Below, in pieces: positions 1-64,000 of a stretch of DNA of 64,000 nucleotides; within the stretch, counting starts at the first letter, position 1; each line of letters opens with the position of its first letter. The stretch is from NCBI GenBank assembly GCA_964357175.1, contig CAYHJU010000002.1, positions 598 to 64,597 on the forward strand, given 5' to 3'. This DNA is from an uncultured Candidatus Saccharibacteria bacterium (GTDB lineage Bacteria; Patescibacteriota; Minisyncoccia; GWC2-36-17; CAYHJU01). The position numbers and the translations under genes are program-made. The notes under the pieces were generated by a model that was given only the letters and a program-made list of their open reading frames with translations, made no database searches and was not told the DNA's origin.

Positions 1-14
1 TTTCAGTTTCGCCC

Positions 15-266
15 ATGGAAAATATCAAGCAGGGATTTTTTTCTAAATTATTTCCGTCAAAAAATCAGCCTCTCGTTGGCGAAAAAGAGTCGAAAAGATT
101 GGAAAATCAACTGGATCAAAGAGTTGATTATATACTTAGCGGCGTTCGCTCTATGGGAATTAGAGCTGTGAGATTAGGTCGTGACGAGCTGGTGGAGCTT
201 TTATATTCGCTATATAACCCCGGCGAAGAAAAAAGAGAAGAATTATTGCAAGCCGCTTCCTTATAA
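15..266 (+). CDS. hypothetical protein; reading frame is open to the window edge, so it may be the 3' part of a longer gene (possibly the N-terminal piece of a split VirB4)
   Basis: ORF in the six-frame track with no stop between the window start and the ATG in this frame. It ends 15 nt before the VirB4-like ORF, in a different frame. Confidence 0.3.
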   Translation: MENIKQGFFSKLFPSKNQPLVGEKESKRLENQLDQRVDYILSGVRSMGIRAVRLGRDELVELLYSLYNPGEEKREELLQAASL

Positions 267-280
267 TTTTATAAAAAACT

Positions 281-2077
281 ATGTCATTTTTCTCACCTAA
301 AAAAAATAAGCAAGACTTAACCATATCGCTACCTGTTTCCTCGGACAAGGTGCCCTTAACAGATGTTGTGGCTCCTCCAGCGCTTAAAATAGAAAGTAGA
401 TATCTGCAATTAGGGAGTCAGTTTATTCGCACGATTTTTGTGTTTAATTATCCGAGATATCTTTCCACCAATTGGCTCTCGCCTATAGTAAATATGCCGA
501 GAGTTTTTGATATAGCGATGTTCATACATCCGGCCGACACCGCTTTAGTTTTGAAACAATTAAGGAAACGCGTAGCTCAAGTGCAGGCGCAAATAAGCGA
601 GGAAGAAGAAAAAGGCAAGGTGCGCGACCCGATGCTGGAAACTGCTTATAATGATATGGAAAATTTGCGCGACTCTCTTATGCAGGCCAGGGAGAAGGTG
701 TTTAGCTTTGGACTCTACATCACTTTGTATGGAAATAGTGTGGATGAGCTGGATAAGGCAGAAAATGAAATTAAGTCTTTGATGGAAAGCCGTCTGGTTT
801 ATATTAAGGATGCTATTTTTACCCAAGACGTAGGATTTAATTCAACCTTGCCCTTTGGAAGAGACTTGCTCCAGGTTTGGACGACTCTGAACAGTTCTCC
901 ACTATCAACAACCTTTCCTTTTATATCTGCTGATTTGAGCTCTAATTCTGGAATTATGTATGGCGTAAACCGCCACAATAACAGCATCGTGCTTTTTGAC
1001 AGATTTAGCATGGAAAATGGCAATATGGTGATTTTTGCCAAGGCGGGAGGCGGAAAAAGTTATACCGCCAAGCTCGAAGTTTTAAGATCGTTAATGATGG
1101 GTACGGATGTGATTATTATTGATCCTGAAAATGAGTATAAATATTTGTCTGAAGCGGTTGGAGGAACTTTCATACCAATATCTATAAACTCTAAATATCA
1201 CCTAAATCCGTTTGATCTGCCGCCCAAACTGCCAGACGAAGAACAGGCGGATGTTTTGAGATCAAATGTTATAAACTTGATCGGTCTTTTAAGAATAATG
1301 CTGGGGGGACTCACGACAGAAGAAGACGCCCTGATAGATAAGGCCATATCGGAAACTTATGCTTCGCGTGATATCACGCCAACTTCCAATTTTGAAAATG
1401 TTCAAGTGCCTTTGATGGGGGACTTGCAACAGATATTAAACAGCACCCAAGGAGCTGAATCTATAGCAAGAAAACTTGAACGCTATACATCTGGAGCTTT
1501 TTCCGGATTTTTGAACCAACCCACTAATGTTGATTTAAAAAATCGCTTAATGGTTTTTAGTATTCGTGATATGGACGCTGAATTGCGCCCAATGGCGATG
1601 TATGTGATAATTAGATTTATTTGGAACACCATAAGAGCTACGACCAAAAAACGGATTCTCTTAGTAGATGAGGCGTGGGTGATGATGCAAAATCCCGACG
1701 GAGCTTCATTTTTATACGGAATAGCCAAGCGTTGCCGTAAATATTATTTAGGACTTACCACCATCACACAAGATGTGGCTGATTTTTTGGGCTCGCCATA
1801 TGGAAAACCTATTTTGACAAACTCCTCTATTCAACTTTTATTGCGTCAATCCCCATCTTCAATTGATATTATATCCAACGCCTTTAACCTAACTGAGGAA
1901 GAAAAATATTTGCTTTTGGAAAGCGATGTGGGTGAAGGAATATTTTTTGCCGGACTTAAACATGTGGCGATAAAAGTAATTGCCTCTTATACAGAAGACC
2001 AGATAATAACGTCTGACCCAGCGCAACTTTTGGCGATAGCAAAAGCGAAGCAAGAACTGAGCACAGGAGGAGCGTAA
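281..2077 (+). CDS. VirB4/TrbE/CagE-family type IV secretion (conjugation-type) ATPase
   Basis: Walker A 'AKAGGGKSY' is present. The hallmark 'LLVDEAWVMM' box of VirB4/TraC ATPases is present. At 598 aa it is shorter than canonical VirB4 (~800 aa), so the N-terminal domain may be encoded upstream. Confidence 0.7.
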   Translation: MSFFSPKKNKQDLTISLPVSSDKVPLTDVVAPPALKIESRYLQLGSQFIRTIFVFNYPRYLSTNWLSPIVNMPRVFDIAMFIHPADTALVLKQLRKRVAQVQAQISEEEEKGKVRDPMLETAYNDMENLRDSLMQAREKVFSFGLYITLYGNSVDELDKAENEIKSLMESRLVYIKDAIFTQDVGFNSTLPFGRDLLQVWTTLNSSPLSTTFPFISADLSSNSGIMYGVNRHNNSIVLFDRFSMENGNMVIFAKAGGGKSYTAKLEVLRSLMMGTDVIIIDPENEYKYLSEAVGGTFIPISINSKYHLNPFDLPPKLPDEEQADVLRSNVINLIGLLRIMLGGLTTEEDALIDKAISETYASRDITPTSNFENVQVPLMGDLQQILNSTQGAESIARKLERYTSGAFSGFLNQPTNVDLKNRLMVFSIRDMDAELRPMAMYVIIRFIWNTIRATTKKRILLVDEAWVMMQNPDGASFLYGIAKRCRKYYLGLTTITQDVADFLGSPYGKPILTNSSIQLLLRQSPSSIDIISNAFNLTEEEKYLLLESDVGEGIFFAGLKHVAIKVIASYTEDQIITSDPAQLLAIAKAKQELSTGGA

Positions 2078-2163
2078 AAATCTCAATTCGCCGGCTGGCG
2101 AATCAAATCTCAAAAATCAAATCTGGTAGAAAATTTATTTAATACATCAAAAGTGGTATAATT

Positions 2164-2835
2164 ATGGTAGAGGCTTCAAAAATAACAAAATTGGCGCCCG
2201 TAGCTCCAAAAACGACAGCGGCCCATGTGATGACAAAAGAGGAGGCTATTCGCGCTAAGGCAAGACTTGCCGCTCTAAGGGCGCGAAATCAAATAAAGCA
2301 GAAAGTTGCAGGAGCGGGTGGGAACAAACTTCGCGAAGAATATAAAAAGTTCGGATTTTTGGGGTATTTTTTTCTCGGAATCGAGGCCTTTATAATAGTG
2401 GGGATTTTCCTGGTCAAAGATATTCTTGATATTATTCTGAAAGCCACTTATGCGGCTGCAGGGGTGGGCGGAGCTGTGGGCGAGGCAATTTCTGTCATAC
2501 TGACCATTTTAACAGGATTTATAGGATTTTGGCTCTGGTTTAGGTTCGGTAGAACAAAAAAGGGCTCGCCGGCCGCGGCGGCAAAAAAGGCGGCTTCTAA
2601 ATTTTTAAAAATAATATGCGGGTTTGTGGGAGTTAATGTGGCTGATATTATACCTTTATTAAATTTAGTGCCGTGGCTAACTGCTTATGGAATGATTCTA
2701 TACGGTCTGGAGTTTTATAAGATGACAACCCAGCCAGAGAGCGCTCCGATAACTCAAGAGGAAGAGGTTAGCGAAAATCCAAAACAATCCTCTTTGCGCG
2801 CCCAACTCCAACAAAAAACTCAAGATGGTGTTTAA
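2164..2835 (+). CDS. polytopic membrane protein, hypothetical (T4SS-module neighbour)
   Basis: Several hydrophobic helices with a Gly/Ala-rich segment. Co-directional and tightly spaced after the VirB4-like gene. Confidence 0.4.
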   Translation: MVEASKITKLAPVAPKTTAAHVMTKEEAIRAKARLAALRARNQIKQKVAGAGGNKLREEYKKFGFLGYFFLGIEAFIIVGIFLVKDILDIILKATYAAAGVGGAVGEAISVILTILTGFIGFWLWFRFGRTKKGSPAAAAKKAASKFLKIICGFVGVNVADIIPLLNLVPWLTAYGMILYGLEFYKMTTQPESAPITQEEEVSENPKQSSLRAQLQQKTQDGV

Positions 2836-2849
2836 ATAATTTAATAAAT

Positions 2850-3620
2850 ATGCCGAAGAAAATAATTATAATTTTAATAATAGGCGTTTTTATCCCGATG
2901 GTTTTTGTATTTGCAGAAACTCCATCTCCAACGCCATCTGCTAGTGTTTCGCCGATTATAACGCCAACGCCTCAAATGTCTTCTCCTCTTCCTGAAATCT
3001 CATTAAACCCAGAAGATGTGATAAAGTTTTTAAGCACGCCCTCACTGCTTATAAGTCCGCGGGAAAACGGCATATTGTATGTAGCCCCCAACAAAACTAT
3101 AAATTTTTCTGCTACCCCTCTAAGTCTTCCGCCGGACACAAGCCTAAGGTGGTATGTGAACGGCTCGTTTGTTTCTTCAGAAAAGATTTTTTCTTTTAAT
3201 TCAGGTAGCAGGTCCCCCGCCAAATATTCATTGAGCGTAAGCGCCGATCTTTCCAGCGACCCCATATATGCCCTGCGTGGAATTTCTCAAGTTTCAGCAA
3301 GTGTGATTATAAAAGCTATAGATACGGATTTATATGTTTATGCGTCAGAAAACGCCCCAGTTTCATTTGGGATAAAAACTTTCCCTAAAACAGGAGGATT
3401 TTTTGCCGTAAACGCCATTTCATTTTTAGGAGATGGACAATTTTACTATAACTGGTCAATAGATGATGAGAAGCAGATCCAGTCTTCGGGCATTGGTAAA
3501 AATTCTATAAAAATACAATCTGGTAGCTATCCCGCCACAAAAATAATTTTGCTGGAAATAAAAGATTCTTCTGGAAAATTTATTTTGAGCAAAAAAATAA
3601 GCGTTCCTGTAATTAAATAA
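2850..3620 (+). CDS. secreted protein with signal peptide and Pro/Thr/Ser-rich linker, hypothetical
   Basis: N-terminal hydrophobic signal 'IIIILIIGVFIPMVFVFA' followed by 'TPSPTPSASVSPIITPTP'. Confidence 0.4.
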   Translation: MPKKIIIILIIGVFIPMVFVFAETPSPTPSASVSPIITPTPQMSSPLPEISLNPEDVIKFLSTPSLLISPRENGILYVAPNKTINFSATPLSLPPDTSLRWYVNGSFVSSEKIFSFNSGSRSPAKYSLSVSADLSSDPIYALRGISQVSASVIIKAIDTDLYVYASENAPVSFGIKTFPKTGGFFAVNAISFLGDGQFYYNWSIDDEKQIQSSGIGKNSIKIQSGSYPATKIILLEIKDSSGKFILSKKISVPVIK

Positions 3621-3627
3621 TGATTTT

Positions 3628-4059
3628 ATGAAAAAAATGTTTTTATTTTTATTTTTAATCGCTGGTTTTCTTGCCCCGCTTTCCGTCGGAGCCCAAGAAG
3701 GATGTGGCGTTCCGCCATATTTTAATTATATTTTTAATTTCGGCTTGGGCGCATCAGGTATTTTGGCCATAACAATGATTGTATTGGGAGCAGTACAAAT
3801 GATGCTCAACGCCGCAAATCCTAGCGCGCAAACTGCTGGCAAAGACAAAATAAAAAGCGCGCTTATGGGCCTTGCGTTAATTTTTGGGTCGTGGTTAATC
3901 TTATATACCATAAATCCAGATTTGGTGAATTTCAGTCAGGCGTTTAACTCTGTTTGTAATGACCCCATTCAATTACCAAGCGGAGGGGGGCCGGTAGGAT
4001 CACCATTTCAGGGTGGAGGAGGTAGAAGTGGCGGTGGAGGAGCCACCGGAAGTTGGTAA
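3628..4059 (+). CDS. putative VirB2/TrbC-like T4SS pilin (signal peptide + two hydrophobic helices + Gly-rich tail)
   Basis: Long signal peptide 'MKKMFLFLFLIAGFLAPLSVGAQ', then two TM segments 'GILAITMIVLGAVQMM' and 'ALMGLALIFGSWLILYTINP'. This is the typical TrbC/VirB2 pilin topology. The C-terminus is 'GGGGRSGGGGATG'. Confidence 0.4.
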   Translation: MKKMFLFLFLIAGFLAPLSVGAQEGCGVPPYFNYIFNFGLGASGILAITMIVLGAVQMMLNAANPSAQTAGKDKIKSALMGLALIFGSWLILYTINPDLVNFSQAFNSVCNDPIQLPSGGGPVGSPFQGGGGRSGGGGATGSW

Positions 4060-5234
4060 ACAAATATAGCAATAATTTAAACGATATGGATAGAAAAAAA
4101 ATAATTATAATATCTTCAATCGGGGCTGGCGTGTTAATTTTAATAGGGATTTTAATCTATTTAATCATTCCTAAAAGTTCTCCGGCAGAACAGCCCGCTT
4201 TAAGCGGAAGCCCTATGGCATCCACGCCCTCTGGTGATAATCTAAGCTCGTCTCAAAATTCGATTTTAAATGAAATATTGCCCGCAAATATAGTTAGTTT
4301 TGTTTGGTCAGATATAAATCAAAAATTTACAGCGATTTCTTCAAGTGGTTTTTTATACTCTATAAATCCCAGTGATTTTGCGGTAAGCACCACCACCAAC
4401 TTTGGCGTTTCCGGCATAATCAAGGTTGTTTGGTCACCCAATAAAAGCAAGGCTGTAGTTTATCGTAATGAAAATGGAGTTTTGAAAAAGTTTTATTTTG
4501 ACGCCATAAGCCAAAATATCACCCCTTTGGGTGATCAGATTGGCAGCGTGACTTTTTCTCCTAAGAGTGATCAGATTTTGTATGTGTTCAATCAATTACA
4601 AAATAGTGTTTTGAAGTCTTTTTTGTCTATATCAAATCCTGACGGTACAAAATGGAAAAATCTATCAGCTTTTTCAATGCCCGATACATTGCTTTATTGG
4701 CCATCGGGCATAAAAGCTTATGCTATAAGTCCAGCTTCCGGCCTACTACCAAATAGCGTTTATTCGATTGATGTAAAGACTGGCGCTTTGCAAAAATTTT
4801 TAGCGGAACAAAATGGTCAGCAGATTAAATTCTCACCCTCAGGAAATGGGCTTTTGTATTCTTTTGTTGATAGTCGCGGAAAAAACTTACAATTATTTTA
4901 TAAAAATCTAAAAACAAATTCTGACACGCTCTTGCCAATAAAAACCTTGCCCGAAAAATGCTCTTTTGACAAAACTGAAGAAAATGTTTTCTGCGCCGCG
5001 CCGAATAAAATTTCGTCAAGTGCTATTATGCCAGATGATTATTATAGCAACAAGCTAAATCTTGATGACAATTTGTGGGTTTACAATATTCAGTCAAATA
5101 GCGCCTCTCAAATCATTTCTTCTGAAAATATCACGCCTATAAACATAAAAATGTTGGAGGTTTCGCCGGATAATTCCTATATTATTTTTATTTCTCAGAA
5201 AGACGATAGGTTGTTTCGATTACAAATTAGATAA
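4053..5234 (+). CDS. membrane-anchored extracytoplasmic protein, hypothetical (possible beta-propeller/TolB-like repeats)
   Basis: N-terminal TM 'IIIISSIGAGVLILIGILIYLII'. Repeated 'F/WSP...' segments follow. Last gene of the plus-strand block. Confidence 0.4.
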   Translation: MVNKYSNNLNDMDRKKIIIISSIGAGVLILIGILIYLIIPKSSPAEQPALSGSPMASTPSGDNLSSSQNSILNEILPANIVSFVWSDINQKFTAISSSGFLYSINPSDFAVSTTTNFGVSGIIKVVWSPNKSKAVVYRNENGVLKKFYFDAISQNITPLGDQIGSVTFSPKSDQILYVFNQLQNSVLKSFLSISNPDGTKWKNLSAFSMPDTLLYWPSGIKAYAISPASGLLPNSVYSIDVKTGALQKFLAEQNGQQIKFSPSGNGLLYSFVDSRGKNLQLFYKNLKTNSDTLLPIKTLPEKCSFDKTEENVFCAAPNKISSSAIMPDDYYSNKLNLDDNLWVYNIQSNSASQIISSENITPINIKMLEVSPDNSYIIFISQKDDRLFRLQIR

Positions 5235-5240
5235 ACCCCC

Positions 5241-5258
5241 GCCTACCGGCAGGCAGGC
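5241..5258. repeat. GC-rich hairpin repeat copy 1 (reverse orientation): GCCTACCGGCAGGCAGGC, embedded in a MITE-TIR-like context taaaccccc[..]cacacc
   Basis: Reverse complement is GCCTGCCTGCCGGTAGGC, the same 18-mer as copies 2 and 3. Confidence 0.5.
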
Positions 5259-5275
5259 CCACACCTATGCAAACA

Positions 5276-5299
5276 AAAACCGCTTTATTGCGGTTTTTT
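5276..5299. terminator. bidirectional rho-independent terminator between convergent genes
   Basis: Stem aaaaccgc / gcggtttt with loop tttatt, followed by a T-run. Confidence 0.6.
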
Positions 5300-5324
5300 G
5301 TTTAATCAATACAAATTTACCAAA

Positions 5325-6593
5325 CTATAAAATTTTAATTAATAAAATAATCATCCAGAAATAATAAGCTAGATCCATTTTAAAATATGGGGTGTCAAAA
5401 AACCCGTGCGCTAAAATTGCTATCAAAGATCCTCCCAATCCTATCGCCAACCATCTTAAGCCTCCTTGATTTTCCAATTTAAGTTTGTGTATTAAATTGT
5501 TAAAGACATTCTTTACGATCCACAAAAATCCCATAAACCCCAAAATTCCACCCTCTAACCAAAAGGCTAAATATATATTGTGCGGTTGGGGAACTACCAA
5601 AAAATCCAAATTTAACCCTAATTTTTTTTGCATCAAATGAAATTCACTTAAAAAAGAATTCGGACCAATACCCAAAACCCAATTATTTTTTAAAATATCA
5701 AACGACGCTTTCCATATTGGCAAACGGGAATTAATGGAAGACTGGGAACTGCCAACCAAAAGACGATCTATTTTCCCTGAATTAAGCACTGTTATAAAAA
5801 ACAGAACTAAACACAAGCCTATAAAAATTGCTGTAAAATAAAAGGTGGCGGGGCGCTTTTTTAGATTTAGAGAAACAAAAAACAGCATCCAAAACCCAGC
5901 CGCAACAATAGCGAGAGCTCCTCCAAAAGATTGCGTCGATATAAAAACCACCACAGAGGCAACAATAATTAAAAAAAACAAAAGTCCCTGCCAAAAAGTA
6001 TTTCTTCTAAAAAATATAAGGGCGACAATAATAGGCAAGAAGATTTCCAAAACCATAACCAAAAAATTCGGGGAATTGTAAAAACTAGAAAGCCGCCCAT
6101 TATCTTTAATGTTTAAGGCGAGATATATCAAAGAGGTGGTTAAAATTAGGGTATAGGATAAAAATAGGAGCCGTAAAAACACCTCTTTGTTTTTTGTCGA
6201 AGATAGGATTTTTATTCCGACCATAAAAATTAAGATGGGTTCAATAAACCACGCAAAAAACGCGTGCAAACTGCTTAAAAAATTATCGGAAAAAGCCACT
6301 GACAAAAAACCTCCCGCGAGCAAAAAAAGTATTGCCCAAAAATATTCTGGGAGTTTATTTTGCATTATCTCTTGGATTTTTTTATTATAAAAATCTTTAA
6401 AACGAAAGAAAAATGTTATCAAAAAAATTATTAGAGCTAATTCCACGGGAGAAATATCCACACCAAAAAAATTAATACGCAAAAAATAAAACGGTATGAA
6501 AATCGGAATTAAAAAAAACACTTTGTCAGAATAAAACCAACAAAGCGTCGTGTACAAAACAATCACTACTGCAAAAATCAAATAAATCAACAT
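5325..6593 (-). CDS. O-antigen ligase/polymerase (WaaL/Wzy_C) family membrane protein
   Basis: More than 10 TM helices. A periplasmic loop carries 'LAHGFFDTPYF', a Wzy_C-like motif. Confidence 0.55.
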   Translation of the reverse strand: MLIYLIFAVVIVLYTTLCWFYSDKVFFLIPIFIPFYFLRINFFGVDISPVELALIIFLITFFFRFKDFYNKKIQEIMQNKLPEYFWAILFLLAGGFLSVAFSDNFLSSLHAFFAWFIEPILIFMVGIKILSSTKNKEVFLRLLFLSYTLILTTSLIYLALNIKDNGRLSSFYNSPNFLVMVLEIFLPIIVALIFFRRNTFWQGLLFFLIIVASVVVFISTQSFGGALAIVAAGFWMLFFVSLNLKKRPATFYFTAIFIGLCLVLFFITVLNSGKIDRLLVGSSQSSINSRLPIWKASFDILKNNWVLGIGPNSFLSEFHLMQKKLGLNLDFLVVPQPHNIYLAFWLEGGILGFMGFLWIVKNVFNNLIHKLKLENQGGLRWLAIGLGGSLIAILAHGFFDTPYFKMDLAYYFWMIILLIKIL

Positions 6594-6632
6594 AATTTCT
6601 TATCAAATAAGCACTCAAAATGAAGCGGGGAA

Positions 6633-7079
6633 CTATGGTCTAGGATAAACAACTATAAAACGATTCGGATCTACGCCCTTACTTTCTGTCACCACATCGG
6701 GACGAATAGAAAGCTCGGAGTGGACAAGGCGCCTGTCTTTTGAAGACATTGGTGGTAGAGGAATCGGTTTATTTGTTACCAAAGATTTTTTAACCGCCTC
6801 CTGCGCAACGCTCCTGAGAAAACGCCAATGCGACTCACAATAATTATTTACATCTATGGAAAAATATATCGGACTCCCGAGTTTTTGTTTTAAAAAAACA
6901 TGTAACACCCTTTCAATGGCCGAAAGGTTGGCGCCATTTTTGCCTATAAGAATCCGCCCTTCTCCTGACATTATATTTATATAAAAACCATCATCTTTAG
7001 TAGAAACATCCACACTGGCGCTTAAAAATCCCATTTTGTCTAAAAATTCTTTAGTTAGCGATTTTATTTTTTCTTTCAT
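6633..7079 (-). CDS. jag: Jag/KhpB-like RNA-binding protein (KH + R3H)
   Basis: R3H-type 'SSKDRRLVHSEL'. Conserved position immediately downstream of yidC. Confidence 0.7.
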   Translation of the reverse strand: MKEKIKSLTKEFLDKMGFLSASVDVSTKDDGFYINIMSGEGRILIGKNGANLSAIERVLHVFLKQKLGSPIYFSIDVNNYCESHWRFLRSVAQEAVKKSLVTNKPIPLPPMSSKDRRLVHSELSIRPDVVTESKGVDPNRFIVVYPRP

Positions 7080-7791
7080 AATAGACTATATATAATTGCT
7101 GTAAAATAGAAATTAAGGTGGTGGTCGCCCAGTAAAGAGCCAATGCCGCCGGCAACTTCCAAGAAATAAAAAATGTCATCACTGGCAATATAAACATCAT
7201 GTTTTTGTTCAAGGAGGCGGCAATGTCACCTGGACCAGATGATTTAAAATTCTGATAACGAACCATCTGATATGACTGAATTAATTGTAGCACGCCGGCC
7301 AAAAAAGCAAGGTATATGTTGGGAATTGCCATATTTATTAAGCCTAAAAGAGAGTATGGTTCTTTAAACAAAACAACAAAATTTGATAAAAAAGGATACA
7401 CATCATTAGCATTCACGATTTTTAAGCTGTTTATCAACACGCTGTATAACGCCCACAAAATAGGTAACTGAATCAAAATCGGAAGGCATCCAGAAAATGG
7501 GCTTATTTTTTCTTTTTGATACAGCTCCATCAACGCTTTTGTTTGGGCCTCTTTATTGTCTTTATGTTTTTCTTTTATGACTTGAATTTTGGGGTTCAGC
7601 GAGCTCATGGCCTTTTGAGCGATGATGCTTTTTTTTGTCAGTGGCAACAAGGCCAAGCGAATTAAAATAGTAAGGACGATCACGGCCAATCCAAAATCTT
7701 GTGCCGTAAATTTATATATTAACAGTAATATATTTATCAACGGTTGAGATAAAATTATGTGGAAAAGATCTGTCATAAAAGTTAGCGACAA
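7051..7791 (-). CDS. yidC: membrane protein insertase YidC/Oxa1 (short form)
   Basis: Five-TM Oxa1 core with 'PLTKKSIIAQKAMSSLNPKIQ'. Conserved rnpA-yidD-yidC-jag gene order. Confidence 0.8.
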   Translation of the reverse strand: MSLTFMTDLFHIILSQPLINILLLIYKFTAQDFGLAVIVLTILIRLALLPLTKKSIIAQKAMSSLNPKIQVIKEKHKDNKEAQTKALMELYQKEKISPFSGCLPILIQLPILWALYSVLINSLKIVNANDVYPFLSNFVVLFKEPYSLLGLINMAIPNIYLAFLAGVLQLIQSYQMVRYQNFKSSGPGDIAASLNKNMMFILPVMTFFISWKLPAALALYWATTTLISILQQLYIVYYERKNKIAN

Positions 7792-7985
7792 GAAATTATT
7801 CTCTTTATTCCCCCTCTCAAACCTTTTAGCAATCCCTCTTGTTCAATTGCCAATTTAGTATATTCAGAACAACTTGGATAATGCAAACACCCCCAAAAAG
7901 GGAAGGCGCGACCAAAAAAACTATGGTCAGGGGAAATGGTGTTTTGATAAATTTTGATTAGTAAAATTGTTATTTTTCTAAACAT
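7782..7985 (-). CDS. yidD: membrane protein insertion efficiency factor YidD
   Basis: Conserved Cys-containing 'GCLHYPSCSEYT'. Lies between rnpA and yidC. Confidence 0.75.
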   Translation of the reverse strand: MFRKITILLIKIYQNTISPDHSFFGRAFPFWGCLHYPSCSEYTKLAIEQEGLLKGLRGGIKRIISCR

Positions 7986-8020
7986 AGGGTATCTGCGCCT
8001 AAACGAATGGTTTTTTATTT

Positions 8021-8347
8021 TTATTTTATCCTGTCCAACAAAAAAAGCATCTCTTTTTCTATCTCTTTAAATTTTTTTTCTAAAGCGATTTTTTGGACAA
8101 ATACCACAAAATCCACCGTCGGAATAAATTTTTGATGCTTACGAATAATTTCCTTAATTTGTCTTCGGATTTTGTTCCTTGTGGTAGCTTTTTTAGAAAC
8201 CTTAGAGCTCACCACTACTGCGTAACGAAAAAATGTTTTTTTACTATCGACATATTTTAAATAAAAGGCGTAGCTTGTATATTTTTTGCCTTTTTTAAAA
8301 ACAAAATCGATGTCTTTTTTTAATCTCAAACTGTGAATTTTTTGCAT
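8021..8347 (-). CDS. rnpA: ribonuclease P protein component
   Basis: Basic ~108-aa protein 'LRLKKDIDFVFKKGKKYTSYAFYL' directly downstream of rpmH. Confidence 0.8.
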   Translation of the reverse strand: MQKIHSLRLKKDIDFVFKKGKKYTSYAFYLKYVDSKKTFFRYAVVVSSKVSKKATTRNKIRRQIKEIIRKHQKFIPTVDFVVFVQKIALEKKFKEIEKEMLFLLDRIK

Positions 8348-8373
8348 TGTTTTGGAAGAAAAATCCTACAAAT

Positions 8374-8505
8374 TTAAACCGCTAATCTTTTGCGGCCAGA
8401 AGCTCTTCTTCTTTTAATAACTCTTCTACCGTGACTGGTTAATGATCTTTTTAAAAATCCGTGTGTGCGCTGTCTTTTTCTATTTTTAGTTTTTGTTAAT
8501 CTCAT
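8374..8505 (-). CDS. rpmH: 50S ribosomal protein L34
   Basis: Hand translation of the minus strand gives [43 protein letters not shown] (43 aa). It sits upstream of rnpA. It is below the 60-aa cutoff of the ORF track. Confidence 0.85.
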
Positions 8506-8674
8506 GCTTTATTTAATTTCTTCTAGCTCCTTCTTGTTGCGCCTAAGGCAATATTTTAGTTTTTAATAAATACAAATTATGATAAATGATTCTACTTTTT
8601 TATTCGAAGGGGCTGGGTAAATACTAACAAGAAAAACGTTTTTGGTCAATTGAAGCTGTACGATTTTAAACAAG

Positions 8675-8683
8675 TTATCAACA
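8675..8683 (+). promoter_or_regulatory. DnaA-box-like 9-mer TTATCAACA upstream of dnaA
   Basis: One mismatch from the TTATCCACA consensus. The same 9-mer recurs twice in the dnaA-dnaN spacer. Confidence 0.35.
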
Positions 8684-8789
8684 ATTTAGTAACAATTAGC
8701 TTGTTTTTTTGTTTGTTTTAATTTTTTTTGTATGTTATATTGGTCTTGCGACGTATTTTTTTGATATAATTTTGCATAATATTTTTTAT

Positions 8790-10169
8790 ATGAGTTGTGA
8801 ACAAATTTGGCAAATGGTATTAAGTGAACTTGAGCTGGTAATGCCCGAATCGAGTTTTCAGACATGGTTTCAAAACACCTCTATAAAATCTCTCTCTGGC
8901 GGAATGGCCACTATAAGCGTGCCCAATATTTTTACGAAGGGCTGGCTTGAAAAGAAATATTCGAAGGAAATTTTAAATATTTTAAAAAATTTAGATTGTG
9001 ACGCACGCGAAATAGAATATATTATAGACTACTCGCCAAAATCTTCCGTTTATAAAAATACTTCCAAAAAAACTAAAGCGCCTTCAAACAAAAACCTCGG
9101 CCATGTGGGAGACGATGATTTAAAACTCCCCGGGCTTAATATAGATGCCAAAACTGGATTGAACCCGAGATATGCTTTTGATAATTTTGTGGTCGGATCT
9201 TTTAACGAATTGGCACATGCGGCAGTTTCTGCTTCTGTGCAAAATTTAGGCGTTAGTTATAATCCGTTATTTATATATGGGGATGTGGGTCTTGGAAAAA
9301 CCCATTTAGTACAGGCCGCAGGAAATGAAATAAAAAGTTTATATCCTAATCTTTCTATCTTATATGTGCAGGCCGAAAAATTTACCACCGACTTGGTCCA
9401 CGCTCTTCAGCACCATAAGATGGACGATTTTAAGGAAAAATATCGTAGCATTGATGTTTTTATAATAGATGACATTCAATTTATAGCCAGAAAAGAGCAG
9501 ACCCAAATAGAGCTATTTTATACTTTTAATACCCTTTATGAAAAAAATAAGCAGATTATTCTAAGTTCCGACAGACCCCCGCGAGCGATTCCTGAATTAG
9601 AAGATCGTCTGCGTTCACGTTTTGAGGGTGGAATGATCGCTGACATCAGCGCGCCAAATTTAGAAACAAGAATCGCAATACTGAAAGAAAAGCTGGTTCA
9701 AAAAAACGCCTCGTTAGATGACGAGATTATAAACCACATAGCCAAAAATTTTGAAAACAATATACGCGAACTCGAAGGAGCTCTTATTAGAGTTTTGGGA
9801 TTGATAAAAATGACAAACACACTCCCGTCAGTCGAAATAATCTCGAGGTGGTTGCTCTCTACGTCTAGCCAATCAAATAAAAACATTTCATCTAAAAATA
9901 TTTTGGAGGTTGTTTCTGGTTTTTATGATATAGACGAAAAACTAATATTATCAAAAAGCCGAAGACAGGAAATAGTGAAGGCGCGTCAAGTTTCTATGTA
10001 TTTATTGAGAGAAATTTTACGTTTATCGCTTCCATCCATAGGCCAAAAATTGGGAAATAAAGATCATTCGACCGTTATTCATTCTATAGGCAAAATTGAA
10101 AACGGATTAAAAAAAGATGAAAATTTAATAGAAGAAATCAAAAAAATTAAACAAAAATTATACAAGTAA
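8790..10169 (+). CDS. dnaA: chromosomal replication initiator protein DnaA
   Basis: AAA+ Walker A 'GDVGLGKTHL'. DnaA-type C-terminal DNA-binding helix 'SRRQEIVKARQVSMYLLRE...LGNKDHSTVIHS'. The start was chosen at the 'MSCEQIWQMVLSELEL' DnaA domain-I-like N-terminus; an in-frame ATG at 8709 is an alternative. Confidence 0.9.
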   Translation: MSCEQIWQMVLSELELVMPESSFQTWFQNTSIKSLSGGMATISVPNIFTKGWLEKKYSKEILNILKNLDCDAREIEYIIDYSPKSSVYKNTSKKTKAPSNKNLGHVGDDDLKLPGLNIDAKTGLNPRYAFDNFVVGSFNELAHAAVSASVQNLGVSYNPLFIYGDVGLGKTHLVQAAGNEIKSLYPNLSILYVQAEKFTTDLVHALQHHKMDDFKEKYRSIDVFIIDDIQFIARKEQTQIELFYTFNTLYEKNKQIILSSDRPPRAIPELEDRLRSRFEGGMIADISAPNLETRIAILKEKLVQKNASLDDEIINHIAKNFENNIRELEGALIRVLGLIKMTNTLPSVEIISRWLLSTSSQSNKNISSKNILEVVSGFYDIDEKLILSKSRRQEIVKARQVSMYLLREILRLSLPSIGQKLGNKDHSTVIHSIGKIENGLKKDENLIEEIKKIKQKLYK

Positions 10170-10170
10170 A

Positions 10171-10266
10171 CCCCCACACCTAATTAATCTTAATGCGATA
10201 AAAAAATTATAAATATAAACAGAAAACATCTTGGACTGATACTAATTAAATTTTTAGGTGTGGGGG
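10171..10266. mobile_element. MITE-like palindromic element copy A (TIR CCCCCACACCTAATTAA / TTAGGTGTGGGGG, flanked by TAAA direct repeats)
   Basis: 10-17 bp terminal inverted repeats with an AT-rich interior. Identical flanking 4-mers at 10167-10170 and 10267-10270. It lies immediately after the dnaA stop codon. Confidence 0.6.
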
Positions 10267-10496
10267 TAAACCCTGTTTATTTCTTGTTATTATCTGTTTA
10301 AAATTAACTAATAAATGTTCCTTAAATAAAATTCAACCTATAAATCAACTGGTTTTATGTTTTAATAAACATTTTATCAACAAAATATTAGTTATTCATA
10401 CCCCATTTTATCAAGTAAATTAACCAAAAAAGAACTTTTTAAACTTATCAACATCCCCAATATACAACTACAACAAATATTTAATTAATTATTATT
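10267..10496. promoter_or_regulatory. candidate oriC (dnaA-dnaN spacer) with DnaA-box-like motifs and an AT-rich unwinding region
   Basis: TTATCAACA at 10374-10382 and 10445-10453. TTATCAAGT at 10408-10416. The interior is extremely AT-rich. Canonical dnaA-dnaN position. Confidence 0.5.
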
Positions 10497-11603
10497 ATGA
10501 TACAAGTCACTTTTACCAAAGATAATTTAATAAAAGGTTTACAAAAAGCCGAAAGATTTACTGGCAAAAACACAACTCTGCCAGTTTTATCTTCGGTATT
10601 ATTAAAAGTTGAAAAAAATAAAGTAAAGCTATATTCCACAGATCTTGAGGTGGGTGCAATATTTGAAGTTTCAGCTAAAACAGAAGAAACAGGTAGCGTG
10701 ATTATTCCAATTAAAAGCGTGATTCAATTTGTACAGAATATAAATAATTCCAATGTAATTTTTAAAATAAAAAAAGATAAATTGATAGTTGAGGGAGATA
10801 ATTACAAAACCTCATTTAATTGTTTAGAGGCGGAAGATTTTCCCGTTATACCGGACAACATAAAAGAAAAATTAATAAGCACAGAATCAGATAAAATGTT
10901 GGAAGGACTAATTAACACGGTTTCCATAATAAATTTTAATTCCAGTCGGCCTGAAATTTCCGGAGTTTTTATTTGTACTCAAAAAAACAGCATAAAGTTT
11001 GTTGGCACTGACAGTTTTAGATTAACAGAGATAGAAACTGCAATTGAACAAAAAAATGAAAAAGAAACATCTTTAATAATACCTTTAAAATTAGGACAGG
11101 AGCTGATAAAAATTTTCCAAGAAGAAAAAAACGAAATTGATATTTATTCAAACCAACATCAAATAATGGTTAAAAGTAAAAACTTTACGATAGTTTCACG
11201 CTTAATTGATGGTTCGTACCCACCCTATGAACAGATAATTCCACGCAATAATAAAACTAAGTTGATTTTAAATAAAAATTCTTTTAAAAAAGGATTAGAG
11301 ATGGCCAGTGTTTTCAGCGGAAAAACGAACGACATGAAATTTTCTTTTGATTTTGAAAAAAACATTTTAAAAATTTATTCTCAAAATAATGAAGTGGGTG
11401 ATTTCTCTTACGAAATAGATTTTGAAGGAGAAGGAGAGAGTCAGGAAATAGTTTTAAACTGGAAATTTTTTCTGGACGGTTTGAATAAAATTGAGGAGGA
11501 AAAATTTATTTTGGAAATTAACAGCGTCATTAGTCCAGTTATTATAAAAGGTCTAAAAAACAGTCACATGCTTTATCTCTTAATGCCCATAAGATCGGTG
11601 TAA
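10497..11603 (+). CDS. dnaN: DNA polymerase III beta sliding clamp
   Basis: N-terminus 'MIQVTFTKDNLIKGLQKAERFTGKNTTLPVLSSVLLKV' is typical of beta clamps. 368 aa. Directly after dnaA. Confidence 0.9.
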   Translation: MIQVTFTKDNLIKGLQKAERFTGKNTTLPVLSSVLLKVEKNKVKLYSTDLEVGAIFEVSAKTEETGSVIIPIKSVIQFVQNINNSNVIFKIKKDKLIVEGDNYKTSFNCLEAEDFPVIPDNIKEKLISTESDKMLEGLINTVSIINFNSSRPEISGVFICTQKNSIKFVGTDSFRLTEIETAIEQKNEKETSLIIPLKLGQELIKIFQEEKNEIDIYSNQHQIMVKSKNFTIVSRLIDGSYPPYEQIIPRNNKTKLILNKNSFKKGLEMASVFSGKTNDMKFSFDFEKNILKIYSQNNEVGDFSYEIDFEGEGESQEIVLNWKFFLDGLNKIEEEKFILEINSVISPVIIKGLKNSHMLYLLMPIRSV

Positions 11604-11631
11604 TTTATAGCCAAAATTTAAACTCTAACAC

Positions 11632-11910
11632 ATGTGGAATTCTTTAAATGATATTTTGCTTAAAAATAAACAACCCCAAATTAATGAAAAGGACATAAAA
11701 TTTTTCATTAATAATTATTTTTCAAGAAACTTTAGGGGCGTTTTGGAGGATTACGACGTGCTTTTAGAAGGTAAAAATATTATTATAAAAATACATGCTC
11801 AAAACCCACTAATATTTAAAGAAATATTAAACCGGAAACAAGAAATAAAAGAAAACATAGAAAGCGAGCTCAAGGTTAAATTTTCCTCCATAGAGATAAA
11901 AATTTTTTAA
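11632..11910 (+). CDS. small hypothetical protein downstream of dnaN (position typical of DUF721/YaaA-like proteins; not verified)
   Basis: 92-aa ORF followed by a terminator. The family call rests on position only. Confidence 0.3.
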   Translation: MWNSLNDILLKNKQPQINEKDIKFFINNYFSRNFRGVLEDYDVLLEGKNIIIKIHAQNPLIFKEILNRKQEIKENIESELKVKFSSIEIKIF

Positions 11911-11920
11911 TAAGATAAAT

Positions 11921-11957
11921 AAAATCTCCGCACTGCTAAGTGGTGCGGGGATTTTAT
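11921..11957. terminator. bidirectional rho-independent terminator
   Basis: aaaatctccgcac / gtgcggggatttt hairpin with a T-rich tail, between convergent genes. Confidence 0.55.
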
Positions 11958-14144
11958 TTATGGGCGTACTCCCAACCATTCATTTAATCCGTTTTCCCAA
12001 TTATCAAACTGGGGGTCAAGGCGTGGATTAAGCGGTGCAGGGCCTTGAGGGTCGTCTTTTTGTACATAATAAAGAGTGTTGTGCATTTCATTAACAACCC
12101 TTTCTTCTATTTGATCGGGTGGAGTATTTTCGTCAGCAATTTTTCCTGTTCTTTTATCTATTAAAATCGTATTTTGTTGCGTAGCGATTCCGTTAAGTAT
12201 AGGTTTTGTGCTTAAAATTTGATCAGGCGTTATGAAGTTTGTGTGTGGAAGATTTTCTAGGGCTGATAACATAATTTTATGGAAAATGGGTCCAGCCGCA
12301 GATATGCCGGCGCCCTCTTTGGTCATGGAGTCGCCGTTATTGTTTCCTACCCAAACCCCAACGACTATCTCCGGGGTATATCCCACAAGCCACGCGTCGC
12401 GATTGTTATCAGTAGTACCAGTTTTGGCGGCTAGTGGAATATCTTGAAAATAGAGATAGCTATTTGTTCCAAACATTGGTGCGCGTGCGATATTGTCTGA
12501 CAAAACATCTGTCACTTCGCGAGCCGTTTGAGGTTCTATGATTTTTTGGGGCGAGGTTTTATATTCAAATATCGTCTGGCCTTTTGAGTCAACTATTTTT
12601 TGAATCATAAAATAAGGCACGCCAACTCCTTCATTTGCAAAAACCCCATAAGCCTGAACCATTTCAATTAACTTAACTTCACATCCTCCCAAAACCAAAG
12701 AAAGCCCACACTGTGAATCGGTGTTGATGGTAGATATTCCAAAAGAATTGGCCAATTTAATAGTGTTATTTACTCCAGCCAGATACAACACTTCCACTGA
12801 AGGAACATTTAATGATTGAGCTAAGGCGTTTCGCATAGTCACTGGTCCGCGAAATCGCAGATCATAATTTTTTGGCATATAAGGAGTCGCTCCTGGTTCA
12901 GCAAAATTTATCGGTACATCAAAAAGTATGGTGCTGGGGGTGTATCCTTTGACAAAGGCCTGGGCATAAGCCAGTGGCTTGAAAGATGATCCTGGTTGTC
13001 TCAGTCCTTGAGTGGCAACATTAAAATTTCCTTCAAACTTGCAACTTTTTCCGGGTACGCAATTGACAGGGAGAGAGGGGGCGAAATAATCTCGCGATCC
13101 TATTAAAGCCAAAACCTCGCCTGTTTTTGGATTTTCTGCCACCATCGCCGCGTTAAAGGCATTATAGGCGCTTTCGTTTTTTTGCGCGCCTTCTAACACA
13201 ATTTTTTCAGCGTTTTTTTGCAGATTGTAGTCTAGCGTTGTGTAAACTTTAAGGCCTAGCTGATCAACTTGGGAGGCACCAAACATTTTTTCAAGCTGGT
13301 TTTTAATTTCCAAAACAAAATGTGGGGCCAATAAACTTTCGGTTTGTTGTGTAAATTCTATTTTTTCAGATAGCGCCTTTGATTTTTGTTTTTCGTTAAC
13401 AAAACCCAACTCTCCCATTCTGCTTAAAACATAATCCTTGCGGCTAAAAAGCTCCTGGGTGTGTGTTCCATAAGGAGAAAAATAGCTCGGTGCTTTTATT
13501 AAAGAGGCCAGTAGCGCCGCCTCATTTAAACTCAAATCTTTAGCATGCTTATTAAAAAAAGCTAAGGAAGCTGACTCTGCTCCATAGCTACTGGAGCCAA
13601 AAGGCACTTGGTTTAAGTACAGGGTTAATATTTCCTCCTTGGAGAAGCGTTTTTCTAGTTGAATTGCCAAAAGAGCCTCCTTGATTTTTCGTATAAGGGT
13701 TTTTTCGGGAGACAAAAAAGCATTTTTTACAAATTGTTGGGTAATAGTAGATCCTCCCTGGTCCATGTTTTTATTGGCGATATCACTAAGGGCGGCTCTT
13801 ATTATGGAGGATATGCTTATGCCGCTGTGACTATAAAAACCACCATCTTCGGCAGCCACTACGGCATCTTTTAGAAATTGGCTGATATTTTCAGAGTTTA
13901 CTACCGTTCTTTTTTCTTCTTTATGCACATCATAAAGAAGAATTTTGCCTGTGCGGTCATATATTTTAGTGGACTGTGTTATAGAGCGGCTACTTATTTG
14001 AGCGGGATCCGGAAGCGTTTTTATTAGGTATACCAAAAATATCAAAACAGAAATTAAACAGATTGTAACCAAAAACAGGGACAGAACAAAAAAAATGTTT
14101 TTATTTCCAAACACGTTATTTTTAAATTTCTTGAGGATATTCAT
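11958..14144 (-). CDS. class A penicillin-binding protein (bifunctional glycosyltransferase/transpeptidase, PBP1A-like)
   Basis: N-terminal TM. GT51 motif 'AAEDGGFYSHSGIS'. Transpeptidase 'SSFKP' active-site serine motif. Confidence 0.85.
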   Translation of the reverse strand: MNILKKFKNNVFGNKNIFFVLSLFLVTICLISVLIFLVYLIKTLPDPAQISSRSITQSTKIYDRTGKILLYDVHKEEKRTVVNSENISQFLKDAVVAAEDGGFYSHSGISISSIIRAALSDIANKNMDQGGSTITQQFVKNAFLSPEKTLIRKIKEALLAIQLEKRFSKEEILTLYLNQVPFGSSSYGAESASLAFFNKHAKDLSLNEAALLASLIKAPSYFSPYGTHTQELFSRKDYVLSRMGELGFVNEKQKSKALSEKIEFTQQTESLLAPHFVLEIKNQLEKMFGASQVDQLGLKVYTTLDYNLQKNAEKIVLEGAQKNESAYNAFNAAMVAENPKTGEVLALIGSRDYFAPSLPVNCVPGKSCKFEGNFNVATQGLRQPGSSFKPLAYAQAFVKGYTPSTILFDVPINFAEPGATPYMPKNYDLRFRGPVTMRNALAQSLNVPSVEVLYLAGVNNTIKLANSFGISTINTDSQCGLSLVLGGCEVKLIEMVQAYGVFANEGVGVPYFMIQKIVDSKGQTIFEYKTSPQKIIEPQTAREVTDVLSDNIARAPMFGTNSYLYFQDIPLAAKTGTTDNNRDAWLVGYTPEIVVGVWVGNNNGDSMTKEGAGISAAGPIFHKIMLSALENLPHTNFITPDQILSTKPILNGIATQQNTILIDKRTGKIADENTPPDQIEERVVNEMHNTLYYVQKDDPQGPAPLNPRLDPQFDNWENGLNEWLGVRP

Positions 14145-14295
14145 AATATATTAATTCTAACCAAAAACAGCTCTTTTTCAAGGCTTGTTCTGGTAAATAA
14201 AGAGACTCTCTTTTTTATTACGTCAAAAAATGTTTGTATATCGTTGCGGAAATATTAAAATTATGATATTCTAAATTCATCTAAACTCAAAAAAT

Positions 14296-15513
14296 ATGAC
14301 AAAGATAGATGTGGCTAAAATTGAAGAAGCGTTGACTAGGTCAATTGATACGGTATATCCAGATAAAAAATCTTTGGAAGGCGTTCTTAAATCCGGCAAA
14401 AAATTGAGAATTTATGTGGGCATAGATCCAACTGCCACCTATGTGCATTTAGGACACTCTACTAATTACATAATTTTAAAAAGATTTCATGAATTAGGGC
14501 ATAAAATTATAGTTTTAATCGGAGATTTTACCGCGATGATTGGAGACCCCAGCGATAAAAGTGCCGCTCGCAAGCATTTAACTAAAAAGGAAGTTTTGCA
14601 AAATCTTAAAACTTTCAAGCAACAGATTGGCAAAATTCTTAATTTTTCCGATAAAAAAAACCCGGTAGAATTAAGATTTAATTCCAAATGGCTGGCAAAA
14701 TTAAATTTTGAAGACGTGGTTGCTTTGGCGTCTAATTTTACGGTTCAACGAATGCTTGAAAGAGATATTTTCGAAAAGCGCATTAAGGAAAACAAACCTT
14801 TATATGTGCATGAATTTTTCTATCCGTTGATGCAGGGCTATGATAGTGTGGCGTTAAATGCCGACATTGAACTTGGCGGAACCGATCAAACGTTCAATAT
14901 GTTGGCTGGTAGGAATTTAGTAAAGATTTATCAAGGCAGAGAAAAGTTTGTCATTGCCTCCACTTTGCTAGAAAATCCTGTAACAGGTGAAAAATTAATG
15001 AGCAAAAGTTTGGGCACGGGCATAGCGTTAAATGATGAACCTAATGAAATGTTTGGTAAAACAATGACTTTGCCAGACGAAGCGATAATTCAATGTTTTA
15101 TTGATTGCACTTATTTATCAATGGACGAAATTCACAAAATGGAAACCGATCTAAAAAATGGCATTAATCCGCGTGACTTAAAACTAAAACTCGCTTATGA
15201 AATTACTAAAATGTATCATTCGGAATCCATCGCTAAAAAAGCGCAAGAATATTTTATAAAAACTTTCAGCAAGAAAGAAATGCCCAGCGAAGATGAAATG
15301 CCAGAAATAAAAGTCAAATCTCAAAATATCGTGGATATTTTAGTTGAGACAGGACTAGCCTCATCAAAATCTGAAGCTAAAAGATTAATTTTACAAAAAG
15401 GGGTGTCGCTCAACCAAAAAGTAATTGACAATTGGCAAGAGATTGCTAAAATAAGCGAAAATGATGTTTTGAGGGTGGGCTCCAGGAGATTTGTGCGTTT
15501 AAAATTAAAATAA
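14296..15513 (+). CDS. tyrS: tyrosine--tRNA ligase
   Basis: Class I 'HLGH' in 'YVHLGHSTNY' and 'KMSKS'-type 'KLMSKSLG'. C-terminal S4-like domain 'KSEAKRLILQKGVSLN'. Confidence 0.85.
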   Translation: MTKIDVAKIEEALTRSIDTVYPDKKSLEGVLKSGKKLRIYVGIDPTATYVHLGHSTNYIILKRFHELGHKIIVLIGDFTAMIGDPSDKSAARKHLTKKEVLQNLKTFKQQIGKILNFSDKKNPVELRFNSKWLAKLNFEDVVALASNFTVQRMLERDIFEKRIKENKPLYVHEFFYPLMQGYDSVALNADIELGGTDQTFNMLAGRNLVKIYQGREKFVIASTLLENPVTGEKLMSKSLGTGIALNDEPNEMFGKTMTLPDEAIIQCFIDCTYLSMDEIHKMETDLKNGINPRDLKLKLAYEITKMYHSESIAKKAQEYFIKTFSKKEMPSEDEMPEIKVKSQNIVDILVETGLASSKSEAKRLILQKGVSLNQKVIDNWQEIAKISENDVLRVGSRRFVRLKLK

Positions 15514-15659
15514 TCCGGCACCTTCTGAATAATTTTATTTACAAAAAGACAGGCGATAAAGAACGGTGTTTCTTGGAGTTTAATATGTAGCAAAACAAGA
15601 AGATGCCGGACCAAAGGTCGACACATTCATTTTTACTTGCTAAAACTTAGAATAATTTA

Positions 15660-15753
15660 CCCCCACACCTAATTAATACAAAACCTTTAATTAAGATTTT
15701 TGGGAAAATGTTACCTAAATTTTAATACTTTGCGTGTTAATTAGGTGTGGGGG
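15660..15753. mobile_element. MITE-like palindromic element copy B (same TIR as copy A, flanked by TTTA direct repeats)
   Basis: CCCCCACACCTAATTAATA ... TGTTAATTAGGTGTGGGGG. Flanking TTTA at 15656-15659 and 15754-15757. Confidence 0.6.
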
Positions 15754-15766
15754 TTTAGCATAAATT

Positions 15767-15967
15767 ATGGCAGAAGACCAACAAGATGACGCTTTAAATG
15801 AAGATGGAATGGCTGGATGGGGTTCTAGTGGCGAAAATAGTGATCTGGATGGTGGTACAAGCGTTAAAAAAACAAAAAAAGTGTCAGATGACGAAGATGA
15901 TGATGGCGAATTTTCAATAGACGATCCTGATACGGACGACGAACTAGAGGACGAAGAAATAGTGTAG
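15767..15967 (+). CDS. small highly acidic (D/E-rich) protein, hypothetical
   Basis: 66-aa ORF, about 40% Asp+Glu. Bracketed by MITE copy B upstream and a GC palindrome downstream. Confidence 0.35.
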   Translation: MAEDQQDDALNEDGMAGWGSSGENSDLDGGTSVKKTKKVSDDEDDDGEFSIDDPDTDDELEDEEIV

Positions 15968-15973
15968 TTTAAA

Positions 15974-16003
15974 CCCCCCCCACCTACACGTAGGTGGGGG
16001 GGG
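15974..16003. repeat. 30-bp near-perfect GC palindrome CCCCCCCCACCTAC-AC-GTAGGTGGGGGGGG (hairpin/terminator; resembles back-to-back MITE TIRs)
   Basis: 14-bp stem including a C8/G8 run. It sits between convergent genes (acidic ORF + and ruvC -). Sequence is related to the MITE TIR CCCCCAC(A)CCTA. Confidence 0.55.
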
Positions 16004-16036
16004 TTGTATAAAATTCAAAGTGGAAAACTTATGCTT

Positions 16037-16519
16037 TTACCTTTTTAGGTTTACATTTGTTTGTGCTAGGCAAATGGCTATAGCTATCGCATCTGCGGCG
16101 TCGTCCGGTTTTGGGATTTCTGACATTTTTAAAATTACCTTAACCATTTGTTGGACTTGTTTTTTTTCTGCCCTGCCATATCCTGTCACAGCTATTTTTA
16201 CCTCAAGGGGCGTGAACATATAAATGGGCAGGCCAAAACTTTCACACTCTGCCAACATCACTCCTTGGGCTTGAGCAACCTCAATTACCGTCTTAGCATT
16301 TTTTTGAAAAAATATTTTTTCCATTGAAACAAGATCAGGTTTATATTTTTTTAATAATTCCTGCAGTTTGTTTTTTATAAAAAAAAGCCGCTCATTTTGT
16401 TTTTTTGTTTTGGGCAAATCCAAACACCCATATGATACTAAAGATAAGATGTTTTTTTGCTTATCCAAAACTCCATATCCTACCAAAGTTGTTCCTGGGT
16501 CAATTCCTAAATATCTCAT
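16037..16519 (-). CDS. ruvC: crossover junction endodeoxyribonuclease RuvC
   Basis: 'MRYLGIDPGTTLVGYGVL' RNase-H-fold N-terminus. Acidic catalytic residues are conserved. Confidence 0.85.
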   Translation of the reverse strand: MRYLGIDPGTTLVGYGVLDKQKNILSLVSYGCLDLPKTKKQNERLFFIKNKLQELLKKYKPDLVSMEKIFFQKNAKTVIEVAQAQGVMLAECESFGLPIYMFTPLEVKIAVTGYGRAEKKQVQQMVKVILKMSEIPKPDDAADAIAIAICLAQTNVNLKR

Positions 16520-16537
16520 AATTATAGTTAAATAAAA

Positions 16538-17263
16538 TCAATCGGTGGCCGACATGTTGGTCGTTACCTCTTGAACGTCGTCCATATCCTCGAGTTTTTC
16601 TATAAGTTCTTCGTTTTTTATTAAATCCTCTTTGTTTATAGTGGCCAAGTTTTTCGGCACAAAACCCAAAGACGAAGATTTTACTTTAATTCCTAAGTCG
16701 TTCACGTTTTTTTTCAACACCTCGGTATTTTGGGGATTTGTGACCAGTAAAATTTCTTCTTCAAAATCAAAAACGTCATCCGCCCCGGCTTCTATGGCCT
16801 CGAGCTCTAAATCTTCATGATTTTTATTTTCAGGATCAACGAGCACTTTTCCTACTTTTTCAAACATCCACAAAACAGAACCTTCGTTGGCCATTTTTCC
16901 TCCGCTAAGCTCCAAAACATGCCTTATCTCAGGAATGGTTCTATTTCTATTATCTGTGATGGCTTCAATTATTAAAGCGGTCCCGCCCGGGCCATATCCT
17001 TCAAGTAAAATTTCTTGAAGTTGGGCGCTTGTTCCTTTGCCAACACCCCTATCAATAGCCCGTTCAATATTTAAGGCGGGCATATTTACCGCGCGAGCCC
17101 TATCTATGGTCAGGCGCAACTTGGCGTTGGACGATGCGTCACCTCCACCTTCACGCGCCGCAAGAGCTATAACTTGGCCCATTTTGGTAAAAACCTTGGC
17201 TCTCTTTACATCCTCAACTCCCTTTTTTCTTTTAATTTGTGACCATTTAGAATGTCCAGACAT
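16538..17263 (-). CDS. yebC: YebC/PmpR-family probable transcriptional regulatory protein
   Basis: 'MSGHSKWSQIKRKKG' signature N-terminus. The start was moved to the internal ATG at 17263, verified by hand. This removes the overlap with the upstream gene. Confidence 0.85.
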   Translation of the reverse strand: MSGHSKWSQIKRKKGVEDVKRAKVFTKMGQVIALAAREGGGDASSNAKLRLTIDRARAVNMPALNIERAIDRGVGKGTSAQLQEILLEGYGPGGTALIIEAITDNRNRTIPEIRHVLELSGGKMANEGSVLWMFEKVGKVLVDPENKNHEDLELEAIEAGADDVFDFEEEILLVTNPQNTEVLKKNVNDLGIKVKSSSLGFVPKNLATINKEDLIKNEELIEKLEDMDDVQEVTTNMSATD

Positions 17264-17331
17264 ATGTAAGTAGTTAGAATCTAGCAAATAGAAGTTTATA
17301 AAAATTTTACAGATCCCGCTTACTATTTTCT

Positions 17332-17964
17332 TTATTGATTTTGTCTTTTTTTGGCTATATAAATCATCGCCAGTCCCGACACAAGAACAATTCCTGAAAT
17401 AACCCAAACCACAATCACAAAACTATTTCCAGAAGATGAAGGAGCTTGCTTGATAGATGGTGTGGGCGACAAAGACACGGCGCCCGGCTTTAGTTCGCAG
17501 TCGCTGGGACAATTAACTTTTGTTTCTCCTAAAGATGCCTCGCAGGTTTTATTATAATTACACAAATTCCAAATTGATAAAGAAATCATTTTTTTTCCAT
17601 TTTCGTTAGAGATTTCCGCACGATCAGTTTTTTCGTCAAAAGGTGTAACAATCGTTACAACGCCATTTTTTATTTCTGAATTACTTCCGCGTTGGTCTAC
17701 TCTTGCTGAAATTAATAGGTTGTTATTCTTGTCATAAAGCGAAGCGGTGTATAGGGCATAAGACCTGGCAGGAGAAACAAAATTGGCAGTGGACGGCTCT
17801 ATTGTGAGCTCTGAAAACTCCTCTCCGTCCAATCTCAAATTTCCATTTTCATAATAAAGATGCAGCAAAAAAGATCCTTGATATTGCTCGGCTGCAAATA
17901 ATTGTGTGGCCGAAGAAAAAAAGAATAAAGTCAAAAGAATTAATGTTATTGTATTTTTTTTCAT
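17332..17964 (-). CDS. secreted/surface protein with signal peptide and C-terminal TM anchor, hypothetical
   Basis: Signal 'MKKNTITLILLTLFFFSSATQLFA'. C-terminal 'FVIVVWVISGIVLVSGLAMIYIAKKRQ'. Confidence 0.4.
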   Translation of the reverse strand: MKKNTITLILLTLFFFSSATQLFAAEQYQGSFLLHLYYENGNLRLDGEEFSELTIEPSTANFVSPARSYALYTASLYDKNNNLLISARVDQRGSNSEIKNGVVTIVTPFDEKTDRAEISNENGKKMISLSIWNLCNYNKTCEASLGETKVNCPSDCELKPGAVSLSPTPSIKQAPSSSGNSFVIVVWVISGIVLVSGLAMIYIAKKRQNQ

Positions 17965-17969
17965 AGAAA

Positions 17970-18845
17970 TTAAGGTCGAACACTACAGGTGGTTATGTGA
18001 ACATGTCCTCCTGTTGATTGCGAGGATGCGCTGGCTGGATATCCTGGACAATCAAATGAATACTCATTTTTTATACGAGAAGGACCAACAATATTTCCTG
18101 CTTGTTGCATAAAGCTACAGGCGTTTGACTGAGAAAAACCGGAAAAATCTAGCGCGCAGCCAGTTTGGTGAAATGATCTTGAGCTATGGTATCCCAAGGC
18201 GCCGCTTACTATGCCTCCAAGTTGTTTGGCGACCGGGATCATAGAGATGGTTGCCCCGGAGTTCGTATAAGGCTTATCTTGTCGAACTTGAACTGTTATG
18301 CCTGATATTTGGGTGCAGGCAGAGGCATAATTAGGGTTATCGTATCGACAATTGGATGATCCGCTAAGGCTTGGCTTGGGCGATCCATCAGGGCTACCAG
18401 TATTATTTAAACTTCCTGGCGTAGGTGGCGCTTGGCAGGTGAAAGAGAAAAATCCTCCGCCGCCTGTTGGTTTTGCAAAAATAGTTAAAGCGGTATTTAT
18501 CACCAGCCAGCTGGAGTAGATTATTAACAAAGAAAACACTACGCTTTTTAGAATAGTTTTTCCCGTCTCAAGTCTTGTGGTAGAATCACCGGCTGTAAGT
18601 ATAAAAAACCCGGCGACCGCCACCATTACCGAGGCCAAAGCCGGCGTTACCTCAAAAGTCAGAAAATCATATATATTTTTAGTCAGATGAAGAATTTCGC
18701 AAAAAGTGCAAGGCGTATATCCTTGGGCGGATGTCCCACAAGGAACCAAGGGTAACCAACTCACAGCTGAAACTCCGCCAGCTATTAGGAGTCCAAAGGC
18801 CAAGGTTAGAGCGAAGGCTAAAAATTTTTTATTTATACCCATCAT
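17970..18845 (-). CDS. pilin-like (TrbC/VirB2-type topology) protein with Cys-rich C-terminal extension, hypothetical
   Basis: Signal peptide, then TM pair 'VMVAVAGFFILTAG' / 'ILKSVVFSLLIIYSSWLVIN'. Same architecture as the 3628-4059 product. Poly-Gly linker 'PTGGGGFF'. Confidence 0.4.
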   Translation of the reverse strand: MMGINKKFLAFALTLAFGLLIAGGVSAVSWLPLVPCGTSAQGYTPCTFCEILHLTKNIYDFLTFEVTPALASVMVAVAGFFILTAGDSTTRLETGKTILKSVVFSLLIIYSSWLVINTALTIFAKPTGGGGFFSFTCQAPPTPGSLNNTGSPDGSPKPSLSGSSNCRYDNPNYASACTQISGITVQVRQDKPYTNSGATISMIPVAKQLGGIVSGALGYHSSRSFHQTGCALDFSGFSQSNACSFMQQAGNIVGPSRIKNEYSFDCPGYPASASSQSTGGHVHITTCSVRP

Positions 18846-18903
18846 AATTTATATTTTATCATTTTTAGGCTCCAATGTCGATAAATCTCCGCGCCCTCTA
18901 AAA

Positions 18904-20055
18904 TTAAATTTTCAAAAATAGAAAGAAAGCGGCGGCGGCTGATACTCCGGCAACAACAAACCCCCAGAACATGGTTTTTTTAGGTAAGGATGAAAATTTT
19001 TGAAAAAGGTTATTAGACGAAAATAAATTTTCTAATTTATCCGAGAGCTTGTCCTGCGAAGCGCTTAAATTTGTAGATGAAGAACTTCCAGACTTGAGTC
19101 CGTAGACGTTTAAAAGAGATTCGTTATTGTTTGTATTTGGAGATTTGAATGATGGGATTGCGCCTTGAGATGACGAAGGCCCGCCTATTGGCGGAAAAGA
19201 AGGGTAAGTATAATTTGGGTAAGCCAAGGAGGGGGCGGGAGTTATTTGGGGCGCAGGAGACAAGCTGGCCGACGGGGGAGCCGAATAACTTGGACTTGGC
19301 ACAAAGGACGGCGAGGGTGAGTGTATTGCGCTTGGAGAGGGCGTGGGACTGGGTGAGGGCGATAATAATGCCGAGGGAGACACAGGCGGGCTGGGCGATG
19401 GACTGGGGCTAATACTGGGCGACGGACTGGGGTTTGAAAAAGTATTCTCCTGACCAGGAGTTCCGCCTGTTTGCAAACTATCCTGCCAATTAGAAGGTGT
19501 ATTATTGTCTCCAGCAAGATTTATTTTTGATAAAGATTTTCCGTTGCCATTTCCACCCCAGGCATTTTGATAGATGACTTCATCCAGTGTGTTTCCGTTG
19601 CCATCTATTATTTTTAAAGTAGCGGATGTGTTATTTAAATTTATAGCTGATTTAGTTAAATTCCCAGAAAAAGTTGGATAACTTGTTAGAAAAGTAGATG
19701 TGGCTTGGGCAACAACTAAAAATTCTCCCGGATTAATATTTAACGATCCCATTGTTGGATCGTTTAAATAATGATTTGAGCCATCATAAAATCTAAAAGA
19801 CCCGGCACCTGATCCGGACACGATATTAACCGCGCTGTCGCCTATATTTTTTATCTCTACCCACTCTCTGCCTGTGTCGCTTCCCGGAGATGGTGCGTCA
19901 TACATTATTTCCGAAATTACCAAGCTGTAAGCGCGCGCGTTTAAAACTACAAAATTGCTCAAAGCGCATAAAATTAGAGCTCCAAAAAAGACCCTTTTAA
20001 AACTATCTGCACTTTTCTTATCTGCGTGCAATATTAACGCCTTGGTTTGAATCAT
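18904..20055 (-). CDS. surface protein with lamin-tail-domain (LTD), Pro/Ser-rich low-complexity linker and C-terminal TM anchor
   Basis: 'LVISEIMYDAPSPGSDTGREWVEIKNIGDSAVNI' matches the LTD core. 'PSPSPSISPSPSPSPPVSPS...' linker. C-terminal 'FWGFVVAGVSAAAAFFLFLKI'. Confidence 0.55.
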   Translation of the reverse strand: MIQTKALILHADKKSADSFKRVFFGALILCALSNFVVLNARAYSLVISEIMYDAPSPGSDTGREWVEIKNIGDSAVNIVSGSGAGSFRFYDGSNHYLNDPTMGSLNINPGEFLVVAQATSTFLTSYPTFSGNLTKSAINLNNTSATLKIIDGNGNTLDEVIYQNAWGGNGNGKSLSKINLAGDNNTPSNWQDSLQTGGTPGQENTFSNPSPSPSISPSPSPSPPVSPSALLSPSPSPTPSPSAIHSPSPSFVPSPSYSAPPSASLSPAPQITPAPSLAYPNYTYPSFPPIGGPSSSQGAIPSFKSPNTNNNESLLNVYGLKSGSSSSTNLSASQDKLSDKLENLFSSNNLFQKFSSLPKKTMFWGFVVAGVSAAAAFFLFLKI

Positions 20056-20064
20056 AATAAGTAA

Positions 20065-20616
20065 CTATTTCTGCTGTATGATATTTTGATTATTTTTTAA
20101 ATTATCATGCGCATTTATAGCATCAAAGATATTTTTTTGAAACGAAGCGGGGTCGGGAAGTTCATTAAAAAATATTTCGCCCACTTCGGATGCGGTAGTT
20201 ACGCGTATAGTGCCAAAATTGTAAAAATGAGCAATGACGCCCTTTTGTTCAACATGTATATCTTGTACGCGGTCTATATCACTGATAAAAATTGATTTGG
20301 AGAAAATACCCTCCTGTCTAATTTTTATCACTCGCTCATTGGTTAAAATAAAAGATGTTAAAAAATATTCCAACATTATCATGGTGCCCAAGGCGAGCCA
20401 GTCAATTATTAGCCCGACAGCGATCATGAATCTAAAAATGGGAGCCAGCGCCAAAAGCCAATCATTGGACAGGGTGTCTAGATATAAAGTTGAAGATAAT
20501 AAAATTAATAAAATAATCAAAGTCAACAAATGAGGAAGTATTCTCAAAAAAACACCAATAACGTGTCTATGGGCAGATTTTATAATAATCTCATTCGGGT
20601 TTAAGGTTATTTTCAT
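20065..20616 (-). CDS. membrane protein with bacterial PH domain (bPH_2/YdbS-like)
   Basis: Two N-terminal TM helices, then 'VIKIRQEGIFSKSIFISDIDRVQDIHVEQKGVIAHFYNFGTIRV'. Confidence 0.5.
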   Translation of the reverse strand: MKITLNPNEIIIKSAHRHVIGVFLRILPHLLTLIILLILLSSTLYLDTLSNDWLLALAPIFRFMIAVGLIIDWLALGTMIMLEYFLTSFILTNERVIKIRQEGIFSKSIFISDIDRVQDIHVEQKGVIAHFYNFGTIRVTTASEVGEIFFNELPDPASFQKNIFDAINAHDNLKNNQNIIQQK

Positions 20617-20620
20617 AAGA

Positions 20621-20839
20621 TTAAATTGATCGAATAACTATTAGTAATATTATTCCTAAAAATAAAAATACTCCCGCAAAAATAGAAAAAAACACCATTT
20701 TTTTAGTTAGGGATAAAGTATGAAGATCCCAAAGTAATTTGCTGATATATAAAATGTAAATGAAACAAAACATCAAAAATATCCACGCGGCGTACATCAA
20801 GTAATTTTGAAAAATTTTTATTATATTAAATAAATCCAT
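20621..20839 (-). CDS. small two-TM membrane protein, hypothetical
   Basis: 72-aa hydrophobic ORF between ruvB and the PH-domain protein. Confidence 0.3.
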   Translation of the reverse strand: MDLFNIIKIFQNYLMYAAWIFLMFCFIYILYISKLLWDLHTLSLTKKMVFFSIFAGVFLFLGIILLIVIRSI

Positions 20840-20845
20840 AAAAAT

Positions 20846-21880
20846 TTAGACATTAAAAATATCCTGTTGATTGTTTTTATTTGCATTTTCAAGTCCTAGA
20901 TGTTTGTATCCTAAATCTGTCACCACTCTTCCGCGAGATGTGCGCATTAAAAATCCCAACTGCATTAAGTATGGCTCAAAAACATCCTCAATCGTGTTTT
21001 CGTCTTCATTGGTAGCCGCCGCGATTGCTTGCACTCCGGCAGGTCCGCCGGAAAATTTTTCTATCAATGTGCTCAAAATTTTCCTGTCTGTTGCTTCCAG
21101 CCCCCTTTCATCTATTTCTAAAAGATCCAGTGCTTCCTGAGCTAAATTGGCTACGACCAAATCTTTACCTTTTACTTCGGCAAAATCTCTTACCCTTTTT
21201 AATATTCTATTGGCGATGCGTGGTGTTGAGCGGGAAGAGGCCGCAATTATTCTCAACGCCTCGGGCTCAATGTTTATATTTAAAAGTCGCGATGAATTTT
21301 CCAAAATCTTTTGAATTTCCTGTGTGCTGTAAAATTCCAAGTGCGCGTTTAAGCCAAAGCGCGATCTTAAGGGCGCGGATAATTTCCCGGCCTGTGTGGT
21401 GGCGGCTATTAATGTAAAAGGTTGAAGCTCAAGCTGTATTGTCCTAGCCGAAGGTCCTTTGCCTAAAATTATATCCAAAACTCTGTTTTCCATCGCTGGA
21501 TACAAAATCTCTTCTATCATTTTATTCAAGCGGTGGATTTCATCTATAAATAAAATATCGCCCGCTCCCAAATTGGTCAGTATTGCCGCCAGATCCCCCA
21601 CTTTTTCAATCGCCGCGCCAGATGTTGAATGGAACTGAGAGCCCAGCTCGCGCGCGATAATGTTTGCCAAAGTAGTTTTGCCAAGGCCAGAGGAACCATA
21701 AAGCAATACATGTTCTAGGGCCTCCGATCTTTTTTTGGCGGCATCAATGGCGATTTTTAAATGGGCCTTTACTTTTTCCTGCCCGACATAATGTTCCCAT
21801 TTTTTGGGTCTTAAAATAGTATCAATAGATTGATCTAGGCTGCTATTTTGCGGAGAATTTGGTAATTGTTCTTCCTCCAT
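20846..21880 (-). CDS. ruvB: Holliday junction branch migration ATPase RuvB
   Basis: Walker A 'GSSGLGKTTLANIIA'. Walker B 'ILFIDEIHRL'. RuvB C-terminal winged helix. Confidence 0.9.
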   Translation of the reverse strand: MEEEQLPNSPQNSSLDQSIDTILRPKKWEHYVGQEKVKAHLKIAIDAAKKRSEALEHVLLYGSSGLGKTTLANIIARELGSQFHSTSGAAIEKVGDLAAILTNLGAGDILFIDEIHRLNKMIEEILYPAMENRVLDIILGKGPSARTIQLELQPFTLIAATTQAGKLSAPLRSRFGLNAHLEFYSTQEIQKILENSSRLLNINIEPEALRIIAASSRSTPRIANRILKRVRDFAEVKGKDLVVANLAQEALDLLEIDERGLEATDRKILSTLIEKFSGGPAGVQAIAAATNEDENTIEDVFEPYLMQLGFLMRTSRGRVVTDLGYKHLGLENANKNNQQDIFNV

Positions 21881-22130
21881 GGTTGATTTGGTTTTTAATA
21901 TAATATATAATCTCTCTCACGTATTTTATAAGGCAATTTTGCCACAGGGTGGGCTTAGTCGGAAAATGCTCTTGGGGTTTTAACCCCTCACCAATTTTAC
22001 CAATAATTTAAAGTGTGGCGCGAGGGCGGATAGCCCCGCCCTATTCGGGCAAGCGCCACAAGCTGAAATTTAAGAAAAAATTTAAATTACATCTGGCCAG
22101 CGATAAATAATTGTAAAATTAGTGATGGGG

Positions 22131-22159
22131 TTGACAAGCGTTATTTTCTATGATATACT
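22131..22159 (+). promoter_or_regulatory. near-consensus sigma70-type promoter with extended -10 (TTGACA-17-TGaTATACT)
   Basis: TTGACA at 22131-22136, 17-nt spacer, TATACT at 22154-22159 preceded by TG. No protein gene lies downstream on this strand. Confidence 0.5.
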
Positions 22160-22165
22160 GTTAGC

Positions 22166-22414
22166 AAGATAAAAACCAGCGCTTTTAAACCCCCAGTCGC
22201 CTATCTAAATTCTAAGATTTTTATTCATACAGGTCAATCAGCATACAAAAAATCTGCTTGGTGATCTGCAGATGAGGAAGACGCTCAAAGCGTTTTCATG
22301 GGAAAGTTTTTAGGCCGGATACGCTGGTTCCGACTGGGGTACTCCTCGAAACTTTCCTAAGTCCCGTTATCATTGGCGGGTATTCGTCTGCAGTTTACCG
22401 GGCAGATTTTTTAT
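22166..22414 (+). ncRNA. candidate ~250-nt small non-coding RNA of unknown family
   Basis: Bracketed by the promoter above and a hairpin (tctgc..gcaga) plus T6 terminator at about 22386-22414. The longest plus-strand ORF inside is 13 codons. Contains the long stem ggaaagttt/aaactttcc. Confidence 0.3.
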
Positions 22415-22419
22415 GATTT

Positions 22420-25400
22420 TTATTCTTCTCCCAACGCTCTTTCTACTTCTTCCCAGGTCGTGAGGCCTTTGAGGATTTTAATGATTCCATCCTGCCTTAA
22501 AGTTATCATTCCTATTTCTTCAGCCTTTTTTTCAAGCTCCTGCGACGGGGCTTCTTTTAATATCAATGAACGGAATTCGTCATTGGGAATTAAGATTTCA
22601 AAAAGTCCGATCTGTCCAAAGTATCCCGTGAAATTACAATATTCACATCCTTTAGCTATAGGCGCTTCGTGGGGCTTTTTAATATCTTTAGAAATTTTTG
22701 ACCTAAAGTCCTTAGGTAGATTTTCTAGTTCTTTTTCGGCCACACCCTCTTGCTTGGTTGTTAATTTTTGTGAAACGGAGCATTTTGGACAAACTTTTCT
22801 TACTAGACGTTGAGCGATCGCCGCGTTTATGCTTGAAGCGATGTCAGAAGTAGAAATTTTCATATTGCGTAAACGGGCGATTGTGCCTACGGCATCGTTT
22901 GTGTGTAGCGTCGAAAGCACCAAGTGCCCCGTCAAGGATGCTTGTACGGCGGCTTGCGCCGTTTCCTCGTCTCTGGTTTCTCCGATCAATATAATATTTG
23001 GATTTTGTCTAAGTAGAGACTTTAAAGCAGAGGCAAAAGTATATCCTTTGGACTCATCTACCTGTGTCTGAGTGATTCCTTCAAGCGTATATTCTATCGG
23101 GTCTTCAATGGTTATTATTTTTACATTTGGACTATTTAAGATATTCAAAACAGAATACATCGTGGTCGTTTTTCCTGAACCAGTAGGACCTGTCGAAAGA
23201 AGTATGCCGTTTGGTTTTTTGATTTCTTCTTGAAGCAATGAAAGATTTTCTTCATCAATGCCCAGATCTTTCAAGGTCAAACTGGCGATGCCGCCTGAAA
23301 GTATTCTCAACACAGACGTTTCACCGTAGCCGCCTGGAATTATAGAAACGCGCACATCTTGCGCCTTGTCTTTAAATTTTACATTAAATCTACCCTCCTG
23401 AATCTGATTTTTAATTTCAGTTTTAAGTCCTGAAAGTATTTTTATCTCACCGATTAATGAAGGAAAAACATTCATTGGAATATCGGCTACGTCTTGTAGC
23501 ATGCCATCGACGCGATATCTTATCTTGCCAGTATTTTTTTCTGCCTCCACATGAACGTCAGTGGCGCGTGATTTTATGCCCCCAGCCATAACCAAGGCCA
23601 ATTTTCTTTCGTTTGAAGAATCTTCTATCAATTTTTTCAGGCCATCTTTTTCTTTTAGTGCGTCTTTGATATTTTTCTCTTCATCCTCGGTAATTTTTAC
23701 GCCACGAGTTAAAGTTTGAGAAATTAATTCAGCAAATAAAATTTCGACGTATTCCAATCCACCTACCACTCTATATACTTCATCCAAATCTGTAATACCA
23801 TCAATTACTTTAAAAAGTCCGTCCTGAAGCATTGTCACCATGCCTTGATCTATTGCTGCCATTCTTATGTCAGACGTAGTTGCTCCCCGAAGTGCCAGAT
23901 CCTCCATTTTTTTATCCATCGAAAATATTTCATATATTCCTATCTGTCCCGAATATCCCAAACCAAAACATTTCTCGCAACCTCTGGCTTTCCATGCCCT
24001 GCTAATGCTTTTTGGTATTTCAACTTTAGCGCGGGGGGAGATTATAGAAAAAGTCTTCGTCATTCCTTCCTGAGTTTTTTCGTCGATCTCATATTTTTCT
24101 TTGCAATCAGGGCAAAGCCGTCTTACTAATCTTTGCGCCATAATCACACTTAAAGAAGATGGTAGGGTTTTTTTATCTACACCTAAATCTACGAGTCTGG
24201 GTATTGTGCCAGCCGCTTCATTTGTATGAAGCGTGGAAAGTACCAAGTGTCCGGTCAAGGATGCTTGTACAGCGATAGAGGCGGTTTCATTGTCGCGAAT
24301 TTCTCCTACAAGTACGATGTCGGGATCTTGGCGAACTACAGCGCGCAGTCCGTTGGAAAAAGTATATCCACCCTTTTCGTCTACTTGTGTTTGTACGACG
24401 CCTTTTATTTTATATTCTACTGGATTTTCTACTGTTATTATTTTTATGCCAGGCTTATTTACCTCCTGAATGGCTGTGTATAGAGTCGTGGTTTTTCCGG
24501 CGCCTGTTGGTCCGGTGGTTAAAATCATTCCGTTTGTTTTTTCAAGTCCAAGCCTTAATATTTTTAATGCCTCAGGGCGTAATCCTAAGCTTTCCAATTT
24601 CAATTTAGAAACATCCATCGTCAATAGTCTCATTACGATAGACTCTCCAAAATGTTCAGGTATTATAGAGACCCTGACATTGACGGTATTTATAGTGGTG
24701 CCTTTTTCTTGTATAAAAATCGCAAAGCGTCCATCTTGGGCGATGTTGTGCACATTGATAATCAATTTGGCAAAAAGTTTTACGCGGGAAAGTATTTGGT
24801 TGTAGTTGTCTTTAGAAAACTCCGCTATATCTTGCAAGACGCCATCTATTCTGTAGCGTAATCTCAGAACGTCGTGTTCTGGCTCAAAATGAACATCTGA
24901 CGCCTTGGAGTGAAGCGCTCCAGCCAGTATCGCATTTAATACGTCTGTGATAGATGCCGTGGTTATATGTTTTTTTAAATCCTCTAAGGTCTTTATATTT
25001 TTTTGAAACTCATCTAATTCTGAGCTATCCAAAAACCACTCTTCCTGCAAAGGCGCCGAGGGAGTCACTACGGATTCATATCTTTTCAACCCTATTTTTA
25101 TGGAAGAAGGGGAGGCCAAGAAAGGGCTTATATCAAATCCCTGATCTTTTTTAAGACCCTCTAAGGTTTTTTGAGTGGCGGGGCGCGCAGGATCTTCTAC
25201 CGCTACCCAGATTTTTTTAACTTGCCTTTTTAGGATAATTAAAGCGCTTTCTTCCGCCTCCTCTTTTTTTATCAAAGCCAATGCCTCCAGGTCTATGGGC
25301 GTGTGCAACAAATCAACATAGGGCAAGCCTGCGCTTTGGGCGCGTTCCTGTGTCCTCTCTTCTTCTTCTCGCCTACGAAGCTCCTCAAGTTTTGTTTGTT

Positions 25401-25431
25401 GTTTGGTTTTGCTGAATTTATTTAAAGTCAT
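22420..25431 (-). CDS. pilB: tandem double-ATPase PilB/GspE-family type IV pilus/secretion ATPase (two complete ATPase cores in one 1003-aa polypeptide)
   Basis: Two Walker A boxes (GPTGAGKTTT, GPTGSGKTTT). Two Asp/Walker B boxes (DPDIVLVGEIRD, NPNIILIGETRD). Two His boxes (LSTLHTN twice). Two tetracysteine motifs (CPDC..CEKC, CPKC..CEYC). A single N-terminal GSPII_E_N-like region. Confidence 0.8.
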   Translation of the reverse strand: MTLNKFSKTKQQTKLEELRRREEEERTQERAQSAGLPYVDLLHTPIDLEALALIKKEEAEESALIILKRQVKKIWVAVEDPARPATQKTLEGLKKDQGFDISPFLASPSSIKIGLKRYESVVTPSAPLQEEWFLDSSELDEFQKNIKTLEDLKKHITTASITDVLNAILAGALHSKASDVHFEPEHDVLRLRYRIDGVLQDIAEFSKDNYNQILSRVKLFAKLIINVHNIAQDGRFAIFIQEKGTTINTVNVRVSIIPEHFGESIVMRLLTMDVSKLKLESLGLRPEALKILRLGLEKTNGMILTTGPTGAGKTTTLYTAIQEVNKPGIKIITVENPVEYKIKGVVQTQVDEKGGYTFSNGLRAVVRQDPDIVLVGEIRDNETASIAVQASLTGHLVLSTLHTNEAAGTIPRLVDLGVDKKTLPSSLSVIMAQRLVRRLCPDCKEKYEIDEKTQEGMTKTFSIISPRAKVEIPKSISRAWKARGCEKCFGLGYSGQIGIYEIFSMDKKMEDLALRGATTSDIRMAAIDQGMVTMLQDGLFKVIDGITDLDEVYRVVGGLEYVEILFAELISQTLTRGVKITEDEEKNIKDALKEKDGLKKLIEDSSNERKLALVMAGGIKSRATDVHVEAEKNTGKIRYRVDGMLQDVADIPMNVFPSLIGEIKILSGLKTEIKNQIQEGRFNVKFKDKAQDVRVSIIPGGYGETSVLRILSGGIASLTLKDLGIDEENLSLLQEEIKKPNGILLSTGPTGSGKTTTMYSVLNILNSPNVKIITIEDPIEYTLEGITQTQVDESKGYTFASALKSLLRQNPNIILIGETRDEETAQAAVQASLTGHLVLSTLHTNDAVGTIARLRNMKISTSDIASSINAAIAQRLVRKVCPKCSVSQKLTTKQEGVAEKELENLPKDFRSKISKDIKKPHEAPIAKGCEYCNFTGYFGQIGLFEILIPNDEFRSLILKEAPSQELEKKAEEIGMITLRQDGIIKILKGLTTWEEVERALGEE

Positions 25432-25700
25432 ATGTTAAAATCTAAAAAATTAAATCTCAAATCTTAAACTTAGAATCTTAGCTTAACTGGTTTTTTCTTT
25501 TCAGTAACTTAATAATAACCCAAATGACAGTGGTTTTCAATTTTTCTCGCCGAAGCTATGGTGAAGCGGGCCGGCGGACAGGCTCAGGTCCCGCCCTACC
25601 TTTTAATATTGACTAATTTAGATGATTATGGTAACTTTTTATCAAGTCCTCGGAGCGGTTCCGAGGCGACGGAGTTGTTCCTTAAAAAAGGAGGAAGGGC

Positions 25701-26204
25701 ATGCTAAGTTTCTTGGCGATACACGCACTTGCATTTTCTCTTCTAGCGATTTGGTCCGCATTGGTTATGACGGTTGTTGTGGGTTGTTTTAAATCGGAAA
25801 GTAAAACGCGTAAGCTTGAGATGATTATAGGTTCGTTTACGATGTCTATTCTGGTTTACGTTTTTATAAACGTGTCAGATGTGAAGGGTGGTTTTCGTGA
25901 CTTTTTCGCCTTTAGTCTTGCTCTTTTTCTTTGTAGTTGTGGCGCGCTCATTGGCGATATTCTTCTTCAAAAAAGCGCATCAAGTATCTCAAGTGAACAA
26001 GCGAATTTGCAAGAAGGCTGTTGTGGCGTAAAAGATTGCCGTTGTGGTGACGCTTGTCCAAAAAAAATCGGCGCTCGTCCAGTTTTTCCACCCAATATGC
26101 TCGTTTCCGAGACTGGGCTGAGGCTCGGCGCATATTTTCCGACAAAGGACAAGCCTAAAGACGGCGATCCTCCAAAGAGTGGAAGCGGCGTTGAAAATTC
26201 ATAA
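25701..26204 (+). CDS. membrane protein with C-terminal Cys-rich motif (CCGVKDCRCGDACP), hypothetical
   Basis: GGAGG RBS 8 nt upstream. Three or four TM helices. G+C is visibly higher than in neighbouring genes. Confidence 0.4.
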   Translation: MLSFLAIHALAFSLLAIWSALVMTVVVGCFKSESKTRKLEMIIGSFTMSILVYVFINVSDVKGGFRDFFAFSLALFLCSCGALIGDILLQKSASSISSEQANLQEGCCGVKDCRCGDACPKKIGARPVFPPNMLVSETGLRLGAYFPTKDKPKDGDPPKSGSGVENS

Positions 26205-26212
26205 AAAATAAT

Positions 26213-26256
26213 CCCCCAGTCCTTTTGGTGATAAACCAAAAGGACTGGGGGATTTT
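26213..26256 (+). terminator. rho-independent terminator (14-bp stem)
   Basis: cccccagtcctttt / aaaaggactggggg followed by attttg. Confidence 0.65.
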
Positions 26257-26285
26257 GTTATTTAAAAAAATTTTAACTCATCAAC

Positions 26286-27347
26286 CTACACGCAAGAAAG
26301 TTTTTGTAAAATATCTCTTACTATAAATCTCATATCCTCTTTATTTTTCATCTGTCCGGCGCTGAAAGTAACTGTCTGATTTTGTTCTCGTTCCGAGCGG
26401 TCTTGCCCTGAGTGCGCCGAACCCGTCGAAGGGCCCAAAATGCCCAAAACCTGATTTTTTACTGAGGAAGGGGTTTCTAAAATTCCCAAAACCTGTTGGC
26501 CGGACGGTTCTTGAATTAAAATACACACAAATTTTGATTTAGCGCTTAAATTTTTATATAGATCAAGTATTTCTACCACATCGTCAAAGCTTGTCTGGGT
26601 TTTTTCTAAATCTGATCGAGTAATTACTCCCAAAGTAGTGGAAGACGAAGCATCAAAAATTGTGCGCGCCAGCAGTCGTCCCAAAATCTGTCTCTGATTT
26701 TGTTTGGGAGAAGTCGGAGAAGCCAGAGATGTGGTCTCAGGTTTTAATCTCCAGGAAAAAATATCAGAGACGACCTGTGTGCAATTTTTAGCATCTGAAT
26801 CATTTATAAAAAATCCTGACTTTGTTTGTTTTATATAAGAAGAGTGGCTGATGGTGATAATCGGTTTTTGGGGATAGTCGTCCGGTAGTGATTGCTCTAA
26901 AAAATCGAGACCATCATCGCACAGTACTATGAAAAGATCTGGCGCTTGCTGTTGTAGCGCATTAATTAAAGAATTATTGCTCAGCAGAATGTCGGTTTTT
27001 TTCAGAGGAGATAAAAGTCCCTCAAAAAATATCGTCAGGTCATTGCCATTTTTTTCGTACCTCAATCCTTTAAGATTTTTCTGATTTAAATTTACAGTTA
27101 AGGCCACCTCAGCATTCGCTTGGTGCGGCAGAAGCGTTGAAGAGTGCGAGATTTTTTTGAAAGTTTCTATGTGGCTGTCAGGCAGACAGACAAAAGATTT
27201 TTTATTTTCTTTATGAAGAAGATTAGAGAGAAATCCTGACGCGTAAATACTCTCTTCCTGTGTTGGCGAAGGGATGATAAAAACCTGTTGGCTTTTATCC
27301 AAAATGTCGTTCAATTTATATTTTTGTTCATCTGTTATATAGGGCAT
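26286..27347 (-). CDS. hypothetical protein (degenerate DHH/NrnA-like architecture, not verified)
   Basis: 353-aa ORF. No catalytic DHH or GGGH motifs were seen. Confidence 0.35.
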   Translation of the reverse strand: MPYITDEQKYKLNDILDKSQQVFIIPSPTQEESIYASGFLSNLLHKENKKSFVCLPDSHIETFKKISHSSTLLPHQANAEVALTVNLNQKNLKGLRYEKNGNDLTIFFEGLLSPLKKTDILLSNNSLINALQQQAPDLFIVLCDDGLDFLEQSLPDDYPQKPIITISHSSYIKQTKSGFFINDSDAKNCTQVVSDIFSWRLKPETTSLASPTSPKQNQRQILGRLLARTIFDASSSTTLGVITRSDLEKTQTSFDDVVEILDLYKNLSAKSKFVCILIQEPSGQQVLGILETPSSVKNQVLGILGPSTGSAHSGQDRSEREQNQTVTFSAGQMKNKEDMRFIVRDILQKLSCV

Positions 27348-27503
27348 ATAATTTGATTTTTGCGCAATATGCTCTTTGGGTCTTTATACTTAAGAGGGTA
27401 GTTTAGTATCGGCGCCTTCAGAAGTCAATATTTTATGTGTTCAATTGACATATTTGAGTATCACATTTATTATGCAGTTAAGTTCTTTAAAAAGGAGAAC
27501 AAA

Positions 27504-27968
27504 GTGAGCTCAAAAAAGAAAGATCCATATCCGGAAATAACCAAGGCCTTGCGTCGTGGGCGTGTGCTGGCAAAAAAACTTCTTAAAATGGAAGGTGGAG
27601 TAATGCCCGCCGAAGAAGTGGCAACACTATTAGATGTTTCTTCTGATGAAGTTTTTCGGCTTCGCACGAAAGGACTTTTGCTTGCGGTTAAGGTGAGGGT
27701 GTTCCCAAGAAATCCGAATTTTTTTAAAAATGTTTATCCTCGTTGGCAATTTGACGAAAAAGAAGGCAAGCAGATTGAAGGATTTAAGGATGTCCTAGAA
27801 GCACTAAGGGAGAATGTTAATGTTGATGATGATAATTGGAGAAAATTTATGTTTTTCTTTTGCAAGGCTAAGAGTTTAAAAAAGACTCCGCTTGAAGAAT
27901 TACGTGAAGGCAATATTGAGGGCGTCGTTTTAGCGGCTCAAGGATACGGAGAACAAGGAGGATGGTAA
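27504..27968 (+). CDS. hypothetical protein (possible HTH)
   Basis: GTG start with AAAGGAG 6 nt upstream. The in-frame ATG at 27435 lacks an SD. A hairpin terminator follows. Confidence 0.35.
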   Translation: MSSKKKDPYPEITKALRRGRVLAKKLLKMEGGVMPAEEVATLLDVSSDEVFRLRTKGLLLAVKVRVFPRNPNFFKNVYPRWQFDEKEGKQIEGFKDVLEALRENVNVDDDNWRKFMFFFCKAKSLKKTPLEELREGNIEGVVLAAQGYGEQGGW

Positions 27969-27981
27969 TTAATAAGCATGT

Positions 27982-28008
27982 ACCCGACTCAATGAGTCGG
28001 GTTTTTTA
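27982..28008 (+). terminator. rho-independent terminator
   Basis: acccgactc aatg agtcgggt followed by tttttt. Confidence 0.65.
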
Positions 28009-28048
28009 TTTAGAAAGCGTCTCGTCTATGATATAATTCAATTAGTTT

Positions 28049-28498
28049 ATGGAGAAAATTTTTCATACAAAAAATTTAAAAGAAACTCAAAATCTCTCTG
28101 AAAAAGCCATTGAAATCGCTAAAAAACAAAGCAGGAAAAATGCGGCGGTTTTGGGGCTTGTTGGAGATTTGGGCGGAGGCAAAACATCTTTTACGCAGGG
28201 TTTGGCAAAAAATTTGGGCATTAAAAAAGAGATTTTAAGCCCTACATTTATTTTGATGCAAAGCTATCCGCTTTCAGGCAAAAAATTTCCATGGAAAGAC
28301 TTTTACCATCTAGACGCTTACCGCGTAAAATCATCAAAAGAAATTTTGAGGTTGGGATTTGAAGAAATTATAAAAGACAGCCAAAATATAGTCGTGGTGG
28401 AGTGGGCCGATATCATAAAAGACATTATGCCTAAAAATACGCTCTGGATAGAATTTGAGTGGCTGGATGAAAATGAGAGAAAGATAACCCTGAACTAA
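28049..28498 (+). CDS. tsaE: tRNA threonylcarbamoyladenosine biosynthesis protein TsaE (YjeE ATPase)
   Basis: P-loop 'LVGDLGGGKTSFTQGLAK'. About 150 aa, typical TsaE size. Confidence 0.75.
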   Translation: MEKIFHTKNLKETQNLSEKAIEIAKKQSRKNAAVLGLVGDLGGGKTSFTQGLAKNLGIKKEILSPTFILMQSYPLSGKKFPWKDFYHLDAYRVKSSKEILRLGFEEIIKDSQNIVVVEWADIIKDIMPKNTLWIEFEWLDENERKITLN

Positions 28499-28549
28499 CA
28501 TTCCAATATTCTTGAGAATGTAAGAATGTTGTTGTGTTTGTGAGAAATT

Positions 28550-31237
28550 ATGGAGAAAGAAACAAAAAATAAAAAAACACTTCTACTTTTAGATTCAAAC
28601 GGGCTTATTCATCGCGCTTATCATGCCTTGCCTCCTATGTCTAACCCCAAGGGCGAGATGGTGAACGCTGTTTATGGATTTATTAGTATTTTGCTTAGGG
28701 TTTTAAAAGAAATAAAACCGGATTTTGTGGCAGCGACTTTTGATTTAGCTGGCCCGACATTTCGCCATGAAGCATTTGCCGAGTATAAAATTCATCGTCC
28801 AAAAATGGATGATGATCTGGTAAAACAATTGCCATTGATTAGAGAGGTGGTGGGCGCTTTAAATATTCCAGCCTATGAAAAACAAGGATTTGAAGCGGAT
28901 GACGTGATAGGCACGATCTCATCATTGGTTTCTAAAAAACACAAAGATGTTGAGGTGATTATTTTAAGCGGCGACATGGACACTTTGCAACTGGTAGAGA
29001 AAAATGTGCGAGTTTATACATTTAAAAAAGGCGTGAGCGATGCAATGATTTATGGAGAAAAAGAGGTTTTAGAGAGATACGGGCTAACTCCCTCGCAGGT
29101 GGCTGATTTTAAAGGTTTAAAAGGCGACCCATCAGACAATATCCCGGGAGTGCCGGGCATAGGCGACAAGTCGGCATCTGCGCTTTTGCAACACTTCGGA
29201 AACATAGAAAAAATCTACAAATATCTTACAGGTAAGAAAAAAGATGCCAAGGCGGAAAAAATCATTAAGCCTAAGATGCGCCAGTCGTTGGAAGAAAATA
29301 AAGATCAGGCATTTTTCAGCCGAGAGCTTGCCACAATAAATTCAAAAGTTCCCGTAAAATTCAAACTGGAGGATTCTAAATTTAGCGAGAAAGATTTGCA
29401 AAACGACAAGCTTTATAAATTCATACAATCGATGGGATTTTTCAGTTTGATTTCACGCTTAAACTCCCAAGAGAAATTATTTGAAAGTCCGCAAATATCT
29501 CCTGTCTCTTCTGTAAAACAAGAAAACATTTTTGAAAAATCGTCTAAAAACTTTAAAAGCGATTCTGATTTTGAAAAAAAGCTTGAAAAATGTGAAAAGG
29601 TAGGGATTTTTTGCCATGACGATAAAATTTTCACCTTGCTTGATTTAGGAGATAAAAAAGAATCCTTTGAAATTCCCCAGGAAAATTTCCCCTTTGATAA
29701 ATTTTGGCAAAAATTAAACAGCGGCGAGTTGAAGCTGAAAGTTTTTGATTTTAAAGAGTTGCTCCACGTCGGAAATTGCGATTTGGAAAAACATCCAAAA
29801 ATTCGCCATGCTGATTTTTTTGACATTAAAATTGCCGCTTGGATTTTGCGCCCAGGAGAGCGCGATTATAGTTTAGAGAAAATATTTTTTTCACACACCA
29901 AAGAAAAACTGGAAAGTATTCACGACACAACAGCCCATCTTTTTAGGTTAAGCGACATTTTGGAAGAAAAAATTTCTCAAATAAATCTGCAAGATGTCTT
30001 ACAAAAAATTGAACAGCCTCTGAGCATCGTTCTTTATCAAATGGAAAAGCGCGGCATAGCTTTAGATAAATCTATTTTGGCAGATCTTAATAAAAAAATA
30101 GACAAAGAGATTGAAAAATCCGAAAAGGAAATCTATAAATTGGCGGGCACGGAGTTTAATATCAGCTCACCCAAGCAACTTTCTGAAATTTTATTTAAAA
30201 AATTAAAAATTGAAACCCAAGATTTGCGCAAAACGCCGGGCGGCGTGTTGTCCACGCAGGCGTCGGAATTGGAAAAATTAAAGGATAAGCACAAAATAAT
30301 TGATTGGATACTTCAATATCGCGAAATGACAAAATTAAAAACCACCTATGTCGTGCCCCTGCCTCTTTTGGTGGACACGTCTTCAAGAATTCACACAAAT
30401 TTCAATCAGGAGGGCACGGCCACTGGGCGGCTTTCTTCAGACAATCCTAATTTGCAAAATATTCCTACTCGCTCTAGTTGGGGTACAGCCGTCAGGCGGG
30501 CTTTTGTGGCGCAAAAAGGCTACAAGCTTGTGTCTTTTGATTATTCACAAATAGAGCTTAGGGTTGCGGCATCTTTGGCGCACGATAAAAAAATGCTCCA
30601 GATATTTAAGGAGGGAAAAGATATTCATGCGATGACCGCAGCGGAAATTGAGGGTGTTTCCGAAAAAGAAGTGACGTCAGCTTTGCGCAGAGAGGCAAAA
30701 ATTTTAAATTTCGGAGTACTTTATGGCATGAGCGCGCAAGGATTTTCAGAGGCGGCGGGTGTTTCGCGCGAAAGAGCGGGCGAATTTATAAAACAGTATT
30801 TTAAAACATTTGAGGGGGTCGCTCAGCTTGTGGAGAATTTAAAAAATCAAGTTAAGGCCAAAGGATATGTGGAGACGCTCACGGGTCGTCGCAGATATCT
30901 GCCGGAGATTTATGCTTCAAATTGGCATATTCGCCAGGCGGCAGAGCGCGCGGCGATAAATATGCCGCTTCAAGGGCTGGCGGCGGATATTTTAAAGATG
31001 GCGATGATTAAAATTTATGATGATATTTTGGAAAAACAAAGTCCCGAAGACATTCGTATGATTTTACAGGTGCACGACGAACTTGTTTTTGAAATAAAAG
31101 AAGACAAGGTGAAAGATTTTGTTTCCAGCATTAAAAATATAATGGAGCAAAGTTATAAGTTGGAAGCGCCAGTGGTCGTTGACGCAAAAGAAGGAGATAA
31201 TTGGGGAGAGTTAGAAGAAATTCACCCTGTTAAATAA
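28550..31237 (+). CDS. polA: DNA polymerase I (5'-3' exonuclease + polymerase; 3'-5' exo region apparently inactive)
   Basis: N-terminal 53EXO/FEN motifs. Pol A motifs 'RRAAKILNFGVLYGMSAQG' and 'QVHDELVFE'. The central region lacks the DxE exonuclease triad. Confidence 0.9.
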   Translation: MEKETKNKKTLLLLDSNGLIHRAYHALPPMSNPKGEMVNAVYGFISILLRVLKEIKPDFVAATFDLAGPTFRHEAFAEYKIHRPKMDDDLVKQLPLIREVVGALNIPAYEKQGFEADDVIGTISSLVSKKHKDVEVIILSGDMDTLQLVEKNVRVYTFKKGVSDAMIYGEKEVLERYGLTPSQVADFKGLKGDPSDNIPGVPGIGDKSASALLQHFGNIEKIYKYLTGKKKDAKAEKIIKPKMRQSLEENKDQAFFSRELATINSKVPVKFKLEDSKFSEKDLQNDKLYKFIQSMGFFSLISRLNSQEKLFESPQISPVSSVKQENIFEKSSKNFKSDSDFEKKLEKCEKVGIFCHDDKIFTLLDLGDKKESFEIPQENFPFDKFWQKLNSGELKLKVFDFKELLHVGNCDLEKHPKIRHADFFDIKIAAWILRPGERDYSLEKIFFSHTKEKLESIHDTTAHLFRLSDILEEKISQINLQDVLQKIEQPLSIVLYQMEKRGIALDKSILADLNKKIDKEIEKSEKEIYKLAGTEFNISSPKQLSEILFKKLKIETQDLRKTPGGVLSTQASELEKLKDKHKIIDWILQYREMTKLKTTYVVPLPLLVDTSSRIHTNFNQEGTATGRLSSDNPNLQNIPTRSSWGTAVRRAFVAQKGYKLVSFDYSQIELRVAASLAHDKKMLQIFKEGKDIHAMTAAEIEGVSEKEVTSALRREAKILNFGVLYGMSAQGFSEAAGVSRERAGEFIKQYFKTFEGVAQLVENLKNQVKAKGYVETLTGRRRYLPEIYASNWHIRQAAERAAINMPLQGLAADILKMAMIKIYDDILEKQSPEDIRMILQVHDELVFEIKEDKVKDFVSSIKNIMEQSYKLEAPVVVDAKEGDNWGELEEIHPVK

Positions 31238-31322
31238 TTTTAAATTTTATATAAAATTTAAAATTAAAATTTTCTGCTCAAGTTCACTTGCTTAAAATTT
31301 AATAAAACAAATAATAATACAA

Positions 31323-32201
31323 ATGATTTTTTATTTAAAACAAAAGAAAATTTTATTTAACGGGGTAAAATTTGGAGCACACATATCAATAGCCGGAGGT
31401 GTGCAAAACGCCCCGAAAAATGCCAAAGATATCGGTTGTGAAGCGTTTCAGATGTTTACTCATCCTCCGCAGATGGGGAAAGTTCCGTCTCTTTCTGAAA
31501 AATCGGTGAGCGAATTTAAAAAAGAATTGAAAAAATATAAATTTACAAATTTTTATATACACGCGCCATATATAGTAAATTTCGCTTCCCAAAACCCTGC
31601 CATTCGCCATGCCACAATTAGCATTGTGAGAAACAATCTAGAAAGAGCCGATCTTTTAGGCGCCTCGGCTATGATGACCCATTTGGGAAGCTCTCGCGAG
31701 GCGGGGAAAGAGGAGGGGCTAAAATATGTCGTAAAAGGCCTCAACGAAACTCTTGAAGGATATAAGGGTAAAACTAAATTTTTAATTGAAATTTCTGCTG
31801 GCGCGGGCAGTGTCGTCGGGGGCACACTTGAAGAAATCGCGTGGATTTTGAAAAATATTAAAAATAAAAATGTTGGAGTATGTTTTGACACCCAGCATGC
31901 TTTTGCTTCCGGATATGATTTGCGAAGTGCGGAAAAAGTTGATGAAGTTTTTAAAAAATTTGATAAATTGATCGGCCTGGAAAAATTGGCGGTGATTCAT
32001 ACAAATGATTCAAAAACCGAGTTTGATTCTCATAAAGACAGACATGAACATATCGGCAAGGGGTTTTTGGGGCTTTCTGCGTTTGAGGCGCTCCTTTCGC
32101 GTCCATATTTGAAAGATAAAGATTTTATTTTGGAAACAGAGTCGGATTTGGTGGAAGAAGATTTGAAAGTTTTAAAAGATATTCGAAAAAATTTAATATA
32201 A
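31323..32201 (+). CDS. nfo: endonuclease IV (AP endonuclease family 2)
   Basis: 'GAHISIAGG' N-terminus. His/Asp/Glu metal ligands of the Nfo TIM barrel, e.g. 'VIHTNDSK'. Confidence 0.8.
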   Translation: MIFYLKQKKILFNGVKFGAHISIAGGVQNAPKNAKDIGCEAFQMFTHPPQMGKVPSLSEKSVSEFKKELKKYKFTNFYIHAPYIVNFASQNPAIRHATISIVRNNLERADLLGASAMMTHLGSSREAGKEEGLKYVVKGLNETLEGYKGKTKFLIEISAGAGSVVGGTLEEIAWILKNIKNKNVGVCFDTQHAFASGYDLRSAEKVDEVFKKFDKLIGLEKLAVIHTNDSKTEFDSHKDRHEHIGKGFLGLSAFEALLSRPYLKDKDFILETESDLVEEDLKVLKDIRKNLI

Positions 32202-32206
32202 AAAAT

Positions 32207-32233
32207 AAGCCCCTAAATGGGGCTTATTTTTTT
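32207..32233. terminator. bidirectional rho-independent terminator
   Basis: aagcccc taaat ggggctt followed by a T-run, between convergent genes. Confidence 0.6.
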
Positions 32234-32241
32234 AATTGCTT

Positions 32242-32637
32242 TTAACTAAGTTTTTTAAGTTTTTCTTCCAATCCTTTAATTTGATTCCTAAAAATTCTAA
32301 ATCTTCTATTTAAACTTTCCACATGTTCAACTACTTCAGGTTTATTGAGATCATTGATATGCACTTCCAAATACTTAAATCGGTCAGCCTCATTTTCTTG
32401 ATGTTCTTGATTTAATTTCTCCAATTGAGTTGTCAGCTCTCCTTTAAGGGCTTCTATTTCTTTACGAGCCTCTATCTCTTCGGGGCTCATTACTTTGCTC
32501 GTTACTTTTTCTTTGGTTAGGGTGCCTGCTCTGGCCTGATTTTCAAGATCTTTGACCATTGATTCCAATGATGGTTTTTTAGAGACCCCTCCTTTTTTAG
32601 GGTCTAAGTCCGCTAACATTTTTTCTATATTATTCAT
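32242..32637 (-). CDS. coiled-coil hypothetical protein
   Basis: 131-aa charged heptad-rich ORF. Confidence 0.4.
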   Translation of the reverse strand: MNNIEKMLADLDPKKGGVSKKPSLESMVKDLENQARAGTLTKEKVTSKVMSPEEIEARKEIEALKGELTTQLEKLNQEHQENEADRFKYLEVHINDLNKPEVVEHVESLNRRFRIFRNQIKGLEEKLKKLS

Positions 32638-32847
32638 ATTTATTATTTTATTTATTTTAATTCAAAAGAGATTAGCACTCAATCTCTTCCTCGTCATTGT
32701 ACACCATATGCGCATATATTGCAAGAGATAGGGACGACACAAACAGTTGTCTATTATTTGTAGTTAATCGCCAATTGAATTATCATAAAAACATACTAAA
32801 TAAATAATGTTCTAGATTCTAACTCCTAGATTCTAGATTCTGTATGC

Positions 32848-33729
32848 ATGCCCGAACTTCCAGAGGTGCAGACTACTATAAATGGTTTGCGCAGAAAAAT
32901 TTTAAACAAAAAAATATTATCGGTTTGGAGCGATTGGCAAAAAGTTGCCAAAAGTCCTCTGCCGTTTTCTGCGTTTCAAAAATTGGTAGTTGGTAAAAAA
33001 ATAGAGGAAATTGAGCGCCACGGTAAAAACATCGTTTTTTACCTGTCGGGTGGCATTGTGATGGTGGCGCATCAAAAAATGACAGGGCATTTTATGGTGG
33101 GGAAATTTGTTTTGCAGGATGGTAAAATGTTAGCGCAGGATAAAAAAATCTCCAAAGACCCCTACAATAAATATATTCATCTTCTATTTAAATTGAGCGG
33201 GGGTGGCGATTTGGCTTTGTCCGATGTGCGCAAATTTGCCCATGTTTTTGCGGGTCGTGACGCGCAAGATATATTTAAAAAAAGCGGCGTGGATAAATTG
33301 GGCCCTGACGCCTTGAAAGTTTCAGCGAATGATTTTGATAAATCAATCCAAAAACAAAAACGTCCGATTAAAGCAGTTTTAATGGATCAAGAATTGATTT
33401 CTGGCATCGGCAATATATATGGAGATGAAATTTTATGGGAAGCAAAAATAAATCCATTTTCTCGTTCAAACAATTTAAGCGCTACGCAGATAAAAAATAT
33501 ATTTAAAGCAACCCACAAAATTTTACCTTATGCGACAAAACTGGGTGGCACAAGCACGAGCGATTATCGCGATACTGCCGGACAAAAAGGAAAATACGGA
33601 TTGCATCTTAAAGCGTATCGGCAAACAGACAAAAAATGTTCAAGGAAAGACGGGGGTGTTATTCAAAGGAAGGTTTTAAATCAGCGTTCGGCGCATTTTT
33701 GCTCTAGATGCCAAAAATTAATCAAATAA
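32848..33729 (+). CDS. mutM: formamidopyrimidine-DNA glycosylase (Fpg/MutM)
   Basis: 'MPELPEVQTT' catalytic N-terminus. H2TH region. C-terminal zinc finger 'CSRCQ'. Confidence 0.85.
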   Translation: MPELPEVQTTINGLRRKILNKKILSVWSDWQKVAKSPLPFSAFQKLVVGKKIEEIERHGKNIVFYLSGGIVMVAHQKMTGHFMVGKFVLQDGKMLAQDKKISKDPYNKYIHLLFKLSGGGDLALSDVRKFAHVFAGRDAQDIFKKSGVDKLGPDALKVSANDFDKSIQKQKRPIKAVLMDQELISGIGNIYGDEILWEAKINPFSRSNNLSATQIKNIFKATHKILPYATKLGGTSTSDYRDTAGQKGKYGLHLKAYRQTDKKCSRKDGGVIQRKVLNQRSAHFCSRCQKLIK

Positions 33730-33736
33730 AGATGGC

Positions 33737-34750
33737 ATGATCTACTATTTTTACGGAAAAGAAAGGTTTTTAAACCAAAAAAAGGCGCAAGAATACACGG
33801 AAAAATATAAAAACAAATATCCGGCATCTTTGGGTTTTTATGCTTTTGGCGTGGAAAATTTCTTACCGGATGAAATGGAAAGTGCCGTAAAAACCCTTTC
33901 AATGTTTGGCGAAAACAAGCTCATCGTTTTACAAAGCGTCCAGGATTTTCCAGGTGAAAACCTAGACAAAATTCATAATTTGATGAAAGAAAATGATTTA
34001 ATTAACCACAAAAACATCTTTTTGATTTTTACAGCGGAAAATCAGACGGGGGAAGATTTATCAAAAAAACACGACCTTTTCAAAACTTTGGAGGCCTTAA
34101 CTCAAAGCGCAAATCTTTCTCAAAGCTCAAAACAATCCACCGACTTAAGTCCGGTAAAGCTACGCGCATTTATTGAAGACGAGGCAAATAGGTTGGGATT
34201 AAAATTAAACTCAAAATTAATTTCCTTACTGTTGCAGACAGGCGCGGATATTTCAACTATCGCCAATAATTTACAGATGCTTTCTGATTTTCAAGCACAA
34301 ACAAATCGGCCTATTGAGGAGAAAGATTTTGCAGACTTGATAGAAAACCATATCGTTTTAGATGAAAATGCCATTTTCAGATCTATTGACGCTATTGCGT
34401 CGGGTCACGCCAGTCAGGCCTTGGATATTTTTTATGCTCTTTTGCAAAAAGATAATGAGGCGATTTATAGTATTTGGGGAATGTTAGGATATTTTTTACG
34501 CAATCTTATTATCGTGCGAAGTTTGCTGGATGAAGGGGGTGAAAAAGAAGAGATTATAAAAAAATCAGAGCTGAAACCATTTGTAGTGCAAAAATACATG
34601 GAATTTTCCAAAAATTTAAAAATGGATCAAATTTTAAAACTGCACACGCTTTTAACGGATTTAGACGTTAAAATAAAAACCGGCCAAATAGATGGCCAGA
34701 CAGCGCTTGAACTTTTTGTCTCGAAAGTTTCTTCGATGTTAAAAAAATAA
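33737..34750 (+). CDS. holA: DNA polymerase III delta subunit (HolA-like)
   Basis: 'MIYYFYGKERFL' N-terminus. About 340-aa helical C-terminal domains. Confidence 0.55.
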   Translation: MIYYFYGKERFLNQKKAQEYTEKYKNKYPASLGFYAFGVENFLPDEMESAVKTLSMFGENKLIVLQSVQDFPGENLDKIHNLMKENDLINHKNIFLIFTAENQTGEDLSKKHDLFKTLEALTQSANLSQSSKQSTDLSPVKLRAFIEDEANRLGLKLNSKLISLLLQTGADISTIANNLQMLSDFQAQTNRPIEEKDFADLIENHIVLDENAIFRSIDAIASGHASQALDIFYALLQKDNEAIYSIWGMLGYFLRNLIIVRSLLDEGGEKEEIIKKSELKPFVVQKYMEFSKNLKMDQILKLHTLLTDLDVKIKTGQIDGQTALELFVSKVSSMLKK

Positions 34751-34780
34751 AATCGCCCTTTGTGGGGCGATTTTATTTTT
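34749..34780. terminator. bidirectional rho-independent terminator
   Basis: aaaatcgccc tttgt ggggcgatttt followed by ttttt. Confidence 0.6.
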
Positions 34781-35049
34781 TATTTCTTATTTAAGCTATT
34801 TGCCAATTTGGTTAAGCGGGATTTTTTGCGGGCGGCAGTGTTTTTCTTTATGGTGCCGTGTTTGGCGGCCTTGTCTAAGAATTTATAAAGCTTGGGAATT
34901 ATCACTTTAGCATCTTTCGTTTTTTTCTCTGTGATAAGTTTTTTCAGATCGCGTGTTAAATTTCTTACATTAGTAAGATAATATAAGTTCATCTCTTTGC
35001 GTCTGGCATTTTGTCTCAAAGCTTTTTTTGCTGATTGTATATTTGGCAT
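34780..35049 (-). CDS. rpsT: 30S ribosomal protein S20
   Basis: 'MPNIQSAKKALRQNARRKEMN' signature. 89 aa, basic. Confidence 0.85.
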   Translation of the reverse strand: MPNIQSAKKALRQNARRKEMNLYYLTNVRNLTRDLKKLITEKKTKDAKVIIPKLYKFLDKAAKHGTIKKNTAARKKSRLTKLANSLNKK

Positions 35050-35202
35050 AAAAAATTATTTTCCGGAGGTTATTTGCAATTATTTCTGAGTATACTATAT
35101 AAATAAATTTTTGCAAGAGCCCCGTGTTTGTTCAAATTGTGGATTTTATAAGCTGTTTGCTTTTTTAAAAAAGTTAAATATAATGAAAGTACAATTGAAT
35201 AT

Positions 35203-35277
35203 TCCGCGGTAGCTCAGTGGTAGAGCAGGCGACTGTTAATCGCTTGGTCGCTGGTTCGAATCCAGCCCGCGGAGCCA
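35203..35277 (+). tRNA. tRNA-Asn (anticodon GTT), CCA encoded
   Basis: Cloverleaf folded by hand. Acceptor TCCGCGG/CCGCGGA. D-arm GCTC-AGTGGTA-GAGC. Anticodon loop CTGTTAA. T-arm GCTGG-TTCGAAT-CCAGC. Discriminator G plus CCA. Confidence 0.9.
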
Positions 35278-36879
35278 TGTGGGATGAGCAGAGCCAAAAG
35301 CTCTGCTTTTCTCTTTATCTACGGGCTTTTTTAGCGGTTCGAATGTTGTATTTTTGTCTGTATTTTCTCCCAACATCTGTGATACTCGTTCAAATACCAT
35401 TTTGAAGGCTTTCTGGTATGAAATCTCAACTTTTTTGCCATTTATAATGGGGTTCGAAAATAAAAGGGACAAAAGTTGTTTCTTGTCGTCGACCATTTCG
35501 ATTGTGCTTCGATTCAAATAAATTCTCCTTGCCTCTTTAGCCATTTGTAAAAAGGTTGACCCCATATCGTAATACTTGAGGTTGGCATTTTTGTGCTTAT
35601 TCAAACCGTCCAGCACTTCCTCCTGTTCAATTTTGTATTGCTGGTACTTTTTCTGGTAGAAGTCCTCACTAATCTTGCCATCGATCTTATCATCGTAGAT
35701 CTTGTCCAGTCTCTGCGTGGCTACTTGGTAGCGTCGCTCGAGTTCGCCGGTGGCCTTTTGTCTGAATTCTATCTCCTCGCCGTGGCTTTCTTTGAGAGCC
35801 TCTTGGACCCAAGTCAGCATATTCTCTATGGCCTCATCGTGTTTTGAGCTTAAGTGTTCGATATTTTCCATTACTTGCAGGTCAATGTTCTCTTGTTTGA
35901 CCCATTCCTTTTGCTGGCAGTTTTTATAATGATTGCAGTGGCCATACCAGTGGCCTTTTTGTATCTCCCAAGTTATCCGGCCTTTACATTCCTCGCAGTG
36001 GAAGACATTTTTAAATAATGGATTGTGCTTGTTGTACTTCGGCGTGCCATTACTATGCATGATGTCTTGGCATCGCATGAATAATTCTTTGGTTATAAGT
36101 GGTTCGTGTCCGCCTTGAGCAACTTTTCCATTCCAGCGATTCATTCCGTAATAAAACGGATCACCAAGTAATTGGTGGACTCGTGAGTGACTGACTTTAT
36201 TTCCTCCCCGAGACCGCATGCCGAGTTTATGCATTTCATCGGCCAGTTTTTTGGTTGAGTAGCGATTGGAGGCATAAAGGTCAAACATCTTTTTGACCAG
36301 CGGAGATTTGTCCGGATCAATGATGTGGATTTTGTGCCCCTTCTCGCCAGTGGTTTGATATCCGAGTGGCGGTTTGCTTGGTAGCCAGCCTTGAGCCAGC
36401 TTTTCTTTTTGTCCCTTTTTCACATTCTCGGAAAGCAGACGGATATAATATTCGGCCGTGGCCACTTTGACTCGCCACATAAACCATTCGTGCGACTTGG
36501 AGTCTTTGTGGAGTGTACAGCCTTCTTTGACGAGGTGGATTGTGTGTCTTTCGTCCGCCAGTATCCATTCGTCAATTATCGGCACATCGGCGAAGTTACG
36601 GGTTAGGCGGTCGGTGGTTTCCACGAAGACCGTATTGATCTTGGCTTTGGTCACATAGTCCAGCATCTCGTGGAATATCTTGCGTTGGATTTTTCCGGCC
36701 GCCGATTCTTGAATGGCAAAAACTTTTACCAGATCAAAACCGTTTCTATCGGCATAATCGTGTAAAAGTTTTTCTTGAGCTGGTAGTGAGTAGCCAGTGT
36801 CTTCTTGGTCTTTGGAAGAGACACGGGCATATCCTACGGCTCGCATCGATTCATTTTCGTTTTGCATTGTCATAGTCAT
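35236..36879 (-). CDS. large serine recombinase (phage-type integrase)
   Basis: Resolvase catalytic domain 'AVGYARVSSKDQ'. Recombinase domain. Zinc ribbon 'CEECKG...HCNHYKNC'. Coiled-coil. The 3' end reads antisense through the tRNA-Asn 3' half. Likely real start at 'MRAVGY' (about 36846). Confidence 0.8.
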   Translation of the reverse strand: MTMTMQNENESMRAVGYARVSSKDQEDTGYSLPAQEKLLHDYADRNGFDLVKVFAIQESAAGKIQRKIFHEMLDYVTKAKINTVFVETTDRLTRNFADVPIIDEWILADERHTIHLVKEGCTLHKDSKSHEWFMWRVKVATAEYYIRLLSENVKKGQKEKLAQGWLPSKPPLGYQTTGEKGHKIHIIDPDKSPLVKKMFDLYASNRYSTKKLADEMHKLGMRSRGGNKVSHSRVHQLLGDPFYYGMNRWNGKVAQGGHEPLITKELFMRCQDIMHSNGTPKYNKHNPLFKNVFHCEECKGRITWEIQKGHWYGHCNHYKNCQQKEWVKQENIDLQVMENIEHLSSKHDEAIENMLTWVQEALKESHGEEIEFRQKATGELERRYQVATQRLDKIYDDKIDGKISEDFYQKKYQQYKIEQEEVLDGLNKHKNANLKYYDMGSTFLQMAKEARRIYLNRSTIEMVDDKKQLLSLLFSNPIINGKKVEISYQKAFKMVFERVSQMLGENTDKNTTFEPLKKPVDKEKSRAFGSAHPTWLRGLDSNQRPSD

Positions 36880-36977
36880 AATTTTGTTAATTTTACTAAG
36901 GTTCGAATTCGACTTTTGGTCTCAAGACACAACATACGCTATTTTTTCGGACAAGCTAAGCTCGAGTTGCCCACAGC

Positions 36978-37412
36978 TCATTTTTGTTGTTTTTTCTTGA
37001 CGCTTTCTAGTATTTCCGTGATGCGATAATAGTCTCGCTCATAGTCTTCGTCTGTATGGCCACCTCTTATACCGTTCTCGGATGGCGGACCGCTGACAAT
37101 GTCTAAAATTGCTTTAGCGGCTCGGAATTTCATTGCATCACTTTTGGCTCCCATAAGTGAGACCAAGATGTTGGCCGCAGTTACAGAATATTTCGCCAGT
37201 ATGGTATCCATTTCTTTATCACGAGTACTGTTTCTTTCTTTTTCGTATCGGTCGTATTCGTCTTTCAGTAAGCCATCTGACCGAAACCATCTCTTTACAC
37301 TGACATGAGAGACTTTAAGCATCCGGGCAATCTCTAAATAAGTAAAATCGCCATATTTTAAGCGGATCGCATTCTGATATTTTTCATTTTTTATGTCTAC
37401 AGATTTAGCCAT
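36978..37412 (-). CDS. HTH DNA-binding protein (terminase-small-subunit/excisionase-like), hypothetical
   Basis: 'YLEIARMLKVSHVSVKRWF' helix-turn-helix near the N-terminus. Confidence 0.4.
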   Translation of the reverse strand: MAKSVDIKNEKYQNAIRLKYGDFTYLEIARMLKVSHVSVKRWFRSDGLLKDEYDRYEKERNSTRDKEMDTILAKYSVTAANILVSLMGAKSDAMKFRAAKAILDIVSGPPSENGIRGGHTDEDYERDYYRITEILESVKKKQQK

Positions 37413-37500
37413 TTGGGTATCACTTAGTATCGTTTAACGATTGTTTATTATCGGCTTTTTGCTCATTTCGTTGCCCAATGTTGCCGTTTATAACCAAAAA

Positions 37501-38073
37501 TCATTTGTTTTGTAGGGTCATCTTGGCTACGAGTTTAGCTCTGGCCTCGGCCAAGAGTTTTAAATTCTTTGACCGGCCGTTAATTTCTTTATTATTTTCT
37601 TTAATTTCTTTTAATCCCTTATCTTCTATATCTTCTGCACCGGAGGCAGTCTGCGTGCTATGCCGTCCGGCTTTTGATGCTGATTGGTTTCCACCCTGCG
37701 TCAGATGTAGGACGGAAAGCAAAGTGATACCTCGGGGCTTGAACTTGGCGTCCTCGCCCCGAGTTTTCGTGATTGCGATAAAAGCCCACTCCTCGAGTTT
37801 GGACAAACAATTCTTAATCGTTCGCCAGTCTTTGAGTCCGGAATAAATCAAAAGCGTTTTGTTGGACGCCTCTATGGTTTGACTGGCTTTGTTGGAGGCA
37901 ATCTCGGTCAAAGCCAGATACATGTTCCGGAGATTCCGGTAGGCATCAATGCTTATATGCTTATCGAGCCATTGTTGTCGCATGTACCGCAAAGCTGGCT
38001 TATCTTGGTAAGCAAACGGCAATTCGCGATAATCCCTGATCTTATGTGGTTTGTCGCTCGGGTACTGTGTCAT
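37501..38073 (-). CDS. hypothetical island protein
   Basis: 190-aa ORF co-directional with the recombinase. Confidence 0.3.
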   Translation of the reverse strand: MTQYPSDKPHKIRDYRELPFAYQDKPALRYMRQQWLDKHISIDAYRNLRNMYLALTEIASNKASQTIEASNKTLLIYSGLKDWRTIKNCLSKLEEWAFIAITKTRGEDAKFKPRGITLLSVLHLTQGGNQSASKAGRHSTQTASGAEDIEDKGLKEIKENNKEINGRSKNLKLLAEARAKLVAKMTLQNK

Positions 38074-38251
38074 ATGGTTCTATAAGCTTTCGACCGCTCG
38101 TGATATCCTCCCAGTAGAATCGCGACAGAGCATCGTAATAACTCACAAGGTTGAATGCAATGTCGTGGAGGTCTTGATCATTCACTTCTTGGCCAAAGTC
38201 TTTCTTGAGAATCGCTCGGAGTTTTTCCAGCGTTTCCGGTTTTAACTTCAT
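38042..38251 (-). CDS. small hypothetical island protein
   Basis: 69-aa ORF. Confidence 0.25.
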   Translation of the reverse strand: MKLKPETLEKLRAILKKDFGQEVNDQDLHDIAFNLVSYYDALSRFYWEDITSGRKLIEPYDTVPERQTT

Positions 38252-38253
38252 AT

Positions 38254-38505
38254 TTATTCGTGGACATAGATCCTGGCTTTGGCGATTTTGATTTGGTTAA
38301 AGAACGCTTGAGGTTCGACCACAAGCTCTCGTTTCCAAAAACTGTCCATAAGCTTTTCGAGCTTGCGGTCAGTTTTAAATCCAAAGAGGACCTTATGCGG
38401 ATTTGTCCGATCCACGACCTCAAGAGATTCGGGCATTAATAATAAAAGCACCGCGATCAATGCCAGATCGGCGGTCTTGAAACTCTCACTTTGTTTGATT
38501 GGCAT
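38254..38505 (-). CDS. small hypothetical island protein
   Basis: 83-aa ORF. Confidence 0.25.
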   Translation of the reverse strand: MPIKQSESFKTADLALIAVLLLLMPESLEVVDRTNPHKVLFGFKTDRKLEKLMDSFWKRELVVEPQAFFNQIKIAKARIYVHE

Positions 38506-38651
38506 ATCATTTCATTTTTTTACTCTCACACATTTACATTTTGCCAATCCATACCTATCTCTTGGAATAATGTCCGGGTGTAGTTTGCCAACAAAAAAGA
38601 GCCCTATTTCAGGCTCTCCCATTGAAGTTATTAACTACACCGACTATTACG

Positions 38652-39344
38652 CTACAGTATTTTTATTTTATATTCTGGATTTAGGCGATAACCATTGCCG
38701 TCACGACCAACAATAAGATCAGATACGCCGATCCGACTTTCTGCTTTTCCGTTTATTTCCAGTTTGGAATTCCTGATCGCTTGGGTAGTAGTGCCAACCA
38801 TTTCGGCCAATTCAGCCGTCTTAACGAAACCCTTGGCCGAGCATAAAACTTTTATTAGTTTCTCTCGCATTTTCTCTTTGCTCATTGGGTAGCATTTTTG
38901 TTTATTGGATTCCAAATATAAATCACCGTCCGGTGAGAGGCAAAGCAGAATTCGCTTGTCTTTAGATGTTTTTTGTTTGGACCGTATCTTTTGGCTCTGG
39001 TCGTAGAAACCTTTAGCCATTTCTCGGCCAATCTGAGCTAGGCTTTGCTTGCTCAATTCTTTTAATTCATTTTTTAAATCGGCGATAGTCTTATTGGTTT
39101 CTTTTTTGTAATTATCAAACGAGGCTTCGGTTTTATTTAATCTATCTTTTAATTCGGCAAATTCAGTATCATGTTTGTTTACGATCTCGTCCGGATTCTG
39201 AATGCCATTGTTTTTTAAAGCAGTTACAACAATATTTTTAACTACACCCAACGAGAAATGATAGGTAGTGTTTACTCCCACAGACTGCTTGATATTGAAT
39301 TTATGTTTGGTGGTCAAAGTGACCTTTTTCATTTTCATAGTCAT
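38652..39344 (-). CDS. hypothetical island protein with C-terminal HTH-like segment
   Basis: 230 aa. 'VKTAELAEMVGTTTQAIRNS'. Confidence 0.35.
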   Translation of the reverse strand: MTMKMKKVTLTTKHKFNIKQSVGVNTTYHFSLGVVKNIVVTALKNNGIQNPDEIVNKHDTEFAELKDRLNKTEASFDNYKKETNKTIADLKNELKELSKQSLAQIGREMAKGFYDQSQKIRSKQKTSKDKRILLCLSPDGDLYLESNKQKCYPMSKEKMREKLIKVLCSAKGFVKTAELAEMVGTTTQAIRNSKLEINGKAESRIGVSDLIVGRDGNGYRLNPEYKIKIL

Positions 39345-39563
39345 ATTTTTACTGGATGTAAGCTTAATCCTTACTCCCAGTGCATTTTTTAGTGAATGGG
39401 ACCCATTTTATGCCATCCATTCACTAATCTTTGGATGTTTGCGGACATAATCGCATATAGATTGGCTATATCTGATTATTAAGGCTTGCATCAAAATACA
39501 TTATAGCATATAATATAAACTATACATAACATTTTTTGTAATGTTCTAAATTTAAGGAAAACT

Positions 39564-40160
39564 ATGGCCAAAATAGATATCATGAATTCAATACTTCGGT
39601 CAAAGCAAACGGTTTTTACTTTTAAAGAGGTAAACCTGCTTACTGATGGCCAAACTAGTCCTGCTTTGATGTATCGCCGAATAAGTTACTACATTAAAAA
39701 GGGTGCTCTCATCTCTCTCCGCCGTGGTGTTTACGCTAAAGATAAAAATTACGATAAGTTTGAGCTCGGAAATAAAATCTTTATCCCATCTTATATCAGT
39801 TTTGAAACCGTGCTTGCCAAAGCCGGAGTCGTTTTCCAGTTTTACGGACAAATTTTTGTCGCTACATATTTAACACGGGAGGTTAAAATTGGTGATCAGC
39901 TTTATTCTTATAAAAAAATTAAGAATCAAGTACTGGAACGAACAGACCACCCCACCGGAATTGAACATCGTGGTACATATTCCATCGCTACTCCGGAGCG
40001 TGCCTTTTTAGATGTTGTTTACCTTTCCAAAGATTATCACTTTGATAATTTATCGGCTTTGAATTGGGAAAAGGTTTTTGAAATTTTACCGATTTACGAA
40101 AACAAACAGATGGAAGAACGGGTTAAAAAGTATTACGAGTATTATCGGGAAAACCGGTAG
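39564..40160 (+). CDS. AbiEi-family (type IV TA antitoxin-like) winged-HTH transcriptional regulator, no AbiEii partner
   Basis: N-terminus 'FTFKEVNLL...SPALMYRRISYYIKKGALISLRRGVYA' matches the AbiEi_4 pattern. Confidence 0.5.
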   Translation: MAKIDIMNSILRSKQTVFTFKEVNLLTDGQTSPALMYRRISYYIKKGALISLRRGVYAKDKNYDKFELGNKIFIPSYISFETVLAKAGVVFQFYGQIFVATYLTREVKIGDQLYSYKKIKNQVLERTDHPTGIEHRGTYSIATPERAFLDVVYLSKDYHFDNLSALNWEKVFEILPIYENKQMEERVKKYYEYYRENR

Positions 40161-40188
40161 CCACCAAAAACATAATTATGACTATGAT

Positions 40189-43137
40189 ATGAAAATTACA
40201 GACCACCAAGCAAAATATTTCGCCTATGAATTGACCAAGCGTTGTGCTTCGGATAGTTTAGAGAAATTATCATCTACACTTTCTAACGCTCAAGTTGATC
40301 TTAATCCTCATCAGATTGAGGCGGCACTTTTTGCTTTTCGCTCGCCCCTTTCTAAGGGTGCGATATTGGCTGACGAGGTTGGTCTTGGAAAAACCATTGA
40401 GGCCGGACTGGTGCTCTCGCAAAAATGGGCGGAAAGGAAAAGAAAGATTTTATTGATCGTGCCATCGAGCCTACGCAAACAGTGGAATTCTGAACTTCAA
40501 GAAAAATTCTTTTTGCCGTCCATTATTTTAGAAACAAAATCTTTTAATCAATATATCAACGCCGGTAATTTAAACCCGTTTGAACAAGAAAATACTATAA
40601 TCATTTGCTCTTACCATTTTGCTCGAGCAAAAGCCCCATACATAAAAAAGGTTAAATGGGATTTGACGGTAATCGATGAAGCCCATCGCCTCCGCAATAT
40701 TTATAAAACCAGCAATAAAATTGCTAGGGATATCAAAGAGGCGTTATCCGAATCTCCCAAGATTCTCTTAACCGCTACGCCACTGCAAAATTCGCTACTT
40801 GAGCTTTACGGTCTTGTTAGTATTATTGACGACCATGTTTTTGGCGATCTAACCAGTTTTAAAGTTAACTACGCTCGGCTTTCTCGCGAGCAGGATGTCT
40901 ACGAAGGCGAGCTTGGCATGGTTGAACCTCGCCAAGAAATGTTTACTGATCTGAGAAATAGATTAAAACCAGTTTGTATTCGCACACTTCGAAGACAGGT
41001 TTTGGAATATATAAAATACACCAAGCGTATTCCGCTCACGCAGAACTATATTCCGACTGAACAGGAAATTGAGCTTTATGAGGGCATGTCCGGCTATTTA
41101 CAAAGACCGAAGCTTTTTGCTTTGCCTAATAGCCAAAGACAACTTATAACTTTAATACTCCGCAAGCTACTCGCTTCATCGTCTTTTGCAATTGCCAGCA
41201 CGCTTGATGGTTTGGTTTTTAAACTTGGCAAGCTTACGGAAAAAGCGGAGAAACAAAAAATCGTGGAAGAAATTGGTGTAGAAGGTCTTGATCAAAACTT
41301 TGAAGGCTTTGAGGAAATATCTGATGAATGGATTGATGACGAAGAGGACGACAGTGACGATAAGGATACTAAAGATAAGAAAGTAAAATATACCGACGAA
41401 GATATTGAGCTGATGAAGCAGGAAAAAATTGACCTGGAACACTTTCGTGATTTGGCAAAAAGTATTTGGAAAAATTCCAAAGGAGATGCTTTACTAACGG
41501 CCATTAAGCAAGGTTTTAAAATGACGGAAGAATTGGGGGCTAAGAAAAAAGCTATCATCTTTACCGAATCCACGATTACTCAAAATTATCTCTTGAAGTT
41601 ACTTTCCGATGACGGATATCAGGATAAGATTGTTTTATTTAACGGCTCAAACAACGACGAGAAATCAAAACAGGTCTATTCCGCTTGGGTAAAGGCCAAT
41701 AAAGATACGGATAAAATTACCGGCTCAAAGACAGCCGATATGCGTGCGGCCTTGGTGGAATATTTCCGAGACGAGGCTGAAATTATGATCGCTACCGAAG
41801 CGGCGGCCGAAGGTGTAAACCTGCAATTTTGTTCTCTTTTGATTAACTACGATCTCCCCTGGAATCCACAACGCATCGAACAGCGTATTGGTCGCTGTCA
41901 TCGTTATGGTCAAAAACATGATGTGGTGGTGATTAACTTTGTAAACTTAAAAAACGCAGCTGACCAGCGTGTCTATGAATTGCTGGATCAAAAGTTTAAT
42001 TTATTTAAAGGTGTTTTTGGTGCGAGCGACGAAGTGCTTGGCAACATAGAGTCTGGTGTTGATTTTGAAAAGCGAATTGCCGGTATTTATCAAACTTGCC
42101 GAACCGAGGATGAAATCAACGGGGCTTTTGATTCCTTGCAAAAAGAGATGGACACTACCATTCAAAGCAATCTCAAAGATACTCGCCAAAAATTGCTGGA
42201 AAACTTTGATGCCGAAGTCCACGAAAAGTTAAAGATGAATCTCAAGGAGAGCGAAACTTATTTAAATACCTATAATCAATGGCTTTGGGATGTTACCAGA
42301 TTTTATCTTGGTGACAATGCTGATTTTTCCGAACATGAGTATTCTTTTGTGCTCAAGAATAATCCCTTTTCCAATGAGCAAATAGACCCGGGACCGTACA
42401 AGATTGGCAAAAGCGTTGATGATGCCCATATCTATCGCCCCGCTCATTCTTTAGCACAAAGAATTTTAAACGAGGTAAAAACAAAGAACACCGAAGAAGT
42501 GGAGATTGTTTTTGATTATTCCAACACACCCGGAATTGTTTCCGTGCTTGAACCGCTGGTTGGTAAAAGTGGAATACTTAAGGTTTCTAATTATAAAGTG
42601 GAATCTTTTGAAGAAGAGGATATCGTGATAGCAACGGCAGTTGACGACGCCGGTGAAGTGGTAGATTCGGAAGTAGCTAAAAAACTATTTTCTATTTCCG
42701 CTCAAAAGACAGATAAAGCCGTGATCACCAAAGAACAAAAAGAAAAACTGGAAGAGCTGGAAAGCGGATCGGTTGGTCTAACCTCCCAGAGAATTGCCGA
42801 ACGCAATAGCGACTTTTTTGATAATGAAGTAGACAAGCTTGATAAATGGGCCGAGGATATGAAAAAGGCTCTTGAGCTTGATCTGAAAAAACTCGATGTT
42901 GATATTAAAATTTCTAAGACCAATGCCAAGAAAATTCTCAATCTTGATGAAAAACTGAAAGCTCAACGCGGTATCAAAGATATGGAAAAGAAACGCAATG
43001 AGATGCGTAAAAAATTATACGAAGCACAGGATACCGTAGAAGGCCGAAAGGAAAAGCTTATTGAGCAAGTCGAATCTCAATTGAAACAGAAATCAAAACT
43101 TGAGTCGTTGTTTACGATTCGGTGGAGGGTGGTTTAA
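40189..43137 (+). CDS. SNF2-family (DEAH-box) helicase with C-terminal coiled-coil
   Basis: Motif I 'DEVGLGKT'. Motif II 'VIDEAHRLRN'. SNF2 motif 'LLTATPLQNSLLELYGL'. Helicase-C 'LINYDLPWNPQRIEQRIGRCHR'. Start set at the internal ATG at 40189, after the AbiEi-like stop. Confidence 0.8.
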   Translation: MKITDHQAKYFAYELTKRCASDSLEKLSSTLSNAQVDLNPHQIEAALFAFRSPLSKGAILADEVGLGKTIEAGLVLSQKWAERKRKILLIVPSSLRKQWNSELQEKFFLPSIILETKSFNQYINAGNLNPFEQENTIIICSYHFARAKAPYIKKVKWDLTVIDEAHRLRNIYKTSNKIARDIKEALSESPKILLTATPLQNSLLELYGLVSIIDDHVFGDLTSFKVNYARLSREQDVYEGELGMVEPRQEMFTDLRNRLKPVCIRTLRRQVLEYIKYTKRIPLTQNYIPTEQEIELYEGMSGYLQRPKLFALPNSQRQLITLILRKLLASSSFAIASTLDGLVFKLGKLTEKAEKQKIVEEIGVEGLDQNFEGFEEISDEWIDDEEDDSDDKDTKDKKVKYTDEDIELMKQEKIDLEHFRDLAKSIWKNSKGDALLTAIKQGFKMTEELGAKKKAIIFTESTITQNYLLKLLSDDGYQDKIVLFNGSNNDEKSKQVYSAWVKANKDTDKITGSKTADMRAALVEYFRDEAEIMIATEAAAEGVNLQFCSLLINYDLPWNPQRIEQRIGRCHRYGQKHDVVVINFVNLKNAADQRVYELLDQKFNLFKGVFGASDEVLGNIESGVDFEKRIAGIYQTCRTEDEINGAFDSLQKEMDTTIQSNLKDTRQKLLENFDAEVHEKLKMNLKESETYLNTYNQWLWDVTRFYLGDNADFSEHEYSFVLKNNPFSNEQIDPGPYKIGKSVDDAHIYRPAHSLAQRILNEVKTKNTEEVEIVFDYSNTPGIVSVLEPLVGKSGILKVSNYKVESFEEEDIVIATAVDDAGEVVDSEVAKKLFSISAQKTDKAVITKEQKEKLEELESGSVGLTSQRIAERNSDFFDNEVDKLDKWAEDMKKALELDLKKLDVDIKISKTNAKKILNLDEKLKAQRGIKDMEKKRNEMRKKLYEAQDTVEGRKEKLIEQVESQLKQKSKLESLFTIRWRVV

Positions 43138-43229
43138 GGTTTTCAGTTATTTCCAAAATGGAAATAACTGAGTTGTCCGGAAATTCCGGAATACTGATAA
43201 AATAATTAACATTAATTAACTTAAAAAAT

Positions 43230-44069
43230 ATGTCATCAGAAAACAATAAACTTATAGCAATTTTTGAAGAACATCCCGTCCGCCGTACTTGGGATGAAAA
43301 GCAAGAAAAATGGTATTTTAGTGTGATTGATATTATTGCTATTTTAACTGGCAGCTCAATCCCCAAAAGATACTGGGCAGATTTAAAAAAGAAGCTAAAA
43401 ACAGAAGGTAGTCAGGTGTACGAAAATATCGTACAACTGAAATTATTAGCTAAAGATGGCAAAAAGTACCTTGCCGATGTGGCCGATGTTGAAGCTATTT
43501 TTCGTCTTGTCCAATCCGTACCCTCTCCCAAGGCCGAACCTCTCAAATTATGGCTGGCTAAAGTCGGTTATGAAAGAATGCAGGAAACTGTTGATCCAGA
43601 GTTATCAATTAGTCGTGGTCGCAAGAATTGGCAATTGATGGGAAGAAGTCAAAAATGGGTTGAGCAAAGAATGTTAAGCGTGGAAACAAGAAATAAATTG
43701 ACTGATTACTGGTCTGATCACGGGATAGAAAAAGGTGAAGAATTTGCCAAGCTTACAAATGTTATTCATCAAGAATGGAGCGGTCTTTCAGTAAAGAGCC
43801 ATAAAAATATTAAGAAACTGAAGTCTCAGAATTTGCGTGATCATATGAGTGAGGCTGAATTAATCTTTACCGCTTTGGCGGAACTTTCTACGAGACAGAT
43901 TTCCGAAACAGAAAAAGCGGAAGGATATGGGCAGAACGAGGTGGCCGCTCGAAAGGGTGGAAAAATTTCCGGTAATGCGCGTGAAGCGTTGGAACAGCAA
44001 ACCGGTAAAAAGGTCGTTAACTCTGATAATTATTTACCGAATAAAAAAGAGCCAAAGAAATTAAAATAA
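43230..44069 (+). CDS. DinD-like (DNA-damage-inducible protein D family) protein
   Basis: Recalled similarity to E. coli DinD across the length, e.g. 'LRDHMSEAELIFTALAELSTRQISETEKAEGYG' against DinD 'ILDHMGSTELAANLFRATQTEEKLKRDG'. Confidence 0.55.
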   Translation: MSSENNKLIAIFEEHPVRRTWDEKQEKWYFSVIDIIAILTGSSIPKRYWADLKKKLKTEGSQVYENIVQLKLLAKDGKKYLADVADVEAIFRLVQSVPSPKAEPLKLWLAKVGYERMQETVDPELSISRGRKNWQLMGRSQKWVEQRMLSVETRNKLTDYWSDHGIEKGEEFAKLTNVIHQEWSGLSVKSHKNIKKLKSQNLRDHMSEAELIFTALAELSTRQISETEKAEGYGQNEVAARKGGKISGNAREALEQQTGKKVVNSDNYLPNKKEPKKLK

Positions 44070-44070
44070 T

Positions 44071-45699
44071 ATGACTAATAAAAAGCAAAAACTAGAGTTA
44101 ACTTGGATCGGCAAGGACGAGGAATTAAAACTCGAGCCAAGGATTTTGATTGAGGACCCAAGCAAGTCCTATGGTGATAAGTCTTCCGAGAATATGCTTA
44201 TTCACGGCGACAACCTCCTTGCGCTCAAAGCTCTTGAGCAAGACTTTGCCGGCCGAATAAAATGTATCTACATCGATCCGCCGTATAATACCGGGAATGC
44301 ATTTGAACACTATGATGACGGAATTGAACATTCCACTTGGCTCAATTTAATAAAACCAAGATTAGAGATTTTAAAAAACCTATTAACAAAAGATGGAGTA
44401 ATATTTATATCTATTGACGAAGAAGAACAGGCGTATTTAAAGGTTCTTTGTGATGAAGTCTTTGAGAGAAAAAACTTTTGTGGAACGTTTATTTGGGAAA
44501 AAAAGAAAAAGCCATCGTTTCTCTCAAATATGGGTTCGATCACAGAGTTTATCTTATCGTATGCAAAAAATAAAACGTTAGCACCAAATTTCATTTATGG
44601 TGAGACGACGAAGAATAAAAAGTATCCTATCAACAATGCCGGGAATGGTGTAAGAATTTTAAAGTTTAAAGCCGGATCAGTTAACTTTAATATTAAAGAT
44701 GGTTTTATCGAGCCACAGGATATGTCGTCAGGAAATATTTTGACCAAATTATTGGATAGAGTTGAAATACGAAATGCTAAAAACGTTAGTGATTTTAGTC
44801 TTGAGGGTGAATGGCGATATTCTCAAACCAAACTTGATGAACTTATTGAAAGTAACGAGAAAATTTTAATTAGCCAAATTCCTTTTAGACCAAACCACAT
44901 AAAAACTGGCGGAGAGCCTAAGAAAATGAAGAATCTTTTAAGCATCGCTCATTATGATATGGCGACATATGAAGATTCAACGGCGGAGAGTATTAAAATT
45001 TTTGGTGACAATCCATTTGATTACCCTAAGCCTGAAAAATTATTGTATACACTTATTTCATCTGTTACTTCTGAAAATGATTTTGTTCTAGATAGTTTTC
45101 TCGGTTCAGGAACTACCGTCGCCGTAGCTCAGAAAATGGGAAGAAAATATATAGGAGTTGAACTCGGCAACCATGCTTATACGCACTGCGTTCCGAGACT
45201 CAAAAAAGTTATTGACGGCACTGATGGCCTTAAACTTTCGGAAGAGCTTGGATGGACAGGTGGAGGTGGATTCAAGTTTTATAATCTTGCCTCAAGCCTG
45301 CTTCGCAAAGATTCTTTCGGCAACTTCGTGATTGATGAAAACTATAATGCCAATATGTTGGCGGCCGCTATGTGTAAGCACGAGGGCTTTAAGTTTTATC
45401 CGGACGAGACGCTTTACTGGAAACACGGCAAATCCACCGAGACGGATTTCATTTTCGTCACTACCGGCTTTATCACTGCCGAGCAATTGGATAAAGTTCA
45501 CAGTGAGATGAAAGCTGGCGAGAGCTTGCTTATTTGCGCTAAAGCCTATGCCCCAGAATGCGAAAACCATTTTGCCAATATAACTATCAAGAAAATTCCG
45601 CAAATGATCCTCGGTCGATGCGAGTTTGGCAAAGATAATTATGATCTCAATATTATTAAAGCCACCGAAGCGGAAGCCGAGGAATCTAACGAAGAATAA
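44071..45699 (+). CDS. mod: Type III restriction-modification DNA methyltransferase (Mod, N6-adenine, beta-class)
   Basis: Motif IV 'IYIDPPYNT' precedes motif I 'DSFLGSGTT'. About 540 aa. Confidence 0.85.
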   Translation: MTNKKQKLELTWIGKDEELKLEPRILIEDPSKSYGDKSSENMLIHGDNLLALKALEQDFAGRIKCIYIDPPYNTGNAFEHYDDGIEHSTWLNLIKPRLEILKNLLTKDGVIFISIDEEEQAYLKVLCDEVFERKNFCGTFIWEKKKKPSFLSNMGSITEFILSYAKNKTLAPNFIYGETTKNKKYPINNAGNGVRILKFKAGSVNFNIKDGFIEPQDMSSGNILTKLLDRVEIRNAKNVSDFSLEGEWRYSQTKLDELIESNEKILISQIPFRPNHIKTGGEPKKMKNLLSIAHYDMATYEDSTAESIKIFGDNPFDYPKPEKLLYTLISSVTSENDFVLDSFLGSGTTVAVAQKMGRKYIGVELGNHAYTHCVPRLKKVIDGTDGLKLSEELGWTGGGGFKFYNLASSLLRKDSFGNFVIDENYNANMLAAAMCKHEGFKFYPDETLYWKHGKSTETDFIFVTTGFITAEQLDKVHSEMKAGESLLICAKAYAPECENHFANITIKKIPQMILGRCEFGKDNYDLNIIKATEAEAEESNEE

Positions 45700-45700
45700 T

Positions 45701-48352
45701 ATGAACACCAAAGCACAAGCAATTAAAAATCGTTTAAGCCTCCGCAAACCGCAAGCGGATAGTTTGGAAATTATAGAAAAACTGGCTGATGTCTTGGAAT
45801 TGAAAAAGAATGTTGATCCAGCTGGCGAGTTAGCTAAAATTCGAGCCTTATATCCGACTTGTTCTGATTTTGAACGAGACTTTCCCTCGGTTTGTTTTTC
45901 TCTGGCCACCGGCGTGGGTAAAACTCGCCTGATGGGTGCGTTTATTTCTTATCTTTATGTTGCCAAAGGTATAAAGAATTATTTTGTTCTAGCTCCCAAC
46001 CTCACGATTTATAATAAGCTCATTGACGATCTTTCCAATCTGCAAAGTCCGAAGTATGTGTTTCGTGGTATCAGTGAGTTTGCCGTTACCCCACCGCGTA
46101 TCATCACGGGCGATAATTATGCCGAAGCACGACAAAGCACGCTGTTTAAAGAAACGGTAAAGATAAATATTTTCAATATTTCCAAAATCAATTCCGAAGT
46201 CCGAGGAGGCCGTGAACCGAGAATCAAACGGCTTTCCGAATATCTTGGTGAGTCTTATTTCAACTATCTTTCCGAATTACCAGACTTGGTTTTGCTTATG
46301 GACGAATCGCATCATTATCGGGCAGACTCCGGACTAAAAGCGATTAATGAATTAAAGCCGATTTTAGGTTTAGAGCTTACTGCTACCCCGATTGATACGC
46401 ACAACAATAAATTTAAAAATGTTGTTTTTGATTATCCTTTGGCCAAAGCTTTGCAAGATGGTTTTGTAAAAGAACCGGCTATTGCGACTAGACGAGATTT
46501 TAACCCCGATCAATATCGCAATGATCCGAAAGAATTGGATTTGATAAAACTTGAGGATGGCGTGCGAATCCATGAAGACACCAAAGTAGCTTTGGATATT
46601 TATTCTCGCGATACCAATAATCGTTTGGTTCGCCCGTTTGTCTTGGTAGTGGCGAGAGATACAGATCATGCCAAAGAAATTCGGGAAATGATAGAGTCCG
46701 AAAGATTTTTTGAAGGACGCTACAAAGGCAAGGTCATGGAAATCCATTCTAATCAGCGAGGCGAAGAGAAAGAGGAAAATGTCCAGAGATTGTTGGATTT
46801 GGAAAAACCAGAAAATCCGATTGAAATTGTTGTGCATGTAAATATGCTCAAGGAAGGCTGGGATGTTACCAATCTTTACACCATTATTCCTTTGCGTGCG
46901 GCGAACTCCCAGATTCTTACTGAACAAACTATCGGCCGTGGCTTGCGCTTGCCTTATGGCGTGCGAACCGGTGTTGAAAAGGTGGACAAGCTCACTATCA
47001 TCGCCCACGATCGTTTCCAGTCCATCATTGACGCGGCCAATGATCCTAACTCTATAATCCGACAGGAAAATATTATTGAAATTGACCCGAACGCTTTGCC
47101 TGAAGCACAGGAAGTTATTACCGCTTCTTCGGTAACGGACGAAGCCTTTGCTCTTAAGCGTCAGGAAGTGGCGACTATCACAAACGAAGTGGACCGACAA
47201 AAGGCTGGCTTGGTTTTGGAAGCCGAGCAGTTGATCACTGAAGCTGTGAATGCCCTTGGTGCGAGCGTGAAAAATATCAATGACTTGAATAGCGACGAGA
47301 TTCGCAAACTGGCTTTTGAAAAAATAGTCACAAGTATTGAAAGCAACCCGCAACAAAATTTGTTTAAGTCGGCCATTGTTGAAGCGGCCAAACAAGAATA
47401 CGAGTCAGTCGTTTCTGAATTGATTGATAAGACAATCCCGATTCCGCGTGTGCTTATCCAACAAAAACACGATGTTAAATCCGGCTTTAAAGATTTTGAT
47501 CTTGATGTTGCCGGTCTTAATTACCAGCCAGTATCGGAAGAGATTATCCGCCGTACCTTGCGTACCAACGAAAGCGAAATCTTGCAAAGCGAAAGTTCCG
47601 GAGTAGAGCGTGATACTCCTGAGAACATTTTAGTGAACGAATTGATTAACTATCCGGAGGTGGATTATGATCGTGAGTCCGAGTTGTTGTACAAGCTGGC
47701 CAAACAAGCTATCGCTAAGCTTGGCAATGCCCGAAGCGAGGAAGATTTGGAAAATATTGTGCTTTATCATAAGCGAGAAATCGGCAAGTATATTTATGCT
47801 CAACTGCAACAGCATTTTTATTTGGAAAGTTCCGGCTTTGAAGAACCGTTGGTTTATCCTTTTGATCGGATAAAACCCCATAACTTTTCCAAGTACACAG
47901 CCGATAGCGTTCACCACTATACCGAGACGATCACGCCGACAAACACTATTCCCTCAAAAGTATTCAGCGGATTCAAAAAAGCCTGTCACAATCTGTACAA
48001 GTTTGATTCTAAATCTGAAAAAGATTTTGCCGCTATTTTGGAAAAGGATACGGATGTATTGAAGTGGCTCCGCCCGGCCGATTCGCAGTTCGAGCTTTAT
48101 TGGAAGTACAATTCAAAACGCTATCACCCCGACTTTGTGGTAGAGACCGCCGACACGATCTTTATGGTCGAGATTAAGGCAGAGAAAGATATTGATGATA
48201 CGGAAGTTCAAGAGAAAGCCGAGGCTGGTAAGAAATATTGCGAATCCGCTACGGTATTTAATCTAGCCAACGGAGGCAAGCAGTGGGTCTATGTTCTTAT
48301 TCCGCATACGGCTGTCGCACCGAACATGAGCTTAAAGGGGTTGTGTAAATAA
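45701..48352 (+). CDS. res: Type III restriction enzyme Res subunit (SF2 helicase + PD-(D/E)XK nuclease)
   Basis: Motif I 'ATGVGKT'. DEAH-like 'LLMDESHHY'. 'ELTATP'. C-terminal 'PDFVVE...MVEIKAEKD' nuclease motif. ATG 1 nt after the Mod stop. Confidence 0.85.
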   Translation: MNTKAQAIKNRLSLRKPQADSLEIIEKLADVLELKKNVDPAGELAKIRALYPTCSDFERDFPSVCFSLATGVGKTRLMGAFISYLYVAKGIKNYFVLAPNLTIYNKLIDDLSNLQSPKYVFRGISEFAVTPPRIITGDNYAEARQSTLFKETVKINIFNISKINSEVRGGREPRIKRLSEYLGESYFNYLSELPDLVLLMDESHHYRADSGLKAINELKPILGLELTATPIDTHNNKFKNVVFDYPLAKALQDGFVKEPAIATRRDFNPDQYRNDPKELDLIKLEDGVRIHEDTKVALDIYSRDTNNRLVRPFVLVVARDTDHAKEIREMIESERFFEGRYKGKVMEIHSNQRGEEKEENVQRLLDLEKPENPIEIVVHVNMLKEGWDVTNLYTIIPLRAANSQILTEQTIGRGLRLPYGVRTGVEKVDKLTIIAHDRFQSIIDAANDPNSIIRQENIIEIDPNALPEAQEVITASSVTDEAFALKRQEVATITNEVDRQKAGLVLEAEQLITEAVNALGASVKNINDLNSDEIRKLAFEKIVTSIESNPQQNLFKSAIVEAAKQEYESVVSELIDKTIPIPRVLIQQKHDVKSGFKDFDLDVAGLNYQPVSEEIIRRTLRTNESEILQSESSGVERDTPENILVNELINYPEVDYDRESELLYKLAKQAIAKLGNARSEEDLENIVLYHKREIGKYIYAQLQQHFYLESSGFEEPLVYPFDRIKPHNFSKYTADSVHHYTETITPTNTIPSKVFSGFKKACHNLYKFDSKSEKDFAAILEKDTDVLKWLRPADSQFELYWKYNSKRYHPDFVVETADTIFMVEIKAEKDIDDTEVQEKAEAGKKYCESATVFNLANGGKQWVYVLIPHTAVAPNMSLKGLCK

Positions 48353-48354
48353 AT

Positions 48355-49851
48355 ATGATAAAAAATGTACTGAGTTTAAATTCCATATATGCTAAAAAAT
48401 TCTTCCTAAGTCAGGAGGCATATTCAAACATGGAATTACCTCCGTACTTTGTGTTTAATAAGGTGCTTTTAGATATTGAAAAGTCTTTTGCTGGCAAGCT
48501 TACCCCGAAAGATTTAAATGAGGCAAAGAAAAATGAGACAGTTAACCATATTCTTTATGGAAATAAAGACGGAAAGTATGCGTGGAGAAAATATGAGCTG
48601 ATTAATCCATTACTATACATATCATTGGTGAATATCATCACAGAAAAAAGTAACTGGAAAGTTTTACAAGATCGTTTTAAGGAATTTGAAAAAGACAAAA
48701 ATATTGAGTGCGAGAGTGTTCCAGTATTGCCTACAAGCAGGTCTACGCAAAAAGCGATACAGATTTCGCAATGGGTAAACAATATTGAGAAAAAGTCTAT
48801 AGCTCTTTCACTGGAGTATAATTTTTTATACCAGACAGATATCACTGATTGCTATGGGTCGGTATATACACACTCTTTATCGTGGGCAATCCACACTAAA
48901 GCAGTATCAAAAAATAAGAGAAACTACGGTGATCTTTTTGGGAATAAAATTGATCACCATATTCAAGCAATGTCCTTTGGACAAACAAACGGAATTCCTC
49001 AGGGCAGTATATTAATGGATTTTATAGCAGAGATTGTTCTTGGATATGCAGACCATGAATTATCCGAAAAACTTGCTTCAGCTTTGAAAGGTAGAAAATT
49101 TCATATTTTAAGGTACCGGGATGATTATAGAATTTTTGTAAATGATGTAAGCGATGGTGATACAATCTTGAAATGCCTTGGTGAGGTTTTATTAAATTTA
49201 GGGTTTCGATTAAATACCAATAAAACCTATTTTGACGAAGATGTCGTCTCCGGCTCAATTAAAAAAGATAAGATCGAAGCCTTGAAGTTTGAGTATGTGC
49301 CTAAAAAATTATCAAGAAAAGAATTACTCAGGCAGTTACTTATAGTCCAGCAAATCGGCAAACAATTTCCAAATTCCGGGACGCTTAAAAACAGGCTTTC
49401 AAAGATACTGGATGTAGTTAAGCCAAAAGATTTTTATGCTCAGGAAAGAATCATCTCCAGTCTGCTTACTGATATTGCATACAACAACCCGAACTCTTTT
49501 CCGGTTATTGCCGGTTTAATTTCAAACTGCATCGCCAAATTGCCAAACAAAAGACAAAAGGAGATGGTGTCGCTGATCCAGTCAAAAATATGCATGCTGG
49601 CCAATATCGGCCTTTTAGAGATATGGACGCAAAGAATGTCTATAGGCTTGAAGTTTAAACTCAATTTAAACGAAAAATTGTGCAAGAGTGTTTATGGTGA
49701 CACACAACAGATATTTGAAACTGGTTGGATTAAAGATACGAAGATTAAAAATATCATTGATAGCAATGTTTGTATTGATAAAAAAATAATTGCTAAAACC
49801 AAAGCCAAAATTGAAAACAAAGAAGTGCAGATATTTAATCCTTATAATTAA
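48355..49851 (+). CDS. defence-associated reverse transcriptase (Abi-P2/AbiK/DRT-like; not a retron RT)
   Basis: RT motif A 'LYQTDITDCYGSV'. Motif B' 'NGIPQGSILMD'. Motif C 'LRYRDDYRIF' (Y-x-DD). About 180-aa alpha-helical C-terminal extension. Starts 2 nt after the Res stop. Confidence 0.7.
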   Translation: MIKNVLSLNSIYAKKFFLSQEAYSNMELPPYFVFNKVLLDIEKSFAGKLTPKDLNEAKKNETVNHILYGNKDGKYAWRKYELINPLLYISLVNIITEKSNWKVLQDRFKEFEKDKNIECESVPVLPTSRSTQKAIQISQWVNNIEKKSIALSLEYNFLYQTDITDCYGSVYTHSLSWAIHTKAVSKNKRNYGDLFGNKIDHHIQAMSFGQTNGIPQGSILMDFIAEIVLGYADHELSEKLASALKGRKFHILRYRDDYRIFVNDVSDGDTILKCLGEVLLNLGFRLNTNKTYFDEDVVSGSIKKDKIEALKFEYVPKKLSRKELLRQLLIVQQIGKQFPNSGTLKNRLSKILDVVKPKDFYAQERIISSLLTDIAYNNPNSFPVIAGLISNCIAKLPNKRQKEMVSLIQSKICMLANIGLLEIWTQRMSIGLKFKLNLNEKLCKSVYGDTQQIFETGWIKDTKIKNIIDSNVCIDKKIIAKTKAKIENKEVQIFNPYN

Positions 49852-49860
49852 AATAAAATT

Positions 49861-50610
49861 ATGTCTGAATATTACAACCCACAACGAACAAGAAGTTTAT
49901 ATGATCCGGCATCGGCTGAGTCCTTTAAGTTATCCCGATCAAAGATTGACCTATTTTTAAATTGCCCAAGATGTTTTTATTACGATCGCAAGCTTGGTGT
50001 CGGCCGTCCACCGGGCTTTCCATTCGCTTTAAACTCGGCCGTTGATCATCTCTTAAAGCTCGAGTTTGATATTCATCGTGTTGCCGGCACAAAACATCCC
50101 CTGATTGAAAAATACGGCGTTGACGCTCGCCCTATTGCTCACGAAGACTTGGATAAGTGGCGACATAACTTTACCGGTATTCAATATTTGCATCAGCCAA
50201 CGAATTTTCTTGTGTTCGGTGCAATCGACGATCTCTGGCAAAATTCCAAAGGCGAATACATTGTCGTGGATTATAAGTCCACTTCAAAAGATGAAGACAT
50301 TACCGAGCTTAATAAAGATTGGCAAATTGGTTATAAACGGCAGATGGAAATCTACCAGTGGCTACTTCGCCAAAACGGGTACAAAGTTTCGAGTACCGGC
50401 TATTTTGTCTATTGCAACGGCCAGACGGACCGAAAGGCTTTTGACGCCAAGCTTGAATTCGATATCACCTTAATCGCTTATAAGGGCGATGATTCTTGGG
50501 TTGAAAAAACTATCACGGAAGCCCACAAGTGTTTGAATGGTAATAAAATTCCCAACGCTGATCCTAATTGCGATTACTGCAATTATGTTCAGGCGATAAA
50601 TAGTAAATAA
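49861..50610 (+). CDS. Cas4-like/RecB-family PD-(D/E)XK nuclease with 4-Cys Fe-S cluster (DUF83-like)
   Basis: N-terminal 'SRSKIDLFLNCPRCFYY'. 'GAIDDL'. 'VVDYKST' (D-x-K). 'QMEIYQWL' (QhXXY). C-terminal 'CLNGNKIPNADPNCDYC'. Confidence 0.7.
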   Translation: MSEYYNPQRTRSLYDPASAESFKLSRSKIDLFLNCPRCFYYDRKLGVGRPPGFPFALNSAVDHLLKLEFDIHRVAGTKHPLIEKYGVDARPIAHEDLDKWRHNFTGIQYLHQPTNFLVFGAIDDLWQNSKGEYIVVDYKSTSKDEDITELNKDWQIGYKRQMEIYQWLLRQNGYKVSSTGYFVYCNGQTDRKAFDAKLEFDITLIAYKGDDSWVEKTITEAHKCLNGNKIPNADPNCDYCNYVQAINSK

Positions 50611-50615
50611 TTATT

Positions 50616-51914
50616 ATGCACAACAGAGATCCACATCAAGCCTTAAAAAGTGAAGTTATTGGGAAAGTCCGATCAGGGACAACTGATTTGGTCTTGGCAA
50701 AATTACAATGGAGTAAAGACGATATCGGTTATAGCCTACATGTGTCGCCAAACACCTTCAGCATCTCAGGTGGTTATCAGGTAACAGATTTTTTAAGCCA
50801 TTTGGGATTTCAGAGGAGTGGATGCTCTTTTATTGATAGTCGGCAATGTTATGTTCGCTGGGTAGATGCGAGTTTTGATCTTAATACTTTTGCTGGCTTT
50901 TTTGATCAAGCATATAGCAATCTAACCGACGCACAAAAGGACTTAGAAAAATGTGGTTTCTTTTTTGATAAACCAGAAGGTTTGGGATATTTTCTTGGTG
51001 GCCAATCTCGTAGCAGACAGCGTGATTTCCAAATGTCTGGAGATGGGCATGCTGCGATGTCAGTAAAGGTAATGAAGCAAAGCGAAGATGACGCTTTTCA
51101 ATACAAATTCACTTGGCTTGAATCCAGCCAAGATAAAGGATGGGTAATACATTACCGCCCAAAGCATCTGCCATTGTCATCTGAGCTTCAAAGCGTTTTT
51201 CAATTTTTAGGAATACATAATTTTGAGCAATGTCCGGAATACGAATTTGAACCATGTTATTGGTATTCAATCGCTTTTGAAGAAAGAGGAGATAGAATGT
51301 TTGATAGCAACGCGAACACTGCTCACAGTTGGTTTGATTCTCATGCACAACATTTCTCAATTGGCATTCAAAAGTTGCTTTCAGCCAATGCCGAAATTGA
51401 AAAATCTGGCCTTACTTTTTTGCCGTTTCAAAAACCGGCAGAACGGTTAAATATTGATATTGAGAAAAGGGTTACCAGACCAAAATCTTCTACCAAACCA
51501 GCGGATATTACTAAATTTGATGTGGCAATATCATTTGCTGGAACTGAACGAGAGCACGCAGAAAAATTAGCTACCATTTTGAAAGAGTCAGGATTTTCAG
51601 TCTTCTATGACGAATTTTATCCAGAATATCTTTGGGGTAAAAATCTAGTTGACACCTTTGATGAGATTTTTAGAAAGCGTTCTCGCTATTGTGTAATTTT
51701 TATTTCAAAGGACTATAAGGAGAGGGTTTGGACTAATCACGAAAGGCAAAGTGCCCAAGCAAGAGCTATCAACGAAAAAGGTAACGAATATATATTGCCG
51801 ATTAAAGTTGATGAGACAGAGCTTGACGGTATGCCACCTACGGTTGGTTATGTGCCTCTCAAAAAAGGAATTGAAAAAATTGGCGAGCTTCTGATTAAGA
51901 AATTAAAGACATAA
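50616..51914 (+). CDS. TIR-domain protein with ~280-aa uncharacterised N-terminal domain
   Basis: C-terminal 'KFDVAISFAGTEREHAEKLATILKESGFSVFYDE...CVIFISKDYKERVWTNHE' matches the bacterial TIR betaA-alphaA/betaD pattern. Confidence 0.65.
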   Translation: MHNRDPHQALKSEVIGKVRSGTTDLVLAKLQWSKDDIGYSLHVSPNTFSISGGYQVTDFLSHLGFQRSGCSFIDSRQCYVRWVDASFDLNTFAGFFDQAYSNLTDAQKDLEKCGFFFDKPEGLGYFLGGQSRSRQRDFQMSGDGHAAMSVKVMKQSEDDAFQYKFTWLESSQDKGWVIHYRPKHLPLSSELQSVFQFLGIHNFEQCPEYEFEPCYWYSIAFEERGDRMFDSNANTAHSWFDSHAQHFSIGIQKLLSANAEIEKSGLTFLPFQKPAERLNIDIEKRVTRPKSSTKPADITKFDVAISFAGTEREHAEKLATILKESGFSVFYDEFYPEYLWGKNLVDTFDEIFRKRSRYCVIFISKDYKERVWTNHERQSAQARAINEKGNEYILPIKVDETELDGMPPTVGYVPLKKGIEKIGELLIKKLKT

Positions 51915-51924
51915 TTCGAATACA

Positions 51925-52233
51925 ATGGAAATAGAATCAAAACAACAAATTTTAGAACGGCGGAAAGAGCTTGAACGAGAACTCGAGGAAATGCTCAAAG
52001 AAACCGAGAGCGATTTTACTTTAGATCATGTCCTGGACGCTATTTATAACGAGGAAGATAACGACGACATGATGAAAGTTGTGGCTATGTTTGATCGTGG
52101 CGGAGAAACTTCGGAATTAAGTAATATTCTTGAAATAACAAATGACGCCTGGAATTATTTTCCGCACAAGGTGCTCGGTGGCATCTCGCCAGCTGAAAAG
52201 TTGTTTGAGTACAATCAAAATAAAAAGCAATAA
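51925..52233 (+). CDS. small hypothetical protein (operon partner of the TIR gene)
   Basis: 102-aa ORF starting 10 nt after the TIR stop. Confidence 0.4.
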   Translation: MEIESKQQILERRKELERELEEMLKETESDFTLDHVLDAIYNEEDNDDMMKVVAMFDRGGETSELSNILEITNDAWNYFPHKVLGGISPAEKLFEYNQNKKQ

Positions 52234-52236
52234 TTT

Positions 52237-52416
52237 ATGTCAGACGACAATGAGCCAATTAAAAACGAACCAGCCGAAGAAGCTCCGGACGAGGAAGTCG
52301 CCGAGCTTATGGAAAGTCACGATCTTGATAAAGACACGGCTGAGCGTGTTCAAGAGATTATGGAAGATTTGGGTGTGGACGAGGATGATGCTGTAGAACT
52401 CGAGGAACTTTTGTAA
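52237..52416 (+). CDS. small acidic protein (59 aa), hypothetical
   Basis: ATG 3 nt after the previous stop, hand-translated MSDDNEPIKNEPAEEAPDEEVAELMESHDLDKDTAERVQEIMEDLGVDEDDAVELEELL. A 9-bp-stem hairpin follows (gcttaactt/aagttaagc). Confidence 0.3.
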   Translation: MSDDNEPIKNEPAEEAPDEEVAELMESHDLDKDTAERVQEIMEDLGVDEDDAVELEELL

Positions 52417-52849
52417 GAGTCATATTTGCTTAACTTTTCCGAAGTTAAGCAAATTGGTTTAAAGTCTCAAAACTCGTTCACAATCGTTTTTGGTTTCCAG
52501 ATTGGTGCAAATCTCTTACTCCGGTCGAACCGCTCGCCCCAAGGGCAAACACGGGGCAAGAACGGGTTATACATTCGCGTACTTAGCCAGCATTTCTTTC
52601 ATTTGGTCTAAAACTACAGTCGGATATTTGTATTCGCTTGCCCAGTCAAAAGTTCGGAAATCGTTGAGCAGGGCGAGCCAAATTACAAAAATCGACTAAT
52701 CGGCGATTTTTTATTGGAAGCGGATTAATGCTCGACCTCGGAGACCGAGGGGGCTTGCCAAAAATTGTTTAATGATGTTATGATGGGGCGGTACTGCTAA
52801 AGTACGGAAATAAGTCGAGTTTCCCTGAACTAATCTTAAAAACAATCAC

Positions 52850-53047
52850 ATGAACGGAACTATTAAAAAGCTTACAGAAAAAGGCTTTGGGTTCATTGCT
52901 CGCGAAGGCGAGGCAAAGGATCTATTTTTTCATTCCAAGGAATTGAAGGGCGTGATGTTTGACGAATTAAAAGAAGGCGACGCCGTCACTTTTGATCTCG
53001 TTGAAACTGAAAAAGGCCCAGCCGCTGTAAATGTATCTCGTGCATAG
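52850..53047 (+). CDS. cspA: cold-shock protein (CspA family)
   Basis: 'GTIKKLTEKGFGFIAREGEAKDLFFH' RNP1/RNP2 motifs. 65 aa. Confidence 0.9.
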   Translation: MNGTIKKLTEKGFGFIAREGEAKDLFFHSKELKGVMFDELKEGDAVTFDLVETEKGPAAVNVSRA

Positions 53048-53055
53048 ATATTAAA

Positions 53056-53106
53056 AAAACCATCCCGCCCTTTTGGCTTAGACCAAAAGGGCGGGATGGT
53101 TTTTGA
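53056..53106 (+). terminator. rho-independent terminator (18-bp stem)
   Basis: aaaccatcccgcccttttgg / ccaaaagggcgggatggttt followed by tttg. Confidence 0.7.
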
Positions 53107-53186
53107 TTTGGGTGTTTTCCTATAAACGTAAATGCGGTATGCTATAGGAGGTCGTATTTATTATAATAAATAATAGTTTATAAAAT

Positions 53187-54323
53187 ATGAAAGCTGTAAA
53201 ATACATCATCATTTCGTTGCTTTTCGTTCCATTTCTGGTTTTTGCTCAAAACCAAGCTGTCTCACCAAGCGCGAGTGCGCCCATCGTAAATTCACCAAAG
53301 GCGAGCGCATCTGCGGACTTGCCCGCCGAAGCTTTAGCGAAGGCGGGACTTACTCCCGAAAATCCGTTCTATTTTCTGGATAGATTGGGTGAAACTCTTC
53401 AGAGATTTTTTACCTTTAATCCATCAAGTAGGGCGAGGCTGGAAATTTCTTTTGCCAAAGAACGAATAGCAGAAATAAAACTTGTCCTTGAAGAAAAGGG
53501 CGTTGATGCAAAAGGTCTTAGTGTTGCCGAAACAAGGCTTAACGATAATCTTTCGAGGGCAGCCGCAATTATCGCAGACCAAAAACAATCCGGAAAAGAT
53601 GTGAGTGGTCTTGCTCAAGAGATTTCTAACGATTTTAGTTCCGCGCAAAAAATGCTCAAAAATACCTTCGAGTCAGAGGCTGATGTATTGGAGGCCAAAA
53701 TTGAAGCGCTAAAAGCTAAGCTCAAAGAAGTTCGCCTGGCTGGCGACGCCACTCAAGTTGAGGCGTTGTCAAAAGAGCTCGCTAATCTTAAGGCCCAAAA
53801 AGAACTTTTGGAACAGCACGAAGATAAAAATAATAATGATATCGAAGAGGAAAATGAACATGTTGACGAAGCTTTAGGGATTCAAAAAGAGGCCGCGGAG
53901 AAGATAAAAGATGTTGAAGAAAAAAGGGCGGAGATTTTGGAAGAAGCGCAAGATGATAATTTCACCATACCAGACGGAACGTTTAAGGAGTTTGACGCCA
54001 TTCTTTCACAGGCCAAAGCCGCATTTGGTGCAGGAAAATATCAAGATGCCAAAAATTTGGCAAAAGAAGCCAAGAAAAGCATAAAGGAAATAAAGAAGCG
54101 TTTAGAAAATCTTAAAGACGCTAAAGATGAAAAAGAGATTCAGAAACATGAATTTGAGGATAAATTAAAAGAAGCGGATAAAAAATCAGCAGAGCAAATT
54201 CGAGAAGAAATGAAACAAAGTAGCGAAGATTTGCAGAAAAAACAAGAACAACTAAGAGAAGAACAGAAAAAAATTGAAGAACAATTAAGGGAAGCGAGTG
54301 GCGCACAAGAAGAGAACGACTAA
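53187..54323 (+). CDS. secreted K/E-rich coiled-coil protein, hypothetical
   Basis: Signal 'MKAVKYIIISLLFVPFLVFAQ'. Long charged heptad region. Confidence 0.45.
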   Translation: MKAVKYIIISLLFVPFLVFAQNQAVSPSASAPIVNSPKASASADLPAEALAKAGLTPENPFYFLDRLGETLQRFFTFNPSSRARLEISFAKERIAEIKLVLEEKGVDAKGLSVAETRLNDNLSRAAAIIADQKQSGKDVSGLAQEISNDFSSAQKMLKNTFESEADVLEAKIEALKAKLKEVRLAGDATQVEALSKELANLKAQKELLEQHEDKNNNDIEEENEHVDEALGIQKEAAEKIKDVEEKRAEILEEAQDDNFTIPDGTFKEFDAILSQAKAAFGAGKYQDAKNLAKEAKKSIKEIKKRLENLKDAKDEKEIQKHEFEDKLKEADKKSAEQIREEMKQSSEDLQKKQEQLREEQKKIEEQLREASGAQEEND

Positions 54324-54324
54324 T

Positions 54325-54368
54325 CAGTATAAGTAAAAACAGCCCCAGGGCTGTTTTTACTTATACTG
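54325..54368. terminator. bidirectional terminator (about 20-bp perfect palindrome)
   Basis: cagtataagtaaaaacagccc / gggctgtttttacttatactg between convergent genes. Confidence 0.65.
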
Positions 54369-54409
54369 AAATTATTGGAATGATAGAATGAAAAATTAAT
54401 AACCCATAC

Positions 54410-55609
54410 TTAATCAACGGGCCCCTTCTTAATTTTTGAAACAATAATAAAAACAACAAGGCCCAAAAAAGAAAATATTGCCGCATAATACAGGGCCGAC
54501 GATGAACCAAATTTGGTCCATAAAATTCCCCCTAAAACTCCGGCCACCAAAGAAGAAAATCCCAGCGCCATATTCAGAAAACCTTGACCGGTGGCCAGCA
54601 GGTCCTTGCTCAACATTTGAGCGGCCAACATTCTTTGTATTCCATCTGTGGCGGCAGAATAAATTCCTAAAGTTATAAAAAATATTGTCATGGACATAAT
54701 ATGCGACGCTTGGGCTAGCCCCAAGTAAGATATTATGGCGAACAAAAAACCAAAAATTATCACAATTCTACCACCTATTTTATCCGCCAATCGTCCAAGC
54801 GGCACAGAGGCGAGGACGAATATTAGACTATAAACAAAATACATAAGAGGAATTTGTCCAATTGAGCCAATTTCTCTAGTTTTAAGAAGTATGAGTCCAG
54901 TAGGTAACGCACCTAGGCCAAAAATAAAAATGGTCAAGACGATAAAAATAAATTTTTTATTCTCCTTAAAAATATCCCATTTAAGTTTTGTGGGGGCGAC
55001 CTGGGGCCTATCCTTTTCATCATCTCGGCCTTTTTCTTTTACAAGGACAAAACTTCCTATGGCGCCAAGTCCTAAAAAGAAAGAAATGAGAAATAAAACT
55101 CTGTAACTTCCCCCTAAAAATGGCAAAAGAAAGAATGCCAGCAAGGGTCCCAGCGTTGCGCCCAAGGCGTCCATGGCGCGGTGGAGGCCATATGACCTAC
55201 CAAGCTCTTCACGAGGGACGGATTCGGCTATCATGGCGTCGCGTGGGGCGTCTCGCATGCCTTTGCCTATTCGGTCGCCCATACGGAGTCCAAATACTTG
55301 CCAGAAGTTTTGCGCCAGAGTTAAAAATAATCGTATACCAACTGAAATGCTATAACCTAAAACAGCCATGCCTTTGCGTTTGCCAATTTTATCCGAAAAC
55401 CATCCGGAGATAGGTTTGAGCGTGCTTGCCAGAGCATCCGCGGCGCCTTCTATAAAACCGACAAAAAACGCCGGCGCTCCCAAGGTTACCGTTAAAAAAG
55501 CGGGCATTACCGACTGTACTATTTCGGCCGAAAAATCATTAAAAAAACTCACCAACCCTAAAAAGAAGATATTTTTTCTTACGCCAAATATTTTTTTATC
55601 ATTTTCCAT
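54410..55609 (-). CDS. MFS transporter
   Basis: 12 TM helices. MFS motif A-like 'GWFSDKIGKRKGM'. Confidence 0.75.
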   Translation of the reverse strand: MENDKKIFGVRKNIFFLGLVSFFNDFSAEIVQSVMPAFLTVTLGAPAFFVGFIEGAADALASTLKPISGWFSDKIGKRKGMAVLGYSISVGIRLFLTLAQNFWQVFGLRMGDRIGKGMRDAPRDAMIAESVPREELGRSYGLHRAMDALGATLGPLLAFFLLPFLGGSYRVLFLISFFLGLGAIGSFVLVKEKGRDDEKDRPQVAPTKLKWDIFKENKKFIFIVLTIFIFGLGALPTGLILLKTREIGSIGQIPLMYFVYSLIFVLASVPLGRLADKIGGRIVIIFGFLFAIISYLGLAQASHIMSMTIFFITLGIYSAATDGIQRMLAAQMLSKDLLATGQGFLNMALGFSSLVAGVLGGILWTKFGSSSALYYAAIFSFLGLVVFIIVSKIKKGPVD

Positions 55610-55747
55610 AGCGATTGTTATATTATAGTAACAAAATCATTTTTTAACAATTCATTTTTTATGATATTTAATCTCAGAATGAGGCGTCTGTTTTTGTTAG
55701 TAAAATTTTGTTAAAATTAAAACAATGGTGAATTTCAAAAATAAGTT

Positions 55748-56800
55748 ATGTCAACTGAAAAATTTAAACCGATAAAATTTCCTCAAGACGAGCAAGCGCA
55801 CAGCAGTACAATAGAATGGTGGTACTTTAACGGCCATCTTTTAGGTGAGGACGGTAAAAAATACGCCTTTATGGACTGTTTCTTTAAGGCAGATTCCAAA
55901 AAGGTAAGAATACCCTTTTTAAAATCACTGCCTATAAAAGACGTTTACTTTGCTCATCACATTCTTTCGGATATTGGAAACCAAAAAAGCTATAAAAAAA
56001 TTGATCCTTTATGCTTAATTTCCAAAGATAGTTTTAAAAAAAAATTGCTTTTTGTTAATTACACTACGCCAGTTTTGGTGGGGGAGTATTTTAATTCAGA
56101 AATGGCAGAAAGCGCGCCTTTTAAATATAAAATAAAAACAGAAAATTTTAGCTTAGAGCTTACTTCAAAAAAACCGCCGCTACTGGAGGGTGGTAACGGC
56201 TTCATTAAAGTTTTGGACAAAAAAACACATTACTATTCTTTGACCAGTTTGGACACTAAGGGCGAAATTAAAATAGGCGATAAGATAATAAAAGTTAAGG
56301 GCAAGTCTTGGTTTGACCATCAATGGGCAGACACGTTTTATTCCCAGGACAAATGGACATGGTTTTCTTTACAATTAGACAATAATGCGGAGATGGTTTG
56401 TTTTCAGTATGGCGATGACAAAACCCACGCGCGCCTTGCCAGTATAATATTTTCCGAAGGAGATGTTTTTCACACCAGCAATGTAGATTTCATAAATTTA
56501 AAAGATTTTTGGATAAGTCCTGATACTAAAACAAAATATCCTCTTTCCTGGCAAATCAAGATTCCCGAACTCGATGCTGATTTTAGAGTTGAACCATTAA
56601 TTAAAAATCAGGAAATGACCTTTGGGTTTATAAATTATTGGGAGGGTCCGCTTAAAGTCTCCGGAATTTTGCAGGGAAGAAAAGTTTCAGGCCAGGGATT
56701 CTTGGAGCTTGTGGGATATCTGCCGGGTGTTGGGAAAGTTAAAATAATTGAAAGCGAGATTTTAGAAAAAATAAAAAGATTAGATGAATTTTTTAAATAA
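55748..56800 (+). CDS. CrtC/AttH-like lipocalin-domain protein (hydroxyneurosporene synthase family fold)
   Basis: 'PQDEQAHSSTIEWWYFNGHL' N-terminal signature of the CrtC/AttH family. Confidence 0.5.
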   Translation: MSTEKFKPIKFPQDEQAHSSTIEWWYFNGHLLGEDGKKYAFMDCFFKADSKKVRIPFLKSLPIKDVYFAHHILSDIGNQKSYKKIDPLCLISKDSFKKKLLFVNYTTPVLVGEYFNSEMAESAPFKYKIKTENFSLELTSKKPPLLEGGNGFIKVLDKKTHYYSLTSLDTKGEIKIGDKIIKVKGKSWFDHQWADTFYSQDKWTWFSLQLDNNAEMVCFQYGDDKTHARLASIIFSEGDVFHTSNVDFINLKDFWISPDTKTKYPLSWQIKIPELDADFRVEPLIKNQEMTFGFINYWEGPLKVSGILQGRKVSGQGFLELVGYLPGVGKVKIIESEILEKIKRLDEFFK

Positions 56801-56801
56801 A

Positions 56802-56836
56802 ACACCCGCGCAAAATGCGCGGGTGTTTTATTTTTT
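56802..56836. terminator. bidirectional rho-independent terminator
   Basis: aacacccgcgc aaaat gcgcgggtgtt followed by ttatttttt. Confidence 0.65.
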
Positions 56837-56845
56837 AAAGAAAGA

Positions 56846-57205
56846 TTAGTAAGATCTTCTTTGTCTGTGACAATCTCTGCACAAAAGTTGTCCTTCTCTA
56901 GATGGATCTGGTTGGAAAGGAAGTTCTGTGATAGATGCGCCGCAGCTTGAGCATTTCCAGTTTCCCTGGTACATCTGCTTTTGGAAGCTACCGCCTCTAT
57001 CGCCTCTGTCTCCACCTCTAAATCCTCCTCTACTACCACTGAAGGAAGATCTTTTCTGTCTGTGACAATCTTTACAAAGAAGTTCTCCTGTTCGTGATGG
57101 ATCTGGTTGGAAAGGAAGTTCTGTGATAGATGCACCACAATTTGAACACTTCCAGTCTCCCTGATACATTTGTCTTGGAGAGCTGTCGTTATTATCGTAA
57201 GCCAT
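56846..57205 (-). CDS. duplicated zinc-ribbon (CxxC-x17-CxxC) protein with RGG-box linker, putative nucleic-acid binding
   Basis: Two ~40-aa repeats 'QMYQG[DN]WKCS[NS]CGASITELPFQPDPSR.G.LLC[KR]DCHRQ'. They are separated by 'GSRGGFRGGDRGDRGG'. The two repeats differ at the DNA level more than at the protein level. Confidence 0.5.
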   Translation of the reverse strand: MAYDNNDSSPRQMYQGDWKCSNCGASITELPFQPDPSRTGELLCKDCHRQKRSSFSGSRGGFRGGDRGDRGGSFQKQMYQGNWKCSSCGASITELPFQPDPSREGQLLCRDCHRQRRSY

Positions 57206-57405
57206 TTTGATTTTTGCTTATTGTTGTTAAATCTCGCGACCTTTTGCGATCCGATCAAAACGGCGCTTCTATAAAACTATTCGTTATATAAAATTAAACC
57301 TATTTTGCGTCGAACCTAATTACAGTAACCCAGTGTATGCTCTTATTAGCCATTTGTCAATAGCGCGCGGCAATGTTTCGTGATGCCATTCGTTATTCGC
57401 CTATT

Positions 57406-57429
57406 CGCCTGCCTGCCGGTAGGTAGGCG
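57406..57429. repeat. GC-rich hairpin repeat copy 2: CGCCTGCCTGCCGGTAGGTAGGCG (12-bp-arm palindrome centred on CCGG)
   Basis: Near-perfect palindrome with 2 G-T pairs, in the AT-rich intergenic region upstream of the 57515 gene. Confidence 0.5.
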
Positions 57430-57514
57430 CGAATTAGAGACATAATAAAATTTAAAAAAATAAAATATTGCCTGTATTCAAAATTTTGTTTATGCTAAAG
57501 TAAATTCAGCAAAT

Positions 57515-58141
57515 ATGCAAAACATTAAAAAGATAGTTTTAACAGGTGGTCCATGCGGGGGCAAAACAACGGCGCTGAGCTATATTTCAGAAGAGCTTAA
57601 AAAAATGGGTGTTAAAGTTTTTCAGGTGCCAGAGATAGCCACAATGTTTATTTCCGGTGGAGTGGCAGATATTGTTAATATTTCTCAAACGGACTATGGA
57701 AAATATCTTGAAATAGAGAAAGGCATGATTTCGGCGCAAATTGCCCTGGAAAAGGAATTTTATAATCTATCCAATATTTTTAAAGACGAAAGAAGAGTCA
57801 TTATTTTTGACAGAGGGATCATGGATATGGCCGCTTATATGCCCAAAGAGCATTTTGAAAAAATAATCAGCGAGATTGGATTGGATGCTGAGGGCATTTT
57901 TGGCAATTATGATGGCGTAATTCATCTTGTAACGGCGGCAGATGGCGCAGAAAGTTTTTACACTACAAAAAATAATAAAGCGCGGGCAGAGAGCTCTGTT
58001 GAGGAGGCGCGACTGGCCGATAAAAGAACTTTGGAGGTCTGGGCGGGGCATCCCCATTTAAAAATCATAGACAACTCCACGGATTTTGAAAACAAAATGC
58101 AACGTTTAATGAATGAAATAATCGAATTAATTCGCCTATAA
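57515..58141 (+). CDS. AAA_28-type P-loop NTPase (NadR C-terminal-domain-like)
   Basis: 'IVLTGGPCGGKTTAL' Walker A at the extreme N-terminus. About 200 aa. Confidence 0.5.
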   Translation: MQNIKKIVLTGGPCGGKTTALSYISEELKKMGVKVFQVPEIATMFISGGVADIVNISQTDYGKYLEIEKGMISAQIALEKEFYNLSNIFKDERRVIIFDRGIMDMAAYMPKEHFEKIISEIGLDAEGIFGNYDGVIHLVTAADGAESFYTTKNNKARAESSVEEARLADKRTLEVWAGHPHLKIIDNSTDFENKMQRLMNEIIELIRL

Positions 58142-58209
58142 TCTTTGAAACAGTGGCGATGATAAAACCGTTGCTTTTAAATGTAGTTTAAATGTTCTAA
58201 AATTAACTA

Positions 58210-59232
58210 ATGGAATTAGCAATTATATTAGCTATTATTGTTGTCTCGTTGGCCCTATTTTTTGATTTTACTAATGGTTTTCACGACTCGGCAAATCAAG
58301 TGGCCACGGTAATTGCTTCGCGCGCCTTGCCTCCGGCGGCCGCTTTGGTTATTGCCGCGATGGCAGATTTTGTGGGGGCTTATTTTTTTGGTACGGCGGT
58401 AGCGGAAACTCTTGGCAAGGGCATAGTTGACCCCAGGGCTTTGAATGCTGGCGCTTCCGGAGTTTTAGTAATCATAGGGGCTATCTGCGGAGCTATTTTG
58501 TGGAACATCATAACGTGGTATTTTGGCATGCCGTCATCTTCATCGCATGCTTTAATCGGGGGTCTTGTGGGATCATTTGTGGTGGGGTGGGGATTTGCGC
58601 CCATTCATTGGTTGAAGGTTTTTGAAATTATTTTAATAATGATTGTTTCTCCCTTGGTTGGATTTAGTGTTTCTTATTTTTTTACCCGATTAGCCTGGAG
58701 ATTTTCTCAACGGCTTACTCCGAAGGTTAATGAGGTTTTTAAAAAAATGCAGATTTTTTCTTTGGTGGCGCAAGGAATTTCTCACGGTACAAACGATGCC
58801 CAAAAAACTATGGGTGTCATAACCTTCTCTTTGGTTATTTTAGGTCTCTATAATCCAGGAGGTAGTTCTTCTATGCCCATTCCTTCGTGGGTTATTGTAG
58901 TTTGCTCTTTGGCGCTGTCTTTGGGGACCATAATAGGCGGCTGGAGAATCATCAAAACACTTGGGGCCGGGCTTTATAAAATTAGGCCTATTCACGGATT
59001 TGTTTCACAAGTTGCATCATCTGCTATAATGTATCTGACCGCCGCGTTTGGCTTTCCCATCTCTACGACCCAGGTGATTTCTTCTTCTGTTATGGGCGCC
59101 GGTGCCGCCACGCGCATTAAGATGGTTAGGTGGCAAGTGGCCAAAGAGATGGCGGTGGCATGGCTTATCACCATACCAGTGAGCGCTATTTTGGCTGGTA
59201 CAATTTTTTATATTTTAAATAAAATTTTTTAA
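58210..59232 (+). CDS. pit: inorganic phosphate transporter, PiT family
   Basis: PHO4 signature 'NGFHDSANQVATV' and the second-half repeat 'HGTNDAQKTMGVI'. Confidence 0.8.
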   Translation: MELAIILAIIVVSLALFFDFTNGFHDSANQVATVIASRALPPAAALVIAAMADFVGAYFFGTAVAETLGKGIVDPRALNAGASGVLVIIGAICGAILWNIITWYFGMPSSSSHALIGGLVGSFVVGWGFAPIHWLKVFEIILIMIVSPLVGFSVSYFFTRLAWRFSQRLTPKVNEVFKKMQIFSLVAQGISHGTNDAQKTMGVITFSLVILGLYNPGGSSSMPIPSWVIVVCSLALSLGTIIGGWRIIKTLGAGLYKIRPIHGFVSQVASSAIMYLTAAFGFPISTTQVISSSVMGAGAATRIKMVRWQVAKEMAVAWLITIPVSAILAGTIFYILNKIF

Positions 59233-59250
59233 TAATTAACTAAAAACGTT

Positions 59251-59853
59251 ATGTGGCCATTTCCAGAACAAAAAGATTTTTTAAAAATGCTTTCCGATCA
59301 AACAGAAAAAGTAGAAGAGGGACTGAAGGCGCTTGTTGAATTTTTAAATGATCCCACTTCCGCTAAAGCCACCAAGGTCAATTTTATTGAACAGGAGGCG
59401 GACGACCTCAGAAAAAATTTGGTAGAAGAACTAAATCGCGCTTTTGTGACGCCCATCGACAGAGAAGATATTTTTGCTCTTTCACGAGCGGTGGATGATG
59501 TGATGGACTATGCCGATTCTACTGTTGAGGAAATGAACCTCTTTGGCATTGAGCCAGATGAACATATAAAAAAGATGGTTAATATTTTGTATAAAGCGGC
59601 CCAAGATATTAATTGCGCTGTTTCGAATTTAAAAAAACATCCTGGCATATGCGCCGAGCATCTTATGAGTATCAGAAGGGCAGAGAATTTAGTAGAGTCT
59701 TGCTATAGAGAGGGATTGGTGGAACTTTTTAAATCGAATGACGTCATAAAAATTTTAAAAACACGCGAAGTTTATAGGCATCTCTCCAATGCCGCCGACA
59801 GAGCCGCCGAATCAGCGGATATTACGGGGAATATTTTGGTGAAGATAACGTAA
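59251..59853 (+). CDS. PhoU-like DUF47 family protein (PiT-associated regulator)
   Basis: About 200-aa helical protein immediately downstream of pit, which is the conserved pairing. Confidence 0.7.
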   Translation: MWPFPEQKDFLKMLSDQTEKVEEGLKALVEFLNDPTSAKATKVNFIEQEADDLRKNLVEELNRAFVTPIDREDIFALSRAVDDVMDYADSTVEEMNLFGIEPDEHIKKMVNILYKAAQDINCAVSNLKKHPGICAEHLMSIRRAENLVESCYREGLVELFKSNDVIKILKTREVYRHLSNAADRAAESADITGNILVKIT

Positions 59854-59858
59854 TTTTT

Positions 59859-59893
59859 TAGTAAATAGAAAGTAGTAAATAGAAAATAGAAAT
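59859..59893 (+). repeat. iteron-like tandem direct repeats TAGTAAATAGAAA(G/A) x2.5
   Basis: TAGTAAATAGAAAG TAGTAAATAGAAAA TAGAAAT, immediately upstream of the small basic ORF. Confidence 0.5.
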
Positions 59894-59902
59894 TAATAAA
59901 TT

Positions 59903-60097
59903 ATGAAAAAAGATTCAAAGAAAGAATTTAAAACAAAAGTTTCCAGAAATCGCAAAAAAATAACCAAAGGATTGCCGACAACAAGCAGGAAGTTTGGATA
60001 TGATGCATGGACCGAGTCCCGTCAAACGGACACTAAAAATCCTAATGGCGCTAAAATTTCTAGACCGAAAAATACGAAAGGAAAATTGTTGAACTAG
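59903..60097 (+). CDS. small basic (K/R-rich) protein, hypothetical; possible DNA/RNA-binding
   Basis: 64-aa ORF flanked on both sides by the 14-bp tandem repeats. Confidence 0.35.
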   Translation: MKKDSKKEFKTKVSRNRKKITKGLPTTSRKFGYDAWTESRQTDTKNPNGAKISRPKNTKGKLLN

Positions 60098-60107
60098 ACC
60101 TGCCTGT

Positions 60108-60129
60108 CGCCTGCCTGCCGGTAGGCAGG
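60108..60129. repeat. GC-rich hairpin repeat copy 3: CGCCTGCCTGCCGGTAGGCAGG (preceded by CCTGCCTGT)
   Basis: Same 18-mer core as copies 1 and 2. Stem CCTGCC/GGCAGG around GGTA. Confidence 0.5.
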
Positions 60130-60138
60130 GTGAGCAGG

Positions 60139-60186
60139 AAATAGTAAATAGTAAGTAGTAAATAGTAAGTAGAAAATAGAATAAGG
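60139..60186 (+). repeat. iteron-like tandem direct repeats TAGTAAATAGTAAG x2 plus a partial
   Basis: TAGTAAATAGTAAG at 60143-60156 and 60157-60170, then TAGAAAATAGAATAAGG. Direct-repeat partner of 59859-59893. Confidence 0.5.
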
Positions 60187-60210
60187 AGCTTCTTGGCTCC
60201 TTATTTTTTT
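60182..60210 (+). terminator. rho-independent terminator
   Basis: taaggagc ttcttg gctcctta followed by ttttttt. Confidence 0.6.
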
Positions 60211-60464
60211 AAAATGCACCTCTTATTATCATATATAGTCGGAGCGTTTAAATCTCCGTTTTCCAACATAGAAAAAACGAGGCACTGTTCATTATCAAAT
60301 TCAACGCATATTCGAAGAAAGATCTTAGATGTAGGCTTTGTTCTGAGATTGCTGATTTTCTTAATGGTTTTGTCCCGTAGTTTCAGCCTTAAATCTTTAA
60401 TGAACAATTGGAAAAGCGCTTTTTTAAATTCTCTGCGGATAACCCTTTTTTGTGCTTCTGTCAC
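60201..60464 (-). CDS. small K-rich hypothetical protein (uncertain; a plus-strand ORF 60193-60498 overlaps it)
   Basis: 87-aa ORF with composition typical of this genome. The competing plus ORF is hydrophobic and serine-rich. Confidence 0.25.
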   Translation of the reverse strand: MTEAQKRVIRREFKKALFQLFIKDLRLKLRDKTIKKISNLRTKPTSKIFLRICVEFDNEQCLVFSMLENGDLNAPTIYDNKRCILKK

Positions 60465-60571
60465 AACCCATCTCCTTTTTCAAAGAACTAAAACTTAAAT
60501 GAAGTTTAAATTATTTTTTCTGTTTAATCAAGCGAAACAGCAATTTTTTTCTGAAATATAGATAGAAAAAG

Positions 60572-60600
60572 GGCCGATGTGCGTGTTGCACATCGGCCCT
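60572..60600 (-). terminator. rho-independent terminator for the high-GC gene (12-bp GC stem)
   Basis: gggccgatgtgc gtgtt gcacatcggccc. On the minus strand it is followed by a T-run, tttttctatc. Confidence 0.65.
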
Positions 60601-60625
60601 AGACCACTTTCGCCGCTTTTCTGGA

Positions 60626-61255
60626 CTACGCCGTCACGAGTTGGACGGCGCCATCCACGATGCGGAGGCAGTAGTCGGCCTTGAGAGGGAGCGGAGCGTC
60701 GCCCATGCGATTGCCGCTTGCGTCCTTCTGCCACACCGTTACGATCTGGCCATCGGGACGAAAGAGCGGCTGGCGCACTTCGAGGTTGATGCTCAGGGCG
60801 CTCTGGTCGAGAACCTCCTCACCGTTCTTGTAGAACGGATTGGAGAACGACCTTACGCGCCACATCGCGCTCTCGCAGATGTTCTGGAGGTCGATGCGGA
60901 TGGTGCCTCTCGCCGCCTTGAACTCATCAGAGCAGTTCACGAACTCACGGCGGGCGAAGAGGAAGCGTACCATGTGGTATGTCCTCTTTCTTCGGGGATC
61001 CTTGGCATCGATGCGCTCCTTGTAGAACGCGTCGACCATTTCGTACCCAGCCGCCTCGAGTTCTCCGAGAAACTCTGCGAGTGAGCACTTCTCGGTCGGT
61101 TCGATGACCATGATGCCGTTCGAGTAGCTCTTTCGCTCCACGCGCTCTTCCTGAGTCTCTGGGCTCCGGCGTTTCACCGACGTCGGTATCGCGTCGGGAT
61201 TTGTGAAGCTGAACTGCAATGCAACTAAACGGATGGTGCCATTCAGTGCGATCAC
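60626..61255 (-). CDS. hypothetical protein encoded in a ~0.7 kb high-G+C segment (probable recent horizontal acquisition)
   Basis: GTG start with GAAAGGGGG 7 nt upstream. Codon usage and G+C differ sharply from all neighbours. It has its own consensus promoter and terminator. Confidence 0.5.
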   Translation of the reverse strand: MIALNGTIRLVALQFSFTNPDAIPTSVKRRSPETQEERVERKSYSNGIMVIEPTEKCSLAEFLGELEAAGYEMVDAFYKERIDAKDPRRKRTYHMVRFLFARREFVNCSDEFKAARGTIRIDLQNICESAMWRVRSFSNPFYKNGEEVLDQSALSINLEVRQPLFRPDGQIVTVWQKDASGNRMGDAPLPLKADYCLRIVDGAVQLVTA

Positions 61256-61296
61256 GGTGGGCCCCCTTTCAGCTCAGGTTCAGTTAGATTATTGGA

Positions 61297-61355
61297 CTAT
61301 TTCACACAGTCTTGCTAGCAAGGCCGAGGGTTACAAGCAAAACTATGTGAAATAG
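61297..61355 (-). promoter_or_regulatory. palindromic leader/operator: outer inverted repeat CTATTTCACACA...TATGTGAAATAG enclosing perfect 12-bp palindrome CTTGCTAGCAAG
   Basis: Located between the promoter and the RBS of the high-GC gene. Confidence 0.45.
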
Positions 61356-61387
61356 CGCATGGAAAAGAACTATACTTCTATGTCCAC

Positions 61388-61416
61388 AGCATAGCAGATT
61401 TTATTGTGTTTGTCAA
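61388..61416 (-). promoter_or_regulatory. near-consensus sigma70 promoter on the minus strand (TTGACA-17-TATGCT) driving the high-GC gene
   Basis: Reverse complement of 61411-61416 is TTGACA. Reverse complement of 61388-61393 is TATGCT. The spacer is 17 nt. Confidence 0.5.
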
Positions 61417-61435
61417 GTATTTTGGGCAAGTGAAT

Positions 61436-63700
61436 TTAATCAAGAGAGACGGAAACGCCATCCATCTTTTCTCTAAAATGTGGATAGTTTTTTAGCTCCG
61501 GATCTTGCGCCAGCATTTCCCCTGCGGTTTTTTTAGCGGCATTTACCATCTTTAAATTGGCCAAAGACGACATCGCAAAGTCGGGCAGACCTGATTGTTT
61601 TTCTCCGACAAATTGTCCCGGGCCACGCAATTTCAAATCATATTCGGCAAGTTCAAATCCGCTGTGGGATTTTACTAATGCCTCAAGACGGTCAAATGCT
61701 TCTGGGTCGGTGGAATTTGTAAAAACAAAACAAAACGATTGCGTGTTTGATCTCCCCACGCGTCCTCTTATCTGATGAAGTTGCGCCAGACCAAATCTTT
61801 CGGCGCTTTCGATAATCATCAAAGTGGCGTTGGGCACATCCACCCCCACCTCCACAATGGAAGTAGATATTAAAATCTGAATTTTATTTGATTTAAAATC
61901 CTGCATTATTTTGTTTTTTTCGTCAGCCTTCATTTTTCCGTGGAGCATGGCGCATCTAAATTCTGGAAAGATGTTTTTGGATAAATTTTCAAATTCTTCT
62001 TTTACCGCCTTTATTTCTGATTTTAAATTTAATTTTTGTTGCGCTAAAACTTGGCGCGAGCTTGGCTGTTCTGAAAAATTATCCGCACCCTTTTGATTTT
62101 CTTGGCCGCTTATTTCTATTCGTGGACAGACTACAAATGCCTGCTGATTTTCTTTTAATTTTCCTCTTAAAAATTCATATGCCCGTGAGCGGTCTTTTGG
62201 CGAAACGATTTTGGTGCCGATCTTTTTTCTGCCCAAAGGCATTTCACGAAGCTGTGAAATGTCCAAATCTCCATAAAAAGCGATAGCCAAAGTGCGCGGT
62301 ATAGGGGTGGCGCTTAATGACAAAAGATGAGGGATTTTTCTAAGTCCCGATTTTGCTCGTAGAGCCTTTCTTTGTTTTATGCCAAAGCGGTGCTGTTCAT
62401 CTATTATGGCGAGCGCCAAATCTTGAAATTCTAAACTTTCCTGGATGAGGGCGTGCGTGCCTATGACAATATCAATTTTTCCCTCTTTTATTATTTTATA
62501 AACCCCCACACCTTTTTTATAAACATAATCCTGTTTATCTGTTGATTGATGCGATTTTTTTAACCCCCCATCTTTTATGTTTATTGCTTTTAAGGTGTGG
62601 GGGTAAATTTCTGGATTTTTATTTCTTAAATCAACCATCAATTTTTCACTCGATGTTAGGAGGGCTAGATTTATATTTTCACCAGAAAATAATTTTATAA
62701 AAGATTCAAAATGTTGCCGAGCTAAAATTTCAGTCGGCGCCATCAAAGCGACCTGTTTTTTTTCAAGAGCGACGTTAAAAGCGGCGATAGCGGCCACAAT
62801 GGTCTTGCCTGAGCCGACATCCCCCTCAATGAGGCGATTCATGGGCGTTGGTTTAGAAATATTTTGCAGAATTTCCCAAACGATCCTTTTTTGGTCATGG
62901 GTCAAAACGAAAGGGAGTTTCTGAATAAATTTTTTGATTTCTTCCAAATGTATTTTTAGCGCTTTGGATTTTTCTTTCTCTAAATTCCGGCGGTCTTTTA
63001 GGATACGCAGTTGTATTTCAAGCATTTTTTCAAACGCAAATCTTTTTTGGGCGTCTTTGCACAGTTTTAGGTTTGCAGGGAAATGAATATTTTGTAGGGC
63101 AACGTCTATTTTTGGCAGATGGTATTCTTTAATTGTTTTTGAGGGCAGGGTTTCTGGAATTTCTTTTACCAAATAAAACAAAGAATCAATTTTTTTTCTT
63201 AGCCACTTGGACGAGACGCCTTTCGTTTCAGGATATACCGGCACGATTTTTCCTGTCTGGGTAAGCCCAGATTGTCCAGAGACAATCTCAAAAGATGGGT
63301 GATACATTAAAATTCCGTTTTTGTCGCCAGACACCTTTCCGGAAGCGTTAATTTTTTCTCCAATTTTTAATGCTTTTATTAAGTATGGTTGTCCAAACCA
63401 TACCAGGCGCAAAGAGAATCCGTCCTGTTCAATAACGGCTTGGGTTAACATCCGATAACGAAAAGTCCTTACATTATGAACATTTTTTATGGTGCCAGAT
63501 ATTGTGGCGACTTCTCCAAATTTAAGATCTTTAATATTTTTGATATTGGAAAAATCTTCATATCGCGAAGGAAAATAAAAAAACAAATCGTGCACCTTTT
63601 GCAGGCCCATATTTTTTAGACGCAACGCATAAGAAGCGTTTGCCCGCGGAAGATCGGCCAAATTGGTTTCCATGCTTATTTTTATTTCTTTTTTTGTCAT
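61436..63700 (-). CDS. recG: ATP-dependent DNA helicase RecG (carrying an in-frame 35-aa insertion encoded by a MITE-like element)
   Basis: Wedge domain. Helicase motifs 'GDVGSGKT' and 'IIDEQHRFG'. TRG motif region. The insertion lies between motif I and the 'IVIGTHA' segment. Confidence 0.85.
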   Translation of the reverse strand: MTKKEIKISMETNLADLPRANASYALRLKNMGLQKVHDLFFYFPSRYEDFSNIKNIKDLKFGEVATISGTIKNVHNVRTFRYRMLTQAVIEQDGFSLRLVWFGQPYLIKALKIGEKINASGKVSGDKNGILMYHPSFEIVSGQSGLTQTGKIVPVYPETKGVSSKWLRKKIDSLFYLVKEIPETLPSKTIKEYHLPKIDVALQNIHFPANLKLCKDAQKRFAFEKMLEIQLRILKDRRNLEKEKSKALKIHLEEIKKFIQKLPFVLTHDQKRIVWEILQNISKPTPMNRLIEGDVGSGKTIVAAIAAFNVALEKKQVALMAPTEILARQHFESFIKLFSGENINLALLTSSEKLMVDLRNKNPEIYPHTLKAINIKDGGLKKSHQSTDKQDYVYKKGVGVYKIIKEGKIDIVIGTHALIQESLEFQDLALAIIDEQHRFGIKQRKALRAKSGLRKIPHLLSLSATPIPRTLAIAFYGDLDISQLREMPLGRKKIGTKIVSPKDRSRAYEFLRGKLKENQQAFVVCPRIEISGQENQKGADNFSEQPSSRQVLAQQKLNLKSEIKAVKEEFENLSKNIFPEFRCAMLHGKMKADEKNKIMQDFKSNKIQILISTSIVEVGVDVPNATLMIIESAERFGLAQLHQIRGRVGRSNTQSFCFVFTNSTDPEAFDRLEALVKSHSGFELAEYDLKLRGPGQFVGEKQSGLPDFAMSSLANLKMVNAAKKTAGEMLAQDPELKNYPHFREKMDGVSVSLD
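62503..62603. mobile_element. MITE-like palindromic element copy C, inserted in-frame inside recG (TIR CCCCCACACC / GGTGTGGGGG, flanked by TAAA direct repeats)
   Basis: Element is 101 bp plus a 4-bp duplication, 105 nt in total (35 codons). On the minus strand the TIRs are translated as 'PHTL' and 'GVGV'. No stop codon falls in the recG frame. Confidence 0.6.
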
Positions 63701-64000
63701 TTGATTTTATCTTATCAGAATTTTTTATTTTTATCTATTGCATAGTCTTGGTGAGCCTCGCTTTTGTTTGACTAAAGCACAAGCCTCGCCTACTATAAAA
63801 AATAAGGTCTTTTGACCAGTTCTTTGAAAAGGAGAAATGAAGTGGAGCCAAATAGCGCAGAAGTGAGTAATTCTAAACTAAACTTGTTTAAATTTACTCC
63901 CAAACAATTAATGGTTACTCTGTTGAGCATGGCTCTTTCGATTCTTGTTTACGCGTGGATTTTTGGATTCTGGTTTTCTTTTTTATTTGTGGTGATGATG

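Follow-up and report, generated by a model that had tools for sequence, protein, structure and literature searches.

Rickettsia palindromic elements (RPEs) are palindromic repeats of about 100–150 bp that lie in frame in unrelated housekeeping genes of small-genome, host-dependent bacteria and are translated as extra peptide segments, with a conserved peptide for each RPE family (Ogata et al., 2000, as summarised in PMC10969869). A second related system is that of the Ssn nucleases, which are single-domain GIY-YIG proteins of about 85–95 amino acids whose genes are bracketed by hairpin-forming, genome-multiplied repeats (NTS/SRM) that rarely lie inside genes (Chenal et al., 2025, PMC11893778). 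Ssn cuts single-stranded DNA beside its hairpin, and the authors themselves remarked on the IS-like layout of repeat, gene, and repeat (PMC11893778). MITEs of DDE insertion sequences are short, with terminal inverted repeats (TIRs), a short flanking direct repeat, and many non-coding copies that share their termini with a coding parent. Finally, in the REPIN/RAYT and IS200/IS605 systems, hairpin repeats of about 100 nt are thought to be moved in trans by a small nuclease-type enzyme that acts on single-stranded DNA, and REPIN copies are long-lived.

An element in the recG gene of a groundwater member of the Patescibacteria has something of each of these. It lies in a 64-kb stretch of DNA, which we analysed over its whole length of 64,000 nt and term the window. 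As with RPEs, it is a palindrome of about 100 bp, its relatives are in frame in unrelated housekeeping genes of small-genome, host-dependent bacteria, and the extra peptide is predicted from the reading frame. The comparison with RPEs is by description, not by sequence, and there are differences: copies of our family share only their termini and not a peptide, they are found in other taxa, their flanks are 4 bp of the form T-N-N-A, and a coding parent can be identified for them. The parent, like the Ssn genes, encodes a single-domain GIY-YIG nuclease with intact catalytic residues, but its flanking repeats are the two arms of one stem, whereas each Ssn flank is a hairpin of its own (20–50 nt). 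Mobility with empty and filled sites and miniature derivatives has not been shown for Ssn. Also, the published SRM motif (HGTCWY..RNCYNB) has no match in the window, in 130 short elements, or in 8 coding elements. The element differs from a typical MITE in that the parent is only about 290 bp and encodes a GIY-YIG nuclease instead of a DDE transposase, in that the interiors of the copies are unrelated, and in that half of the copies have non-identical flanks. It differs from REPINs, which are species-specific and extragenic, and from IS200/IS605, which leave no duplication and do not have TIRs: the family has a GIY-YIG gene and no Y1/HUH transposase, and its termini (CCCCCACACC) have no GTAG or CGTC tag.

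Taken as a whole, the explanation that we consider likely is a MITE-like insertion in recG, from a family whose parents encode a GIY-YIG nuclease that would drive the movement. This would be a second case of a rare phenomenon, the conversion of selfish palindromic DNA into protein sequence, in bacteria that are phylogenetically remote from Rickettsia. Here, the proteins concerned are core helicases of DNA repair and replication, in Patescibacteria with reduced genomes.

The insertion in recG

The host gene is recG: the 754-residue open reading frame matches the NCBIfam equivalog NF008168 (765 bits, where the cut-off is 718) and the RecG of T. maritima (1GM5, 1e-133). An earlier, sequence-only reading had described a 101-bp element with TIRs and a duplicated TAAA within this gene, and we verified its coordinates (Table 1). 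Read on the strand of recG, the element is CCCCCACACCTTAAAAGC...AAAAAAGGTGTGGGGG. The TIRs are perfect over 10 nt and form 12 bp in the predicted fold. The RNA fold has an energy of −32.9 kcal/mol (z = −6.6), and the DNA fold has z = −6.0. The element is short, has TIRs, a duplicated target, and an empty site in relatives, and belongs to a set of dispersed copies, as for MITEs. These data support its being a non-autonomous, hairpin-forming, mobile, MITE-like palindrome.

Table 1. Features of the recG locus and family copies in the window (+ strand coordinates)
Feature	Position	Strand	Basis
recG, host gene, 754 aa (insert = residues 366–400)	61436–63700	−	profile and homology
Palindromic mobile element, MITE-like, 101 nt, without its own ORF	62503–62603	−	repeats and fold
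TIR, left arm, + strand: 10-nt family core CCCCCACACC (62503–62512) plus 2 more paired bases	62503–62514		
TIR, right arm, + strand, ending in core GGTGTGGGGG (62594–62603)	62592–62603		
Flanking TAAA (TTTA on recG strand), direct-repeat copy 1, 4 bp	62499–62502		
Flanking TAAA, direct-repeat copy 2, 4 bp	62604–62607		
Inner 10-bp stem, arm 1, ATAAACATAA on + strand	62519–62528		
Inner 10-bp stem, arm 2, TTATGTTTAT on + strand	62575–62584		
Junction of inferred 24-nt (8-codon) deletion between two GAR-ATT direct repeats	62606–62611	−	codon alignment, filled vs. empty
Second family copy, 96 nt, TAAA/TAAA flanks, dnaA-dnaN spacer	10171–10266		
Third family copy, 94 nt, TTTA/TTTA flanks, 21-nt inverted repeats, spacer between tyrS and 66-aa ORF	15660–15753		

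We sought an empty site in close RecG orthologues and found it, with a single TTTA at the junction, in two relatives (L001 and L002, RecG 80–84% identical). Two other lineages have the insertion (L004 and L006, RecG 86–91% identical). The empty allele reads GAA ATT TAT AAA, and the filled allele of the window, L004, and L006 reads GAA ATT TA[element]TT TAT AAA. The sequence-only reading had set mobility against an ancestral segment that lacks the repeats; L004 and L006 still bear the repeats (eroded at three positions in L006), which favors mobility. That the segment is instead an ancestral, lineage-specific loop of RecG, immobile and palindromic by chance, has some precedent in the other lineage-specific segments of RecG from the candidate phyla radiation (CPR), such as residues 529–553. 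But the empty single-TTTA site in the closest relatives, together with the same termini and flanks at unrelated loci in many genomes, refutes this reading, and we give it practically no weight.

The filled alleles also lack 8 codons (IKMKKNEI) that adjoin the element in a codon alignment of the window, L004, and L006 against L001 and L002. The deletion junction is just upstream of the element in the reading direction of recG, and the RecG of an outgroup (P0006) has the longer form of this segment. As these 24 nt are missing, the net gain of RecG is 27 residues, not 35. Thus, the earlier claim that the insertion adds exactly 35 codons is right for the insert itself but not for RecG as compared with its nearest empty-site orthologues. 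Comparison of the alleles shows that the element inserted at a TTTA of recG, that this TTTA was duplicated, and that 24 nt beside the site were lost; we place these events in a common ancestor of the three or more sampled lineages of Patescibacteria that have the insert. We assume, rather than prove, that there was a single ancestral insertion because the five-lineage recG phylogeny is unresolved: the four-point sums are tied (0.379, 0.379, and 0.385), and the filled alleles are not resolved as a clade.

As the element and the duplication come to 105 nt without an in-frame stop codon, the insert is expected to be translated. Indeed, the open frame that had been reported before reads through as ...PEI-YPHTL...KKGVGV-YKIIKEGK... 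Between the matched blocks on either side, this RecG has 53 residues where 1GM5 has 13. In an AlphaFold2 model, residues 367–397 have pLDDT below 50, between flanks that are near 90 and confident elements on either side. The model thus predicts that the 35 residues are a disordered loop of helicase domain 1, flanked by the LLTSS strand and by the helix that precedes IDIVIGTHA. Despite the insert, recG is under strong purifying selection (dN/dS of 0.08 within the filled set and 0.09 for the empty pair of lineages), so the loop appears to be tolerated. Among the lineage-specific extra segments of CPR RecG proteins, we considered residues 529–553 as a second element and rejected them (they have no palindromic ends and are also present in the empty-site relatives).

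Copies of the family also lie in frame in genes for PriA, UvrD, an [FeFe]-hydrogenase, WecG, FemAB, GT4, and Wzy. All of the genic copies that we found have a length divisible by three and no stop codon in the frame of the host gene, and the termini are used in all three reading frames (YPHT..GVGV, PPH..CGG, and TPTP..VWG). The sequence-only reading considered a transposon-derived insertion in a helicase core unusual, which is true only in a relative sense: in-frame elements are well known in Rickettsia, and here priA and uvrD have copies as well.

A different view would be that RecG is made without the loop, because excision from the DNA or an intron-like step in the RNA takes out the 105 nt ahead of translation. 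At the recG locus, a removal-type junction would read ...GAAATTTA joined directly to TAAAATA... The strong terminal stem does place both ends side by side, and we see no protein-level selection within the insert (discussed below). Nevertheless, this is very improbable. The genic copies that we found are all stop-free and divisible by three, and no gene was credibly restored only by deleting a copy. (Five candidates for interrupted genes, in L024, L078, L090, L101, and L113, turned out to be spurious open reading frames or copies just outside of a gene.) Also, the element has no match to a curated RNA family, self-splicing intron, or ribozyme: Rfam at gathering thresholds reported only a tRNA in the window, away from the element, and a search of 62400–62700 with E up to 10 gave no family and nothing with E < 0.5. 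Nor do we know of a bacterial pathway for splicing such a hairpin from mRNA.

A dispersed family with a GIY-YIG-coding parent

The two further copies that had been noted in the window do have the same termini and 4-bp flanks (Table 1), and the dnaA stop codon falls within the left TAAA of the copy in the dnaA-dnaN spacer. The paired terminal pattern occurs three times in the window and in none of 100 dinucleotide-preserving shuffles, and the 10-mer (with up to one mismatch) occurs nine times, as compared to 1.05 expected. The three copies have their termini alone in common, and their interiors are unrelated. The earlier proposal of a mobile family, not specific to recG, is borne out by the same termini with TNNA flanks in more than 117 further stretches of species-representative genomes. 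Many of these are from Patescibacteria; others are assigned to the Planctomycetota, Omnitrophota, Nitrospinota, and Bdellovibrionales, where the assignments rest on metagenome bins. A literature search for both 10-mers gave nothing relevant, and the family is widespread across phyla and apparently undescribed.

We analysed 132 distinct copies from other genomes; an earlier set of 127 paired copies was not de-duplicated. The 10-nt core is identical across the 132. Positions 11–14 of the repeats are complementary in 70–97% of them with varied types of pairs. T is at position −4 in 122 of 131 and A at position +4 in 125 of 132, neither of which was forced by the search, and TNNA is on both sides in over 90%. 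In the set of 127, the two 4-nt flanks agree exactly, as direct repeats, in about half of the copies, while about half of those with perfect termini have differing TNNA flanks, so a simple target-site duplication is not a sufficient account. An excess of lengths divisible by three in that set (61/127) is not intrinsic to the family, as it disappears once the roughly 19 genic copies are removed (42/37/29). The one match in viral contigs lies in a GC-rich repeat and is probably due to chance.

Full-length copies of 286–303 nt have the same repeats around a single gene, which encodes a GIY-YIG nuclease of 84–87 residues. We examined eight such genes (L125, L141, L145, L155, L163, L166, L168, and L169). 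All eight are bounded by the repeats, with identical 4-nt flanks in five. In each, the gene fills the space between the repeats: it starts with an ATG 14–27 nt inside one end and stops in the other repeat or within about 12 nt of it. The proteins match Pfam PF01541 (E ~1e-17, covering residues 1–71/73 of 86–87-residue proteins), and in 51 sequences there is little or no variation at the GIY, YIG, Arg, His, Glu, and Asn positions, with Y5, Y16, G18, R26, H30, and E62 among the invariant ones. Among solved structures, UPF0213 proteins are their closest relatives (1ZG2, E = 7e-5, and 1YWL). In L143, a 152-nt copy retains a 34-residue remnant of the gene and looks like a deletion intermediate. Sizes thus run from about 300 nt through 152 nt and about 100 nt down to bare hairpins of 27–36 nt. 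No homologue of the nuclease was found within the window by tblastn. By its termini, the recG element is associated with these coding copies and would be a miniature member of the family, with full-length parents elsewhere.

How might the elements move? We propose that the GIY-YIG nuclease, supplied in trans, would recognise the stem of the two termini, probably in single-stranded DNA, and would cut at the flanking T-N-N-A; host functions would then finish insertion at T/A-rich 4-mers. The analogy is to Ssn, whose cutting beside its hairpin makes this mode of recognition plausible (PMC11893778). In a literature search for GIY-YIG proteins with inverted repeats, MITEs, or Patescibacteria, only the Ssn paper was relevant. 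Its hint of an IS-like unit becomes testable with this family, as the ends and flanks are defined and sites are known in both empty and filled form. If the nuclease does recognise the CCCCCACACC stem in single-stranded DNA, it would offer a new specificity for single-stranded-DNA tools.

GIY-YIG enzymes hydrolyse DNA. As far as we know, they do not perform strand transfer and have not been described as transposases, which leaves the joining step without a known basis. This lends some force to the idea that the GIY-YIG gene is cargo or a hitch-hiker, and that an unseen conventional transposase moves everything that bears these termini. The IS1380 family, with its CC ends and 4-bp duplication, could be such a source; TIRs with a 4-bp duplication are typical of DDE transposition, and the mobilising role of the GIY-YIG protein is one that we infer. 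We consider the idea quite improbable because all eight genes fill the space between the repeats exactly, and because some 1 Mb of fetched DNA yielded no transposase-sized element with these termini. (With up to one mismatch, motifs at a wider spacing there were limited to those 141 nt apart in L121 and about 900 nt apart in L111, and the latter are unpaired motifs at 3863 and 4758.) Also, the sizes form a deletion series from the nuclease-coding copies, and the nuclease is 70–86% identical across phyla, as expected if the gene itself is mobile.

To our knowledge, no mobilising enzyme has come to light for the Rickettsia elements in 25 years. Our family offers a candidate for that role, as its miniature copies are linked to a parent that encodes only a tiny GIY-YIG nuclease. 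Tentatively, and with rather more doubt than belief, we go one step further: the CCCCCACACC elements could be a new class of DNA transposon whose one protein is an 85-residue GIY-YIG nuclease. They would travel from one T-N-N-A site to another as single-stranded hairpins, pass between phyla within the communities of groundwater and sediment, and seed miniature copies that turn into new loops of essential proteins, RecG, PriA, and UvrD among them. If so, Ssn-type nucleases would gain an ancestral selfish role, and at about 290 bp these would be the smallest autonomous mobile elements that we know of in cellular genomes.

Slow divergence of the insert

The recG insert has 7–11 differences per 105 nt, as compared to the 37–46 expected from four-fold sites; that is, it diverges 4–5 times more slowly. 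It has 0–1 synonymous changes, versus about 7 expected for matched codons. Orthologous copies in priA behave similarly (10/87 differences versus 39 expected). Within the recG insert, about 12 of 14 substitutions alter the amino acid, and dN/dS is near 1, so there is no sign of protein-level selection. The stems have two compensatory pairs and one G-U-compatible change, with no stem-breaking change in the two main helices; in the inner 10-bp stem, one pair has gone from T-A to C-G between lineages. As compensatory changes keep the stems, the hairpin presumably still forms in vivo. An old neutral passenger would not show this low divergence and depletion of synonymous changes. The upkeep of the stems may reflect a function for the host, hairpin-templated repair, or recent recombinational spread, and these observations bear on how hairpin repeats persist.

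One possibility is that the in-gene hairpin is domesticated: as a stem-loop in DNA or RNA (in mRNA stability, translational pausing, or as a protein-binding site, for example) or as a loop of RecG, it would be useful to the host and not a neutral passenger. The slow divergence in both recG and priA, the scarcity of synonymous changes, and the two compensatory changes fit with this, as does the retention of the insert in three lineages with dS up to 0.6–0.95. Still, we think domestication unlikely. The predominance of nonsynonymous changes speaks against selection on the peptide, and the unrelated interiors of the copies leave no common functional sequence beyond the stem. L001 and L002 thrive without the insert, and hairpin-templated repair, rather than selection, could keep the stems.

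Another possibility, also unlikely though a little less so, is that the insert arose after the three lineages had split and then passed among them at one and the same site, through homologous recombination or through homing stimulated by the nuclease (after DNA uptake, for instance). This would account for an insert that looks "too conserved": low divergence with dN/dS near 1 is as in young neutral sequence, the filled alleles hardly differ over some 27 nt upstream either, and, as noted above, the recG phylogeny does not group these alleles. Also, Ssn-type nucleases act on transforming single-stranded DNA (PMC11893778). On the other hand, there is no long tract of low divergence beside the insert (in 150-nt side windows, our window is equally close to L001, which is empty, and to L004, which is filled), two compensatory stem changes out of 14 substitutions are not accounted for by a young neutral sequence, and recombination should seldom occur between genomes with differences at 12–17% of sites.

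We also considered intergenic DNA as a neutral yardstick for these comparisons and rejected it, as it is only partly alignable and the spacer is itself constrained. Between the window and L004, about 0.12 of positions differ over a 300-nt upstream alignment that includes coding sequence, and about 0.10 differ in the spacer of about 140 nt alone (counted by eye).

The palindromic insertion in recG

The ORF that carries the element encodes RecG, with matches to NCBIfam equivalog NF008168 (765 bits, cut-off 718) and to T. maritima RecG 1GM5 (1.8e-133), and its top named relatives are Patescibacteria from groundwater metagenomes. The element is read through as ...NKNPEI-YPHTLKAINIKDGGLKKSHQSTDKQDYVYKKGVGV-YKIIKEGKIDIVIGTHA..., and two aligned blocks are separated by 53 residues in the query versus 13 in 1GM5. 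The paired ends occur three times in the window and not once in 100 dinucleotide-preserving shuffles of it. Only the ends are common to the three copies; their interiors are unrelated, and no Rfam family matches the element. The sequence-only reading was right about an element in recG with terminal inverted repeats and a duplicated TAAA, and about two further copies with 4-bp flanks.

Features in the window and in fetched loci (L-numbers) from other genomes or metagenomes
Feature	Position	Strand	Remarks
recG	61436-63700	minus	754-aa ORF; NF008168 and 1GM5 matches
Element in recG	62503-62603	minus (recG)	101 nt; CCCCCACACC at start, GGTGTGGGGG at end
Flanks of recG element	62499-62502, 62604-62607		TAAA, TAAA
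Second copy	10171-10266		TAAA/TAAA; in dnaA-dnaN spacer
Third copy	15660-15753		TTTA/TTTA
dnaA	8709-10169		stop codon within left TAAA of second copy
dnaN	10497-11603
66-aa ORF	15767-15967
Perfect 16-bp hairpin	15972-16005		AACCCCCCCCACCTAC/GTAGGTGGGGGGGGTT; preceded by TTTA
Second extra RecG segment	62044-62116		residues about 529-553; GQENQKGADNFSEQPSSRQVLAQQ
Region immediately downstream of recG	60600-61430		G+C 0.457 versus about 0.38
209-aa ORF	60626-61255	minus	no Pfam match
L031, nested hairpin	6836-6939		second CCCCCACACC/GGTGTGGGGG just within one end
L090, nested hairpin	3749-3850		second CCCCCACACC/GGTGTGGGGG just within one end
L083	317-676		GIY-YIG gene beside complete 101-nt copy, not between repeats
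L111	658-1067		GIY-YIG gene beside complete 101-nt copy, not between repeats

A search of 5.8 billion proteins gave five close RecG relatives. Three have the element, or are "filled" (P0001, 100% identical to the window's RecG; P0002, from locus L004, 91%; P0003, from L006, 86%), and two are "empty" (P0004, from L001, 84%; P0005, from L002, 80%). Along the recG strand, the sequence is ...CCA GAG ATT ATA AAA ATG AAA AAA AAT GAA ATT TAT AAA ATA... in the empty alleles and ...CCA GAA ATT TA[CCCCC...GGGGG]TT TAT AAA ATA... in the filled ones. The junction TTTA is present once in the empty alleles and twice, around the element, in the filled ones: the recG element is an insertion. Also missing from the filled alleles are 24 nt (IKMKKNEI) between two GAR-ATT repeats; as the longer form is present in the next outgroup (P0006), the filled lineage has lost them. 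The observation and main inference of the sequence-only reading stand, but its gain of 35 codons does not: with the adjacent 24-nt loss, the net change is +27 aa.

For the insert, modelling with AlphaFold2 (alignment of 81 sequences, mean pLDDT of 78) gives a pLDDT below 50 at residues 367-397, between a strand (365-368) and a helix (398-405) that are both in confident regions. The dN/dS of recG is 0.07-0.08 among the filled lineages (0.09 for the empty pair), so strong purifying selection on recG persists with the insert.

Two other features of this locus were seen. The second segment that is extra in comparison with RecG of T. maritima and E. coli is modelled as disordered (pLDDT below 50), lacks palindromic ends, and is also present in the relatives with an empty site; it seems to be a lineage-specific loop rather than an element. 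The region downstream of recG is not homologous to the sequence after recG in L001, L002, or L004 and may have been replaced or inserted locally.

Slow, stem-preserving divergence of the insert

Between the three filled lineages, 35-44% of recG four-fold sites differ. The 105-nt insert differs at 7, 11, and 10 positions, versus 37, 42, and 46 expected at matched composition (P of about 1e-11 to 1e-14), with 0-1 synonymous differences versus about 7 expected (codon-matched, P = 1e-4 to 1.5e-3). About 12 of about 14 inferred substitutions in the insert change the amino acid, so it is under no ordinary protein-level constraint. Two pairs of stem substitutions are compensatory: the outermost pair is T-A in L006 and C-G in the other two filled lineages, and at one pair in the inner 10-bp stem the window has T-A where L004 and L006 have C-G. 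One additional stem change is G-U-compatible, and no change breaks a pair in either main helix across these lineages. By our rough estimate, chance would give about 0.05 such compensatory double hits. Host-level selection on the hairpin is one possible explanation, and hairpin-templated repair that keeps the arms matched is another.

A third possibility is recent recombinational spread of the filled allele. We found no extended low-divergence tract beside the insert in flanking recG, and the recG gene tree gives no clear branching of filled versus empty alleles. Copies at an orthologous site in priA of two Moranbacteria genomes are also slow (10 of 87 positions differ, versus 39 expected). In these two copies, which were ascertained by their perfect termini, the interior by itself still gives 10 of 60 versus about 27 expected. 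Why the insert evolves in this way we only infer.

The family across genomes and within genes

Scanning a single genome of each species for A-CCCCCACACC-N60-90-GGTGTGGGGG-T gave at least 117 matching stretches, which bears out the claim of a mobile or palindromic repeat family that is not specific to recG. Among the matches listed, hosts are mostly Patescibacteria (Moran-, Nomura-, Doudna-, Yonath-, Giovannoni-, Saccharibacteria, and others), and by our count about a quarter are in bins named Phycisphaerae/Planctomycetota, Omnitrophota, Nitrospinota, Bdellovibrionales, or proteobacteria. Some of the non-Patescibacteria contigs exceed 100 kb and have several copies each.

TNNA flanks are kept: among 132 distinct copies, there is a T at −4 in 122/131 and an A at +4 in 125/132, neither of which was imposed by the search pattern. 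Identical 4-nt direct repeats flank 65 of 127 copies (not de-duplicated), as TAAA (25), TTTA (21), TATA (8), TTGA (5), or others. The remaining copies have non-identical flanks, yet TNNA on both sides (TTTA/TGAA and its mirror image, 14 copies; TTTA/TGTA and its mirror image, 12), which plain duplication does not explain. The inverted repeat reaches positions 11-14 (70-97% complementarity, with varied pair types) and drops to background by about position 19. The nested hairpins in L031 and L090 suggest insertion of element into element, or duplication of an end.

Further copies within long ORFs of the fetched loci are a multiple of three long and stop-free. By Pfam, their hosts are PriA (whose 3'-DNA-binding domain is split by the copy), a UvrD-type helicase, a UVR-motif protein, an [FeFe]-hydrogenase large subunit, WecG, FemAB, a GT4 glycosyltransferase, and an O-antigen ligase. 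The termini are read in all three frames (YPHT..GVGV, PPH..CGG, and TPTP..VWG). The excess of lengths divisible by three (61/127 copies) vanishes after genic copies are taken out. The simplest reading is that only frame-keeping insertions survive, and that they are translated; the recG insert very probably is. (Candidate genes restored only by removal of a copy proved spurious.) Rickettsia is a classic case of in-frame palindromic elements (PMC10969869).

Elements that encode a GIY-YIG nuclease

A metagenome scan with the 18-nt end of the window genome's element (ACCCCCACACCTAATTAA) gave pairs that span 27-36 nt (bare hairpins), 60-111, 152, 298, and 303 nt. The 298-nt and 303-nt elements each contain a single ORF of 86-87 aa, a GIY-YIG nuclease (PF01541, E = 2e-17 and 5e-18), and the 152-nt copy (L143) retains a 34-aa remnant of this gene. 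The nuclease has 628 homologues at E ≤ 1e-10 (84-87 aa), with 70-86% identity across Moraniibacteriota, Giovannonibacteria, Omnitrophica, and Endomicrobiia; none is in the 64-kb window. Among 51 sequences, the GIY, YIG, Arg, His, Glu, and Asn positions show no variation or almost none, and the closest solved structures are UPF0213 proteins. All six additional nuclease genes that we fetched are bounded by the repeats (8/8 examined overall). The flanks of these six elements are TAAA/TAAA (L145 and L163), TTCA/TATA (L155 and L166), TAAT/TAAT (L168), and TTTA/TGTA (L169). The start codon is 14-27 nt from one element end, and the stop codon is inside the opposite repeat or at most about 12 nt from it. 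In L083 and L111, the gene adjoins a 101-nt copy. The recG element is a miniature member of this widespread family of GIY-YIG-encoding hairpin elements. The comparisons establish its anatomy, its insertion, the existence of the family, and the association with GIY-YIG genes; the mobilisation chemistry we only infer.

Ssn proteins (cd10448), which have a single GIY-YIG domain and about 94 aa, cut ssDNA beside hairpin repeats that flank ssn genes and occur in many genomic copies; the insertion-sequence-like look of this layout was noted (Chenal et al., 2025, PMC11893778). Our family resembles that picture of a gene flanked by hairpin repeats. In contrast to Ssn, its two flanks are arms of one stem, the published SRM motif is unmatched, copies do enter genes, and we document sites with and without the element, 4-bp repeats at its flanks, and a series of deletions down to miniatures. 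No description of the family appears in the searchable literature.

Several other arrangements were seen. L111 also has a degenerate left repeat (CCCACTCACC) and three TTGA 4-mers, which enclose both its gene and its copy; the L083 and L111 layout may be composite or nested, with a bearing on the origin of short copies. In L145-L154 (Giovannonibacteria), a 286-nt GIY-YIG element lies within a type IV secretion pilin-like gene cluster (TrbC / T4SS_pilin), a context that recurs in many samples. The spacer between dnaA and dnaN, where the window's second copy lies, is a frequent place of replication origins, and the cumulative GC skew of the window climbs from about 8 kb onward. Finally, the perfect hairpin directly after the 66-aa ORF looks like a terminator, and may also be related to the family as a bare hairpin comparable to those of 27-36 nt in L133 and L134.
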